Source: Cercozoa sp. M6MM (lineage: Eukaryota; Protista; Endomyxa: Ascetosporea). Taken from it: DNA of 64,000 bases. Where the stretch lies: assembly GCA_040357565.1 (NCBI GenBank), contig JBDODJ010000005.1; one strand, given 5' to 3'. Position numbers and translations under genes: made by a program. Below, one piece after another: positions 1 through 64,000 of the stretch (position 1 is the stretch's first letter; every line of letters begins with the position of its first letter). Below the pieces are notes generated by a model. The model saw nothing but the letters and a program-made list of their open reading frames with translations. It was not told the origin of the DNA and searched no databases.

Positions 1-3000
1 TTTCCGTTGCATCGACACAGTTGAACTTGCTGCTCGCGGATACGGACATGACCGTGTCTGCGGAAACACTTCCGCAAGATTTGCGCAACGGCGTTGTGCT
101 CGCCTACGTCGTGGGCAAACTGCTCGGCAAATCTCTGGTGCAGCATCTTCAGTTCCTTCCTCAATTTTTATTCTTTCGAGGGTACGGTGCTTGAGCAGAA
201 TGCGAGTATGAAACCGCGCAACAAGTTTCAGGAAATCGAAACCTTGCAAAGTGCGCTGCACGCCATTGAAAAGGCAACAAAGATGCCACTCATCAACATT
301 GATGCCACCACGATTCGCCAAGGCAGTGTCAAGCTCGTGCTCGGTCTTGTCTGGCAGATTGTGCTCAAGTTCCAAGTCGAGCAGGCTAGTCAAAGCACGA
401 CCAATTGCAGCGTCGAGGCAGGTAACCTGTTCAGTTATACGTTTTTATACGAGTAAGCAGAAGCCAAATCTTCCAGGTGCCTCGCCAGCCCCGATGGATG
501 AAGACAATCCCTTCGCCGAGTCGAGTGCGTTTCTCTCCTTCTGCTGTTGCCACAGTTCGCTCTGAGCTGAGTTGTCTTGTAGCCAACACGTCGCTCAATC
601 GCGACCGAGCTCCTCGTATCCTTTTCACAATCTTCTGACAGAGGAAGGTAATCTTTGTATGTGCGAGCACAGAAAAGAGCGCACTGGAGACGGGGATGGA
701 GGCACGTTTGCAGGCTATGGGCCACTGGGCTCGTCGACAGACGCAGCAGCACCATGTGCCAGTGCAACTGTCCGAGAACAACGACGTCATTGCCGATCTG
801 CAGCGAGGCCGACTGCTACCTGCGCTGGTGGCTTCCTTCGGCGATGAGGAGGCTCGCGAGTTACTCATGCCTTTCGTGGTATCCTTCATATAAGGCTTGT
901 CCCTTAAAGTAACATTTGACACTGTCCATTCCTGGCGCAGATAAACGACGATCTCAGCAGCATCGAGCGTATTTCGGCGGCGTTGCAGGTGGCCGAGCAA
1001 CGCTTCGGCATTCCACAGCTGCTAGACGCCGAACTCACCTCCACGACACCTGGTACATTTCACAATTGTCCTGCTGCCTCCATTGTGCCTTGTGTGTATC
1101 GGTAAATTCGGTACACTCAGACAAGATCTCTGCGTTGACTTACTTGAGTCTGCTCAAGATCTGCGCCGACAAGCGTGAGCAGCTCTTTTCTGTTTCGGTA
1201 TCAATCCAGTCCTCCCTCCCTGTCGAAACATTGTTATGTGAATCCTGCTTCTCTGCAGCAAGACGATGCATTGGGCAACGCACTGTTGCGTGCACAAGAG
1301 GAGGCACTCGCCAAGTACACCTGACCCTTGTTTTGTGTTACGCCCTATATATTTTATTCTACAGGTCACCTTCGCCGTCGACGCCGCCCGAAGTTCGCGA
1401 GGAGCGTCGCCAGCGCCAGCTCGAGCTCGAGCAGAAGAAGCAAGAGATGGAGGAGTTGGAGAAACGCCTCAAAGTATGTTGTTTTGCGCTGTAAACCCTC
1501 TACTGTCGAACTGACTGACTTTTGACTCCCCGCCTGTCTGCAGGAGAGAGAACGCACAATGGCCGAGCAGTGGCGACAGATCAACCATCTGCAGGACCAG
1601 TTGCTCGAACAGCAAAAGTCGGCTTTACCTGAGCCGGAGCCGGAGCCGGAACCTAAACCTCCTGTCGGTACTGACACATACTTGACCACTGTGTACTTTA
1701 CTCGTTGCTACTGACTGTGCCATGACAATACAGCTGGCATGCAAATGTCGGTGGGACCGCCGCCTCCTCCTCAGGTACCACTCAATATCATGACTTTAAC
1801 TGTACTGCAGACCGTGACTTAATTTAGGCCAATGACTGCTTTGATGTTCTGGGCGAGTCTTTGCAGAACAGTTTCTCGCCGCCGCAGTCGGTCAACGCGT
1901 CGGCACGCGACATTTCCGACATGCTTTTCGACGTACCTCGTCTCTCTTTTTCTTCTGCATGCTTTCATTTTGTGCTCTTGTGTTTCGCCCACAGAATGAT
2001 GACGATGATGATGTACACATTGTTTCAGTTGAGACACAGCGATATCATGCGTGCACGTTGTTCTGTGCATTGATCTAAATGCAGTGGTTCACTCCGCCTC
2101 AAACCGCAACGGCCGTGACCAACAGTTCGATCAATCTGACAGGTACTTCTTTATCTCCCCTTACGACCTTCCTCCAGGAAATACGTCAATACGCATTAGC
2201 ACTGACGATTCCGACCAAGGAGGAAGAGGAGCTGTCGCCAATTATGTCTTCTCCTGAGCCAGGTACCAACACTGCCACTACCCACCACTTGAAGGGAGAC
2301 TGCAGTACTAGAGGGGTATCGTGTAGCACCGATGGTGGCACCGGAGGAACTCTTCGCCACCAACAAGCCCTCTACGGTAGGTCCAAAGAGACATCCGCCA
2401 GGATAATACTGTGCTGTCACGTTTGGGACCGCTTACAGGGCAACATCCCGTGCGTGCGATTCAAAGTCGGCCAGAGCAAGTTGCAGAAACTGAGTCCGTA
2501 CGACATCACCGTGCAGTGGGTATAATTTACACTTGTGATGCCTCATATGTATGTAGTGAGTCTTAAATTTACATATTTAAATCCTGTAGACTGGCCCTTT
2601 CGGTGGTCCGAACCACGCGCGACCAGAGCCGGTGACAGTACCAACACGACACATCAACAGCGACCTGCGCGTCTCGATTTTCGTTGCTCGTCTCGGGCTC
2701 TACCAGGTAAGTTGACTTTGTTGGACTGACTCGACTCGACACTGCAGGGGTTGACTTGATCGCACAGGTGCGTGTCTTTATCGGACGCAAGGAGACGAAA
2801 GTGTCGCCCTTCTACTTCCTCATGCGCGAACACCCGCAAACCCACAAGGTGGGTCAATGCTTTTACCCCTCCGTACCACTACACAAGAGTGCATAATGGC
2901 GCAGGTGTCGATGCGTTGGGTCACCCCCGACAGCAAGCAGGCCAACATGTTCCGCGAGGTGCGCAAGGGTCGCTTGCGTGGTACTCACTTAGTAAGTAGT

Positions 3001-4146
3001 CATGTCTACACTGTCTAGTCTCTGTGTGTTGCTGGCAGTGTCACGCAACACCTCACAGAAGCAGATCGAAAAGTGGCGTCGCTTCCAAGCCGGTGCCATG
3101 GCGCACGCGCAGCGAGAGGTAGAGTTTGATGTTTGTGCTTTTCCTTCGAGCTTTGATGTTCTCAGGTCCACTTGGCGCGCATGCGAACTGACCGCGGACG
3201 CGAGGAGATGGAAGAGACCATGCGGCGCTTCAAGTACTTCCTCTATCAATATGTGGTGGTGGATATGCAAAAATATTGGTCTGAACGAAGGAGCATGGCA
3301 AAGGAGGGCACCATGGTTACAAGACTTGCTCGCAGGTACGCTTCACTCTCCGGATATCTAGTAGTACCGACTGGGTAAACCAGTATGTACTTAGTCCGTT
3401 TGAGTCCGACACACGGTGCGGTTTGAGTCTGGTACGCTCCGACAACTGTGTCCCGTGTCGATAGTGTGGTTCAATGTGTCTGCGCAGGAAGGCAGCACTA
3501 CGAAAAACTACGCTCTGTGCTGGGGCAGCTCCAAGAAGCAGGTACAACAGACTTCTAAAATGAAGCCGCATGAGATTGACTGGAATTGTTTGAACTGGTA
3601 GAGTTTGCCGCTGTCTGCACTGGAGTGCATCGGACTCGGCCGTTGTCACTCGCGCAGGTGCCGTAGAGTTCTCCCTCAGCTAGTATATATATATATATAT
3701 ATATATATTTACAATGATGCATGCTGTCTCTTTCCTAAAACAGTCGGCGCGTGCGGAAGCTTAGCGAGCCAGTGCAATCGTTGTGTCTCTCGGTATCTCA
3801 CATCCTCCACATACATGTGATTCGACCGAGTCAGAATCTCTTGACCACCTGGACTGGCAGCTACTGCTGGGCGGCGGCACACGCAAATCGATCGACATCG
3901 CTTTCCCGATCGTTTCCGAGCGGTACTGTTCCTCTCCAGAGTCTCTTTGAGAGTGGTAATTTTTTGCAGCAACGAGTGGGCGACGGGTCTCGCCGAAATC
4001 ACCGGCGTTCCAGTTCTGCAGGAAGACGACGATCTCCTCTCTGCCTCAAACACGGAGGTATTCTTGATCACATGATAACATGTGCCCTCCCTCATATGCC
4101 TACTATTCAGAACAAGGGGAAGGGCCGCAAGCCGAGGCGCAAGTGA
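1..4146 (+). CDS. 5'-truncated multi-exon cytoskeletal protein: calponin-homology domain(s), coiled coil, Pro-rich linker, filamin/ABP280 repeat, C-terminal PH-like domain
   Basis: CH motifs DLRNGVVLAYVVGKL and LINIDATTIRQGSVKLVLGLVWQIVLKFQV; filamin-like YDITVQW..TGP..LGLYQVRVFIGRKETKVSPF; PH-like EGTMVTRLARR..ALCWGSSKK..SLCLSLLL..SIDIAF..NEWATGL. GT-AG exons join in frame; the end position is approximate. Confidence 0.7.
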
Positions 4147-4411
4147 ACTCTCAGCAAGTAAAACACTCGCCTCGCTCAAAACTCGCTCGATCCTGCCGTG
4201 CTCAACCATCGCACTTTTATTTGTTGTTCGGAAAGAAGCCTACGCTAAATTTACAACGGTTCAGTTCGGTTCGGTCTGGTCGGATTCGGCTTGTTCCCTT
4301 CTGTCTTGCGAGAACGCAATTGGTAAGACGAGAGGTGTTGCTCGCTTCTTAAACTCAACTGAACGGAGCGTAACGACGCGCCGCAAGCCACCAACGCAAA
4401 GCAACAATGAA

Positions 4412-7400
4412 TCACTCTATTTTCTGGTGCTCCGTGTCGGTCTGAGGCGACTGCGAGTGTGGCGGGGGCTGTTCTCCCTCGGCATTACCGTTAGCTACAG
4501 GCAGCGAGAAAACCGAAGCGAGACAGGCGCAGAAGCAAGGCATCACACCAGCCAACAAGAGTAGGTGCGGCGGCCATTGCAGGAGCAGTCGTGTCTCCAG
4601 CAAACTTGGCCACACATGAATACCCAGTGTGTAGTGCTGCATTATGTGCTCATTCGCAGAAGTGCAAGTACAATGAGGAGAGGTACGTAAAGCAAGACAG
4701 CATTGAGCGGATTGAGAAGTGTCATCAAGAGTGTCTTGGCCAGTGCCGACACCGTGGAGGCAGAAGGCGTACCAGCCAGGATCACGAGTTGCATCCACAG
4801 CAGCACTGCCACCTGTCCAGTTTGCGAGCAGCGTTAACAGTCAAGGAAGTTGGCAGGAGCAAACAATTATGTACCGACAGGAACGGCAGTGCGAAGGCGG
4901 CGCCGATGCAAAGAAGGAAAAGCGGCACGACGAACAGTGGTCGCGTGAGATGGAAGCAGAAATCTCCCCTACTCTCATTGTTTCGGTGTAATTGTCTGTT
5001 TCAACGAACAAATATGCATGTACCTCCTTGCAATACGTATGCACGAGACAACAGCGAGCGGAGCGACAACACACAGTACAAGTATCCTCACGTAGCCTAC
5101 ATAATCTCATATGCAATATAAACAAGCACACTCTGTATAGACACAAAAAGGAGACACCTCGGAAGAGCCATGCCACCAACGACGGCGCAAAAGTCAGCAC
5201 AGTGAAACGCAGCGCCGATTCGAAAGTTTGGGGCGTCTTTTTCGCCAGTCTGCCCAGCACAGAACAAGTCAAAACAACCCCACCCTGTGTACAGCAAGGC
5301 TACCGCAGGTAGTTGAGAATTCCGAAGAGTCCAACAGGTGCAATGCAGAAAGCGACCACTGGCAGGTACTTGCTCTGCTCCAGGAAGCCGTAAGGCGACA
5401 CCTGTGCCAACACACACTCTCTCTCTCTCTCTCCGTGAGAGTCAACGCAAAGCAACACAAGGAAGAGGCACCATGACGTAGAAGAAGTGCGAGTGGTGCA
5501 GACGCTCGATGAGGTTGCTCACGGCGCGCGTCATACCGAGCAGCACGCGACCCAGGTCGTTCACGCTGCTTCGCGTGTTTTGCTGCGACTGGCGCTGCTT
5601 GCACAGACATATTGAGTATTGATTCCCAGCGAGGGGGGGGGGGTGAACTATACCTCAGACAGACGGATGCCTCGCAGCGTGAGTGCATCGACTCCGCGTT
5701 TCCGCAGCGCCGAGTGGAAACTGTCGCTCTGCGCGAAACGGTTCGTCAGCGTGTCACTCACGAAACGGAATGGTGTGCAGAAGCGCTGCCCATTCAACAC
5801 ACGCAGACACACATACAGACTGACCACCAAGGAAGGAAGGCACACCTCGAGCTCACGCGTGAGTCGCACAGCGTGCTGCACCATGCGGTACGCACTGATG
5901 CCGGTGGCCTCGTCAAACCACCTGCCTGCAAGGAGTGCTGACACTTACTTCTGATGGTGTGAACACACTAAACGCTGCGTACCAAAAGAGGTGGCGTAGA
6001 AGGAGTAAACAAGGTGAGGAATGTCGACATTGTAGGCAGCTTTGAGTGCGTGCTCCAACGACACATTGTCGGCGTGACACAGCACAGCGTCCTCGCGGTG
6101 CGACACGATAATGTTACCTCGCGACAAGGTCTGACACACAGGAAGTACAAAGATATATACCTGTGCACACATAGGCACACTGAGATATATCCTGCTTACA
6201 TCCAAGGCAGACACAAGATCAAGGTTGGGTAGCTGCGCACCCTCTGCCACCAGGTCCATGCTCAGCGTGTCAAACGCGCCTGTTTGCATCACGTAGACTT
6301 CAGGCATAAGTATAGCGAATTAAATACATACGGTACCAATGGGGGGTCTTTCCTGCCAGTAGGAATGAGTCAAATCAGCAATGTCGATCTCCTCTTCGTC
6401 ACCGTCACTATGCCTGCGGGTTTCGAGGTAGTGCTCCACCGAGTTTTGTGGCACCACTGGTGGCAACTCGAAAGCGACACCGGCCACCAGTGCTCCGGCA
6501 AACTCACTCGAGTCCTCGTACCCACCGAGCCACTTGTCGAACCTGCCGGGGATAGGTTAGGACAAAGAAGAAAGCAGCGAACAACAAGACAGCACTACCG
6601 CTGGTACGCCGAGAGTTCCTCATCGTGCAACGCGATCACAAAAACTACGTTCTTTGAGAGCCAGCGCACCTGCGAGAGTTGCGTCAGAATCGCGCCTCCC
6701 AACGCCGCCTGTGCCAAAATGTCCAAGTTGTCTTAGTTTCAAGTTGCGCGCTGCCGAATTAAAACACCGAAAGCAGAAAAGCAGAAAGGAAGGCACGAAG
6801 GCACCAAAAAACGGGGCGGAAGAAAGAAGCTACCGAAGTGATGCGAGGAAAGCGAGCTTCCGTCAGGTGACTCATCTCCATTGGCGGCTCTGGATTCCTA
6901 CACTATCGTTGTATCATTTAAAACACTCGTTCAGTGCAAGTTTGATACCTCAATTTTCGGTCAAGAGTCGGATGCGAGAAACGCCACTCATCCGCGCGGA
7001 CGCCGGTCACCAGAGCAAACGCTTCCTCGCCATCGATGTTGTCAGTCAGCAACGTGGCAACGCAGACGCCTGCACCTTTGTTGGAGGTGTTTGAAGCCTC
7101 TGCAGACTTTGGTTCATGGTATGAAACACTGAGTCCGTGCGATGCCAGCACCGTGCAGATTGAAGCAATCGTGCTTTCTCCTCCCCTGATCGACACTTCA
7201 GCACGGATCTGCCGGTCAATCTCCTCGGCCACTTCGACTGAATCGCTCAGGAACGGTGGAGGTGCTCCTGATGGCAACACTGCGTTCTCGTCGACATAGA
7301 CACGCCGCGTCTGGTCGCACAACAGCATGTACACGAACCAGAGCGTAGCCAACATTCCTGCCACTGACAACAGTTGCAACAGACATTGCTGTCGTCGCCA

Positions 7401-7412
7401 GCCACGCCTCAT
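4412..7412 (-). CDS. GAA1: GPI transamidase component GAA1/GPAA1 (multi-exon)
   Basis: N-terminal TM followed by RVYVDENAVLP, the conserved QLPNLDLV motif, and a hydrophobic C-terminal region. Confidence 0.85.
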
Positions 7413-7975
7413 GCCGCCTAAACAACACAAAATCACTCCAGTTTAGCGCTTGCAGCGCGTTCAAACTCTCTGTACAGTGTGGATCGAGCCTGCTGCCAAG
7501 GGCTACAGCCCGGAACGCCGTGCAGGGCAAAACATTCAAAAAATCCGCGTGCCAGTGAAACACGCCTTTGTCGTCGTGACGCAAACCATCAGGGTAACGC
7601 CCATGCCGCTGCCTGAAGCCTTGCGTGCGCTTTGACGCATTGCGGGCATTGTAGGCTCTTGATATCCCTTGTTTGGCCCCTGCGTTGCGCGACGTGATGA
7701 CGGCCGCTGCCACATGACATGCGCTTCTTGGCTTGGGCTTTTGCCTGTGCCGTGCGCTTGTATCTCGTGCCGCTCTGTAAAGAGTGTGTGCTGGATGCAG
7801 TCTGTGTTTTCTGTGTGTTGGTTGCCGAAATGACACAAAACTTGGCGCGGCCCGAGCGTCGGCACGTGGCGGCGCTAAATCGGCTCTGAGTGTGCCTTTT
7901 GTGGTGCGCTGCAAGAGCGTTGTGGTAATCTGCGACATGTCATATGTTGTGTTGTTTGTCTGCAACAGGATCAAA

Positions 7976-8374
7976 ATGGCCAAGCAGACCAACACCCGTG
8001 TTGCCAAGTCCGGCATCGCCAGCGGCGCCAACAAGGGTACCTCGCCTCTATGTGCAAAGTGTAAGTGCAAGGGATCGGAGGTATGCACGAATGGCATTTG
8101 CTCAGGTCACATCGTGACGCCGAAGCAGCCGCGTGAGCAGCAGTCGCGCAACAAGGGCCGCCTGTCGCAGCGCAACAAGATCGTGCGTCAGGTGATCCGC
8201 CAGACGTGCGGCTTCGCCCCGTACGAGAAGCGCGTGATGGAGATCCTCAAGAGCGACGTTGTCGGCTGCGAGAAGAAGGCCACCAAGCTCGCCAAGAAGC
8301 GTCTCGGCACCCTCAAGCGTGCCCAGCGCAAGGTCTCGGAGCTCCAGGCCATCCTGCAGAAGGGCGGCTACTAA
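7976..8374 (+). CDS. RPL36: 60S ribosomal protein L36 (eL36); intron 8037-8105
   Basis: GANKG|HIVT..KIVRQVIRQTCGFAPYEKRVMEILK..KLAKKRLGTLKRAQRKVSEL; strongly biased codon usage. Confidence 0.97.
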   Translation: MAKQTNTRVAKSGIASGANKGTSPLCAKCKCKGSEVCTNGICSGHIVTPKQPREQQSRNKGRLSQRNKIVRQVIRQTCGFAPYEKRVMEILKSDVVGCEKKATKLAKKRLGTLKRAQRKVSELQAILQKGGY

Positions 8375-8739
8375 GTTGTCTCTTTGACTGATAGTTTTGT
8401 TCTCTTTGCGTCCGCACAAAACCTATCGATTCCACCTCAGCTTAACTACCTGTCTGTCTGCGAGTTCAGTGCCTTATAGGCACTTGTATTCGGGTCGCGG
8501 CCTATGGTTGAGCGTAGTCGAGTTGCTGTGCCTTCGACTGGACTGATACAGACGGCTCTGACATCAGGATATTAGACTAAATTCACATCACATCAGCTCG
8601 CTGCGCAGTGTTTCATACTCTCGGAGTCGGTCAATCAGCTGCTGCTTGCGTCCAGACTTGGGAAGCCCTATGCAAGGCACACGAAATCCACACTGCGCCA
8701 AAACGCATTGCATGTCGTGAGTGGAGAGTACCTCTCTCA

Positions 8740-10070
8740 ATGCACATGTCACGCAGCTTCGTCACTTTCAGTTCCGACAGATCTTGCGTGTCCGACTAAA
8801 AGCACAGACATGGGGACACAACTCTAACTCAGATGTAAGCAAAAACACCTGTGATTGTGACTGCTGCTCCTGTGTCGTCTTTTGTTGCACAAAGTTAGCG
8901 CTGAGACTTTCGAACCAGTCCACAGTGTTGGCGTCGCTGTGTTCGGCAGAAGCAGTTGGCGCGTCGCTACCGTCGTCGTTTTCGCTGTTGAGGAACACAC
9001 GACCGACGGGATCCGCCAGTGTCGGCATCGGTGTACTTGGCGCCTCTGCTAATTTCTGCGGCGTCGTCGCTGCTGAAACTGATGTCGACGACTGCCCGCT
9101 CTTGTTCGCGATCACTTGCTGCAGCAGTTCGCGTGCGTAGCTCTCCTTAACGTACTTGAGTTCCTGCAGAATCGAACACAATCGTACAGATATGACATTA
9201 TAGATAGATAGATAAGATAGACGGATAGATAGATGATAAATCGATAGATCGACAGATGGATAGATAGATTGAAAAATAGGTGGATATAAAGATGGATAGA
9301 TAGTGGAAAGATGGATGGATATATAACAAGAAAGAAAAGGCACAGAAAGAGCGGAGACGATTGCTTCAGCAGCAGGAGCACCATGGGCAGTCGTTTCGGC
9401 AAAAACGTCGGGCGCTTGGTTGTGAGCCTGTTAGGCATTTAACCTGCATAGGCATACTCTCATATATACACAGGAAGTGTACCAGCAGCCAGGCCTCCAA
9501 GGCAGGGCCAAAGAAGACGACAGCACCTTCCCTACAGACATACAAACATACAAGAAGTACACAAACACAGTAGGTGCGAAAGTACTCTAGATGCGTCTCG
9601 CTCTGAGGTGTCGGTCGGATCACGCGCACCACGCAGTCTGCGGATACGCGTATACACACAACACGACACTCACACTCATAGCAGACACGGGTACTGCGTG
9701 TCAAGGCGGCAAGACGCGTCTGCTGCGGCGGCACAGCAACGCTCACTTGCTCCGGCATCGTTGTCAACTCACTATGTTTGTGTGCGTGTTTGTGTGTGTG
9801 TATAACCACCAAAGTAACTAAAGTTAGAGACAGAGTCAAAGTGTACCGCAGAGTTCGAGTCAGCAGATCGTGCAGTGCGAGCGGAATCACGGCAGGTCGC
9901 ATGCCACTCAGGTTGAGGTACACCTGTTCCTTGGTGCTACACACAGGCAAGGTACATAGCAGCGCACATTGATTTCCAAGGCAACAGACACAATCGGTCG
10001 CTGGAAGCATCTCATGCGACGTGACACTTCGAGTGCGTGTAGCGCTCCCTACTTGCACATAGATATCAGC

Positions 10071-10118
<48 letters not shown>

Positions 10119-10128
10119 NNNNNNNNNN

Positions 10129-10177
<49 letters not shown>

Positions 10178-10411
10178 GAAGTACCTCCAAATCGCCTCGC
10201 TGCATGAAGTGCAGCACGAGAGTGTTGGCCTGTGCCGCCTTTGTCGCCCTGGTTTCGGCCGGTGTCACTGCCTTCATCTCGTCCTGCGATACCATACCAT
10301 ACAGACATACTGACGTCGACAGACGTATGCAAGGTGCGTGGTACCAACTGCTGCTGCACACGGCGCTGCACCGACTGCTCGTGAATCTGCAGGACGTGCA
10401 GTGTGAGACAC

Positions 10412-10461
<50 letters not shown>

Positions 10462-11283
10462 CACACACAACACACACACACAACGGGACAGCAGGGTACC
10501 TGAGAGGACCCGGCCAGCACCGTCTGCATCGGCAGCAGCACGATGCGCGACACAAGCTGCTCCGTGACCTGACGCACCTGCCGCACGAACTCGCCCTCCG
10601 CGCGGTCGCTTTCGATACTTGGGCGAGCGCGCGGCATTCGTCCGCGCGGGCGCTCGTGCAAGGACACTGCTTCAACCAGCATGTCCGGCAGCGTGCGCTT
10701 GAGCACAATGTTGCGCGACACAATGCTGTTGGACACGACGCCGGGCAGGTCGCCCGTGATGTCGCTGTCGGGGTCATCGCTGGCTACACCGGCGATCCGC
10801 GCGGAGGCACGAACGCGCTGCAGCTTGCGCGCTACCTCGCGGCAGATGGCCCAGCGTTTGACCGGGTCGCCGAGACAGAAGCCGTGCATCTGGGCCTCGA
10901 TGGCAGCGAGTGAGTCCAGAGCCGTCATAACACCAACCGTGTGACGCGACACCTTGGGAATCTCCGCGTAGGCCTCGCCCAGTGCCTTGCTGTAAACACC
11001 AGCACATACACAACATATATACATACATGGACGCACAGACACATGCGCCTACAGTGGTGGCATACCGACGGGCATTGCTGCTGCCACTTTTCAGCGACAT
11101 CAGTTTTGTCCGTATCCGCGCGGTCAGTGCTCGGTCACAAGGGATGGCGCTCAGCAGTTCCTGCGTCAGAGGATCGTCCCACAGGTCCTGCTGCACTTGA
11201 TGCAACTGCTCCCGCGACAGCGGCAACGCGTGCAGTGTCAGTGTGCCTTTGCGCGGGAGCAGGGCTTGCAGTTCACTCTACTT

Positions 11284-11318
<35 letters not shown>

Positions 11319-12100
11319 TACGTACACACACATTATACATAACAGCGCTATAGACACAAGGGTACATCTTGATGCGAGTAGAGTGCCTCTGGAGGCGGCA
11401 TTTGCGACATGGCCTCAGCCCGTGCGAGCTAACAGACCAGATGACAATACAGACATATGGACGAAACCCAAAGTACCAGTGCAAGTGAAACGTCCAACAC
11501 TTGCGCGCTCACGCGGTCGAACTTGAGTTCTGTTACACCAGGAGTGTTTGTGCATTGGCACACTTAGGCACAGGCAGAAAACTCGGTACCTCGAAGTACA
11601 TGCTGGATCAGTGTCACAGGCGGCGTCACCACATTTTGCAACAGCGCGTACTGTTGTATACAATACATAAACACAAATAAGTATATTGCAGACAAAGAAA
11701 CCACTTCAAAACAGTGGTACCATCTCGAGAAGCTGTGCCACAACAGTCAATCGCTGCGTGCGGTTTTCGGTAAGGAAAATGTCCTCGCCACACGTGGAAG
11801 CATCAGTTGCGTCAGTTGCATTCTTGTAGAAACGGTTGAGTGCATACTCGGCACTCTCCATGTGCAAGTACATTTGTTGCAGTGCATCCAGCTGTTCTGC
11901 CTATGGACACAAGGATGCAGGCACGATATCGACACTCAGGCAGGTTTGGCAGGTTTGGCAGGTTGCTGGCATGCAAAAATAGTAATGTACAGTGAGAGTG
12001 TACAACGGCGGCAGCTCGTAAAGAGACGGCGTTTCTGTCATTTCTTTCACCTGCAGAAAAAGGAGGCTCAAGCATAGGTCAATAGAATCTTTGACAAGGC
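8740..12100 (-). CDS. hypothetical multi-exon protein
   Basis: Long GC-rich coding-like exons (e.g. ~10500-11000) separated by GT-AG introns containing TG repeats; no family recognised; ends approximate. Confidence 0.5.
9198..9322 (+). repeat. degenerate (GATA/GATG)n intronic microsatellite
   Basis: Seen directly. Confidence 0.85.
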
Positions 12101-12864
12101 AACATACTGTCATTGGGAAGAGCGAGCAGTTCGACTGCACTATCGACACGAGCTAGCCAAACACATGAAACGTAAATCAGTTAAAAGCTCAGTTCAATTG
12201 CTGACAACACAAATACATTTTTGTGCTGCGATTCGACAGTTTGTTCTTCCAACTCTTCGTCTGATACGCCTGTACAAACAAGTGCACACACCTAAAACTG
12301 CAGCGTTTCCACCCTCACAGACACAGAGTTGCCATACCAAGAATATGCACGTGTTCAGAACTCTTCCAATCTGTGCATAGTCGAGCCATTCGTGCTGCTT
12401 TCACTGTCTTGCCCTTGTACTGTGCGTGTTGTGATATAGACATCCGCACAGCCAAGCAAACAACTAACAAAAAAAAAAAAACGCACGCCACGGAAGCGAA
12501 AAACTGAGCCGATTTCGTGAATCTTTGCGACCGCGCGCTGGACGTTATCGCTGGCTGTTCAAACAGTTTTCACTCCATGCGTTGATTAAATCATTTTGAA
12601 AGAACTACCCGAAGCAGGAAGGTCGGAAAACTCGCTCCGTTCGACATGAATCAGCGCGCGAGCTGCATCTTTCTGTCGCGCCCGTTCACAGGCATTCCGA
12701 AGCAACAGAACAGAAACTTTGCATCAATTAGATACCAAATAAGCGCTTGGGAGGTTGTGAAGCAGCTGTGCCACTTGCTCCGACTCGGAAGACACACAAC
12801 TGATCACACAGACAAATACAAAGAACCTACACCCGAGTCACCCAACTAAATACCGCAAACACAG

Positions 12865-13858
12865 ATGCCGCAGGCGCGAGATGCGTCGCGAGACACGGTA
12901 CTGCATCATAATAGATATCAGCACGTGCGCACACGTGAAAGATCATACTATGCTAGGTTCTCAGCATTTTTAATGTTTTGCCTTGAAATAGTATGCCTAA
13001 GCAAACGCAGTGTAAGTCAGTGTAAGTGGAAGTGACAGTGTGCACATGAACAGTTCAGACATTCAAGTGCACGCGATCCGCGTAAAGCCTCATGGTGTGC
13101 CTGTGTTTGCAAATCAATGTTGTTGCAGTGCTTTCGTATCGGTGCTCTTGTGAAAACAGATGGGCCGTTGACGGCACCTCTTCGGCTGGAAATCGACTAT
13201 TCATCGAGCGCGGCACTCGCCCGTCCGTTGTGGTCGTTGCAGGTACCGCTTTGTGGGTACCGTGCAGTCTGTGTTTGCTCTAACTCTCCGACTGCAGTTC
13301 GTGGCCGATGTTGCGGCGACAAGACATGTCGTGTCACTGCTGGAACAGGAAGCTGCCGAGCCGATCGACGCGCACCAACGGGTATAGTTTTTTTAGTGCA
13401 TGTGCCTGTGTGTTTTAGTGCACAAGCGAAACGCAGGTAACGTTCGTGTTCGAGACGGCGCAGCTTCTGCCGGAGGCCGAAGTGGCCGGCAGAGAGGACA
13501 CTCTGCTCAACATGGCCATGCTGTCCGCCATGCTGCACGACACTGTACGCTTTGAGTTCCATCAATCCAGGTGGTCTGTTATGACGTGTGTCTTTATAGG
13601 AACCAAAGGAACTGCCGCTACTCACGATTAATTTCATCGTTGCTGTCACCAAGGGTACCACCGACTCTCGAAGTGTGTCCTCCTCACCTCTACACTATGC
13701 ATTTCTACAGGTGAAAACGGCGAACTGTAAGCACACAACTCTTGTGGATTCTGTATTTAATTGACTGACTGGTCGAGAAACGGAGTGTGTGTGTGTGTCT
13801 GCGCAGTCAACGGGAGATTTACAATCCACTCGAGGAAAACACTGTCAGTGCCGCCTAG
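12865..13858 (+). CDS. small conserved hypothetical protein, possibly ASF1-like beta-sandwich fold
   Basis: Spliced reading PLRLEIDY..LWSLQ|FVADV..HVVSL..LLNMAMLSAML..LLTINFIVAVTK..REIYNPLEE*; the 5' end is uncertain. Confidence 0.45.
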
Positions 13859-14132
13859 GGTCGGCGTTGTCTGCTCCTTGCCCGTCCAGCCGATCCAACT
13901 GAACACTTATTCACGTGTTTAGTTTTTAATCCGAAAAAAAAAACTAAATTTGACTAACCGTAACTTAAATCGACGCGAATCAAAACAGCCGAGCATTTCG
14001 TTCAGTTTAATTAAATCAAGCGGAGAAAATTGACGCGGGTCTAAACGACGGCTCTTATCGAATTCGCGCCATCCGATCACATGAGTGGCCAGTTTGACAA
14101 CCTTCGTCCAGTTCCGATTGGGGTCGTTAAAC

Positions 14133-15366
14133 TCAGTCGAAAACGAGTTCGCCATCCTCGAAATCCGATTCGACGGCGACTGGCTGTGGTAGGAAGCTGA
14201 AACTCGACGCATCGAGTAGCGTCGTCTTGTTGAGTCCCTACGAGAGGAGACACAGTGTGGTTGCATATGATAGACAAACTCAATAGACTCAAACAAAGAA
14301 AGGGTGGTACAAAGGAGATCATGTAGTGCTGTTGAAACAAGTGGAATTCTTCGAATTCGTCAAAGATCTCTCTCGTGGCAGCGTGTCGCGTCAGTTCGGC
14401 AGGCAAGTAGTCGCTCGACACGCTGTTCATGTCTCCTGCCAGGTAACGGATAGGACGAGTATAACGTGTGTCAAAGGGAAGGGACGGCAGCAGACAGCAA
14501 GGTACTGGCATGCACGTGCTGGAATCCAGCGTCGCGGAGTCGCTGCTGTTGCGACACGAGCGTCGGAAACGCCAGGTAACTCGGCAGTTCGATTCCGCGC
14601 TGTTGCCGCAGATTCTCACGCATCGTGCGTCCGAACGGCGTCTCTGGCAGGATCTGGGAGTGTGTGTGTATGTCAGGGAGAAAGTGGGCAAAGATAGTAA
14701 GAGCGTAGAGGATCGAACCTGCTCGTAGATAGCGATGGCACTTTCGTCCATGGAGCCGGCGAACTCGAGCCACTTCCTGGAGTGTTCCACTTGCATGTAG
14801 ATAAAGACGCACTCACTCAGAAACAGAGTCGGCAGCGACGTGTCCAAACCGGCGTCCAGTAGTGCCTGCTTGCATTGCTCGAACTGCGCCAGGTCGCCTG
14901 CGCACAGTCGGTACCGCTCGTCGCGCACACTGTCCTGACCGAACTCGACGCGGTCGGTCAGGTGCTCGCGCAGTGCGCTGCCGCTGGCGTCCTGAGCCGT
15001 CAGCAGCGACACCTTGTGCTGAGTCATGCGCGCAAAGTCGATTTCGAACATGCGGAACATGCGCTTGCTTGTTTTGCTCTACGTGCACACATTATAACAT
15101 ACAAGCACACACACATACACATATGTATACACATACACAATACTATATGGTATACGGAGTGTGTGTAGATAAACACTACGTATTTTCGGGCGAGTCGAAA
15201 GTACAGCGAGTCCAAGCCGGCGCCCAGAGACACAATCTGCGTCGGCGAGTTGGTCGACTCGATGAACTCGCAGCACAGACGCTCAAAGGCGGCGACACGC
15301 ACAAAGTAGCCGCGGTTGATCACCGGGGCCCTACCTCACTTGATAGGTATCGGACACTCCTCGGTC

Positions 15367-15419
<53 letters not shown>

Positions 15420-15429
15420 NNNNNNNNNN

Positions 15430-15479
<50 letters not shown>

Positions 15480-15645
15480 AAGAGAGAGAACACAGAACGC
15501 ACCGTTTCGCCTTCTGTCGCGCCAGGTGTTGAATGAACGGGTCGTCGATGTAGCCCTTGGCAGCACATGAGACCTTGCACAACAGGGCGTCGTTTGCCGT
15601 GTTTTGCACCACACCTGGCGGCGATGTCTCGCTGACGTCCGACAT
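14133..15645 (-). CDS. LCMT1: leucine carboxyl methyltransferase 1 (PP2A methyltransferase, Ppm1)
   Basis: VQNTANDALLCKVSCAAKGYIDDPF, APVINRGYFVR, QIVSLGAGLDSLYFRL, PTLFLSECVFIYM, EIFDEFEEF..QHY. Confidence 0.95.
15370..15476 (+). repeat. (GA)n microsatellite with an N gap in LCMT1 intron 1
   Basis: Seen directly. Confidence 0.95.
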
Positions 15646-15919
15646 CTCACTTAAGTCGGTATTCACGCACCGCTGCTTACAATGGTTACTCTAACAGGCA
15701 CGGGTCGGCTTGCAAAACTTGATCAATTTTTGATTCGGAGTTTGGAGAGTCGATGGCACTATGGCAAGAAGGCGAGTGAAACGCTGCAAATTTTTAGCAG
15801 TTGAGAATAAAAGGCATTTAAGTGGTTGACAGCACGTAGAGAAATTATCGAGAGCTGAGTGGTTTTGCTAATTCTTTTTTCCGCCGGGTTTGCTTGATTT
15901 TTATCGTGCTTTTTGCAGC

Positions 15920-17849
15920 ATGAACTTTTTCGGGTTTGGCTTCGGTGACGGCAGGCAACAAGGTCACGGAGCAGTGGCAGCAGCGGCGCCAGCTGCGCCG
16001 GGTGCCTTCTCGCGCGCCTTCCGCGTACTTTCGATGGCCTTCTCGGAGAACACGGAACATCACCGGTATAGTGGACTCTCTGTTTGATAGTTTTGCTGTG
16101 TTAGACGCGCGTGTGTGCATGTAGGTTGGAGAATGGCGACAAAGTGGTGCTGCCGCAGTCAGCGATGCACACGCTGTCGCGACTCAACGTGCAGTACCCG
16201 ATCGTGTTCCGCGCGGAGACTGCCGACGGCACTCGGCACATCTACTGCGGCGTTATGGAGTTCACTGCCCCAGAGGTACACTGTTTTTGCGCAAATGAAA
16301 AGGTGGAAGGATAGATGGGAGTGGTAAACTGGTGGATCGCATGTAGGGCACGGTGTACATGCCGTACTGGATGATGCAAAACCTCCGCATCGACAACAGC
16401 GACTTGGTGCAGCTACAAAATGCATCGTTGAGCAAGGGCACTTTTGTGCAGTTTCAGGTACACCTGCTTTCTCCTTTTTTATCCTATATTATTTGAATGT
16501 GCTATGGACAGCCGCACGAGTACGAGTTCACGCAGCTGGCCAACCCAAAGGCAGTGCTGGAGCGCGCCATGCGTGCCTACACGGTGCTGACTCAGGGCAC
16601 CACGATCAAGATCCAGCACGCTGATCGGGACTACCTGATCGACGTCGTAGAGACTCGGTAGAATTTCCATGCTACCCCTTTAAACACTACCTTATGGTAC
16701 CAAATTATGCTGCAGGCCGGGTGACGCCGTCTCGGTGATTGAAACCGATCTTAACGTTGACTTTGCACCGCCCAAGGACATTGTAGTCTTCTCTAGATAT
16801 GGAAGGTCAGACCGTGTATATTCTCTTGTTTTGCACAGGCCATCCACGAGGCCAAGTGGAAGAAGGAGGCTGAGGCAAAGGCGGTACACTCAGTTAGCCC
16901 TGCCCCGCCTCTTTACCCTTCACCCCTTTATCCCTTTACCCCCCCCCCCCCGTAGAAAAAAGAACAAGAGAGTTCACACGAAGAAGACGACGCCGTTGCC
17001 AAAAAACAGGTGTGTCTTTTCTTAATCTATTCATTTGAATCTAATGTTTAATGTGTATGGGTGCGCAGGCCTACTTTTCCAAGTTCTCGGGTGGACACCG
17101 TCTCAGTGGCAACACTGTCGGCACGCCTATCGATGCCACCACCGCACAGGTAGACCCCTCTTCCTTTTGTCTATATGTGTATGCATTTATGTATATATAT
17201 CTGCAGAAGAAGAAACCGACGTTGCAGAGAACTACGGATTTGCGTGCCGTGCATCGACGTGCTCCTGGTACTTTCTTTACCCACCTTCTCCGTTATACAC
17301 CGCTTATCCCCCCCACACACACACACACACACACATACACACACACACACACACATACACACACACACACACACACAGCTGGCAAGAGTGCCACACGCAC
17401 GGAAGTTGTCGGCAAGATTCGTTACCATTACAGGTAGGAGTACCTTACCCTTCCCTTACTCTTCCTTACTCTTCCTTGCTCTTCCTTACTCTTCTTACTC
17501 TTTACCCCCCCCCCCCCCCCCCCCGCTCCACTCAGAGACGGCAAGGTCGTGCGCCGGGAGCGAATTGCCGAAAGCGAGGCACTCGGTCTCTCTTCTGGCT
17601 GGGGTACCCCACTCCTCTGTTATGCATACTCTCACTGAGGTAACATGTGTGTGTGTGTGTTTGTGTGTGTGTGTTGCAACTGGCACAGGCGAATCCAACC
17701 CGGGCTCAGCGACGGCGGCGCCCGTGAAAGCCTCAAAACGTGGTCTGCCGCTCGGTCGGCGTGCTGCCGCCTCGGCGAGGAAAACCGCGGCAACGACGTC
17801 ACAGCCGAAGAAGGATTGGCGCCAGTCCTCCGGTTACTCGCTGAAATAG
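15920..17849 (+). CDS. UFD1: ubiquitin fusion degradation protein 1 (p97/Cdc48 cofactor)
   Basis: [61 protein letters not shown]; SHP-box-like FSGGHRL. Confidence 0.93.
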
Positions 17850-18029
17850 ACCCCCGGCACGTCAGGTCCTTGCTACGATAGTCGAGCTTCCCAGCTTCAA
17901 GTTGCAACTGTAATTGTCCCCAGCGCAGTTCGTTAGTTCAATCTATAGATAGGACTGCAGGGGAACTACTTAGTTGGTTTCCTCTAAGACTCAACTAACT
18001 ACTAGTCCTCGCATGCTAAATTTATCAGT

Positions 18030-19833
18030 GGTTATAGATGTCCAGTCTCATTTATGATTTTGTCGTTGCCTCATCCGTATCCAGCTTCAGCTTCCTTGAA
18101 ACTGCGCCATCGATGGCGTGCGGATATCGGTCAGTCAGTCATATGCATATCACAGTCAATCCATACTATGGACGTTCAGTTACATCGAGTCAGTTCACAC
18201 CAAGCCATACAGAGTCGGGACAAGCGACAGTTCCGTGCGTCTGCTCCAAACCTGCAAAAACATTGCGATTTCGTCGGTGAACTCCAACACAGCTTGCTGA
18301 ATGTCGTCGTACACCCCCTCGTGCTCGCTGTCAAGCGAAGGTTTATCACGCTGCAAGACCCCCCTCCATTCTTGCAATCACAATACCTGAAAACGGAGTC
18401 ATTGCGCGCCGCACGCAAGTCGTCCAGTTCTGCAACCAATGGTCGCAATAAGAGGTCACAAGACAAAGTCGTTGTTTCTCCAGACGGCAGATAGAACGAC
18501 ATCTCGGATTTCAGCAACCTCTCGCGCAGTTCTTTCGTCGGAATTGCAGAGTACTGAGCCAAAAACCAAACATGCTAGCGAACAGACCCAAATGAAACCG
18601 GAAAAAGCAGAAAACAACTTACAAGAGCAAACAAGGCGAAGATACGGCCACTAAAACTGCGCTTGTCTGTTCGCAAGGTGTCTGCACTCTGCAAGATCTT
18701 CTGCAGCAACCAGTCGGGCTGCAGCTCGTACAGAAACGCAACGTGTCGCGCCACGAGACCCCAAGCAACGGGCCGAAAACTCTTCTTCCAGGCACTGTTG
18801 CGAAAGATGTGAAAGTGCAGCAGCTCGAAGCCGCTGGTGTCGTTCACGCCCGTCGGTGGCCGCAGTTTCTGCCGCAGCGAGTCCTTGAACTCGTAAATCT
18901 CATTCAGCACGCTGCCGATTCGATCGATGTCATCGGAGCACGCGCACTTGGCAATCTCATGCAGTGACGGCAACTCAAAACGCGACACCGCGCCGTGAAA
19001 TGCGTCCGACTCGTCAGCAGCTGCCTCTCTCAGACGAGCAAACAGGTGCGCGTACAAGTCTCTCTCAAACTCGTTCGGTCGCTGCAGAATCGACACCGTG
19101 ATATCGCCTGTCAGATACATCCATGCAACCCTAGTGCGGTCAAACTAGTGGTCAGATTACTTGTCCAGCGGAAAGTGGACCACCCCCCCCCCCCCAGAGG
19201 TACTGACAGGTACCCGGAGAGGCAGCAACGCACGTGAGCCAGCCGTCGAGCGCAGTGACTGAGCGTGCTGACGACATCAAACTGAGTCGAGGCAACCAGC
19301 GCTTGTTGTCAAGACGAATCAACGCCGCTTGCTGCACTCGCGTCATCTGTCCGACCGCTTGGTACAAGAAAACCGGGAATTCGGACACGAGCGACAGTTG
19401 TCTCGCCGTGTGCCGCGTGCCCTCACCTGCGCGGAAAAATACCATTGCAAACACTATTGGAACTTGACAAAACGGAATGAAACGTAAATTTACCATCACG
19501 ATCGTCGAATGAAGGCGGAAGAACCAAAAAAGGAAACAAACACGCGGCGACAGGAACGGGATAGAGAGGAGACTGGACCCGAAGTCGTATGTGCCCATCG
19601 AACGCGTAGAGCAAGCAGTCCAACACGCGGTACAAGCGATCAAAGCGACCACGTGAAACCTGCAAGTTCTTTCCTGCCAGGCGGATCTTCTCAGCGGCAT
19701 CTGGGTCGATATCCGACAACGAGACCTTGCAGGCACGGAGCCACTCAAAGTCGATGGAGGCATCCACAGCGAGTTGCTTGAAAACACGCGTCATCAGCGC
19801 GACCACCTCATGCTCTTCTTGATTCTGCACCAT
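18030..19833 (-). CDS. hypothetical multi-exon protein
   Basis: Consecutive minus-strand ORFs (19423-19833, 19152-, 18575-19120, 18176-18562) linked by GT-AG introns; no family recognised. Confidence 0.5.
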
Positions 19834-20210
19834 ATCTTGCAGCCTCTACACGCCAAACTCTTCCGGTTTTGCAGCAGGAGAGGCTGCAGAAAGAAAAATA
19901 GCACATTCAGCATAAACCCAACACATTGTTATTAAAACAGACTCGTACCCTGCGATCGCGACTCCGCGCAACTCTCTGCGAATTTACAACAAGACTGAGT
20001 TCAATTGAGTGACCAGAAAGTGTGCAAACAGCAGACATCTGTCCTGAGAAACTTGTACGAATAAATATTTGAAACTGATTGACGTAACCAGGCCTGCCGC
20101 TCTGAGGACCTACTTTAGAGCAGTTTCTCATTCAGCGCAAGTAGCTGTGGTAACAGACTCACGCAAAACTGTGCGCAGTAGCAAAAGGCGACAACGACGA
20201 CTCAGCGAAC

Positions 20211-21155
20211 TTACTCGTTCGAGAGAGCGTACATCTGCATCGGCGACATCTGGTACGAGTTCTCGGCCCAGGTGTCCGGCGACAGGAAGGTCGACGTCTT
20301 GGACAGAGCGTTGTACGTGGCACCGAGCACGTTGCCGACGGTGCGCGTCGAGCCGCGCGACGACGTGTAGACGTCCTTGACACCGGCGAAGGCGAGGATC
20401 TTCTTCGGCACCGGCGAGGCGACGAGGCCCGTACCCTGCGGGGCCGGGATGAGGCGCATGCGGACCGAACCGCACTTGCCCGTCACCTTGGTCGGCACGG
20501 TGTGCGGCTTGCCGAACACCGGGCCCCAGTAGCCGAGCTTGACCGGGATCAGGTTGGTCTTGGCGTTGTCCGTGGCACCGCGGATGGCGAGCGTCGTCTC
20601 CTTGGCGCACTTCGAGCCGAAGCCGACGTGGCCGTTCTTGTCACCGACGATAACGAAGGCCTTGAAGCGCGTGCGCTGACCAGCCGAGGTCTGCTTCTGC
20701 ACCGGCATGATCTTGATCAGCTCGTCCTTGATACCCGGGACCAGCTTGTCCACGATCTGGTGCTCCTTGATCGGGAGGGCGAAGTGGAACACCTGCATCA
20801 CACACAGAGAAATCACAAAAACCATCACACGACATCTCACACAGAAGACAACACAGAAAATACACAACAATCCCACAACACAAAACGCACCTGGTCAATC
20901 GTCTTGATGTGACCGGCAGCGACCAGACGGCCGAGCTTGGTGAGCGGCGTCCACTCCTTACCGCGACGCGGGCCGCCCTTCTTCTTGTTGAAACCACCCT
21001 TGTGTCCTGCACAAGCGGGAAAACATACTCAGCACACCAGAACCTCACCGCACGCACACACCAATGTCGACCAATTTCGAGTGCAACCGCATGCGGCGAA
21101 AAATCACGACAAACGCGCAAAATTTGGGCATAGTGACAGGAAGCATACCAGACAT
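20211..21155 (-). CDS. RPS2: 40S ribosomal protein S2 (uS5); introns ~21008-21148 and 20793-20890
   Basis: MSG|[66 protein letters not shown]. Confidence 0.97.
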
Positions 21156-21415
21156 TATTGAACCACAGATTTAATTGCCACGCAGCACAATTTGTGTCGG
21201 TGTGAGGCTTGGGGAATTTCTTTAATATTTTTTCCGACCGGGTCCATTTGTGCCTGTCTGAGCGCTCCGCTTTTCTTGTGCTAAACGCATCTATGGACGG
21301 GCTGGAGCGTGTTCTGCCAAATATTACAGGGTGGCTGGCCGTGCAGATCGCCTGTAGCGAGCGATAAGTTTGCTCGTTGGAAGTTGGGACACAACGCCAC
21401 ACCTCCCAACTTCGC

Positions 21416-24400
21416 ATGAGCGCAGCGACAGCGATAGCTCGCACGGCCGGCGAGAAGGAGGTGTGCACTGCATTATACATTTGTGCCGTTGTTTACGCGT
21501 TATTATGTGTCTGTAAAGGCGGTGCAACAAGCCCTGTCGCTGCTGCCGGCGTTGACTGACCTGTCGCTGCCTGCGCTGACTGAAGAGGTCGAAGAGGAGG
21601 TGAGTCTACCCACTGTGGCTACTTCTTGTCTGCGAATGTGTCTATTTGTACAGTACGAAAGCGAGATCGAAAGCGAGTGGGAAACCGTGTCGGAAAGCAG
21701 CGAGGAAGAGGATGACACTGCCGGTATGTTGGTGTGTATTCATGCCTGTCTGTATGTTTGTATGTTTGTCTGTGGGGGTGCGCAGGCCACACACTGAGCA
21801 CAACGCAAAGCACTGCATCAGGCAGTGCCAGTGTCAGTGCGAACAAGGCTGTCGGTGACACTGCCGAAGGTACTGCCGAAGGTACTGCCGACAACGAGCA
21901 GCGGCAGCAGGAGGAAGAGGACGAGGAAGAAGAGGCCGGTCTGCGACACACCTCGCTCGTCGAACTCGAGGGTACTCACCCCTTTACCCTGTACTCCCCT
22001 TTACTCCTTTTACCCCTCCCTCAGAGAAGAGAAAGCACACGCTGCGGCGTCGCTCTGCCCCGGCGCAGGTGCACGTGACGCCGCTCCCTGGCGACGACGT
22101 CACGGATGTCACCACGGTGTGTCGCTCTTTTGTTTGCCCCACCCCCTTACCCGCCTGTTTATCCCTTTGCTCCTCGCCAGACACACACGCACGCGATGAG
22201 TCACATTCCGCTGCAGTCGACGGCGTCGGTCGTCGCCGAGGCGCGTGCGAGTTTCCATTACGAGGTGCTGCCGGAGTCGCCCAATGTGGCCTCGCCTGCC
22301 AATAGTCCTTCGCCTAGGTATGTGCTGCTTTCCCCTTTACCCCTACCCTTTACCCCTTATCCCTACCCTTTACCCTTACCCCCTACCCCTACCCTTTACC
22401 CTTACCCCTACCCTTTACCCCACCTGTTCTTCTAGACGATCACCCGGACGGACGCCACGGACGTTCAAGCGTGTACCACGAACTACCAAGGTATTTAACC
22501 CCCCACCCTTTACCCCTTACCCCTTACCCCCACCCTTTACCCCCACCCCTCTCCACAGCGGCCTTCGCGTCGCGGTCGCGGTTTGTTCGCCAACGTTGTC
22601 GACGACGACGTGTCGCCTCTGCCGGTACACACACACGCACCCTTAATTTGTCCCACTTGGTGTCCGCATGGACCGTCACAATCGGACTGTGGTTTTGTTA
22701 AGGACGCGTCGACTGCGGTGCACTCCTTGCTGACGCCGCAGGCCGTGCAGCGACGCGAGGCGAAAGCGGCGGTACAACACGCTTGTCTGTGCGGACACAT
22801 TGGTTCTCTGTGGGCGCACTTGTCTGGTGGACACACTTGTTCACTGTATCTGCAGGTACGCCGAAAGTCGCCGAAACTGCCGCTCGCTGAGATGGACAAA
22901 AACTCGGCCTCGGAGGGTCAGCAAGGTATCTACCTCCTCTTACCCCTGTCCCTCTCACCCCTTGCCCCGTCTTACCTCTGCCCCATCTTACCCCTGCCCC
23001 ATCTTACCCCCTGCCCCATCTTACCGCCTGCTCCTCTTACCCTTTAACCCCTATCCCCCCAGTGGTACGTGTGACGGAGACAAGACCGGCACCGCGCACG
23101 CAGACAGAGCGGTAGTTTTACCCCCCCCCCCCCCCCGGGGGCGAGTACGTGCGTGACCCAAGTGACCCAAGTGATGACTGTGACTACTGGACAGGTGGGT
23201 GCGGCATATGGAGCAGCAGCAGTGGCAGCGAAACGCGGCACGTGCGCGCGCTTCGCTCAGTTCACAGCAGCAGCAGCACGTGCATCAGCGGCACCGCGAG
23301 GCACATCTGCGCAGTCACGTGGTAGCTCATTGCCCCCACCCTCATCACCCGGTCCCTCTTGCCCCTCCCCTTTGCAGATTTAGCCCCCCCCCCCCCCCAG
23401 CAGACGCAGGAGGACGGAGCCACAGGTTTATCCGTGGATATCGACGTGCCGCGCGTGGAACCGCTGCGCGACCCGCTCGTTTCGGAGTCGCTGCCGTCGC
23501 ATGGGTCGCCTCACATACCTGAGGTTGCCCCTCTCCCTTACTCCTTACTCCTGACCTCTTCTTATTTCCTTGACTCTACCCCTTTTCCCCACTTACCCTT
23601 CCCCTTACCCTTGCCCCCCTCCCAGATCTACGACGACTTTGACCACGAGGAGCGAAGTGACTCGTCCGACAGCGACGGTGTCAATGATGGCGATCGCATC
23701 AGTGATCACAAGAGTGATCACAGTGACCGCAAGAGTGATCGCAGTGATCGCAAGGATGATCGCAGTGATCGCAAGAGTGATCGCGGCGGGGACGGTGACA
23801 GGGACGACGTGCACGACACCGTCTACGGCGACCGCAGCGACATTGAGCTGCCCGACATGGACATGCACTCGGTACCCCTTACCCCCCCCCCCCCCCGCCC
23901 ACGTCACACTTTCTACCCCTATGCCCCGTATCCTCTGACTGTAGGATATTGACATTGACATGCCGCCGACCTTTGACGAGCACATCCGCGTGGACACAAA
24001 AAACAACGATAGCGACAACGCTGATCTGCCTTCGATCGATATGCCCGACTACGACGTGTCTGAGGAGGTTTGCCCCTCCTCACCCTCCTCGCCCTCCTCA
24101 CCCTTCCTAGCCGATATCCTTGTTTGTTTGTAGGAACGAATAGAGCCAGCAGAGTCGGTGAAACAAGAGCCAGCAGAACCGTATTATTTTGGCTCTTTTC
24201 GTATGTTTGTATATTGGACAGTAACGCACCCTTAACTAAAGCAGGGAGGATGTGCCGCTGTCGCCGAAAAAAGAAGCCGACGAAGCGAAAACTAAGCCGA
24301 AAAAACGCTCACGTCGCGTCAAAAAAACACCGCTCGATTTTGTCAATGTGACCGATACTCCACGTGGTACAACATTACCCATCACCCCCCCCCCCCCATT

Positions 24401-25303
24401 TTACTCGACCTGCGCAGACTCGAACGGCCGGAGACGGAGCACGGTGCGCTGTCCCAGGGAGGTTAAGGAGATAAATGGCACGTGTATGTGTGCAGAGGAA
24501 CCGGCAGCCGCCGCTGCGGTACTGGCTCAATGAGAAGCCCGTGTACCAGCGCACCTTCGAAGGCATGGGCACGCTGCTGCCGACTGTACAGTCCATCGGT
24601 GCCCACTGTTTCTTCCCTTCCTCTGTATCTCAATCTTTCTATCCCTATTTGCTCTTCTGGTCTGTCAGAGCTGCTCTCGGTGGTCGATCTCACCAACGAC
24701 AGCGATGACGACGATAAACGACCGCGGAAGAAACGCCGCAAGACTGTCCAAAAGAAACCGACAGCGACGGCCAAGCCGAAAAAGAAGAAAACAACAGCGA
24801 AAGTCTCTGGCAAAACTGCCAAGTCTAAACGGTCGAAAAACGCCAAAAACGACAAATCAGAACCAGTCGCGGCCAAAACGGCGAAAAAAGCGAAAGTTTC
24901 GACGAAAAAGCCGCGGAAAACACAAAAATCCAAGGGCAGGCCGCAGCAGGAGAAACAACGCAAAAGGCGTAACAAACCCAAGGAAGCAGGTGAGTTAAGC
25001 AGGTTGGGGGGGTGTTTCTCAGTTGGGGGTGCATTCGAATTATCTTGATTTGTTTTGTTTTTTCTTGTTGGCAGAAAAAGCGAACTGTGAGGCTGTTCTC
25101 GCCACGCGGATTGGACGTTACACGCATGATGGCACCTTGGAGCATGTCAACGAGAGTTTCTCGTCTCAAAGAGTGCCCGCTTTTTCGGTTCCAGTTCTTG
25201 TGTTCGTGTTTTGGACGTTTGTGTGTGTTAACAGGTACTGTGGCGACCGGCGGATTTGCCAAGAATGGCACCGCTCGGCGAAGAGTCGCAGGTGCCGGGA
25301 CGC

Positions 25304-25339
<36 letters not shown>

Positions 25340-26080
25340 TTGTTGTGTTGTGTTGTGTTGTGTTGTGTTGTGTTGTGTTGTGTTGTGTTGTTGTGTTGTG
25401 TTGTGTTGTGTTGATGTGTGTTGTGTGCAGGAGGAGCCGCGTCCCATGGCAGGCAAGGTGTTCTCCACAGCGCAGTTCGTAACAGGCAAGTTGCGACTTG
25501 TCCCGGGTGCCACTAAGGTCAAGGAACGGCCTCACTTCACAGGTACTTTTAGTGGTCAACACAAGGTTGTTGAAACATATCATTTGTCTGAGCAGAGATG
25601 TTCGTGGTAACTGAGGCATCGTCGCCGTGCCTGCAGGTCACCATGGAGGACGAGGTGCGCAACTGCGGTGCTCTCGACATGTTCTTTGTTCCGAGAGGAG
25701 TATCCTACTCACTGCGCAATACCTCTGAGGTGCAGCCATTGCTCTCTTTATCACCTAAATCCCCCAACCCCCTCTACTCCTTGTAGACGGAGACAGTGCT
25801 GCTGGACTTTGCGTTGTTCCCGTCCGGCCCGGCGGATCCGCACGAGGTGGTGGATTCCGACGAGTACAGCGATCACAGAGATGACAGTGAACATGACAGT
25901 GACGGTCAACATGACAGTGACGGTCAACATGACAGTGACAGTCAACATGACAGTGACGGTCAACATGACAGTGATCGCAGTGACCACAGTGAAAGACAAC
26001 CCAACGACCACGCTCAGGCTAAAGCGAACTTGAACGACAGTCTCGACGAAAGCGACTTTAGCGATTTAGATATTCTTTGA
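21416..26080 (+). CDS. CENPC: centromere protein C (CENP-C/Mif2) homologue, many exons
   Basis: Spliced CENP-C motif NGRRRST|RNRQPPLRYWLNEKPVY (~24420-24550) and C-terminal cupin FVTGKLRLVPGATK..FVV..VTM..MFFVPRGVSYSLRNTS; long disordered N-terminus whose inclusion in the same gene is inferred. Confidence 0.8.
25307..25412 (+). repeat. (TG)n followed by (TTGTG)n intronic microsatellite
   Basis: Seen directly. Confidence 0.9.
25889..25975 (+). repeat. 18-bp tandem repeat (CATGACAGTGACGGTCAA) encoding HDSDGQ, about 4-5 copies
   Basis: Seen directly in the CENP-C tail. Confidence 0.9.
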
Positions 26081-26359
26081 TCTGGACGTGGTTGTTTTCC
26101 ATTGCGTCGCGTTGGTTACCGTACATCCGGTCTAAGACCTAGTAGACAACGCGAGTGAAGCTTTCTTATGTAGCGTGGTACGGTAGCGCAGGTTTAACTA
26201 AGCCTGAGATTATGCTTCCGTCCGTAAATCACGGCTAGGCAGCAACGTGACGTAAATTTGGACCCGACCGGTGCTCTCTGAACTCGGAAATTCAGTTGCC
26301 ATCCAATGGAACGGAAATTGAACCGGTTGCAGGGGCCACCATCCTTCGTTTAATAAACT

Positions 26360-27400
26360 TCATGGGCTACGGTGCTTCGGTCGCATTAGGTAGTGCATCA
26401 AGAAGACAAAGAAGACAACGAATGCGGCAAAGGCGACAGTGCCACCTACACTACCTAGAGGTGAAGCACATCAGTTTACGACGGAGTGAAGGCTATTGTA
26501 CCGGCAATGGCACCGGCGGAGAGTCCACACTCTTCTGCTTTCATTGTGCTTGAGGACAATACTTCTGTTTGGGAGCAAGTGTAGATATAAATATTCACGC
26601 ATGTCACAAGGTGCGGGCACAAACCTCCCCGTACCATTCAGGTCGTCCCGACAGTCGAACGTGCTCGGAAGCGCATATTTTAGCCAAACCTGCGACCAAA
26701 AGAACTTAAAAAGCAAGCACCATGCTGTCACGCAAGTCAACAAACAATGATACATTATTCTTTTCTGCAACGACGCAGAAGGTTGAGACACCTGATGGAC
26801 GATCGCCAAATGGGAAGAACTTATGACAGCTCGCGCTGTAAAGTTATCGCACGATCACCTCAAAGATTCTCATTAAGCAAGCAACACATCAGACATCACT
26901 ACCGACAATTTGCGTTTTCAATCGATGGGCCACACTTGTCGACGATGCACTGTGATGTACTATTCTTGTGCTCGGCAAGGTTAGTAACATCTTCCTGCAG
27001 ATACAGCAAGATTATCTCTCGGCAAGGTTAGTAACGTCTTTACCTCGGACAAGTCAAGATCTAGAATTGACGAACGGCATTTGTCCGAGTATTCCGTGAT
27101 GTTGCCCTGCGCTGACATGCATTAAAGAACAAAAACACAACATCATGAAAAATACTACAGCAAAACGTACAGTTATGTCGAAAACAGGCACTAGATCCAT
27201 GCGACGATAGCACACGTGTGCTTGCACTTCTAATAACTCAAAAAAGTCGTGCCACTGTCTAAAACCCCTCTAATACATGAGTGTTTGACCACGACAGATT
27301 GCCTGCTGCATTGATGAAGAGACTGCTTGAGAAACGCTGAGGTTGACTCGCATTATTCCTTACATTCTCCGCACAGTCCGAGCTATGCCACACATGGAGC
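26360..27400 (-). CDS. Cys-rich single-pass membrane protein (hypothetical); 5' end uncertain
   Basis: Spliced C-terminus GLSAGAIA|GSVGGTVAFAAFVVFFVFLMHYLMRPKHRSP*; upstream exons are Cys-rich with N-glycosylation sequons (NIT, NST, NGT). Confidence 0.6.
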
Positions 27401-27462
27401 GAGAGGGCAACACAGCGCGTGGGCGAAGTCGCAGGAAAGCTCAAACCGATATTTTGCCTTGT

Positions 27463-28793
27463 ATGCAAAACTCTCGCCGGGCCAGGCAACTCACGAGAAA
27501 TCTGTCTCAGTCGACGTTAGTGGGTTTGCGCTGGCGTTTCTTGCCCCCTGACAGACCTTCTGTTCCTCTTCGGAGCGTTCGACGCGACTTGGTAGCTGAA
27601 ACCACGAGTGCCACAGCCGAAGCAAGAACAGAACAAGAGAACCACAAACTTGAAGCGACCCTGAGTCGGTCGGATTCCACGGAGAATCCAACAACTTCAG
27701 ACGACGTGGCTAGAGAGTGCGGATTAAAGGAGATCGGAAAAGACGAGCTTGAAACACTTATCGCTGAGTGTCGGGATGCAGCGTTGCACACTGTGCTCGA
27801 GCAATGTGGTCCTGAGAAAGAACATGCTTTGCGGCAAGCAGCAGCACATATGTGGTGGAAGCGCAGTAGATCTCGATCGACTCTGAGTGATACGTCATCT
27901 GTGACGGGAAGCATCTCAGGCTGTGCCTCAGACGAGGAACTTGATGACATTGTTGAACGAGTGGACAGATCTCGCTCGCCTTCACCCGTTGTCATGTGGC
28001 GGCGGCGCTTTCAAGTGTACCGTTGTATCAGTGTTAGTTAATATCAGCTAAATGTTCTTCACGCGTTGTCGGCATAGATTGTGGTTTTGGGATTTTTTTG
28101 CGCAGAGAAATCGCAAAAGATGTCCCCATTGAACTCCTTACACAGGATGAGAAAATGTAAGTTTACACTCGCTGTCAGAATTGCGCTTCATCAAATGCCA
28201 ATTGTTTGTTGTGACGACAGAGAGTTAGATCAACACCTCTCTCAAGCGAATCATGCAGCAGAAATAGACGAAAAGTCAAACTATGGACCCCAACAGATAC
28301 GAAAGAAGAAGCCCGTGTATGGTGCTGAGTGGCAGGCACCTCCAAATACATGGCAACGAACCTATGACATCGCCGTGCAGAAACAAGAGTCGGATGGGTG
28401 CTGCGCGTTTTAAGTCACTCCATCCTCCTCTGTTTCTTGTGAAAAGTCCAACATACCTTCGTTCCATAACAGCAGCGAAGGAAAGGCCCCAATCTGCCGA
28501 CTCACAGCGAAAGAAGACAGCGATGAGTTGCGATCAAAACTGCAGCGCAGCTTTATCGCTCATGCCATGGTATTCCTCCTTCATACGCGCACGTGGATCC
28601 GGAGCGTAAATTCGCAAATTTTAATGTCGACGTTCTTTTTCAGCGAGCGTACGTAGCGAAAACGCATTCCAGCGTTCCACAGTGTCTCGAAGACGTTCCT
28701 GTCGTGCCAAGTGACGCTGGTTTGCAGGCAGTTTTGAAAGGAACCCCGAGTACTTTTTGTCTCAACTCTGCTGTACATGCGGCTATAAGTTAA
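27463..28793 (+). CDS. hypothetical Ser/Arg-rich protein
   Basis: 232-aa ORF at 27343-28041 plus downstream exon-like ORFs. Confidence 0.4.
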
Positions 28794-29146
28794 GCACATT
28801 AAACTTATCGTTTCATAGTGGCGGACTCTGTTAAGCGAACTGGTGGGAACGTTTTAAGAGTGCAGTTGGAAACGTCCTGAGTCCACTAGGTCGAACGACT
28901 ACTCTAAGTTATGAATGGCGCGTTACTCCAGTTGCCAGTTGCCCACACCAGGCAGGCTGCGCCATGTAGTTATCGCACACGTACGCTTACGATAGTAAAT
29001 TTACTCACGTCAGTTTTGCGTTGGTCAATCAAATCGAACGGAATTTTAATTGATTATAAATAACGATGGAATTCCGCCGCGCCGCGTCCCGTCCGTCAGC
29101 TTGGGAAACTGAACTGAAGGAAGCAACGCAACGAGCGAAAACCCAG

Positions 29147-29505
29147 CTATCCAACGAGCAGCTCTAAGACGATGATTATGACGTTGACAAACATGAGCAG
29201 TGCTACACGAATCAGCATGTGTACCCAGGCACAAGTAACAACAGTGAAGCAGGTATAAAGGAAGGTTACGCCTGGCAACAGTTCGAGCGGCAAAGAGAAC
29301 GCCCACGAAACGGGCCTTGGCACTGTGGTCGTTCTGGTCCACTTGGTCCATGCCGTCTGAATACAGTCAGCGGAGTCAAATCAAACAGCAGGAAACATGA
29401 CCAGCAAAACATACATTTCTTGAGGAAGCGCTTCTCGTGCAGAATGGCGAGAGCATTGGCCAACAACACAAGCACCTTGATCAGCCCAAAAATGCTAAAG
29501 CCCAT
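29147..29505 (-). CDS. YOS1: Yos1/IER3IP1 ER-Golgi transport protein (2 introns)
   Basis: VLVLLANALAILHEKRFLKK|YG..AARTVAR|PLLMFVNVIIIVLELLVG*. Confidence 0.9.
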
Positions 29506-30404
29506 GATTGACGAGGGTAATTGCGTGTGCCTGCAAGTGTTAACTGCAATTACGTTACGATGAAGTAGACGAGACCTCCTGGGATTTCCGCGGTGCCACT
29601 TGACGATAAATTTTTTGATCAACTTTTGATTAAAGATGCTTCTTTGTTGAGATAGTTCCCGGTTCTCTCAATAAGGCCCTGCAGGCAAACTATCTGGGTT
29701 TACAAGGGGAGTGTGCGCGCTACGTCGAGATTGGGGTGGTGCAGTCGGCGAGATTGCTTGGAGTGGCTGCAAGTGCATCATGCGCGAAAAAGCCTCGCCG
29801 CACACGCTTGACAGGATCACGGCTCTGCATTCACGTACATCCAACAAACGTCACTGAACTTCAATGAATTCAAACGTACGAGAGCGAATAAGTCATAAAA
29901 AAGCGAATCCGCAGAATGCGACGCGTCTTGATACATCGCAGCGCACTGTTTGTAGCGTCGAAGAGCTGGCATGCCAAAAAGCACTCCCGTGCAAGCTTTG
30001 TTCTGGTTAAACTAGCAGTACATGAAAGGCCTGGAACATGGCAAAGTGTGTCAGCATGAAGGCGTTGCACGCAGTAAACAGCAGCAAGACAAGGTCCGAC
30101 GTCACCATTCCTGCGTGCAGCATGGTCGGGAATGTTAAGTGTATTAAGGAAGGTACCAGTAGGGTAGGGAACTAGCTGGCCAGCCTTGCGAATTGTAGCA
30201 CTATGCTCTGTCCAAGGACTCTTATTTAGGTGCAGCGACACCTAAGTATTATACATGAGGAGTGCACGTTTCAAAAGTCAATGTTCAACTAAAATTCAAA
30301 ATCGAGGTAGCAAAAGTACTCCCATAAGCACGATGAGAAAGAAGGCAACGCACAGTCCCGTCATGAAGGTTGTTGGGGAAGCTCTTTGTCTAACAGCATT
30401 AGAC

Positions 30405-30440
<36 letters not shown>

Positions 30441-30540
30441 NNNNNNNNNNNNNNNNNNNNNNNNNNNNNNNNNNNNNNNNNNNNNNNNNNNNNNNNNNNN
30501 NNNNNNNNNNNNNNNNNNNNNNNNNNNNNNNNNNNNNNNN
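30441..30540. other. assembly gap of 100 N; other gaps at 10119-10128, 15420-15429, 53870-53879, 60113-60212 and 62317-62416
   Basis: N runs, each flanked by a dinucleotide repeat or a poly-C run. Confidence 0.99.
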
Positions 30541-30627
30541 CCCCCCCCCCTTATCCCCTTCACCCCTTCTTACCTCCTTTTTTACCCGCGTTCTTACCCC
30601 CCTCTTACCCTCCTCCGTGCGTACAGT

Positions 30628-31967
30628 CAAGCACACGTCGCTACACCCGTCCCGTGTGCTGCTGATTCGAAATGCCTCCATGCACGAGCAGGTCGATGTC
30701 ATGGTAGGCTTTGCCCCAACAGCCCCCTTTACCCTCTTACCCCCTTAATTCTCCACTTAACCCCCCCTGGTCCACTAACGGTGTGCACAGTCCTTCGTGC
30801 AAGCGGACTTTGTGATCGTGTCGGAGCGCTACTTGCGTAGCGTGAGCTACGTGCACCTCTGCGGTGGCAGTCCGTACCCTCCCTCTCCTCTATCTATCTC
30901 GACATATGCATATGTATATATATATGTGTGTGTGTGCAGTACTGCCCCAGTGGGTCACTCGGCTCAGGCCAAGATTGATCACATGCGTCCGCCTTTTGGA
31001 ATCTTCCACTGTACGCATGTTTTTGCTTTTGCGACCCGAGGATACCAGTTAATCCTCTCCCCATTTTACCCCCTTCCACCCCTCCCCTCCACCCCCAGTT
31101 ATGCTAACTTTGCTGAACCACACCACAGACCGTCGCATCGTGTTCGACGAGTCGCACGAGTACCTCTCGCGTGTCGCTCGGCGTGTCGACACTTGGAGGT
31201 GCGTTCTTTGCCACCCTTGTGACCCCTTTTTACCTCCCCTGTTACCCCTCCCCAGTGCGGACCACCGCTGGCTCATGTCGGCGACGCCGTTCGCTTCGCC
31301 CAACGGCGACTGGCGCTTCATTCGTATGTTGAAGCGTGGAGGGGTAGAAGGGGGTAAGGCGGGTAAGGGGGCTTGTGTGCAGTGCGCACACTGGACATCC
31401 GCATCAACGGCAAGCCGCTGGGTCGCGTGCACCACCACAGGGACTGTCCACGTGGAGTCAACTTCACTCACGATGACCTGGTAGACACAATTGCTGTTCT
31501 GTTCAGCTTCTCTCTCATATGTGGGTGTGTATGTGTATATGTACAGTCAACATACAACATGAACGGTTCCGATGGAGGTGCCTGGTGGCGCAACGTGCTC
31601 GATCACTTGGTCGGTTTCCTCTGTTGTTCGAGAAGGGATTATGGGTCAAGGGTGTGTTGTTTCAGATCATGCGACGCCACCTGTTCTACCGCAACACGTT
31701 CGACAGCGTCACTGGCGAGGACAACCGTCCCTCGGTAAAGCAGCACGTGCTGCTGGTGTCGCTGCTGGACGAGGAGAAACTCCTGCTCGAGTGAGTCGTT
31801 TTTGTTCTTACTGACTGTGTCACTTTGTGAACGTGCCTGTGTGTATGTGTGTGTGTGTGTGTGTGTAGTGCGTGTTTCAACAACGAATTGCGTCTGCGCG
31901 TGTGTACTCATCCGGCCGATGTTGTGGCCAACGTGGCTGCTGTGGTAGCCTCTTTTTGTCGACACTC

Positions 31968-32054
<87 letters not shown>

Positions 32055-34116
32055 ATCACTCAAGTCAATGAGTGATCCTCGGCCAGGACGACGAGGAGGT
32101 TGTGATCCCGGTCGGACAAGAGGACCTCGCCTCGGTGGCGATGCGCTTCGTGCCGCGTGCGCGTGCCACGCTCCGCAACGCCTTTATGTCGTAATCATAT
32201 TATATATAATGTATATATATGTATAATTTGTATGTGTGTACAATACGCGCACCCCTCTGTCTCTTCACTGGGATGTTTCTTTGTGCATGTGGCCAGTCAA
32301 GAGGAAATTCTGCGTATTGAACGCGCGATCAATCGACTGAGCATGTACTGTAGATTCTATCCCCCCCCCCCCCGTTTCCCACCTCACCTGGAGTCTCCAC
32401 ACGGTGCACACGAAACAGGGAGGCACCGCGCATGGATCGCGAGCTTCGTTCGGGTAGACTGATTTAAAAATCGAGGTTTCCACTTGTGCATGTTTGTGTC
32501 CCATTTTGTGTGTGCAGTGAAACAGCTGCTGGGCTCTTCTTCGGAGGCCTCGCGTCGTGCACTGCTGACTGACATGTGTACTTTGAGCCATTGAGGCCAC
32601 TTTACCCCTTGTCCCTTGTCCCTTGTCCCTTGTCCCTTGTCCCTTGTCCCTTATCCCTTGTCCCTGATCTCGCCTTGAGGCAGCCGAGTCAGGCGAGGCA
32701 GGCATCATGCGAGCGCTGCGACTGCGCGTTGGATCCAAGTACTGACTGACCCTGTTTGACCCCCCCCCGATGGACCCTCTGGAGACAGTTTGATCTTGAC
32801 AGGTTCGCCACGGTGGCACGTGCTGTCACTCAACTGCTCTACCCGTACATTAACCCTACCCTACCCTACCAAGGTCGACTTGTATTGCGTGTCTCCCTTG
32901 CTTAGTCCTGATGTCGAAGAAGGAAAGCCGCAAGGCACTGACTCTGCTGATGCTGTCGGTATGTGTCCTTGGGAATGGGGGTAAGATGGGGGGGTAAGAT
33001 GGAGGGTAAGGTTTGTGATACTGCATCCTGCTGGCACAGTGGAGGCAGAGTCGTTGGATGACGATGAACGCACTCCCAAGTACACGCGCAAACCAAAGCA
33101 TGCGCGTGGGTACCGACTCCTCCCCTTCAAACCAATATATCCATGTTGCATACACACACCCACTGTCTTCCCTTCTCTACCTTTCCCTACCCCTGCCCCT
33201 TTGCAGTGAGATCAAGATGACCAAGACGCTGCCGGTGCCGGAAAAACCGGCGCGTATCATTGTGTAAATCAAGCTCTGGGTCCACTGGTTTTTGAGGTGT
33301 CTCTGTGGCATGCCTATTGATGCAGTTTTTCGCGCTCGGATGACTCGCTACGTCGCTACAAGGAGGTATTTGTCAGAGCATGTGTTGGGGTGTGTACTAT
33401 GTCTCGTGTGTGTGTTTGGGGCAGGTGTTCGCTCAGTGCGGCATCCAATCTCTACAGATCGGACCCAACCCAGGTACGGTGGCAGGCAGGCAACTTGCTT
33501 TGTGGTGTCTCGAAGAGGAGCTTTTGTCACTTTGCACAGCTGCCTGGGTCGACCGAGTCGTGGCCTTCCGCAAGGACGTGCTGCTCGACCCGAGTGGTCA
33601 GGAGGTACCCCTTTCCTTGTTTTGCCTCTGCCTGTGTTGGTGTGCATGCGTGTGTACTATCGTCTGTATAGTACCCTCGCGTGTTGCTCATGAACTTCCG
33701 CAACTGGGCCGGTGGTTGGTAGGTTTCGCCTTTGGGGGTCGCATGTTGCCTGTGTGGCAGTCAGTGAGAGCATTTTGTGAATGCCTTTTATGCGCAGTGA
33801 CTTTGGTATGACGACGCACATGCTGCTGATCGATGCCGTCGACGGCAGTGCCGAGCAGATCCTCGCCAAGGAGGCGCAGGCTGTACGCTCTCCTTTGTGA
33901 CTCAGCAAGCTGTGGTGTGTATTTTAACGCAGATTGGTCGCGCCCGCCGACAGCGACGCGACAAGAGCGACGACGTCACATGTCTCCGCTTCGTATGCGA
34001 GAACACTATCGAGCAGGAGCTGTTTGGTACCGCTCTTTGCACATAATTGATGTGTATTGTGTATTTTGTGCGTGCCTTGTGCAGAACTGGCGCACGGTGG
34101 CAAGACCACCGACTGA
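30628..34116 (+). CDS. SNF2-family (RAD5/RAD16-like) helicase/ATPase; 5' part lost at the N gap
   Basis: RIVFDESHE (motif II), RWLMSATPF (motif III), RIIVFSR (motif IV), QIGRARRQ..LRFVCENTIEQE (motif VI). Confidence 0.75.
32605..32665 (+). repeat. intronic (CCCTTGT)n heptamer tandem repeat
   Basis: About 8 units seen directly. Confidence 0.9.
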
Positions 34117-34324
34117 AGCCACGGCGAACTGGACGTTGTACATACAGACTCGACTGACAATGTCTGAAGTGCCGCTGGGATCCCATGTAAAGACTGACGT
34201 GAACTACGCTAACGTAAGAAACGCGACGCGAGAAACTAGATTCGACCCGTCAAGTACAAACGAAACGAAATCCGCTAACGCTGAACGGAACAGAAACCGA
34301 AAAATGCGATTCTAGCTCGGCGAA

Positions 34325-35574
34325 TCAGTGCTGCAGCTCGGCCAGCAGAAGCGCCGCCAGACGAGCGACGACAGTGACACCGGCGGCCAGCGTGCCCGGG
34401 TAGGTCGACACGTACAGCTTGGCTAGCTGCGACAGGTACTGCGTGTACACCTTGCCTGCCAGCTTGCTCTCGCCGTAGACGCGATCTTTGAACACGATCG
34501 GCACTTCTGCTCAAGCAGAGGCAGGGGTAGGGATGAAGAAGAGCAGGGGTCTATGTACGGGTACCAGTGCAGCGACTGGCCGGTACACGCGCACGCACAT
34601 TGAGTTCGAGACCGATCTTGAAGCCGGTGGCATTGACGCGCGTGGCACGTCGCACGGCGTGTCGCGGCATGGCGAAGAAGCCGCTCATCGGGTCCGACAG
34701 CACCGGCACCAGCGGTCGCGCCAGCAGCGTGGCGCCCTTCGAGATCACGTAGCGCAGCATCGTGTGCTCCGAGCGGCCGCCGGCAATGTAGCGCGAGCCC
34801 AGCACGAACTCATGTCGGCCCGACTGAATCGCGGTGAACATGGCCGGCAGCGTCTCGGGCGGGTGCGACAGGTCGGCGTCCATGCACTGCAGCACGCTGT
34901 ACTTGCTCTCGGCAAAGCCGCGCATCACCGCACTGCTCAGACCGCGCTCGTTCTTGCGCACAATGATGCGCACCGGCACCTGCGCACATTTCAACATCTC
35001 ACAACCCTCGTAGCAAAGCACAAATCTCGACAGTCCTTTCGAAGCAAAGTACAAGTCTAAAACAACTGCTCAATCAGCGAAACACCAGCGAAAGCGAGCA
35101 GAAACAGCGAGAAACAGTGAGAGTGAGTCAAACCTTGTCCTCGTCGGCAAGCTTTCGAATCACATCGACGGAGTTGTCGGGCGAGTTGTCGTCAACGACA
35201 ATGATCTCGTGCGCAATGTTGGCGTCGGAGAGAGACTTGTGCACGCGCGTGCAGAGTTCCTTGAGGTTACCCTCCTCGCAGTAAGTCGGAATCACCACCG
35301 AGACGCCTTCGGGCGCCTCCTCGTCCTCGCTCGACTTCTGCGCGGCGGCGTACTTGGAAATGAGCGAACGCTTCTGGCGATGGAACTGCGCCACATCGAG
35401 CAGAATGGCCGGAACAAGCGCAAGCAGCACGAACACGATGAGTCGCGTGCACTCGCAGAGCTGCTCGGGTTGCTTGACTCCCATAAAGCCGAGCAGCTCG
35501 CTCACCGTCGCCGGCTGCAGCAATGACACCATCGCGACGCTAAGCGCCGCCGAAAACACACCAGAAACGTCCAT
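34325..35574 (-). CDS. DPM1: dolichol-phosphate mannosyltransferase (GT2) with an N-terminal membrane extension and a hydrophobic C-terminus
   Basis: VSVVIPTYCEEGNL, IIVVDDNSPD, GLSSAVMRGF, MDADLSHPPE, FVLGSRY, SDPMSGFF, EVPIVFKDRVYGESKL. Confidence 0.88.
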
Positions 35575-35739
35575 CTATGCCGTTACACACGCCGAAACCT
35601 GTCGTATGTTTGCGGCACACGCACGATTTGCCAGCGTGGCTCTGTTTTATGTTGTTTTAGAAAAACCGGCGTTCCGAGAATTGCTGCGTTCTCTTGGGAT
35701 AGGCACCGGCGATCATCTACGCGCTAAACTAGCGCACAA

Positions 35740-38079
35740 ATGATATGTCTGTGGCCGTGGTTTGTATTGTTAGTGATTGCGAGTGGTCACAACAATGAAA
35801 CGACAGCAGCGACTGAGGCAGCAGTCCTCGAGTTGCAGGCTCCACCAAGTCTGCATGAGCGCTACCAGGGTTTTTATAGCTTTACGTGTTGCTTGTAATT
35901 GCATCGATGTCATGACTGTGTAGTGACAAGGCCGGTACAGTCACAGTTGCGGTTTTTCCGCACGCGTTTCCTACCGGCACCAGAAGGTAAATGTTGCGCA
36001 TGCATGAGCAGTATGTCTGACTGCGTCCACGTGAGCAGGCGAAGGCGAGACAAAACAAGTGGCGCTACGCAGTACACAAGAAAACCTCGTGTTGTGGACG
36101 CAGCATGCTGATGTACCCCACAGACTGTGTGTCAGTATACAGTGACATGAGCGACATGAGCAGATCGATGCACTTCCGGCGGACGTGGTGTTGTCGCTGC
36201 CTTCGCCATCGCAATCTGTGTCGACAGCTTCGATCTCTGCTTCGGCCTTTGCGCTGAGTGCATCGTCTCTGCACGCACGCTTTAATACTGGCAGTGTACT
36301 CTGTCTGTTCTAGTACAATGCACATGTGTATGCATGTACGTGTGTCTTGTTTGGTGTAGTTGTTCGCACGCGGTGCCACAGCGACAGTGTTCCATGCCAG
36401 AGGAATCACTGTGCCAGGCGACTATATTGTCAAACGCATGGAGATGTCGCATACCACGGCGCGCTGTGCTGCCCGTCGCGAGATCTACTTTGGCCAATTG
36501 CTTGCCGACGTTTCCGGGTACATGGGCATACGTTTCTGGTTCATGCTCAGTCTGTTTGCACTGTACATTTAGTCAAGTGTAGAATAGCCAAGTTCATTGA
36601 GAGTTTCGAGACGGATGACGTCGTCTTCTTGGTGTTCAAGGACGAGGGCGCCTCGCTGTCCTCGCTCATGTACTCAGTGGACGCGGCCTCGCAGGGCGGT
36701 ACTCTGCCGCTCCTTCTGTTGATGTTTGATTGCAGTCTTGACAGAGAATATATAAGTACAGGAGCAACCGTGTCACCTTCATCAATGTGGCTACAGTGGC
36801 GACTTGGGCATGTACAGTACCGTGCAGTTTTGTACACAAGCACCACACGAGTATCGCCTCTTGCGCAGGATGGGCTCGAATTGCGATCGATTGCGTTGCA
36901 GTTGCTGTATTGTGCTCTTACTTTTTTACACCCTGTCTCCCTTGGAATCACACTGTTTGCTTTCCAGACAAGCATTGGAGTTGCTGCACGCACAGGGCAT
37001 CGTGCACCGCGACATCAAGCCGAGCAACGTGTTGTACAAATCGCCAGGTGTCGTCTCACTCGCCGATTTTGGCAGTGCCATCCACGTGTCACATGTAGCC
37101 CCCTGCCTTCCCCCAACTGCCCTGTACCCACTTACCTAGCCTGCTTCTCGCAGTTTCTCCAGTCGAAGCGAAAAAAGCGACGCTTCTTTTCGTCGGGCGA
37201 GCCCTCACTGGCAGACCTGACATGGCAGTACGCGGCGCCCGAGGTGGTGCTGCACGAGGCGGTGGACACGGCACGCGCCGTGCAGGCGACGCTGCTGCCG
37301 TCCTACGATGTGTGGTCGCTCGGCATCACCTGTACTGCCGCTGATTCTATGCATATTGTCTCGAACTGAGTGAGGAATCAACTGGCTGACTGAGTGACTG
37401 TACGGTTTGTGTGTGTGATCAACCAGTACTGGAATTGGCACTGGGCACGCCCTTCGTACTGCAGGTGGACGCCAAGACTGGCGCCATCTGCGATGCTCAC
37501 ATTGACTCCATCGCCAACAACGTAGGTTCTTCTTATAAGTGGCTGTTTTACTGAAGGAAACTATCTAAGTCAAGGATACTTTGCTGGTACATATCAGGTG
37601 CCGGAGGAGGAGAAAAAGCGCGCGAAAAAGACGCTGCGTTTCGTCGCGGCTTTGATTCAGTTGTACCACTGTTTTACCTCCTTTACTCATAACCCCCTGT
37701 TGCTCTCTGTTACTCCTGCCAGCAGGTGCGTGGTGAGGTATGCCGAGCGCGGCGTAAGTCAGGCAGAGCTGCTACAGCGACTGGCTAAGCCTCTGCGTCA
37801 GCCGTGTCAAGACGGCACACAGTACCCCCCCCCCCCCCCCCCCCCCTGTCGTGCGTGCGTGTGTGTGCGTGTGTGTACTTAGGCGGAAATGTGTCTATCT
37901 GTTTGCTTGATAGATTTTCGATAGTAATGCGACAAATCGATGTGCTGAAACACGGCCTGTCCGACCGGTGGCACCGCGCCTTCTTGCAGCGACTGCTCGA
38001 GTTCGACCCGGCGAAACGACTCAGCGTACTGCGCTCACTATCTACCGCCTAGCTACAAATAAAGCTTGTTCACACACAC

Positions 38080-38149
<70 letters not shown>

Positions 38150-38282
38150 GCACACACACACACGTGGCACAGCGTCACAGTTGGTGTGTTGGCAGAGGTG
38201 TCGCGACAAAACGCAGCGCGCTGTCGTCACGCGTACGCACGACCGAGAGTCTGCCGGATCCGCTCATGATGCAGGGGAATAA
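35740..38282 (+). CDS. Ser/Thr protein kinase with a predicted signal peptide; resembles the kinase domain of the plant At3g63330 type
   Basis: FARGATATVF, YIVKR, REIYFG, FLVFKDEGASLSSLMY, HRDIKPSN, DFGSA, YAAPE, YDVWSLG, LLEFDPAKRLS; the end position is approximate. Confidence 0.85.
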
Positions 38283-38639
38283 TCGAGTCTACCGCACGGT
38301 ACCGTAGGTACCCGACCGGCGTACTAAACAACGCAATCATTCGATTCATTTCATTGATTGCGTTTGGTTTTCTTTTAGCTTTGATTTTTCGTTCACAGAA
38401 TCGAAGAGATATGATCCTAACCTTAATGAAGTACGGTAACGACAACTCATGTCGGCAAGCCGGAAGTTACATCGAGTATTTTTTTAGATATACGATCGGA
38501 GACTCTAATACGTGTGTACATGAAATCGCTCGCCCTGATCGGATACTGACGTGAGAGCCATGAGCGACTGCCCACAGTAGCAGCCGAGTTTCTACGGAAA
38601 CGGAACTTCTTTCTGACGGAGTGAACTCGCCAGCGCAGT

Positions 38640-40240
38640 TCAGAAACAAAACCGACACCCACCTGACTCACTGGCAGTCTTGCCGGTGTGGGACTTGAAG
38701 GAAAATTAGTAGTGCCGGATGTATCGCTGATGCGTGGGAGTGGGGAGCGGTGATGCCAAATCGAGTTGAAGAAAGTACTCGTCGACCACTGCACTGCCGT
38801 ACTTTTTTCGCAGACTGACAACGTAGAAAGCAACTTGACAATATTGAGCCTGCATGGTCAAAGATGTGAGAAAGTACCTTTTCACGCTGCTGCGTGTGAG
38901 ATTGCGCAATTCCTCGGCCATTGCTTTTCGAAGCTAAACTCACTCAAAAATGCCCGTGCGGTAACACCAAAAGCAACAACTAGGCATTATCCCGATCGTG
39001 TTAAATGTACCTGCGCTAACGCAGCACGTGCTCGGTCGCCTTTTCGCGTCGTTTTTGGGACGTCGGGGGCTCCTCCTGCATGAACAACGTGGTTGTATCC
39101 GAGATATAACCTAGGTGCCAGAGCACCACTGTTCAACTGATCGAGAAAGGGAGCAGTACCAGCAAGTCCGACGTCGTGAGTGTCAGCTTCGATACTGGCG
39201 CTGCAGGTATTGAACAATGGAACGATAGGTGCTCTCGTCGTCTCCTCCAGGCGCCGTTGTGTCCTCCTCTTCGCTTGTGACGTCCGTTGGACAGGGCTGG
39301 CACCATGACGAGCCTTGTCGTCCGGGGTTTCGTTCCAAAGCTTCTGGCCACTGATACTGTCTGGAAGATCAGCGTTCGGAAAGTCAAGGTCTGGAAATGC
39401 AGCGTCGGAAAGACCGGTATTAGGTCGCTGTTCATGATGTGTTTCCTGCTTTGACTCAAGTTTCGACTCAAGTTTCAAAGTGTCGATTTCAAACTGGACT
39501 GGATTATCTTGACGGTTTGAAGCAAATTTTGACGTGTCTGTGGACTCCTTTTCTTTGTGCAGATACGTGTATTGCAGACGTCGCTTTGCCGGTTCTTTTG
39601 GCGTGAGTCGGCTCACGAAGTACAGCACTATAAGACGAGTAAAACTCTAACAGGCAAGTGCCAAAGTATCAGCTCAACATAAAACTGCTGGTACAGATGG
39701 TGAAGACCAAGACAACAACGGCAACGCTGTGGACCGACTGCAGCATCGTTTTCCTGCTGATTCAATAATACAATCCCTGGCACGTGCCAAACCAACAGTG
39801 CAGGCCGCGATCAGCCGCAGACAACACTCCCAAATTCCGACAGAACAGCTAGACTGTGCTTGGTAGTAGCACGGCGATGCACCATCAAGCACTCCAAAGC
39901 AATCATTAGAAGTGCAACAACGCCAAAAAGCCAAAACGGTGTCGATAGCCAATCGGACCTTTTCTGTATTGTTCATTCGAATGGTCACACCGTGAAAACG
40001 GCTTTTGACTTGCAATCCCGTGGGACTTTGTTGCTTTGTAGGCGGCGTGAGACTGCACAGTGGAACAAAACAGTAAAGTCCTCGCGCCCGCTGACGAAGG
40101 CAGTCAGTCTGAGTGGCAACAAAAACGATTTTTCTGACACTGCACACTTCCAGAGCTGCTTGCGCAAGCAAGTTTACTCACTGAGCTCACTCTTGGCAGT
40201 ACGCCTGTGTGGCGTTGTGTCTGGGAATTGAGTCAGAGCA
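38640..40240 (-). CDS. hypothetical protein
   Basis: Minus-strand ORFs 39674-40171, 38987-39628 and 38706-38921 with plausible GT-AG joins. Confidence 0.4.
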
Positions 40241-40273
40241 GCGTCTCCACTTCAAAGTTTCGTTTTTTGCGGG

Positions 40274-43200
40274 ATGTTGGCATGGTGCACGACGCTGCTG
40301 CTGCTGCAGCTCGCCCTGCGACCGGTAGACGCGATATATAAATGCCTCCGTGAATGCAAGCCTAGATGGGACGTCGCGAAGCTGTCGCCGCTGACGGTAA
40401 AGCAGTCTCACCTGTCGAGTCGCACCCAAGCGTCCCGGTGTATTTATCTCTGTGTGTGTTTGTGTGGCAGGCGCCAAAGTTCCTTTTGGACGGCAGCGAA
40501 GAAGGCAGCGACGAGTACGAAACGAGCAAACAAACGCCGAGCATTGCGGTGCCTGGAGATTCTTCGAAGAAGCAGGAGCGTGCCGTGCTGCACGCGGTGG
40601 GACTCACGGGTAGTCCGATTGTGTGCACCTCGATGCTGGCTGTGTTTTCGCTGAGACCGGGTGGCAACTTTTCCTTTGTACCCCATTCCCTTCCTCCTCT
40701 GGAGACATGTGTGCGAGGACGTGCGCGTGTCGTATGCGCAGCATGCCTGCATGTGGTGTGTGTGTGTGTGGAAGTAGACAACAGGCTGCAGGATGTTGCA
40801 CTACCTGTGCGGGCACTGCGAGGGCGGCGCGTGCGCACGCGACCTATGGCTCGGTGCAGAAGACGTCGACCCGCCGCCACGTGAGTTGGTTTCGGACGGC
40901 AAGTGCAACTACCGTCGCGGCACCATCACCACCGAGTACGATCCTTCCTTCTCCTGGCCCACTATAATTCCCTGTAGCTACTTACGCCTCTTGTCTGCAG
41001 CAAGAACAAGACAGTGGGCGCGCACATCATCGAACAAAAGATCGAGATCCTAGGACATGTGTCGGAGGAGAGGCACGAGTTATTCGACCCGTTTGAGCCG
41101 GTCGAAGTCGAGGACAGTTGGACCACGCCGATGGACGCTTCCTTCGCTGGCGTGGTTTGTTTCGCTTTCTTGGCACCTGCCCTCCCTCAGATTTGCCTCC
41201 TCACTCCTGTTTTTATACTTTGGATGCGTGCATGCGCGTGTGTATGTATGTGTGTGTGTGTGTGTGTGTAGTGGTGGAGCGAGGACGATACCGACACCGA
41301 AGCCGAGAGTATAGGCGACTCGATCGCCGCCATGGCCAACGACGACGCCGTTTTGGTGATCGGTTTTGTTCCGGCCATGGCTGCCGACCTCCGTGTGGCC
41401 AGGACGCACAACGTAGCATTTGCTTCTTTTCTTTGTACCCCTCTTATACATTTGTTCAATGTGACCACGCAGTCATCCTTCTACCTCAACGACTACTCCA
41501 TGTCAGACCCTCTCGAATACAATGGTACCCTCCAGCACCTGTACACCCTTTCCGCTACCTGTACACCCTTTTACTCCAACGCTGCTTCCCGCAGACTGGC
41601 GGAGAGTGGACGCGGCCGGAACCCTGCCGCTGAGCGCACTCGCTCCAAAAGTGTTGCTCAACGATTCCTTCGCCGACATAGAGGACGCTCTGGGCAACGG
41701 CGACGATATCTTCTTGCGGTATGTTTCTGTCCTTCTGTTACCCGTGTCAGCCTCTGCTCTATCCCCCATCATACCCGTGCCTGTATTAGACTCCGCGTGC
41801 GTGACGGTCTGGCCTCTGAACACGTTGTCGTGGGCTGTCGCAACAGCGAGACCTATGAGATGGTACACTCTTGCATGACACAAGTACACGCGTGTTTCCG
41901 ATGTGCACACTCGAACGGCGAATGTATGTGTGAAGGTGCCGCTAAGCAATGCGACGCTGCGCAAGGTGCCTGAGTTTGAGGGCGACACGCGCGTATGCAG
42001 CAAGCACGTGAACAACGTGCACTATGCGCCGGCACACGCGGCCTATGACCTCTCCTTTGGCCTCGTGGCGTATGCCGTACTGTTGCGCGAGGAGGTGCTG
42101 CGTCGGTGCCGTCCCGACGTGGCCGGCCAGGACAGAGGTGTCCCGGCAGACGACGGCGAGTACACGGTGGCCAGCCACCATCTGCCTGCCGACGGCGACA
42201 TCAGGGAAGCCCCCACCCAGGAGGGCGCTGCGGTGCGAGTGCAACTTTTTGCGAGTCTGGCAGGGTCGCCCGTGACCGACAGGAAGATCACGACGCTCGA
42301 ATTCGCCGTCGACGTAGCCTACCGGTCCTCGCATACACCCGAGCAGGACGACAGCAGCGTCGACAGCGGCGATGCCTTCGTGGTCTCCGTGTCGGTCACG
42401 CTGGTTCTCTTCGCTGCCGCCGGCGCTCTGTTCGCGGCGCACGTGGTGCGACGGCGCCAACAGCAGCACAAGAAGGCCACCGGGACCGCAGACGACACCA
42501 GCGACCTGGAACTCGCCTCTGGCTCCAGCACTCCCGACCACGAGGCAGCCGCTGCGACGGCTACCACGGCGACACCGGTGCTGCCGGTTGCTGTGCCGAC
42601 GCCTGCGCCTGCTGTGACTGGCACCGTCGTGGGCGCTGCCGCTGCCGAGCATTTCCTCGTGGACTCTGAGACACTGGCGCGACAGGTACACCGTTTTATT
42701 CCTCTTACCCCCCCCCCCCCATGTGTCCGACTGTAGCGGCGGCGACAACGGCCTGGTCGACGACCGTCGGAGAAACCGATGCGCTACGCGTGTCACCTGT
42801 GCGAGCGAGCGGTATCCAGCTCCTCCTGTCAGTGGGAGGGGTGTCTATCTATGTGTGGGGTGTACCTATCTTGGTAGTTCGCACGGCGGTACAACCTTAA
42901 GCGGCACCTCAAAACGCACTTGACAACGCGACCGTGGATGTGCGCACGCCACGGTTGCCAGCGGCGCTTCGCTGATCGCAGCAGCTGCCGCGCGCACATG
43001 CTCACGTGCCGTGACGGTACCCTCTTTTTGCCCCGTGGATGTGGGTCCGCCTCAGTGCGCATGTACTCTACCTACAACTCCATGTCCCTGCAGGCAATGA
43101 GGACGTCGACGACAACGACGCGGCGCCCGTACGCGTGAAGGCGACGGACGGCGCCTCGGTAGAGGCCACGGCGGCCACCGAGCAGTTGTTTCAGCGTGCC

Positions 43201-43823
43201 ATTGCCTACAGCGAGCAACAGCTGCGACAACGGCAACAACAAAAGCAGCAGCAGCAACAACAGCAGCAGTCGCAGCAGCAGCATCAACTTCAATTGCAAC
43301 AACAGAGACAGCAGCAACTTCAGCAACAGCAGAAGAGTCTGCACACACAGTCATCCAGCCACCACAGTCACCATAGTCACCGGATTCTTAGCAACACCAG
43401 CAACAACAACAACAACAACAACAGTTTCTCCAACAACAGTCACGTCATGCACGAACTCATCAGTGGCATGCTCAGCAGCAACTACGAACTGTCCTCGTCG
43501 TTGTCGACCATGCTGCGCACCCCGCCGTCGCAGCCGCAGCGTTTTGTGCCGCGCACGAGCTTCGTGCCTTTGCTGCCTTCCCAGGTACTGCCCCTGTGCT
43601 CCCTATGTGTGTCTTTGCCTGTGGGATCTCGGTCCTGTTGTAGCTGCTTCCAAAGCCAACGGACGAATTGTCTTCGCTGGCCCTGTATGGCTCCGTGGAT
43701 AACGCTGTGTCGGAGTCGTTCGCAGCGTCGCCGTCGCCCGTACACGCAACTCCACGCACTGACCATTCACTGAACGACGACTACCCATTTACCACGTCCC
43801 GGCCATCGATGTCCGCCTTTTAG
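40274..43823 (+). CDS. type I membrane protein with cytoplasmic C2H2/C2HC zinc fingers and a polyQ/N tract (candidate membrane-tethered transcription factor)
   Basis: Signal peptide MLAWCTTLLLLQLALRPVDA; TM AFVVSVSVTLVLFAAAGALFAAHVV+RRR (~42374-42457); spliced YACHLCERA|FARRYNLKRHLKTH-LTTRP-WMCARHGCQRRFADRSSCRAHMLTC; all joins GT-AG and in frame. Confidence 0.8.
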
Positions 43824-44399
43824 TGTTGTTGTATTGTACTCTCCACTGCACTAGCGTCGCGTAATTCAACACACATAACCGAACGTAATCCATCGAGCTT
43901 AAACGTGGATTGAATCCATCGAGCATATTGTTGCGAGATTGCCAATGCACATCTTAGTGAAGACAACGACTAAAGAAAAGTAAGAATGTAACGTAAGGTC
44001 GTTTGAATTAGTGTTCGCCTTGGGGTAACTGAAAGATAACAGAAGGAAGGAGGTTACCCCAAGGCAGGACAGAGCCTCTTGCCAGCTCAAGATAGAGCAA
44101 GTCGGTTGCTTTGGTGTCAACAAGCACGGTCCTGTTGTGGTACCTGATATATGGAAAGAGGGCGGTTTCCAATTCTTAAAGCAGTTTCGAGCTGCTCGCC
44201 ACTCAGCCAAACACAGGGCATGCCAAGCTAGGCAACACTTAACTTTTAAGTTACCAACTCTCAACCTTAGCAAAACACTTCACTTCTTGTTGGCATGTAG
44301 TCAGCCGAGTAGATGTGCCGGCTTCATGACGGAAAGTCGGGAACGGAGTGTTCAGGATGTACCGTACTGGCGGTTCAGCTCGGATTCAGTTCGTTGAGT

Positions 44400-46400
44400 T
44401 GCTTAATTTGGTATCGGTATTGATACTCACGACCATGGTAAACTTAAATGCGATTATGATCGAATTCCATTGCTTCAGTTCGGCGCGCGCAACGCAGTTC
44501 GCCAGCACTATGTTTTGTTCAGTTGGCACCAAGCCTGAACTGCCTGCAACGCAACTGAACTACAACATTGACACTCTGCCGGCCGGGTATACCGTCGCGT
44601 TCAGCTAACGTAGCTAATCTTCGCCTGCAATGTCACGCCGCAACTGGGCGCAGTGATCTTCTATACGCTCCTCATCGTCGGCAGCGTGCAACTTGAGCCC
44701 TTTCAGCTGCACCGCATCTCAAAACAACCTCCGCATATCAGTATTGATACGTACCCCTACAGTTGTAGCTTCAATCATGCGACATGAAGCTGACATCTCT
44801 GACTTTAGCGCATCTGTGGCTACGTCATTCAACATAGAGATGCGGTGCCGCTCTAAAGCGGCAGCGCCGTCGATGGCGATCTTTCGCACCTCTTTTTCTG
44901 TCGGACCGAAATCGGAAGAAAATCATCGTTCCTTGGAGTACGGAGTTCGTTCATCATTGTGCACTGTACCATGACGTTTCGACTCTTCTAGTGCCCGCTT
45001 GGCGGCTTGCACTCGGATAGGGTCGACAGCTGTTTTCTGTTGCAATATAGCTGTAACACAAGTGTACCGCCGGTATCTTCGCGGGTACCTGCGATAGCTT
45101 CCAAAGCGTCTTGTCTCGCTCGCGAAGATCGTCTTGCGCTTTTGAAAGCGTGTGCAACTGTAGTTCCATGTCCTGTTGCGTCATAACGATGCTTCCCCGT
45201 AAGCGTGCGCTGATGAGTTCTCGCTGTCGGTATGCCAGTTGTCGGAACTGCGGTTCACACATTTTACAAAAAATTGACTTCACACCTCACTGGATGTGAA
45301 TCGTTTTCTGTTTACATGTTTAGCTCGCTGCTCTTGAATTCGAGCCAATTGAACGAGCAACTCTCCGGTCAGCGTAATATCTTCGGCTTCTTCCTATATC
45401 ACGAGTGTATCAATAGTTCTAAACTACCAATAAAAGCCGTCTGTTCAGTCACAAAGCTACGATTTCGCCTCGAGAAACCTCAAGCGACACACCGTCGCAG
45501 TTGTGTGTGTTAATCGCGTGGACGATGCGGTCTGTGCAGTCTGCTACTTCTTCGAGTTTTGAGGCCAGCTGTCAAATGATGAACGCTCAATGAAAACTGA
45601 AATATCGTACGACCGGACTGATACTTCACATACATAAATTTACACGCATAAATTTACATGGAGATAAAATTAGCATACACACAGTATAGTGCTCTATCTT
45701 GTGGGATAGCGAAAGTGATACATTTTCGAACTGCTTGGACAAGGTTTTGTTCAACTCGGTTGACGAATTTAGCCGTAACTTCAGAGCAGTGAGCGCTTGG
45801 TGTGCTGCGCTGTCGCTCATCACTACCGACGAGTCTAGAGACAATTTCGAAGCCCTTACTCTATCACTGCATCACAGCAGTAGGTTATTTCAGAGTGAGC
45901 GCTCCGCGCTGCTGGGGGAAACAACACAAAAACACACAAACTGACTGACTGTTGGTTTCCGACAGTCACGGCAAGTTTAAACTGAATCACCAGCGTAGAG
46001 GATATATCTGGTGAGCGTAGCAGTTAAAGGTAACGATGTAAGTCAGTTGCACGAAGTATGAAGTCGCCTCCGAGGGCTAGCACTAAGACGACAAACGCAA
46101 GCGCAGGCGCCGTCAAACTGCGCAACTTGACAAGTCTTAATATTAATACCAATATACAGTTCAAACATATGCAGTAAAACTCACAAGCCAGGACTCTCCA
46201 GAAGAGCGCGTATTTCATCTTTCGAGTTTTTGTCTGTTAGGATATCTGGAAAATCCTCAGGGTTGTCGTCGCCACACCAATCTACTTCGTCCTCCGTTGG
46301 TGCGACTTTTCGGGAGGTATACCGCTCCATGGCACCGATGGCAACGCTGTCGCTTGCTGCTAGCACCAGTCAGACCTTTTTCAACTTTTTCGGCCTAATG
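44400..46400 (-). CDS. hypothetical coiled-coil protein
   Basis: Heptad-like exons (LTALKLRLNSSTELNKTLSKQFE; QQDMELQLHTLSKAQDDLRERDK); boundaries approximate. Confidence 0.4.
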
Positions 46401-46580
46401 GTCCATACAGTACGCGCGGACGATCAAGTGGACTGAACAGATCACCAAAAGCACGCTTGCCGTATTTAACTGTCTGGGCAGATTGAAACAGTATAAGATA
46501 AAGGCAGCACACGTGTGCACCTGCCTGTGGACTGCATTTTTTGCCACAGGTGAGTCATCGTGTGTTGTCGTGTGACGCCC

Positions 46581-47829
46581 ATGATTCGCAACATCTTGGT
46601 CGTCAACAAGTCAGGCATCACTCTCTTCGAGCAGGAGTTTGTTGATGGAATCGATTCGGGCAAGACGCGCATTCTGGGCGGCCTCGTTACGGTAGGGTAG
46701 CCTTTGAAAGCTTGACGCACTGAAGAATATGCGATGTCGCAGGCAATGATGCACAAAGCCAAGCTCAACACAGGCATGCCGGTGTCCTACCTCGAGATGG
46801 ATCACATTGCCATGGCACTTGCTGTCTCTGCCAACGATGTACTGTTTGCCTGTTCTCTTTGCTTTCTGCCGTTTATCCCATACCGTCCCTACCCAGGGCG
46901 TCACAACTGTCGTTGTACACGATGCCGATGATGGCGAAATCTTTGGCAAGGTACTTTTCTTTTTCTATCCTGTCCCTTGACTCCCTTTGCAATTTTACCC
47001 TTTGTACTTTGTCTTTTATCCATTATCCTATGAGCTGTATCCTTTATCATTTACCCTTTTCCTTTTGCTACCATTTCCCTACCTCCCTGCCAGTTAATCT
47101 GCGAGACGGTGCTGCGCGCCTTCATCGACGCCTTCGCGGCCACGCTGCGAACGGCGCAGGACAGCGGTGCCGTGCAACCCGACGAGTTCCGCACATTTCA
47201 GTACTCGCTCAAGGGCGTGTTTGACGCCTGTCTGCCACCTGTCTTGGCTCGCATGGTATCAGTCAGAGGGACAGAGAGCAAAACGGAGTGAAGGGAGGTC
47301 GAACTTTAACATTCTGTGTTTGCAGGCCACAGAAAGAGGCGTGCTGCAGGCCTTTTTGGTGGCCGAGCAGCAGATGACTCCGCCAAACGCGTCCGTCGAT
47401 CGCTTGGCCATCGTGGTCAATCTCGAATCGCTGCTGGACGATGCAGACTCTATCAGTAGCCTTAACTTTACCCCCATTTGCCTCTATCCTATATGCTTCC
47501 TCTAATCCGTATCTCTTTGGCTGGTGTGCAGTGAACTTTCGCAGAGACCACTGCTCGTCAATCCACCTAGAGAGCGACGAGGCACTGCTCAGCGTGCACA
47601 GGATACAGGGCCTTGCTCTCGTTGTCAAGTTCTCTCGCAGTGTTGCCGTACATCCTCTTCCCCTTTTGACTCCTCGTCTGTGTCTGTCGACAGTCTGGCA
47701 TCTTGCTGGAACTGGTGTGTGCAGGCATCGCAACGAACACGCGTCATGCGCAAGTATCTGCCGCTGCTGCAGACTGTTCTGAGTCAGGCGTCGCTCGCGT
47801 CGCGGCACTTTTCGGCCACGGAGCGCTAA
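46581..47829 (+). CDS. longin-like domain protein, possibly with a C-terminal roadblock-like domain
   Basis: MIRNILVVNKSGITLFEQEF..ILGGLVT|AMMHKAKLNTGMPVSYLEM..VTTVVVHDADDGEIFGK|LICETVLRAFIDAF. Confidence 0.55.
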
Positions 47830-48504
47830 CGGTCCGGAGTTTGGCTGCCATTGGACCGGTGGCTCCGCTCGGACTTGCGTTGAACTTTGAACTGCGCTCG
47901 ACTGAATTTTGTAATTGTGTGTTATGGTCGGGCACGGCACACGAATCATATACGTACGTACGGACACAGTTAGTTGCTGCTACGCTAACGTAACGTAACG
48001 TATCCTACAGGAACCAGATGTCGAGATGAGGGAGAGTGCGGCGGCGCCCTTATGCAATGCGCTCAGGTGTCTTCTTCCGTCTGCTTGCCCAGGGCTTTGT
48101 GTTGTCAACAGGTTCTTCAAGGTCAATACATCGCTGTCAAAATCTTCGAGTTCAAAATCGTTGTCCTGCTGGTCAATTTATTCTGTGCTCAGGTCTGCCC
48201 CTTGGTGCTTGTGCCCAGCGAAGGACTCAACCAAATGCTAAGCGGCATCTTCAAGAGCCTTTTCGAAATGATTTTGAAACCTGCGCTGGGCAAGCAGAGC
48301 ATTTTCGAAATGGGAAATGGGTTTCACCGGCATAACGTGACACGATACGATACGCCTTGCACTGCGCTAAATTTAGTCCAATGGGTATGATTCGACAGTC
48401 ACCGACAGTTAAGCTAAAAATGAGCTCCTGCTTAGCTAGTTGAGTTTCCGGTATCTTCGTCGCTGCTGCCTTCATTCGGATGCCAAACTATCGTTTCTCA
48501 ATTA

Positions 48505-49628
48505 TCAGTTGCTGGCCGACGACTGATCAGTGCGAAGCCAGTCGACGGGGTTTCGGCACGCCTCCAGCAACTCGTCTGTGCGTGCGCGGGTTGGCCCAAT
48601 TCATCTCAATCCAAAATGAAACTACCTTGGTAGGCATGCGTGGTTTCGTGACAGTACTCCCAGCGTGCCGTGAGCGGCATCGACATCAGGATGCTCTGCG
48701 TACACATGCGTGAGATAGACCACGTGCGCAGGGAGAAGGGGTAGTTTGGTTCACCTCAATACGAGCACCAGGCTTGAGCAGTCCAAACGACGTGCCGCGA
48801 TCGTACACAAGGTTGAATTCGACATAGCTACCAGACAAAGTAGGGGGGGGGGGGGGGGGGGTTGGGGCAAGTAAATTGAAAGCTCGATGGGTACCGTCCG
48901 CGGCGCACCTGCTGCCAGAGTTTGTGATGCTCCTCGAACTCGCTGTCGCACCGCTGGCGCACGCACTGCGTGAAAGACTTCGTGAAGGCGGCTCCACCCT
49001 ATAGTCCCCAGTTTTTGCCACTTACAATAAGCTACCCATACTGTCAAACCACACAGGCAGAATACATTGCGCAGCATCTGCAACAGCGCCGCCTGGGGCA
49101 GCGTTTCTTCGTCGAGGTCGTCAAAGAATATGCCACCTGGGCGAGGCAGTAACAGGGGGGGTAACAATATACGGGAGGAGGGGGTACCAATGCCACGAGT
49201 CTCGCCGCGGTGCTTGATCAGGAAGTACTCGTCGCACCACCTATAATGTTACCCACCATACCAACAACAAACAAATAACAGCACAAAGCACGAGAGAGTA
49301 CTTCTTGAATCGCGGATACAAGGACGTATCAAACTCGTCTAGCATGTCCCTACAAATGCAACATGCACATGAACGTGCTCCCAGACATAAAGATGTGTAG
49401 TTTTACTTGTGCGCCTGGTGGAAGAGTCGCGCGTCCTCGTGATACAGGATCGACGGTGTCAGGTCGCCTCCTGAACAAGCAAGCAAGCAAGCACTGTATG
49501 GGCACAAGGAAGCATGTGTAGCAGTGATGTGTACCACCACCGCACCACCAGCACAGTGGCTCAAAGTCGTCGCCGTTCTCACCGGGCAGGCCTGCACAAT
49601 AGAGACAGTGCCAAAGTCTACACACACA

Positions 49629-49694
<66 letters not shown>

Positions 49695-49854
49695 CACACG
49701 CACACACACACACACACACACAGACACAGGCACAGAAACAGGCACAGAACGCACATGTCTCTTAAATAATACGGTACCAAGCTGGAAAAATCGGTAATTC
49801 ATGTGACCAGTCGGCGCGTGCGGATTGCTGCGGTCACGCACAAATCACGACACA

Positions 49855-49887
<33 letters not shown>

Positions 49888-50759
49888 AGTAGACAGAGGG
49901 TACTGCGGGTGAATGACGGTGCTAACAGACGCTGCGAACAGCGGCAGCTGCACAAGTCCACACGTACACAGAAAGGTAGAAGAACAAGTGACCACAGGAG
50001 TACCTCGGTGGCACCTCGTTGCTTGGCCTGGGGACACACACATCAACACAAGTAAACGGTGTGTACAGAAATGGACTACACACACATGTACCTCCTTGAC
50101 GGCAAAGGCAACTTTGGCGTGGTGTGCTGTCATCTTTTCGGCCGCCACTAGTGGTAGTGTGCCTGAACAGAAGCTTTTTCTGTTAAAACAGTGCGAACTG
50201 TGACACTATCCCAGAGGTACCAATGGTGACTGACACGGCGACACCTGCCTTCTCAAAGACCTACAACACAAGCGTATGCACACAACATGTGCCACATGGA
50301 AGGAATACCTTGCCATCAGTCAGAACACGCGTAATGCCACCACCACGCCCATGTGCACGGTCCCATGAGTCCTAAAAAGTTAAAGCAGACATAAATCTCA
50401 TCTGCAACTGGCCAAGGCTTCTATATTTACCTCAATGCACGTCGCTGTCGGGTCCAGTTCGAACAAAGCCGAGGTCAATTCGTGCTGGATCTCACGTACG
50501 ATCTGGCCAAAGAAAGCAATGAAAGCAATCGAACAATCTCCTTTGCTCGCTTGGTGCTTCTACCATCTCGGCCTTGGGACGCACAGCATCAGTCTCATGT
50601 TTCGTGAATCGCGGTTCGCTCGGTGCCACGAATTCGTACACTGTGTGAGAGATTTAACTGTGAAAAACTTTGACTATCAAGGATAGGACACTGTACCTCG
50701 TGTCTCCTTGTGCCGCTGTGGCGCACGAGCACCCACCTCCTTCGCTACATGCATAAACA
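48505..50759 (-). CDS. CPOX: oxygen-dependent coproporphyrinogen III oxidase (Hem13/HemF)
   Basis: [34 protein letters not shown]|GDLTP, ETRGI|[35 protein letters not shown]. Confidence 0.95.
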
Positions 50760-51126
50760 TTACAAGAACGCTGTATCATTGGTCAGCGCAAATGCTACTG
50801 AGGTGCATAGACATCACGAATTCTCGATTTAGTCAGTATTTGTAACACAATCTTGTGCGTAAGAGGTCGCAACGCCACTAAAACGGAGAGTTCGGTTGTT
50901 TTGAGTCGGTACAGTGGTAGTATCTGTTCCACTCTGGAGTCGAATGGACAGTTGCTGTTAAAGCTGCAGCCCACTGCAGGACAAAAACTTGCTTTGACCT
51001 GCTGGGGGTGGCACCAGTGCGTTGATTGTACAGAAATTGCCCTACACGGCTTGAATTTTTCACTTTGCAAAGGTCAGTTTGCTTGAATTCATACGTTGCC
51101 ACATTTTGATCGACTTTTGGTCGCAG

Positions 51127-51365
51127 ATGGATGCCGATGAGCGCCTCAAGCAGTTCGTGAACGCGCTGGGTGCCGTTATTTTCTTACTCGTGATCGGGTT
51201 CCACCTAGTCGTGTCATCTGCAGGTGCGTTTCTTGGCAAAGCGATGTCTTTGGGCACCCGATGTGACACACTGCAGGTGAGAAAACCGACCGCATCGTCG
51301 CCGACGCGCAGCGAGAAGACTTTGCGCACGAATACGAAGAAAACGAAAGTGACAATAGCAACTAG
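51127..51365 (+). CDS. OST4: oligosaccharyltransferase subunit OST4-like with an acidic tail (intron ~51224-51277)
   Basis: MDADERLKQFVNALGAVIFLLVIGFHLVV matches the OST4 pattern (D..L..F.N.LG...F.L....H.V). Confidence 0.65.
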
Positions 51366-51567
51366 ATTATCTCTAGAACTGAAATGATTCTACTCAAATG
51401 AAATTAAACGGACTGACCGAGATCAGAAACAGGAAGTTCCGTCGCATCGATATTTTATTCCGCTAAAGCAGTACCCAAGTCAGTTAGATAGTTGAGTTTC
51501 ATAGGAAACCAACTAGGTAGTTTCCTGCACCAGTCTAAGGTGGGTCACTCAGTACCCAAGTCAGCAC

Positions 51568-53272
51568 TTACAGGCCTCGTGCAGTTTCAGCGTGCCGCAC
51601 AAAGTACGTCGGACAGTCGGTCCTACGTACAACGTTTAACTGAAGGTAGAACTGCATGGCAAGAGAAAACTGGTACATAAGTCCATGTGCAGGAAGAGTT
51701 TGCGCAAAGGTGAATTCACTGGCGTCGTTGAGCACCCAGAAACACACGCGAACACCTGAGAGTTGCCAAAATGATACAAACACTACAGGCACAGTCTGAA
51801 GTACAACTAACCTCTCTGGTGAAGCTGATGGTAGAGTGAATGCTGCGAGGTGGCCCACGTGTACCAGCGGACAAGCAGTTTGACGTACCACCTAAGGTGC
51901 AACAGCAACAACACAACAACAACAATCGCATCTGGTACACACGAGAAAAGAGAGAAAGCAATGATACTTCCACTCGCTGTATGGTCCCAGACGCGGCAAA
52001 AGCAGTCTTTCCTCCTGCTTTGGTGCAAACAGCGGTATCTCGAGGTAGCCTTCGTGTACAGGAAGTGCCCTGTCCATGTGAGACATACTATTGACACGAC
52101 ACACGCGTGCACAGGGTAGGACACTGGTACCACAGAAGACCAAACGTGTAGCACAGCAACAGCATGGCCACACGCTTCAGCGAGAAGAACAACTACGCGC
52201 AACAGGTAGTGTAGGAAGAAATAGGGAAAGCAGTTAAAGCAAGGTCAAGGAACAAAGTGAGGGCTACAGGAATGTCCGGGAACTCGGAGTGACAGTGCAA
52301 CGAATGACGCGCTGCCGTGCTGCCCCAGCTGTTAGAAGGACCAAGAGTAAATACAAGGATAATAGGGATGTCAAAAGGTCAGAAAGGTACACGACTCGCT
52401 CGGTGAGTCCGTACTTGCGAATAAGTTGACCAGTCTCACGCACTAGCGACGCAACAGCCTCGTCATCGTCGATTCGTTTTAAATCGATGTTGAAACTGAC
52501 GCCTGCATCTGCTCACAAGGCTGTCGAGTATTATGAAAAGAGAACGAGGTGAATGGCACCCTTAAACTCGGCAAAAACTTCTTCCAACAGCGGAATTCTT
52601 CGATCCTCTTCTGCACCGCTGATGTTCTGCAGATAAATGTGAATATCAGGAGAGAGGGTAAACAACGGATGTACCAAAGAGAGCTCATCCAGTGAGTTCT
52701 GGAGTGTTTTCGTGGCAGCGTGAAATGGCGGCGGCAGAAGCAGTTGTGACGCCGGCAACAACGGCGGCAGTTCGGACAGTCGTAAATCTCGCACGCGAAC
52801 GTTCTTGCCGCACAGTCGCACTAGCGAATCGTCGTGCACAACGACGACTTTGCCATCGCGTGTCAAATGCACGTCCATCTCGAGGTGCTGTGTACCAGAA
52901 TAACGGTGCCAAAAGGACAAGAAACGACGCGACTGTTGAAACATATGATACGGTCGCTCCAAGAGAAACAGCGTGGCGAAAAGCCAGTCTAAACGAACGG
53001 AACTTCCAGAAAAAAGGACGCACCAATATATCATATATCGTATATGGACGGAGGTCAGTTCGTACATTGTGTTTTCATAGCACTCTGCGCCACCGCCTCT
53101 ATGCACTGCGAAGGACAGATCGACTGCCTGTCCGAAATCGTGTCCAACATCATATAAAAGGCAAGAACGAAAGTACTCGACCAAGGCGAGGTTGAGGCTG
53201 ATTCTTCATGTGCCACCTCCAAGCGAATGCCACGCAGCATAGCGACCCTATGCCGGGAGCTAGCCACTGCAT
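51568..53272 (-). CDS. GDPD1: glycerophosphodiester phosphodiesterase, GDPD1/GDE4-like (lysophospholipase D)
   Basis: HRGGGAECYENT, LEMDVHLTRDGKVVVVHD, RIPLLEEVF, FNIDLK, FWVLND, TDCP; N-terminal anchor. Confidence 0.88.
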
Positions 53273-53612
53273 CTCTACTCCTATTATAACTGCACTCTGT
53301 TCAAGTGGCCTACAATCACTGTAGTACAGTAATAATGGCAACGACTAACAACAACTCTGTCGGCTCGCGATGATCCCTGAAGCCTTGACCCAGACCCAGG
53401 CAGTGCGAGTACAACAAAGCAGTCAATCGTGGGACGGGTCACAACATTCGCCGGTGAAACGAGCGACACTGCATTGGTGCGCTTGTGCACACACGTCTGG
53501 TCTCGTGAGCGTAATTCGTTCTTTTGATTGATTATCGTCAGCGGGAAACGCGAGCCACTTGGTTTTCCCCCCCCCCCCCCCATGATAATGCCGGTTCAAC
53601 AGGTCGCGCAAG

Positions 53613-53819
53613 ATGCAACCACGCACGCGCTCAAAAACGACAGCGCCATTGCGTTTCCAGGTGCGGAAGGTCAAGTCGTTCGGTCGCAAGGACACGACTC
53701 GCGTGCTCGAGGTGGATCTGCGACTCGGCGTGGTTCGCGTCGCGCAGCAGGGCACTCGACTACGCGTGCGGCACGAGTTCGATCTCGTTGAAGGCGTCAC
53801 TAATCTTGCAGGTACTTGG

Positions 53820-53869
<50 letters not shown>

Positions 53870-53879
53870 NNNNNNNNNN

Positions 53880-53931
<52 letters not shown>

Positions 53932-56900
53932 AGACCTGCTTTCCCTGTACCCCAACTGTGTCGAGTGATGGCAGATGACTTGAGGGTGCAACTGTCGTCA
54001 CCGGGCTCTCGGCGAACCTACGAGTTCGCACGTGCGGAAGACAAGGCGCGCTTCCTGCGTGCGCACGCTATGGCACTGGACGAACAGGCGCAGCTGGACA
54101 CGAGCAATGTCGGCGGCAGTGTGCAAGGCACGGGTAGTGCCGAGGTGCAGCAGCAGGGTCTCATGCGACTGCACCTGCTGGAAGGCGAGCGTGTGCTGCA
54201 CACACTGTCTCCTGTCGTTGCTCGCATGCAGAACATTGGTAGCACACTGGTGTTCCAGCTGTTCTAGTCTCCTTTCCCCTGTGTATCTTGCTGTGTCGTT
54301 CTGCAGAAACCTACCGAGAACGCAGAGGCAGCGTGTTCGTGACCAACTACCGCATCGCTTTCTCTCCGCGCAGTATGCTGCTGTTATTCTATGCGTTCCC
54401 CTTGCTACGTTTCCGGGACTGTAGGGGTGTCCGAAAGTGCGCGCCAAGTAACGGTTGTGTCGGCTCTGACGGCGCCGCTGCTGTTGTCGCTCGAGGTCGA
54501 CGTGGCGCCGGCCGTGCTGTCGCTGCTGCTGAAGGATGGCCGGCGCCTGCGCTTCGACCTGCGCGCAGTGGAGCGACCAGCACGCGCATCCTTCTGTCTG
54601 GCTGTGCGCGAACTGACGATGCCCACTGACACGACGCACGTGTTCGCCTATCAGTTGGGTGAGACGGCACCAGCGGTCGATCTGCCGGTACCCTTTCTGA
54701 CTAGGTGTCTCTGTGTAGCGTTTCTTGATTTGACATGTGACATGCACAGGAGGAACTACAAGGCTTTGAGACACCGGCGCACGTGCTGCGCGAGATGTAC
54801 GCACACTCAATGCACGTGGTGGCACAGTCGCCGCAGACACTGCGACTCTCGCTGGCCAACAAAGCTTTTGGCTTGTGTGACACCTACCCGGAACTCCTCG
54901 TCGTGCCTGCCGACATCAATGACGAGCAGTTGGTCTGTGTTACCTCCACCTTCCTTTACCCCCTCACCCCTCCTCTACCCTTACCTTCTGCGTGTCCGTA
55001 GAAGGCAGCGTCGGAGTACAGGAGTCGCGGCAGGTTGCCTGCGGTGGTGTGGTCATCGCCGTGGCAGTCGGGTGTCACCATCAGTCGCTGCTCGCAGCCT
55101 CTGTCTGGTGCCTTCCTTCTTACCCCCTACCCCCCGCCTTTTCCCCCCCCCCCCCCACAGGTCTGCGCGGTAGCACCAACGAGTGCGACGGACTGCTGGT
55201 GGGCGCACTGGCTCGCACCACAGGCGCCGACTCGGCTTCGTTCTTCATCTGCGATGCACGGCCGCGCATCAACGCCGTGGGCAACCAGCTCAAGGGCAAG
55301 GTATCGGGGTTATTATACAAGGTAGCTTAGTGACACTGATGTGTTCCTCAGGGAGTGGAGAACATGCACGTGTACGACCGGTACGGCGCACGTGCCTCGT
55401 TGGCTTTCATGGACATTGCCAACATCCACGTAATGCGACGCTCCTTGACGGCGCTGCGCAAGGCCTGCGAGATGCGGCAGGAGGACACCTTTTGGAAGGC
55501 TGTTCACGACAGTCGGTGGCTGCATCATGTCGCTGGTGCTTGCATCGATATCCCCTATCTGCTGCTTGCTTTTACCCCTTCCCCGTGGTGCAGGTGTGCT
55601 GTACGGCGCCCAGCAGATCGTGAACTCGGTGGCCGATGCCGGCGTGTGCGTGCTGGTGCACTGCTCGGACGGCTGGGACCGCACGTCGCAGCTCTGCACG
55701 CTGGCGCAGGTGCTGCTGGACGCGCGTTTCCGCACCAGGAGGGGTACCTCGTGTCCTTTGCCCCTCTTACCACCTTACGCTTACCACCTTACTCTTACCA
55801 CCTTACTCTTACCACCTTTAACCCCGTCCTACCTCGCACCCAACAGGACTGATCGAGCTGCTGCGCAAGGACTGGCTGTGGTTCGGACACAAGGTGGCCG
55901 ACCGGTGTCGCAACTTTGGCGCACACGGCGCGCCATCGATGCCGTCGTCGGGCGCGCAGGAGAACTCGCCGGTGTTGCTGCAGCTGCTGGATGCCTTGTT
56001 CCAGCTGACGCATTTGTTCCCGCGGAGCTTTGAGTTCTCCGAGGACTTCTTGCTGGTGCCACTTTTGTCTGCTTCCCCGCACCTGCCTCTGCCACTTTAA
56101 CTTGATACCTCGTGTACGCTGGGTAGGCAGTGGCGCATCACATGTACAGCGGTCGCTTCGGCGACTTTTTCGGCAACTGCGTGCAGGACCGCGTAAAGCT
56201 TGAGGTCTACACGCGCACACAGTCACTGTGGCCGCACCTACTGCAGGATGCGCGCTATGTCAATCGGTACTACGATGCGCGCAATGACGATAGGTACCTG
56301 TCCCTGTCCTGTCCCTGTCCCTATACATTATTCCTACCTTGTGTGCGTGTGTGTGTGACCAGCGATGACAATGGCGTGCTGCGACTCGGCGAGCACGCGA
56401 GCGCGCACGCGATGCGTGTGTGGCGCGACGTCTACATGCGCTTCGACTCGCACGGCATCGACCGGTGGCAGCACATGCCGCTGCTGCAGGACACACTGAG
56501 CAGTCCCTCTGGCCGCATCGACGACAGCACTGACGAGGCCTGTCACCGCAGCAACAGCTTCAACACCGACAACAGCAGTAGCAGCAGCAGCAGCAGCAGC
56601 AACGACAGTGTGCAGAGGCAGATGCGGCAACTCATGACTCAACTGGACGCAAGGGATGCGGCTACATTGCTGCAGTCACTTTTGGCTCAAGCACAAGAAC
56701 GGCAACAACAGCCACAGCAGCAGCAGCAGCAACACGAGGTCGAGCCGGAGGCAGGTGTCACTAGCGAGCACACTCCTGGGAGTACGCCCACCGCCAGCAG
56801 CGACAACGGTTGTCACGACGAATCCGGCACCGCCAAGGCCAGCACCAATGACGACGCACAGGAGAAGCAAGTCGAAATGTTCAGTCTGCCTCTGGAGTCC

Positions 56901-56954
56901 GAGATTCAAATCGATCCAGCGGTGATTTTCGATCAGCCCGCCCCCTGCGTCTAG
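53613..56954 (+). CDS. myotubularin-related phosphoinositide 3-phosphatase with intact CX5R
   Basis: VLVHCSDGWDRTSQL, LCDTYPELLVVP, RSRGRLPAVVW, DARPRINA, DWLWFGHK, ENSPV, YSGRFGDF; GRAM-like VFVTNYRIAF. Confidence 0.93.
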
Positions 56955-57127
56955 CCTGAGTGATCTTAGTTTTTATCCTGTCGGAGACGATAGCACTTCA
57001 CATAAACGAAAGCGATGATCAGACGGATGGGCTGTTGATTCAGACCCCCGAGTGACTAAGTTTGTTTTGAGCATCACATTGATCGGGCAGGTAAGGTAAT
57101 AATCTACACGTGACAACCAGCGGCAGT

Positions 57128-57594
57128 TTACTTCTTCTTCTTGAGGCCAAGGGCGACCTTGATCTCGTCGAAGGCGACGAGGACGAGAGCACCACCGAGA
57201 CCACGGGCAACGTTGGCACCGGCACCCTTGAAGAGCGTCGGGACACCCTCCTCCGTGGCGATCTTGCCGAAGGCGTGCAGCGAGTTCTTGTACTTCTTCT
57301 CGCCACCGACCGTCATCATCATGCGACGGCGGACCGTGTCGATCGGGTACGACGCGAGGCCGGCCACAACCGTCACCGAGTAGGCGATCGAGAACTTGAC
57401 CCAGAAGTTGTCCGACTTGGCAATGTCGTTCACCGTGTCGTTGAGGCCGAAGTAGAGGCCACGGTACACAATGATGCCGAAGCACGAGATCATGAAACCG
57501 CGGTAGAGGGCGAGCGGGCCGTCCGACTTGACCGACTTCTTGAGGCAGTCAACGAGACCGTTGTACTCGCGCGAGGCACCAGAGCCTGCCAATA

Positions 57595-57647
<53 letters not shown>

Positions 57648-58430
57648 AGAAGTATACCAGAGTCCATGCCCAGACGCGTACGGGCAAAGTCAAGCGGGTA
57701 CACGACGAGGAGCGACGTGGCACCGGCGGCACCACCCGAAGCAACGTTGCCGAGCAGCTGCTTGTAGAACGGCGCCGTCTTCGGCTGGCCGAACATCTTC
57801 TTGTAGCGGTCCTTGAAGGCAAAGTTCAGCGCCTGCGTCGGGAAGTAACGCACGACGTTGGCGAGGTTGCCACGCCAGAACGAGCCGACACCCTGCTCGG
57901 CCGGGACACGCTTGATGACGTCCATGATGCCCGTGTACGGCTTCTCGATCGTCTTGGCATCAGCCTGGTTCTGCAGCAGCAGCTTGATGCGCTCGATGGG
58001 CGCCACAACCGTCTTCGAGACGGCGGCGGCAACACCACCAACGGCGAAGTCAACAACGAAGTCCTTCGACACTGCCAGACACAGAGAACACATCACATGA
58101 TCACTACAAAACCACGACCACCCCAAAAACCAAAGGTCGGTTGGTGCCCTGGTACACACATGACAACTCACATGCCGTGTGCGTAAGCAGGGACACCAAG
58201 AAATGAACAAGCACGAGAAACCAAGAAACAGAGTGGCGGGCAGGAAAACACACAACACACGTGACCCAAGCACACGGCCTGCCACACACCTAGAACAGCT
58301 AACTGGAAGCCACCGAACACAGCGAGGTGCGTGGCGAGGCCCAATAACGCGTGTGCAAAATTGTGCACGCCGGCATGCACGGGCCCGCACTGCGCGCCAC
58401 ACTGCGCGTTAGTGCACAGCGAAACTTACT
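57128..58430 (-). CDS. AAC: mitochondrial ADP/ATP carrier; introns 58072-58429 (splits the ATG) and 57586-57657
   Basis: [42 protein letters not shown] signature. Confidence 0.97.
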
Positions 58431-58518
58431 GGCTAACCGAGAAGCGAGTTCAAAACCCTGGGTGGTTTCGGCGGTTTTTTCGATTTTGTTTATTTTTGGG
58501 GGCGTTGGTCGCACTTGA

Positions 58519-59075
58519 ATGATTCTCGGCGCTCCAGCACTCCTCGTTGTCGTATTTCTTTAAAACTGTATCTCCTCGTGCGTTGTGTAACAACATTGGT
58601 TTCGATTCCTTATTCGTGTGCAAGACATATTCTACTGTTTGTTGTGCGTCGTGAAACAGGAAGTCTACCGTGGCACGTGTCAACATCAAATGCGTCCGAG
58701 CGGAGTGTTTCTCCAGTCGGGCAGCGTTTGACCGACCTCCCCATTCGTCCAAACTCGGCCAGAATCCTGTCATGCTTTCGTTTAGCAAGAAGGGCTCTCG
58801 CTCGACTGTACACCTTGAGGTATCGTCAGCTAATCAATGCCCTGTTTTGCAACTGAAACTGATTTTCCAGCAACTGCAAGAGGATGCGACAGCTCACCCC
58901 CCGTCCATTTCCGCTCCTCCTGTGACTGTGCGGCCTGCAGTCGAACTCGAACGCTCTGTTGTGCGCGTGCACGCCGTGGTATGTCTTTGTGTACGAGTGA
59001 TATACTCATGCACATGTATCTGCCTGCAGATCTCAGAACCAGACCGGCGAAATTTTTGGAGCAATACGTAACCGC

Positions 59076-59110
<35 letters not shown>

Positions 59111-60055
59111 TAATTGTCGTTCTTTACTTGAAATGAATGACAGACCGCCCTCGGAAGTGTCGGGTAGTGGCGTAGTTGTCGAGTTATGCCTACCTGGAGC
59201 CGCACCCCAGCTCCCCTTCGCCTCGTCGCAGGCCTCAACCAGCACACTGCCGAGCAGCGATGCCACCTTCCCTGGCACGCCCGCCAATACAAGAAGTAAA
59301 GCAGCAGCAGAATCGGCGACCAAGAACCCTAACAGCCGCGAGAACTGCTGCAAACTGATCCTCACCTGCGCACATGTCGTGTCCGATGCTCAGCTAATCT
59401 GGCTTGCACGAGATCAAGATGTCGTCTCTGTGCCGCTGTACTTTCCCGTGTCAATGTCTTGATTTCTGTTGAAGTTTCGCTCTGACACCTCTTTGATGTG
59501 CAGACGTGTTCTGTCGATCAGCCACGACGCCGACCTGGCTCTGCTTGTACAATAATCCATCTGCATCCTGCCAAGTGAATGTCCTCTTGTATTTCAGTGT
59601 CGCGTTGATCGCGGCGAAGTGGACGAAACTGAACTTCCAGCCATGGTTGCTCCTTCATTCGTTGCACCCTTGCTACAAGGCCAGGTGACACTTTCTGTTT
59701 CTCTGCAGGACCAAGTCTGGGACACGCTGCGTCCACTTCCGTTGCAAAAACACTTGCCGCGTCGATCACAGCGTGTCAAAGTGGTAAATTCACCTCAATA
59801 GATACACGCAGGTAAACTTGAGGCGTGCGAGTGAATAATAGGTGGGGTTTCCGGTGGGAGGAGCCACACTCGCCGTTACGAGCGGAGTGGTCTCGGTAAA
59901 TCGGACCAAAGTTGGTGTTGGTGTGGTCACAACCGACTTATCTGTAAAAAATACAGAGAGTGGAAATGTCAACTGCCTCGCATAGTGGCCGCGAAGCCTT
60001 ATCTATCCAAGTGAGATTTAGCTCAGTGAAATAGAGAATTCACACACTCAACCAC

Positions 60056-60112
<57 letters not shown>

Positions 60113-60212
60113 NNNNNNNNNNNNNNNNNNNNNNNNNNNNNNNNNNNNNNNNNNNNNNNNNNNNNNNNNNNNNNNNNNNNNNNNNNNNNNNNNNNNNNNN
60201 NNNNNNNNNNNN

Positions 60213-60253
<41 letters not shown>

Positions 60254-62263
60254 TCAACAGGTGGACGCTGCGATCAACTTCGGCAACAGTGGTGGTGCGT
60301 TGATCCACATCGGCGACAAGGACAAGCAAGGCAGCAGTGGTGGTGATAAAGACGCCGACAGCGACAGCGGCAACAACACGCTGTTGGGCATTGTGCATCA
60401 GGTTTGCCGCTGCAAGACCCATTTTCCTGTGTTGCTTTTTGATCAACTGAATGACAATTGAATGGAAACAGGGCTTCTCGCAACTTCAATCGCATGGAGA
60501 GGCTCTTGCCGTTCCTGTCGTACGCCTGACTTAGCTGTAGCGTATTTTTGTCTATTGAATCACTACCTGGAGCGTACAGCTGGAGCACTTCATCGACAAC
60601 ACGCGACGCTTGCTGAAGGATCCAGCCGCAGTTGCATTGCGTGATGGTACAGTTCGCCAAGTAATGTTGTACATGTGCGCATGCGCTGTCTGTTTTAGCT
60701 CGAGCAGGCGCTGTTCGCGGCGGCTACGAGATAATTTGTGAGTCTGAAGCCAACGAGGTTTCTAGTGTTTCACACTCATAGGTCAAGAGGGAATGTACTT
60801 GTGTGTAACTTTGTTCTTAGGCCGTGGCAGAGTGTCACGTGCCCTTCTTCTCCATGGCACAGGCACAGGTAATAACTAATTTGCAGCAAAGTACTCTTCT
60901 CCGTTAGAACATACGTGTGGTGGTCTAGGCACTTAAGGAAGACGCCGTCCTGCGCGAGTACCTGCAGCTGCCTGCTTCCACCAAGGTATCGATCATTTTC
61001 AGTTGTTCCCTATTCTCTTTCTATGACGTCTGTCGCTTGGTCAATAGGAAGGAGGTGTCTGGCTTCGTCGAGTTCCAGTGCAGCTGCCTTGGGGACGCGC
61101 CACTCCTCCTACAGCTCCGACTAGCGACCCTGACAGTGATCGAGCACTCATAGACACGCATCTCTGCGATGATGGTAAATTTATCCCAAGGTAGTTGAAA
61201 GACGGACAGTACAGGTACTATGTGTGAATATCCCATCGAAACTGCAGATGTCCTGTTGGCGATTGACGATGTGGCAGTTCGAGGCGATGGCACATGCGTG
61301 TACTCGCAATATTAAGTGCGTGTATTATCACGCAAGTTTGCTTGAATTGATCTGCAGTGTGGAAGAAGTTGAGTCACCCGTGTCGCTGTCCTACCTGGTG
61401 CACAAGAAGAACATCGGTGACTCACTGCGTTGCTTGGTGTGGCGCCCTCAGTGGCGCAGCTTCGTTCGCGTCAACGCCACGCTTACGGGTGCCAACCGCG
61501 TGATGCAGGTCCCGCCCTACCAGTACGGCGTTCCGAGCGACTACGTTGTCTTTGGCGGCCTCGTGTTCACTGCTTTGACGTATGATGCTATCTTTTCTGT
61601 GGGAGCGAAGAGGTGTGTGAACACCTGCATTTGTAGTATCCCATTTGTGGAGTCGGTTATGTCAGACGCCTCATCTGCGATTAAACTGCACGTATCGGCT
61701 GTGGTATTTTCTTGAATGAGCTGCTCTGTAGAAACCATGAGTTGTCTAATATTAGGCCTACCTCGACGATGACGATTTGTTGCAAGAGCGCCTGCGCAAT
61801 ATAAAGAAAGAGGGTACACATACACACGCGCTTACACATGCCGTATCTTTCTTTTTTGCGTGCAGAGGCTGTTCCGCCAGGATTCGAGTTGTGGCAACAC
61901 CAGATGTAACCCTACACAGCCTTGATTGGGACGTCTCAGTATCCTATCATGCGTAGTATCATGGTGAGCGACGTTCTACGCGATGTGTCGAACCGCTCGC
62001 TGCACTTCTGCACCGGCGACGTGCTGGAAGTGCGTATATTTTTGCCACTCGACATCTTAGGCTCGTGCACTCTTAGTTGCTTTGCTGTGTGATACCTTTA
62101 GAAAGTACAAGGAGTGCGCATATTCAACTTGAAGCACCTCGCGCAGATGGTGAATTCTGCACTCAATGTACATGTGTATGTGCCGGACTGTCACTCCTCT
62201 CATGCTTAGTTGAGAGATGAGGCGAAGGTTCAAGTGCAGGGGCGCCATGTAAAATTTAACTTG

Positions 62264-62316
<53 letters not shown>

Positions 62317-62416
62317 NNNNNNNNNNNNNNNNNNNNNNNNNNNNNNNNNNNNNNNNNNNNNNNNNNNNNNNNNNNNNNNNNNNNNNNNNNNNNNNNNNNN
62401 NNNNNNNNNNNNNNNN

Positions 62417-62466
<50 letters not shown>

Positions 62467-62829
62467 CTTACGATCAATATTTGTGTAGGTTGTGCGCTTC
62501 GATTTTGCGAACCACACATCCGTCGTGGTGGATCACGATGCCGCGCTTGCTCGCCTTCCAGGTCTGCTGAAAAAGTACCGCGTCCCGACCGCCATGTCCT
62601 TCGCTTTGATGGTCCCCTCATTTGCTTTGATTCACACTATTCTCAATCAGTACCCGTGTACGAGCAGACAAAAGACGAACAGGCGCGACAAAATCCTCCT
62701 GCTTCCGTCTCACTCGAGGTAGTTCTCACCAAATGGTCAGTAAACTGCGCCTCCCGTACTCGAGCGGTCCTGTATGCTTTGCAGGAAAGCGCGACATCAC
62801 CGTCTACGTCTCTGTCCTCCTTTCAGTAA
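58519..62829 (+). CDS. Deg/HtrA serine protease (Deg2/Deg9-like) with PDZ-like domains
   Basis: Catalytic triad TCAHVV / HDADLALL / DAAINFGNSGG; VGFPVGGATLAVTSGVVS; DYVVFGGLVFTALT. Confidence 0.88.
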
Positions 62830-63049
62830 AGCGTCTGGCCCGCACAAGCAACATAGCCTCCCGCCGGATTCAGTTCAGTGCAGTTCGGTTGCGTTCGTTC
62901 CGCTTGCCGTTGGCCCGAAATCCATCCATTCCGTTCATTGAACTCAATTTCAACGTTTCCAACGGATTGTGAACTGAAATGAATTAACTGAGCTCGAGTG
63001 GACGGACGTAAAAGAAAAGAACGAATGCGCTAGGTGATGCTCAATTGTC

Positions 63050-64000
63050 ACGTCGTGGCGTGGGTGTATCGTCGCACCGGGGCACCGGTCGCGTGCTCAG
63101 GCGACGATGACGCAGACCGTATCGCAATCAATGACAGTGCAGTCAGCCTGGTGTCTCAGTCTTCCGTACCGCTAGCCTACTGTCGAACGGTCTGCAAAAG
63201 CTGCTCGGACAACGTATCGGCAATATCCGGGAGCTGCTGCTCCAGGTCACTCATCTGCGTTCGCGGCGCCTTGCGTTGCGGTTCGGGCAGCGCGACCTGT
63301 GTTCAGACGCATGCATGGGATAGACTTTGGGCACGCCAAGTATAAGGGCAGGACTGCCCGAGGTGATCGATACCTTGGACACGGAGTGCTCAAACACGGT
63401 GAGGTCGTTCTGATCCGGCAGCGCGACGTACTTGGACTGGTTACCGATGTAGCGGTAGTCTTGCTGCCACGCGAACGGCATCGTGTGGTACCACGCCTCG
63501 AACTCAACAAAGGCGGCCTCCAGGCCAACCTGGTCAAAAACAAAGAAGCATCCGCATACCTCAGGATAACATCGAAGTTAATACCTCAGCGACGCGCTGC
63601 TGCCAGCGCGCATCGGTAGCGGCGAGGCGCGAGAAAATTGTTTGTTTCTGGGGACGGAAACGGGAAAAGGAAGAAAGTTAACGGTCCAGCTGTGGCGAGA
63701 CAGACATGCAAGAGCGGGTAGTTACATCATCCTGCGCTGTGAGATCGACTAGTCGCTTGATGACCATCCAGCGCGAACCGTCGGCTTCCACGCGGCGCCA
63801 GTGCAGGTCCTCAGCCTGCACACACGCACACACACACACACATACACGTATAGACACAAGTGGACTGCCAATCTGAAATGGGGTGGGACGCACCTCCTTG
63901 TAGCGACGCAGGAAGAGCATGTTCTCCTTCAGTCGCCAGTCGGTCGTGGTCTTCACCGACACTGCCTGCGAACGCACGAACAGACAAACCCACAGTTTAG
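63050..64000 (-). CDS. 3' part of a hypothetical gene running in from beyond the window
   Basis: GT-AG-separated coding-like exons on the minus strand. Confidence 0.4.

Follow-up and report, generated by a model that had tools for sequence, protein, structure and literature searches.

A candidate type I membrane glycoprotein with a latent C2H2 transcription factor tail in the rhizarian amoeba Lemnamoeba sinaloensis

We consider that there is about an even chance that GenBank locus MHM6MM_000563 ("hypothetical protein") of the marine amoeba Lemnamoeba sinaloensis (Cercozoa sp. M6MM; Rhizaria) is a single gene whose product spans the membrane once, as a type I glycoprotein, and bears as its cytosolic tail a latent C2H2 transcription factor that would presumably be released by proteolysis. 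From its N-terminus the protein comprises a predicted signal peptide, an acidic ectodomain of 470 aa, a transmembrane (TM) helix, the stretch RRRQQQHKK, a linker of 79 aa, an Arg-rich patch, two zinc fingers, an acidic patch, polyQ and polyN. A first-pass annotation of the window, i.e. of the whole stretch of 64,000 nucleotides that was analysed, had proposed this layout in one polypeptide; every element that it listed was recovered in place by translation, exon chaining and Pfam, and the layout is that of the RNA-seq-informed GenBank model, in which the key junctions are common to all isoforms.

The annotated coding sequence coincides exactly with positions 40274-43823 (Table 1), and derives from a pipeline (funannotate train, predict and update) that had a stranded mRNA library (SRX22918777) as input. 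In our own exon chaining, 13 exons separated by 12 GT-AG introns, 51-175 nt long, make up one frame, running to the terminal TAG from the ATG at 40274, which is the first in-frame ATG past a stop at 40229-40231; there are no N runs inside the gene in the assembly. GenBank isoform P0003 (MES1907448.1, 888 aa), which is identical to the model of the first-pass annotation, differs from our chain at two junctions, namely that of exons 2 and 3 (40677|40778 in P0003, 40609|40785 in our chain) and the end of exon 4 (41154), where the difference is of one codon. All the other junctions agree, and the earlier claim of one open frame with canonical splicing is thus borne out by both models. Three isoforms are annotated, two of which have no signal peptide. 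The isoform P0001 (776 aa) combines a downstream start with retention of the last intron (intron 12, 43585-43643), from which, given the behaviour of the pipeline, we infer a transcript assembly spanning the whole stretch.

Table 1. Coordinates (window positions) of the exons and main features of MHM6MM_000563.
Feature	Position	Strand	Content
Exon 1	40274..40396	+	Start codon, predicted signal peptide, first Cys motif (CLREC); equals the N-terminus of P0003
Exons 2-8	40471-40677, 40778-40935, 41001-41154, 41272-41412, 41473-41524, 41595-41718, 41790-41862	+	Acidic Cys-containing ectodomain; the chain reproduces P0003
Exon 9	41936..42685	+	Final 146 residues of the ectodomain, TM helix, Ala/Thr/Pro-rich predicted cytosolic linker; open frame
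TM helix	42374..42448	+	Residues 491-515; stop-transfer RRRQQQHKK at 42449-42475
Intron 9	42686..42736	+	51 nt, phase 0; the receptor-to-finger fusion hangs on its splicing
Exon 10	42737..42811	+	Arg-rich NLS-like patch RRRQRPGRR (42737-42763); first half of finger 1 from 42785
Intron 10	42812..42877	+	66 nt; interrupts finger 1 after C-x2-C-ERA
Exon 11	42878..43016	+	Second half of finger 1 (42878-42919); finger 2 (42935-43009)
Exon 12	43094..43584	+	Acidic patch, polyQ (about 43217-43336), His/Ser and polyN tracts
Exon 13	43644..43823	+	Ser/Pro-rich C-terminal tail; stop TAG 43821-43823

The predicted signal peptide MLAWCTTLLLLQLALRPVDA occupies residues 1-20 (40274-40333), with V at -3 and A at -1, and its h-region, LAWCTTLLLLQLAL, has a Kyte-Doolittle value of about 1.9 by inspection. 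In the ectodomain there are 11 Cys, with the motifs CLREC and CGHCEGGAC, and five sequons: the Cys clusters and the NFS, NKT, NDS and NAT sequons reported by the first-pass annotation are all present, and NSS is found besides. The TM helix claimed for exon 9 appears as a single peak of hydropathy (19-residue Kyte-Doolittle mean 2.38) followed by the expected RRR stop-transfer. The 16 residues that precede it contain no K/R and four D/E, while five K/R occur within the 9 residues that follow. Since these charges obey the positive-inside rule, the fingers are placed in the cytosol, and the topology predicted from the helix and the charge pattern is single-pass type I, with the C-terminal 373 residues cytosolic. 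Pfam TM_ErbB1 matches the TM region weakly (E 0.011-0.014, under the cut-off).

The ectodomain has no relatives in the collections that were searched. The Pfam search of P0003 gave no family match in this region; residues 21-490 matched only themselves among 5.8 billion proteins, as did exon 9 among 1.84 billion representative proteins; exon 9, used as a 250-aa query aimed at transcript-assembly fragments, gave no match; and the ESM Atlas gave no usable match, the pLDDT of its own model being 0.32. No confident fold was obtained either, as AlphaFold2 run without an alignment returned a mean pLDDT of 37.7, with values <50 over residues 28-506. An orphan ectodomain with pLDDT <50, and the two isoforms without a signal peptide, count against the latent-factor reading.

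In the tail, exons 42737-42811 and 42878-43016 read as the first-pass annotation had claimed, and the Q/H/N-rich tract from 43094 was confirmed. The fingers lie about 95 residues C-terminal to the TM helix. Finger 1 has the pattern C-x2-C-x12-H-x3-H once exons 10 and 11 are joined, and is complete only when intron 10 is removed. On the spliced protein it scores above the cut-off of Pfam zf-C2H2 (PF00096; 26.7 bits vs 25.2, P0003 residues 611-633), and its helix positions -1, 2, 3 and 6 are R, Y, N and R. A linker of 7 residues leads to finger 2, of C2HC spacing (C-x4-C-x12-H-x3-C), which has a Cys at a core position and atypical contact residues (D, S and A at helix positions -1, 3 and 6). Exon 11 alone gives Pfam zf-C2H2 and C2HC matches; finger 2 alone is under the cut-offs. 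The resemblance to Kruppel-type DNA-binding pairs asserted at first pass agrees with PDB alignments, in which residues about 600-670 match only DNA-binding tandem C2H2 fingers (Aart, GLI, YY1, WT1 and the two-finger ADR1; E 1e-11 to 8e-6). A protein search with residues 580-670 returned a fish zinc-finger protein (E 2e-4) as the sole match. Further on, residues 687-750 form one long helix in the AlphaFold2 model, with block-mean pLDDT of 87-93 around residues 700-739. Tracts of polyQ and polyN are abundant across this genome, which is rich in simple repeats.

These features bear on whether the tail is a transcription factor at all. It might instead belong to one membrane protein that never enters the nucleus, its fingers binding RNA, protein or lipid as a receptor adaptor or scaffold; C2H2 fingers are well known to serve in roles other than DNA binding, specific recognition of DNA takes at least two fingers, and the C2HC form, the D/S/A contacts and the core Cys of finger 2 are in keeping with this possibility, as is the fact that in such a genome polyQ and polyN need not mark an activation domain. 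The small number of fingers and the unusual contacts of the second one also weigh against the latent-factor reading. However, finger 1 carries R, N and R at the classic base-contacting positions together with a fold signature over the Pfam cut-off, every one of the best PDB matches is to tandem fingers bound to DNA, the two-finger ADR1 among them, and the Arg-rich patch lies directly N-terminal of the fingers, with the acidic and polyQ regions after them. On balance we regard an adaptor role as unlikely.

The whole layout depends on the 42685/42737 junction. It is quite unlikely, in our judgement, that the annotation has merged two genes, i.e. that a glycoprotein ends at the TAG at 42734-42736 and a separate small finger protein starts at the ATG at 42779 (MRYACHLC...), the 51-nt intron being retained and the fusion arising from overlapping transcripts in a very compact genome. 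Some features would suit such an arrangement: the median intergenic distance in the genome is 162-176 nt, and jaccard clipping was needed by the authors of the annotation against fused transcripts; intron 9 is in frame, and its sole in-frame stop is the acceptor TAG; the ATG at 42779 immediately precedes finger 1, and there is no coding signal in the 14 codons between the acceptor and this ATG. Against it, only 42 nt would separate stop and start, and the intron has a good GTACAC donor, a CTTAC branch-like motif, a C-run and a TAG acceptor, with leave-one-out PWM scores of 7.3 bits for the donor and 7.5 bits for the acceptor, in the 95th-99th percentile among all GT and AG sites of the window. 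Both this junction and 42811/42878 are spliced in 3/3 of the RNA-informed GenBank isoforms, and the order of TM helix and fingers recurs in two further finger genes, described below. The linker codes in frame (+19 vs -3 bits), and the in-frame coding score drops from this +19 to -6 within intron 9. Exon 9 lacks an ATG of its own, and no in-frame one precedes its TM helix. From the annotation, the splice signals and the analogy with those two genes, we conclude that a single fused gene is very probable. With low intron penalties our own exon-chaining gene finder either divided genes too finely or ran them together, and with high penalties it lost short exons; its models were left out of the evidence, and only the leave-one-out splice scores were kept.

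A search for paralogues, as advised at first pass, gave a divided answer: none was found elsewhere in the genome for residues 1-500, whereas the order of TM helix, basic residues, linker and fingers appears to be shared by two genes, on contigs C63 and C129 and named here after these. In C63 a TM helix comes first (from residue 4, Kyte-Doolittle 2.82), and is followed by RRQQR and three fingers; in C129 an acidic region and a KKRK patch separate the TM helix (Kyte-Doolittle 2.62) from four fingers, and one pair of these fingers is 53% identical to that of MHM6MM_000563. Both are stop-free chains whose fingers were rebuilt across introns. TM-like helices followed by basic residues have a background density of 0.037 per kb per strand; from this, the 1.5-kb stretches upstream of 17 finger loci should contain about 1, vs 3 seen, an excess that is suggestive only. 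At another locus, C113, a finger gene is preceded by a gene with a signal peptide and several TM segments; about 700 nt without a coherent frame intervene, and the two were therefore judged to be separate. Since at least two more finger genes thus appear to be TM-anchored in the same order, this lineage may habitually tether C2H2 factors to membranes, with MHM6MM_000563 as its large-ectodomain version. The broader proposition, that membrane-anchored C2H2 factors form a lineage-specific set in Lemnamoeba, in which this gene provides receptor and transcription factor in one polypeptide, with signal-triggered cleavage and passage of the tail to the nucleus, is possible, at rather less than an even chance.

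How such a protein could work can be outlined as follows. A cleavable signal peptide would direct the acidic stretch of roughly 470 residues, with its Cys and sequons, into the lumen or to the outside, and the hydrophobic helix with RRRQQQHKK would fix in the cytosol the C-terminal 373 residues, i.e. a low-complexity tether of 79 residues, the Arg-rich patch, the C2H2 and C2HC fingers, the acidic patch, polyQ and polyN. The factor would be held inactive at the membrane until an event at the ectodomain led to cleavage in or beside the membrane by a rhomboid, a juxtamembrane protease or the proteasome; the freed tail would then move to the nucleus and regulate genes. In favour of this reading, homologues of rhomboid and of signal peptide peptidase (SPP) are present in the genome; against it, rhomboid cleavage usually frees the outer part, not the cytosolic part. 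Presenilin and site-2 protease (S2P) were not detected by an exon-wise search of the genome, from which we draw no conclusion, as the single exons of genes with about 13 introns give poor matches.

That gamma-secretase and S2P homologues went undetected in this exon-wise search would, for what it is worth, suit a protein that is never cleaved as well as count against a latent factor. The same architecture is compatible with a DNA-binding protein permanently tethered in the ER and inner nuclear membrane, with the ectodomain in the perinuclear lumen and the fingers toward chromatin, anchoring or silencing loci at the nuclear edge. In yeast Heh1 and Heh2 a basic patch with a long disordered linker directs the protein to the inner nuclear membrane, and a signal of this kind follows the TM helix here; a type I membrane fragment of HB-EGF is also said to reach the inner nuclear membrane. 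On the other hand, the 79-residue linker is shorter than those of Heh1/2, an ectodomain of 470 residues with predicted glycosylation and 11 Cys is more like a domain of the surface or secretory pathway, and soluble activators typically carry polyQ and acidic tracts. Permanent tethering seems to us unlikely.

The known membrane-tethered factors of eukaryotes have a type II or hairpin topology and respond to conditions within the ER, and the known type I receptors that act through cleavage, of which Notch is one, have no DNA-binding domain. A type I protein with a C2H2 DNA-binding tail of its own would give a eukaryote the shortest possible route from an external signal to a promoter, and would mean that such a design has arisen outside animals, plants and fungi. 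Rhizaria are a supergroup with almost no functional data, and the apparent recurrence of TM-anchored finger genes in one small genome hints at lineage-specific transcription control in them. Since L. sinaloensis is culturable and a chromosome-level genome is available (PMC13746701), the idea is testable.

Among known systems, the transcription factors released by regulated intramembrane proteolysis (SREBP, ATF6/CREB3L, plant NAC-TM and bZIP28, MYRF) share with this protein a DNA-binding domain that is held at the membrane by a TM segment, facing the cytosol, with proteolytic release expected. In these proteins, however, a bHLH, bZIP, NAC or Ndt80 domain lies N-terminal of the TM segment (type II or hairpin) and there is no signal peptide, whereas here the order is signal peptide, 470-residue ectodomain, TM helix and then C2H2 fingers; S2P went undetected in the exon-wise search. 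Notch is likewise type I with a large ectodomain, and once cleaved it works in the nucleus through its intracellular domain; but it has EGF and LNR outside and RAM and ankyrin inside, no DNA-binding domain of its own, and a requirement for gamma-secretase, and none of these four domains is found in P0003 by Pfam at E up to 1. NFE2L1 (Nrf1/TCF11) is alike in having the TM segment first and the DNA-binding domain C-terminal, and in this closely resembles C63; it is a bZIP protein with an N-terminal anchor and no ectodomain, whose body starts out in the lumen before it is retrotranslocated and cleaved by DDI2. The yeast SPS sensor with Stp1/Stp2, and the Rim101/PacC pathway, involve latent C2H2 factors that are turned on by endoproteolysis in response to a membrane sensor, but there sensor, protease and soluble factor are separate, whereas here a sensor-like ectodomain and the factor would share one polypeptide.

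The closest precedent by domain type comes from plants, where an in-silico census lists 70 C2H2 factors with a predicted TM segment in 14 species, some of them with the TM segment N-terminal (PMC5694209). These are computational predictions, and the part consulted of that report describes neither functional tests of these C2H2 members nor a signal peptide with a large ectodomain (PMC5694209). They have no sequence relationship to the MHM6MM_000563 protein. As a membrane-bound C2H2 class has already been predicted in silico in plants (PMC5694209), only the type I receptor-like form appears unusual. For this form, no homologue of the ectodomain or of the TM exon was found among 1.84 and 5.8 billion proteins and no matching paper in a literature search, and within these searches the earlier statement that no family with this layout has been described is supported. 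The same logic, an outside sensor, one TM segment and a DNA-binding domain in one chain, is found in bacterial ToxR and CadC, whose winged helix-turn-helix is N-terminal and which bind DNA without leaving the membrane, as is possible only without a nuclear envelope. If the broader proposition of receptor and transcription factor in one polypeptide is correct, MHM6MM_000563 would be a eukaryotic counterpart of these one-component transmembrane regulators, with a type I topology used by no described membrane-tethered factor.

A protein database search with the largest exon as query returned a single protein, at 100% identity, whose cluster comprises three GenBank isoforms of locus MHM6MM_000563, annotated as "MAG: hypothetical protein [Cercozoa sp. 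M6MM]" (taxid 1215613). Chaining of exons from the ATG at 40274 to the TAG at 43821-43823 yielded 13 exons and 12 GT-AG introns (51-175 nt) in one open frame, and the gene model of the first-pass annotation is that of the 888-aa GenBank isoform P0003. Our own chain departs from P0003 in two places: exon 4 ends one codon apart, and exons 2 and 3 are joined differently (GenBank 40677/40778, own chain 40609/40785, both in frame). With the second form of this join the protein is 25 residues shorter; Cys93 and the NFS sequon are among those lost, and the ectodomain cysteines come to an even number, 10. The 773- and 776-aa isoforms begin internally, at the Met of ATG 40793 (MLHYLCGHC), and have no signal peptide; the 776-aa one (P0001) also retains the last intron, 43585-43643, and so acquires a different, Cys/Arg-rich tail. 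There are no assembly gaps within the gene. Whole-protein searches were carried out with the database proteins P0001-P0003 as queries and single exons were searched separately, while joined exons were used only in local scripts for checks of frame, hydropathy and composition.

Coordinates of the exons of MHM6MM_000563 (window positions) and of other finger loci of the genome (positions within L004, L002 and L007)
Feature	Coordinates	Strand	Remark
exon 1	40274-40396	+	P0003
exon 2	40471-40677	+	P0003
exon 3	40778-40935	+	P0003
exon 4	41001-41154	+	P0003
exon 5	41272-41412	+	P0003
exon 6	41473-41524	+	P0003
exon 7	41595-41718	+	P0003
exon 8	41790-41862	+	P0003
exon 9	41936-42685	+	P0003
exon 10	42737-42811	+	P0003
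exon 11	42878-43016	+	P0003
exon 12	43094-43584	+	P0003
exon 13	43644-43823	+	P0003
C63 finger gene (L004)	2758-3958	minus	TM helix in first 27 residues, then RRQQR
C129 finger gene (L002)	2857-5416	plus	1338-nt first exon with at least one TM helix
C113 pair (L007)	~1500-5040	minus	membrane gene upstream of C2H2 finger gene, same strand

M6MM is a marine amphizoic amoeba of the Apofilosa (Rhizaria) with a draft genome of 23.7 Mb (PMC11069148), later described as Lemnamoeba sinaloensis, whose genes have ~13 introns each (mean intron 82 bp, 99.5% GT/AG) and whose genome carries an unusual load of simple-sequence repeats (PMC13746701). The window (C5:124001-188000 of the draft) has a G+C content of 53% and is eukaryotic in character, with numerous short GT-AG introns. 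(GT)n microsatellites lie within introns 2 and 4 of MHM6MM_000563, at 40750-40770 and 41240-41270, which fits the repeat load given for the genome.

The fusion of receptor to fingers rests on the splicing of intron 9 (42686-42736), 51 nt long and of phase 0, whose sole in-frame stop is the acceptor TAG itself. The contending explanation is that annotation has fused two genes, and the genome is indeed compact enough (median intergenic distance 162 bp; PMC13746701) that its annotators worried about transcript fusions. A separate finger gene would need ATG 42779 as its start, and the 14 codons ahead of this ATG are without coding signal; against two genes, the gap from stop to start would be only 42 nt. 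The 42685/42737 junction of the first-pass annotation holds at the level of the GenBank annotation, in which all three isoforms splice intron 9, again contrary to a two-gene model. This annotation was produced with funannotate (train, predict, update) and a stranded mRNA library, and the retained last intron of P0001 points to transcript data behind the model, as retention is suggested only by such data. Because P0001 combines this retention with a downstream start, we infer that one transcript assembly covers exon 3 to the end of the gene, spliced intron 9 included. The splice signals also speak against two genes: the GTACAC donor is of the commonest type in this gene, a branch-like motif (CTTAC) and a C-run precede the TAG acceptor, and the leave-one-out position weight matrix scores of 7.3 bits (donor) and 7.5 bits (acceptor) fall in the 95th-99th percentile among all GT or AG sites of the window. 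By in-frame coding score the linker upstream reached +19 versus −3 bits, and intron 9 −6. Exon 9 cannot start a protein, because it contains no in-frame ATG. Overall, MHM6MM_000563 is very probably one fused gene. Retention of intron 9 would yield a membrane protein that stops 16 residues on, without fingers; this product might act as a decoy, or might be no more than the membrane protein of the two-gene model.

The putative signal peptide of the first-pass annotation is present in P0003, by inspection, with V/A at −3/−1, and both of the Cys motifs reported for the ectodomain were recovered there, along with five N-x-S/T sequons. The TM helix likewise maps to residues 491-515 (42374-42448; Kyte-Doolittle mean 2.38); it is the only one in P0003, and is flanked by acidic residues on its N-side and by RRRQQQHKK on its C-side. 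Exons 10 and 11 translate as previously given, and the Q/H/N tract follows exon 11. The ectodomain (~470 residues, 77 D/E versus 44 K/R, 11 Cys) is an orphan: no Pfam family was found for it with single exons or P0003, no homologues of the ectodomain or TM exons among 1.84 or 5.8 billion proteins, no paralogue in the M6MM genome and no neighbour in the ESM Atlas, and AlphaFold2 run without an alignment gave no confident model. At the level of sequence, the analysis shows the architecture and a predicted topology, the latter placing the fingers in the cytosol.

With single exons Pfam detects just half of finger 1, which in P0003 (residues 611-633) scores 26.7 bits versus a cut-off of 25.2. Removal of intron 42812-42877 restores the exact C-x2-C-x12-H-x3-H spacing of this finger, which is strong evidence that the intron is real. 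Helix positions −1, 2, 3 and 6 of finger 1 are R, Y, N and R; the spacing of finger 2 is C-x4-C-x12-H-x3-C. The likeness to DNA-binding C2H2 fingers claimed earlier is supported by the PDB search, whose matches, confined to residues ~600-670, are all DNA-binding tandem fingers (Aart, PRDM9, ZNF410, GLI, YY1, CTCF, WT1, and two-finger ADR1). A rival proposal gives the fingers a non-nuclear role. The protein search returned no close relative of similar length for the finger region.

The first-pass interpretation of a receptor-transcription factor is plausible and partly supported: the layout in one polypeptide very probably stands, with all the named features present in the P0003 model, and the protein may be a latent factor that would be released by proteolysis. 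Intramembrane proteases suited to a type I substrate are rhomboids and gamma-secretase. Rhomboid homologues occur in the genome on contigs C875, C530 and C395, and a signal peptide peptidase homologue on C1; neither presenilin nor site-2 protease turned up in the draft, which in so intron-rich a genome does not imply absence. Instead of being released, the protein might be permanently tethered at the inner nuclear membrane.

Among ~17 C2H2 loci in the genome, those on contigs C129, C23 and C63 are most similar to the fingers of MHM6MM_000563. The C63 gene, with ~470 nt of non-coding DNA upstream, has a strong TM helix (Kyte-Doolittle 2.82) at the very start. Beyond it lie a GT-AG intron of 62 nt, an acidic exon of 99 residues and at least three C2H2 fingers, the first of which is rebuilt across an intron filled with a simple repeat whose unit is 12 nt. 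In C129 basic residues follow the TM helix (2.62), and then an extended acidic region. A polyN/K tract and a KKRK patch lead on to the fingers, of which there are four, and two of these are complete only once introns are removed; one finger pair is 53% identical to that of MHM6MM_000563, and both share an unusual CQRRF-x-D-[RK]-S-x-C-x-x-H finger. Both exon chains are stop-free, and their order of TM helix and fingers appears to match that of MHM6MM_000563. The C129 introns are crowded with TTTACCCC-like repeats. At C23 (L003) four fingers share their open frame with an N-terminus that is only weakly hydrophobic (Gly-rich, ~1.35). The density of TM-like helices with basic residues after them is 0.037 per kb per strand; chance alone would place ~1 of them upstream of the 17 finger loci versus the 3 seen there, an excess that is suggestive only. 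A candidate fusion on C113 was judged to be probably two separate genes, the signal-peptide gene (~6 TM, KRRSKKRRKR end) ending ~1 kb upstream of the finger gene. At the C28 finger locus (L011 ~1601-5453, plus), a crude and unreliable exon chain starts with MGQGQS, which is N-myristoylation-like.

TM-bearing C2H2 factors are among the in silico predictions of plant censuses (PMC5694209), and the terms "zinc finger" and "transcription factor" are both absent from the text of the L. sinaloensis genome paper (PMC13746701). In agreement with the earlier statement that no such family is described, our literature search returned no layout of signal peptide, ectodomain, TM and C2H2 fingers, and the architecture of this GenBank "hypothetical protein" is so far undiscussed. 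Notch, to our knowledge, has no DNA-binding domain. In Nrf1 the TM comes first and an ectodomain is absent; in SREBP, ATF6, NAC-TM and MYRF the DNA-binding domain is N-terminal to the TM, and in the SPS-Stp1 and Rim101 pathways of yeast each of the three roles (sensor, protease, C2H2 factor) falls to a protein of its own.
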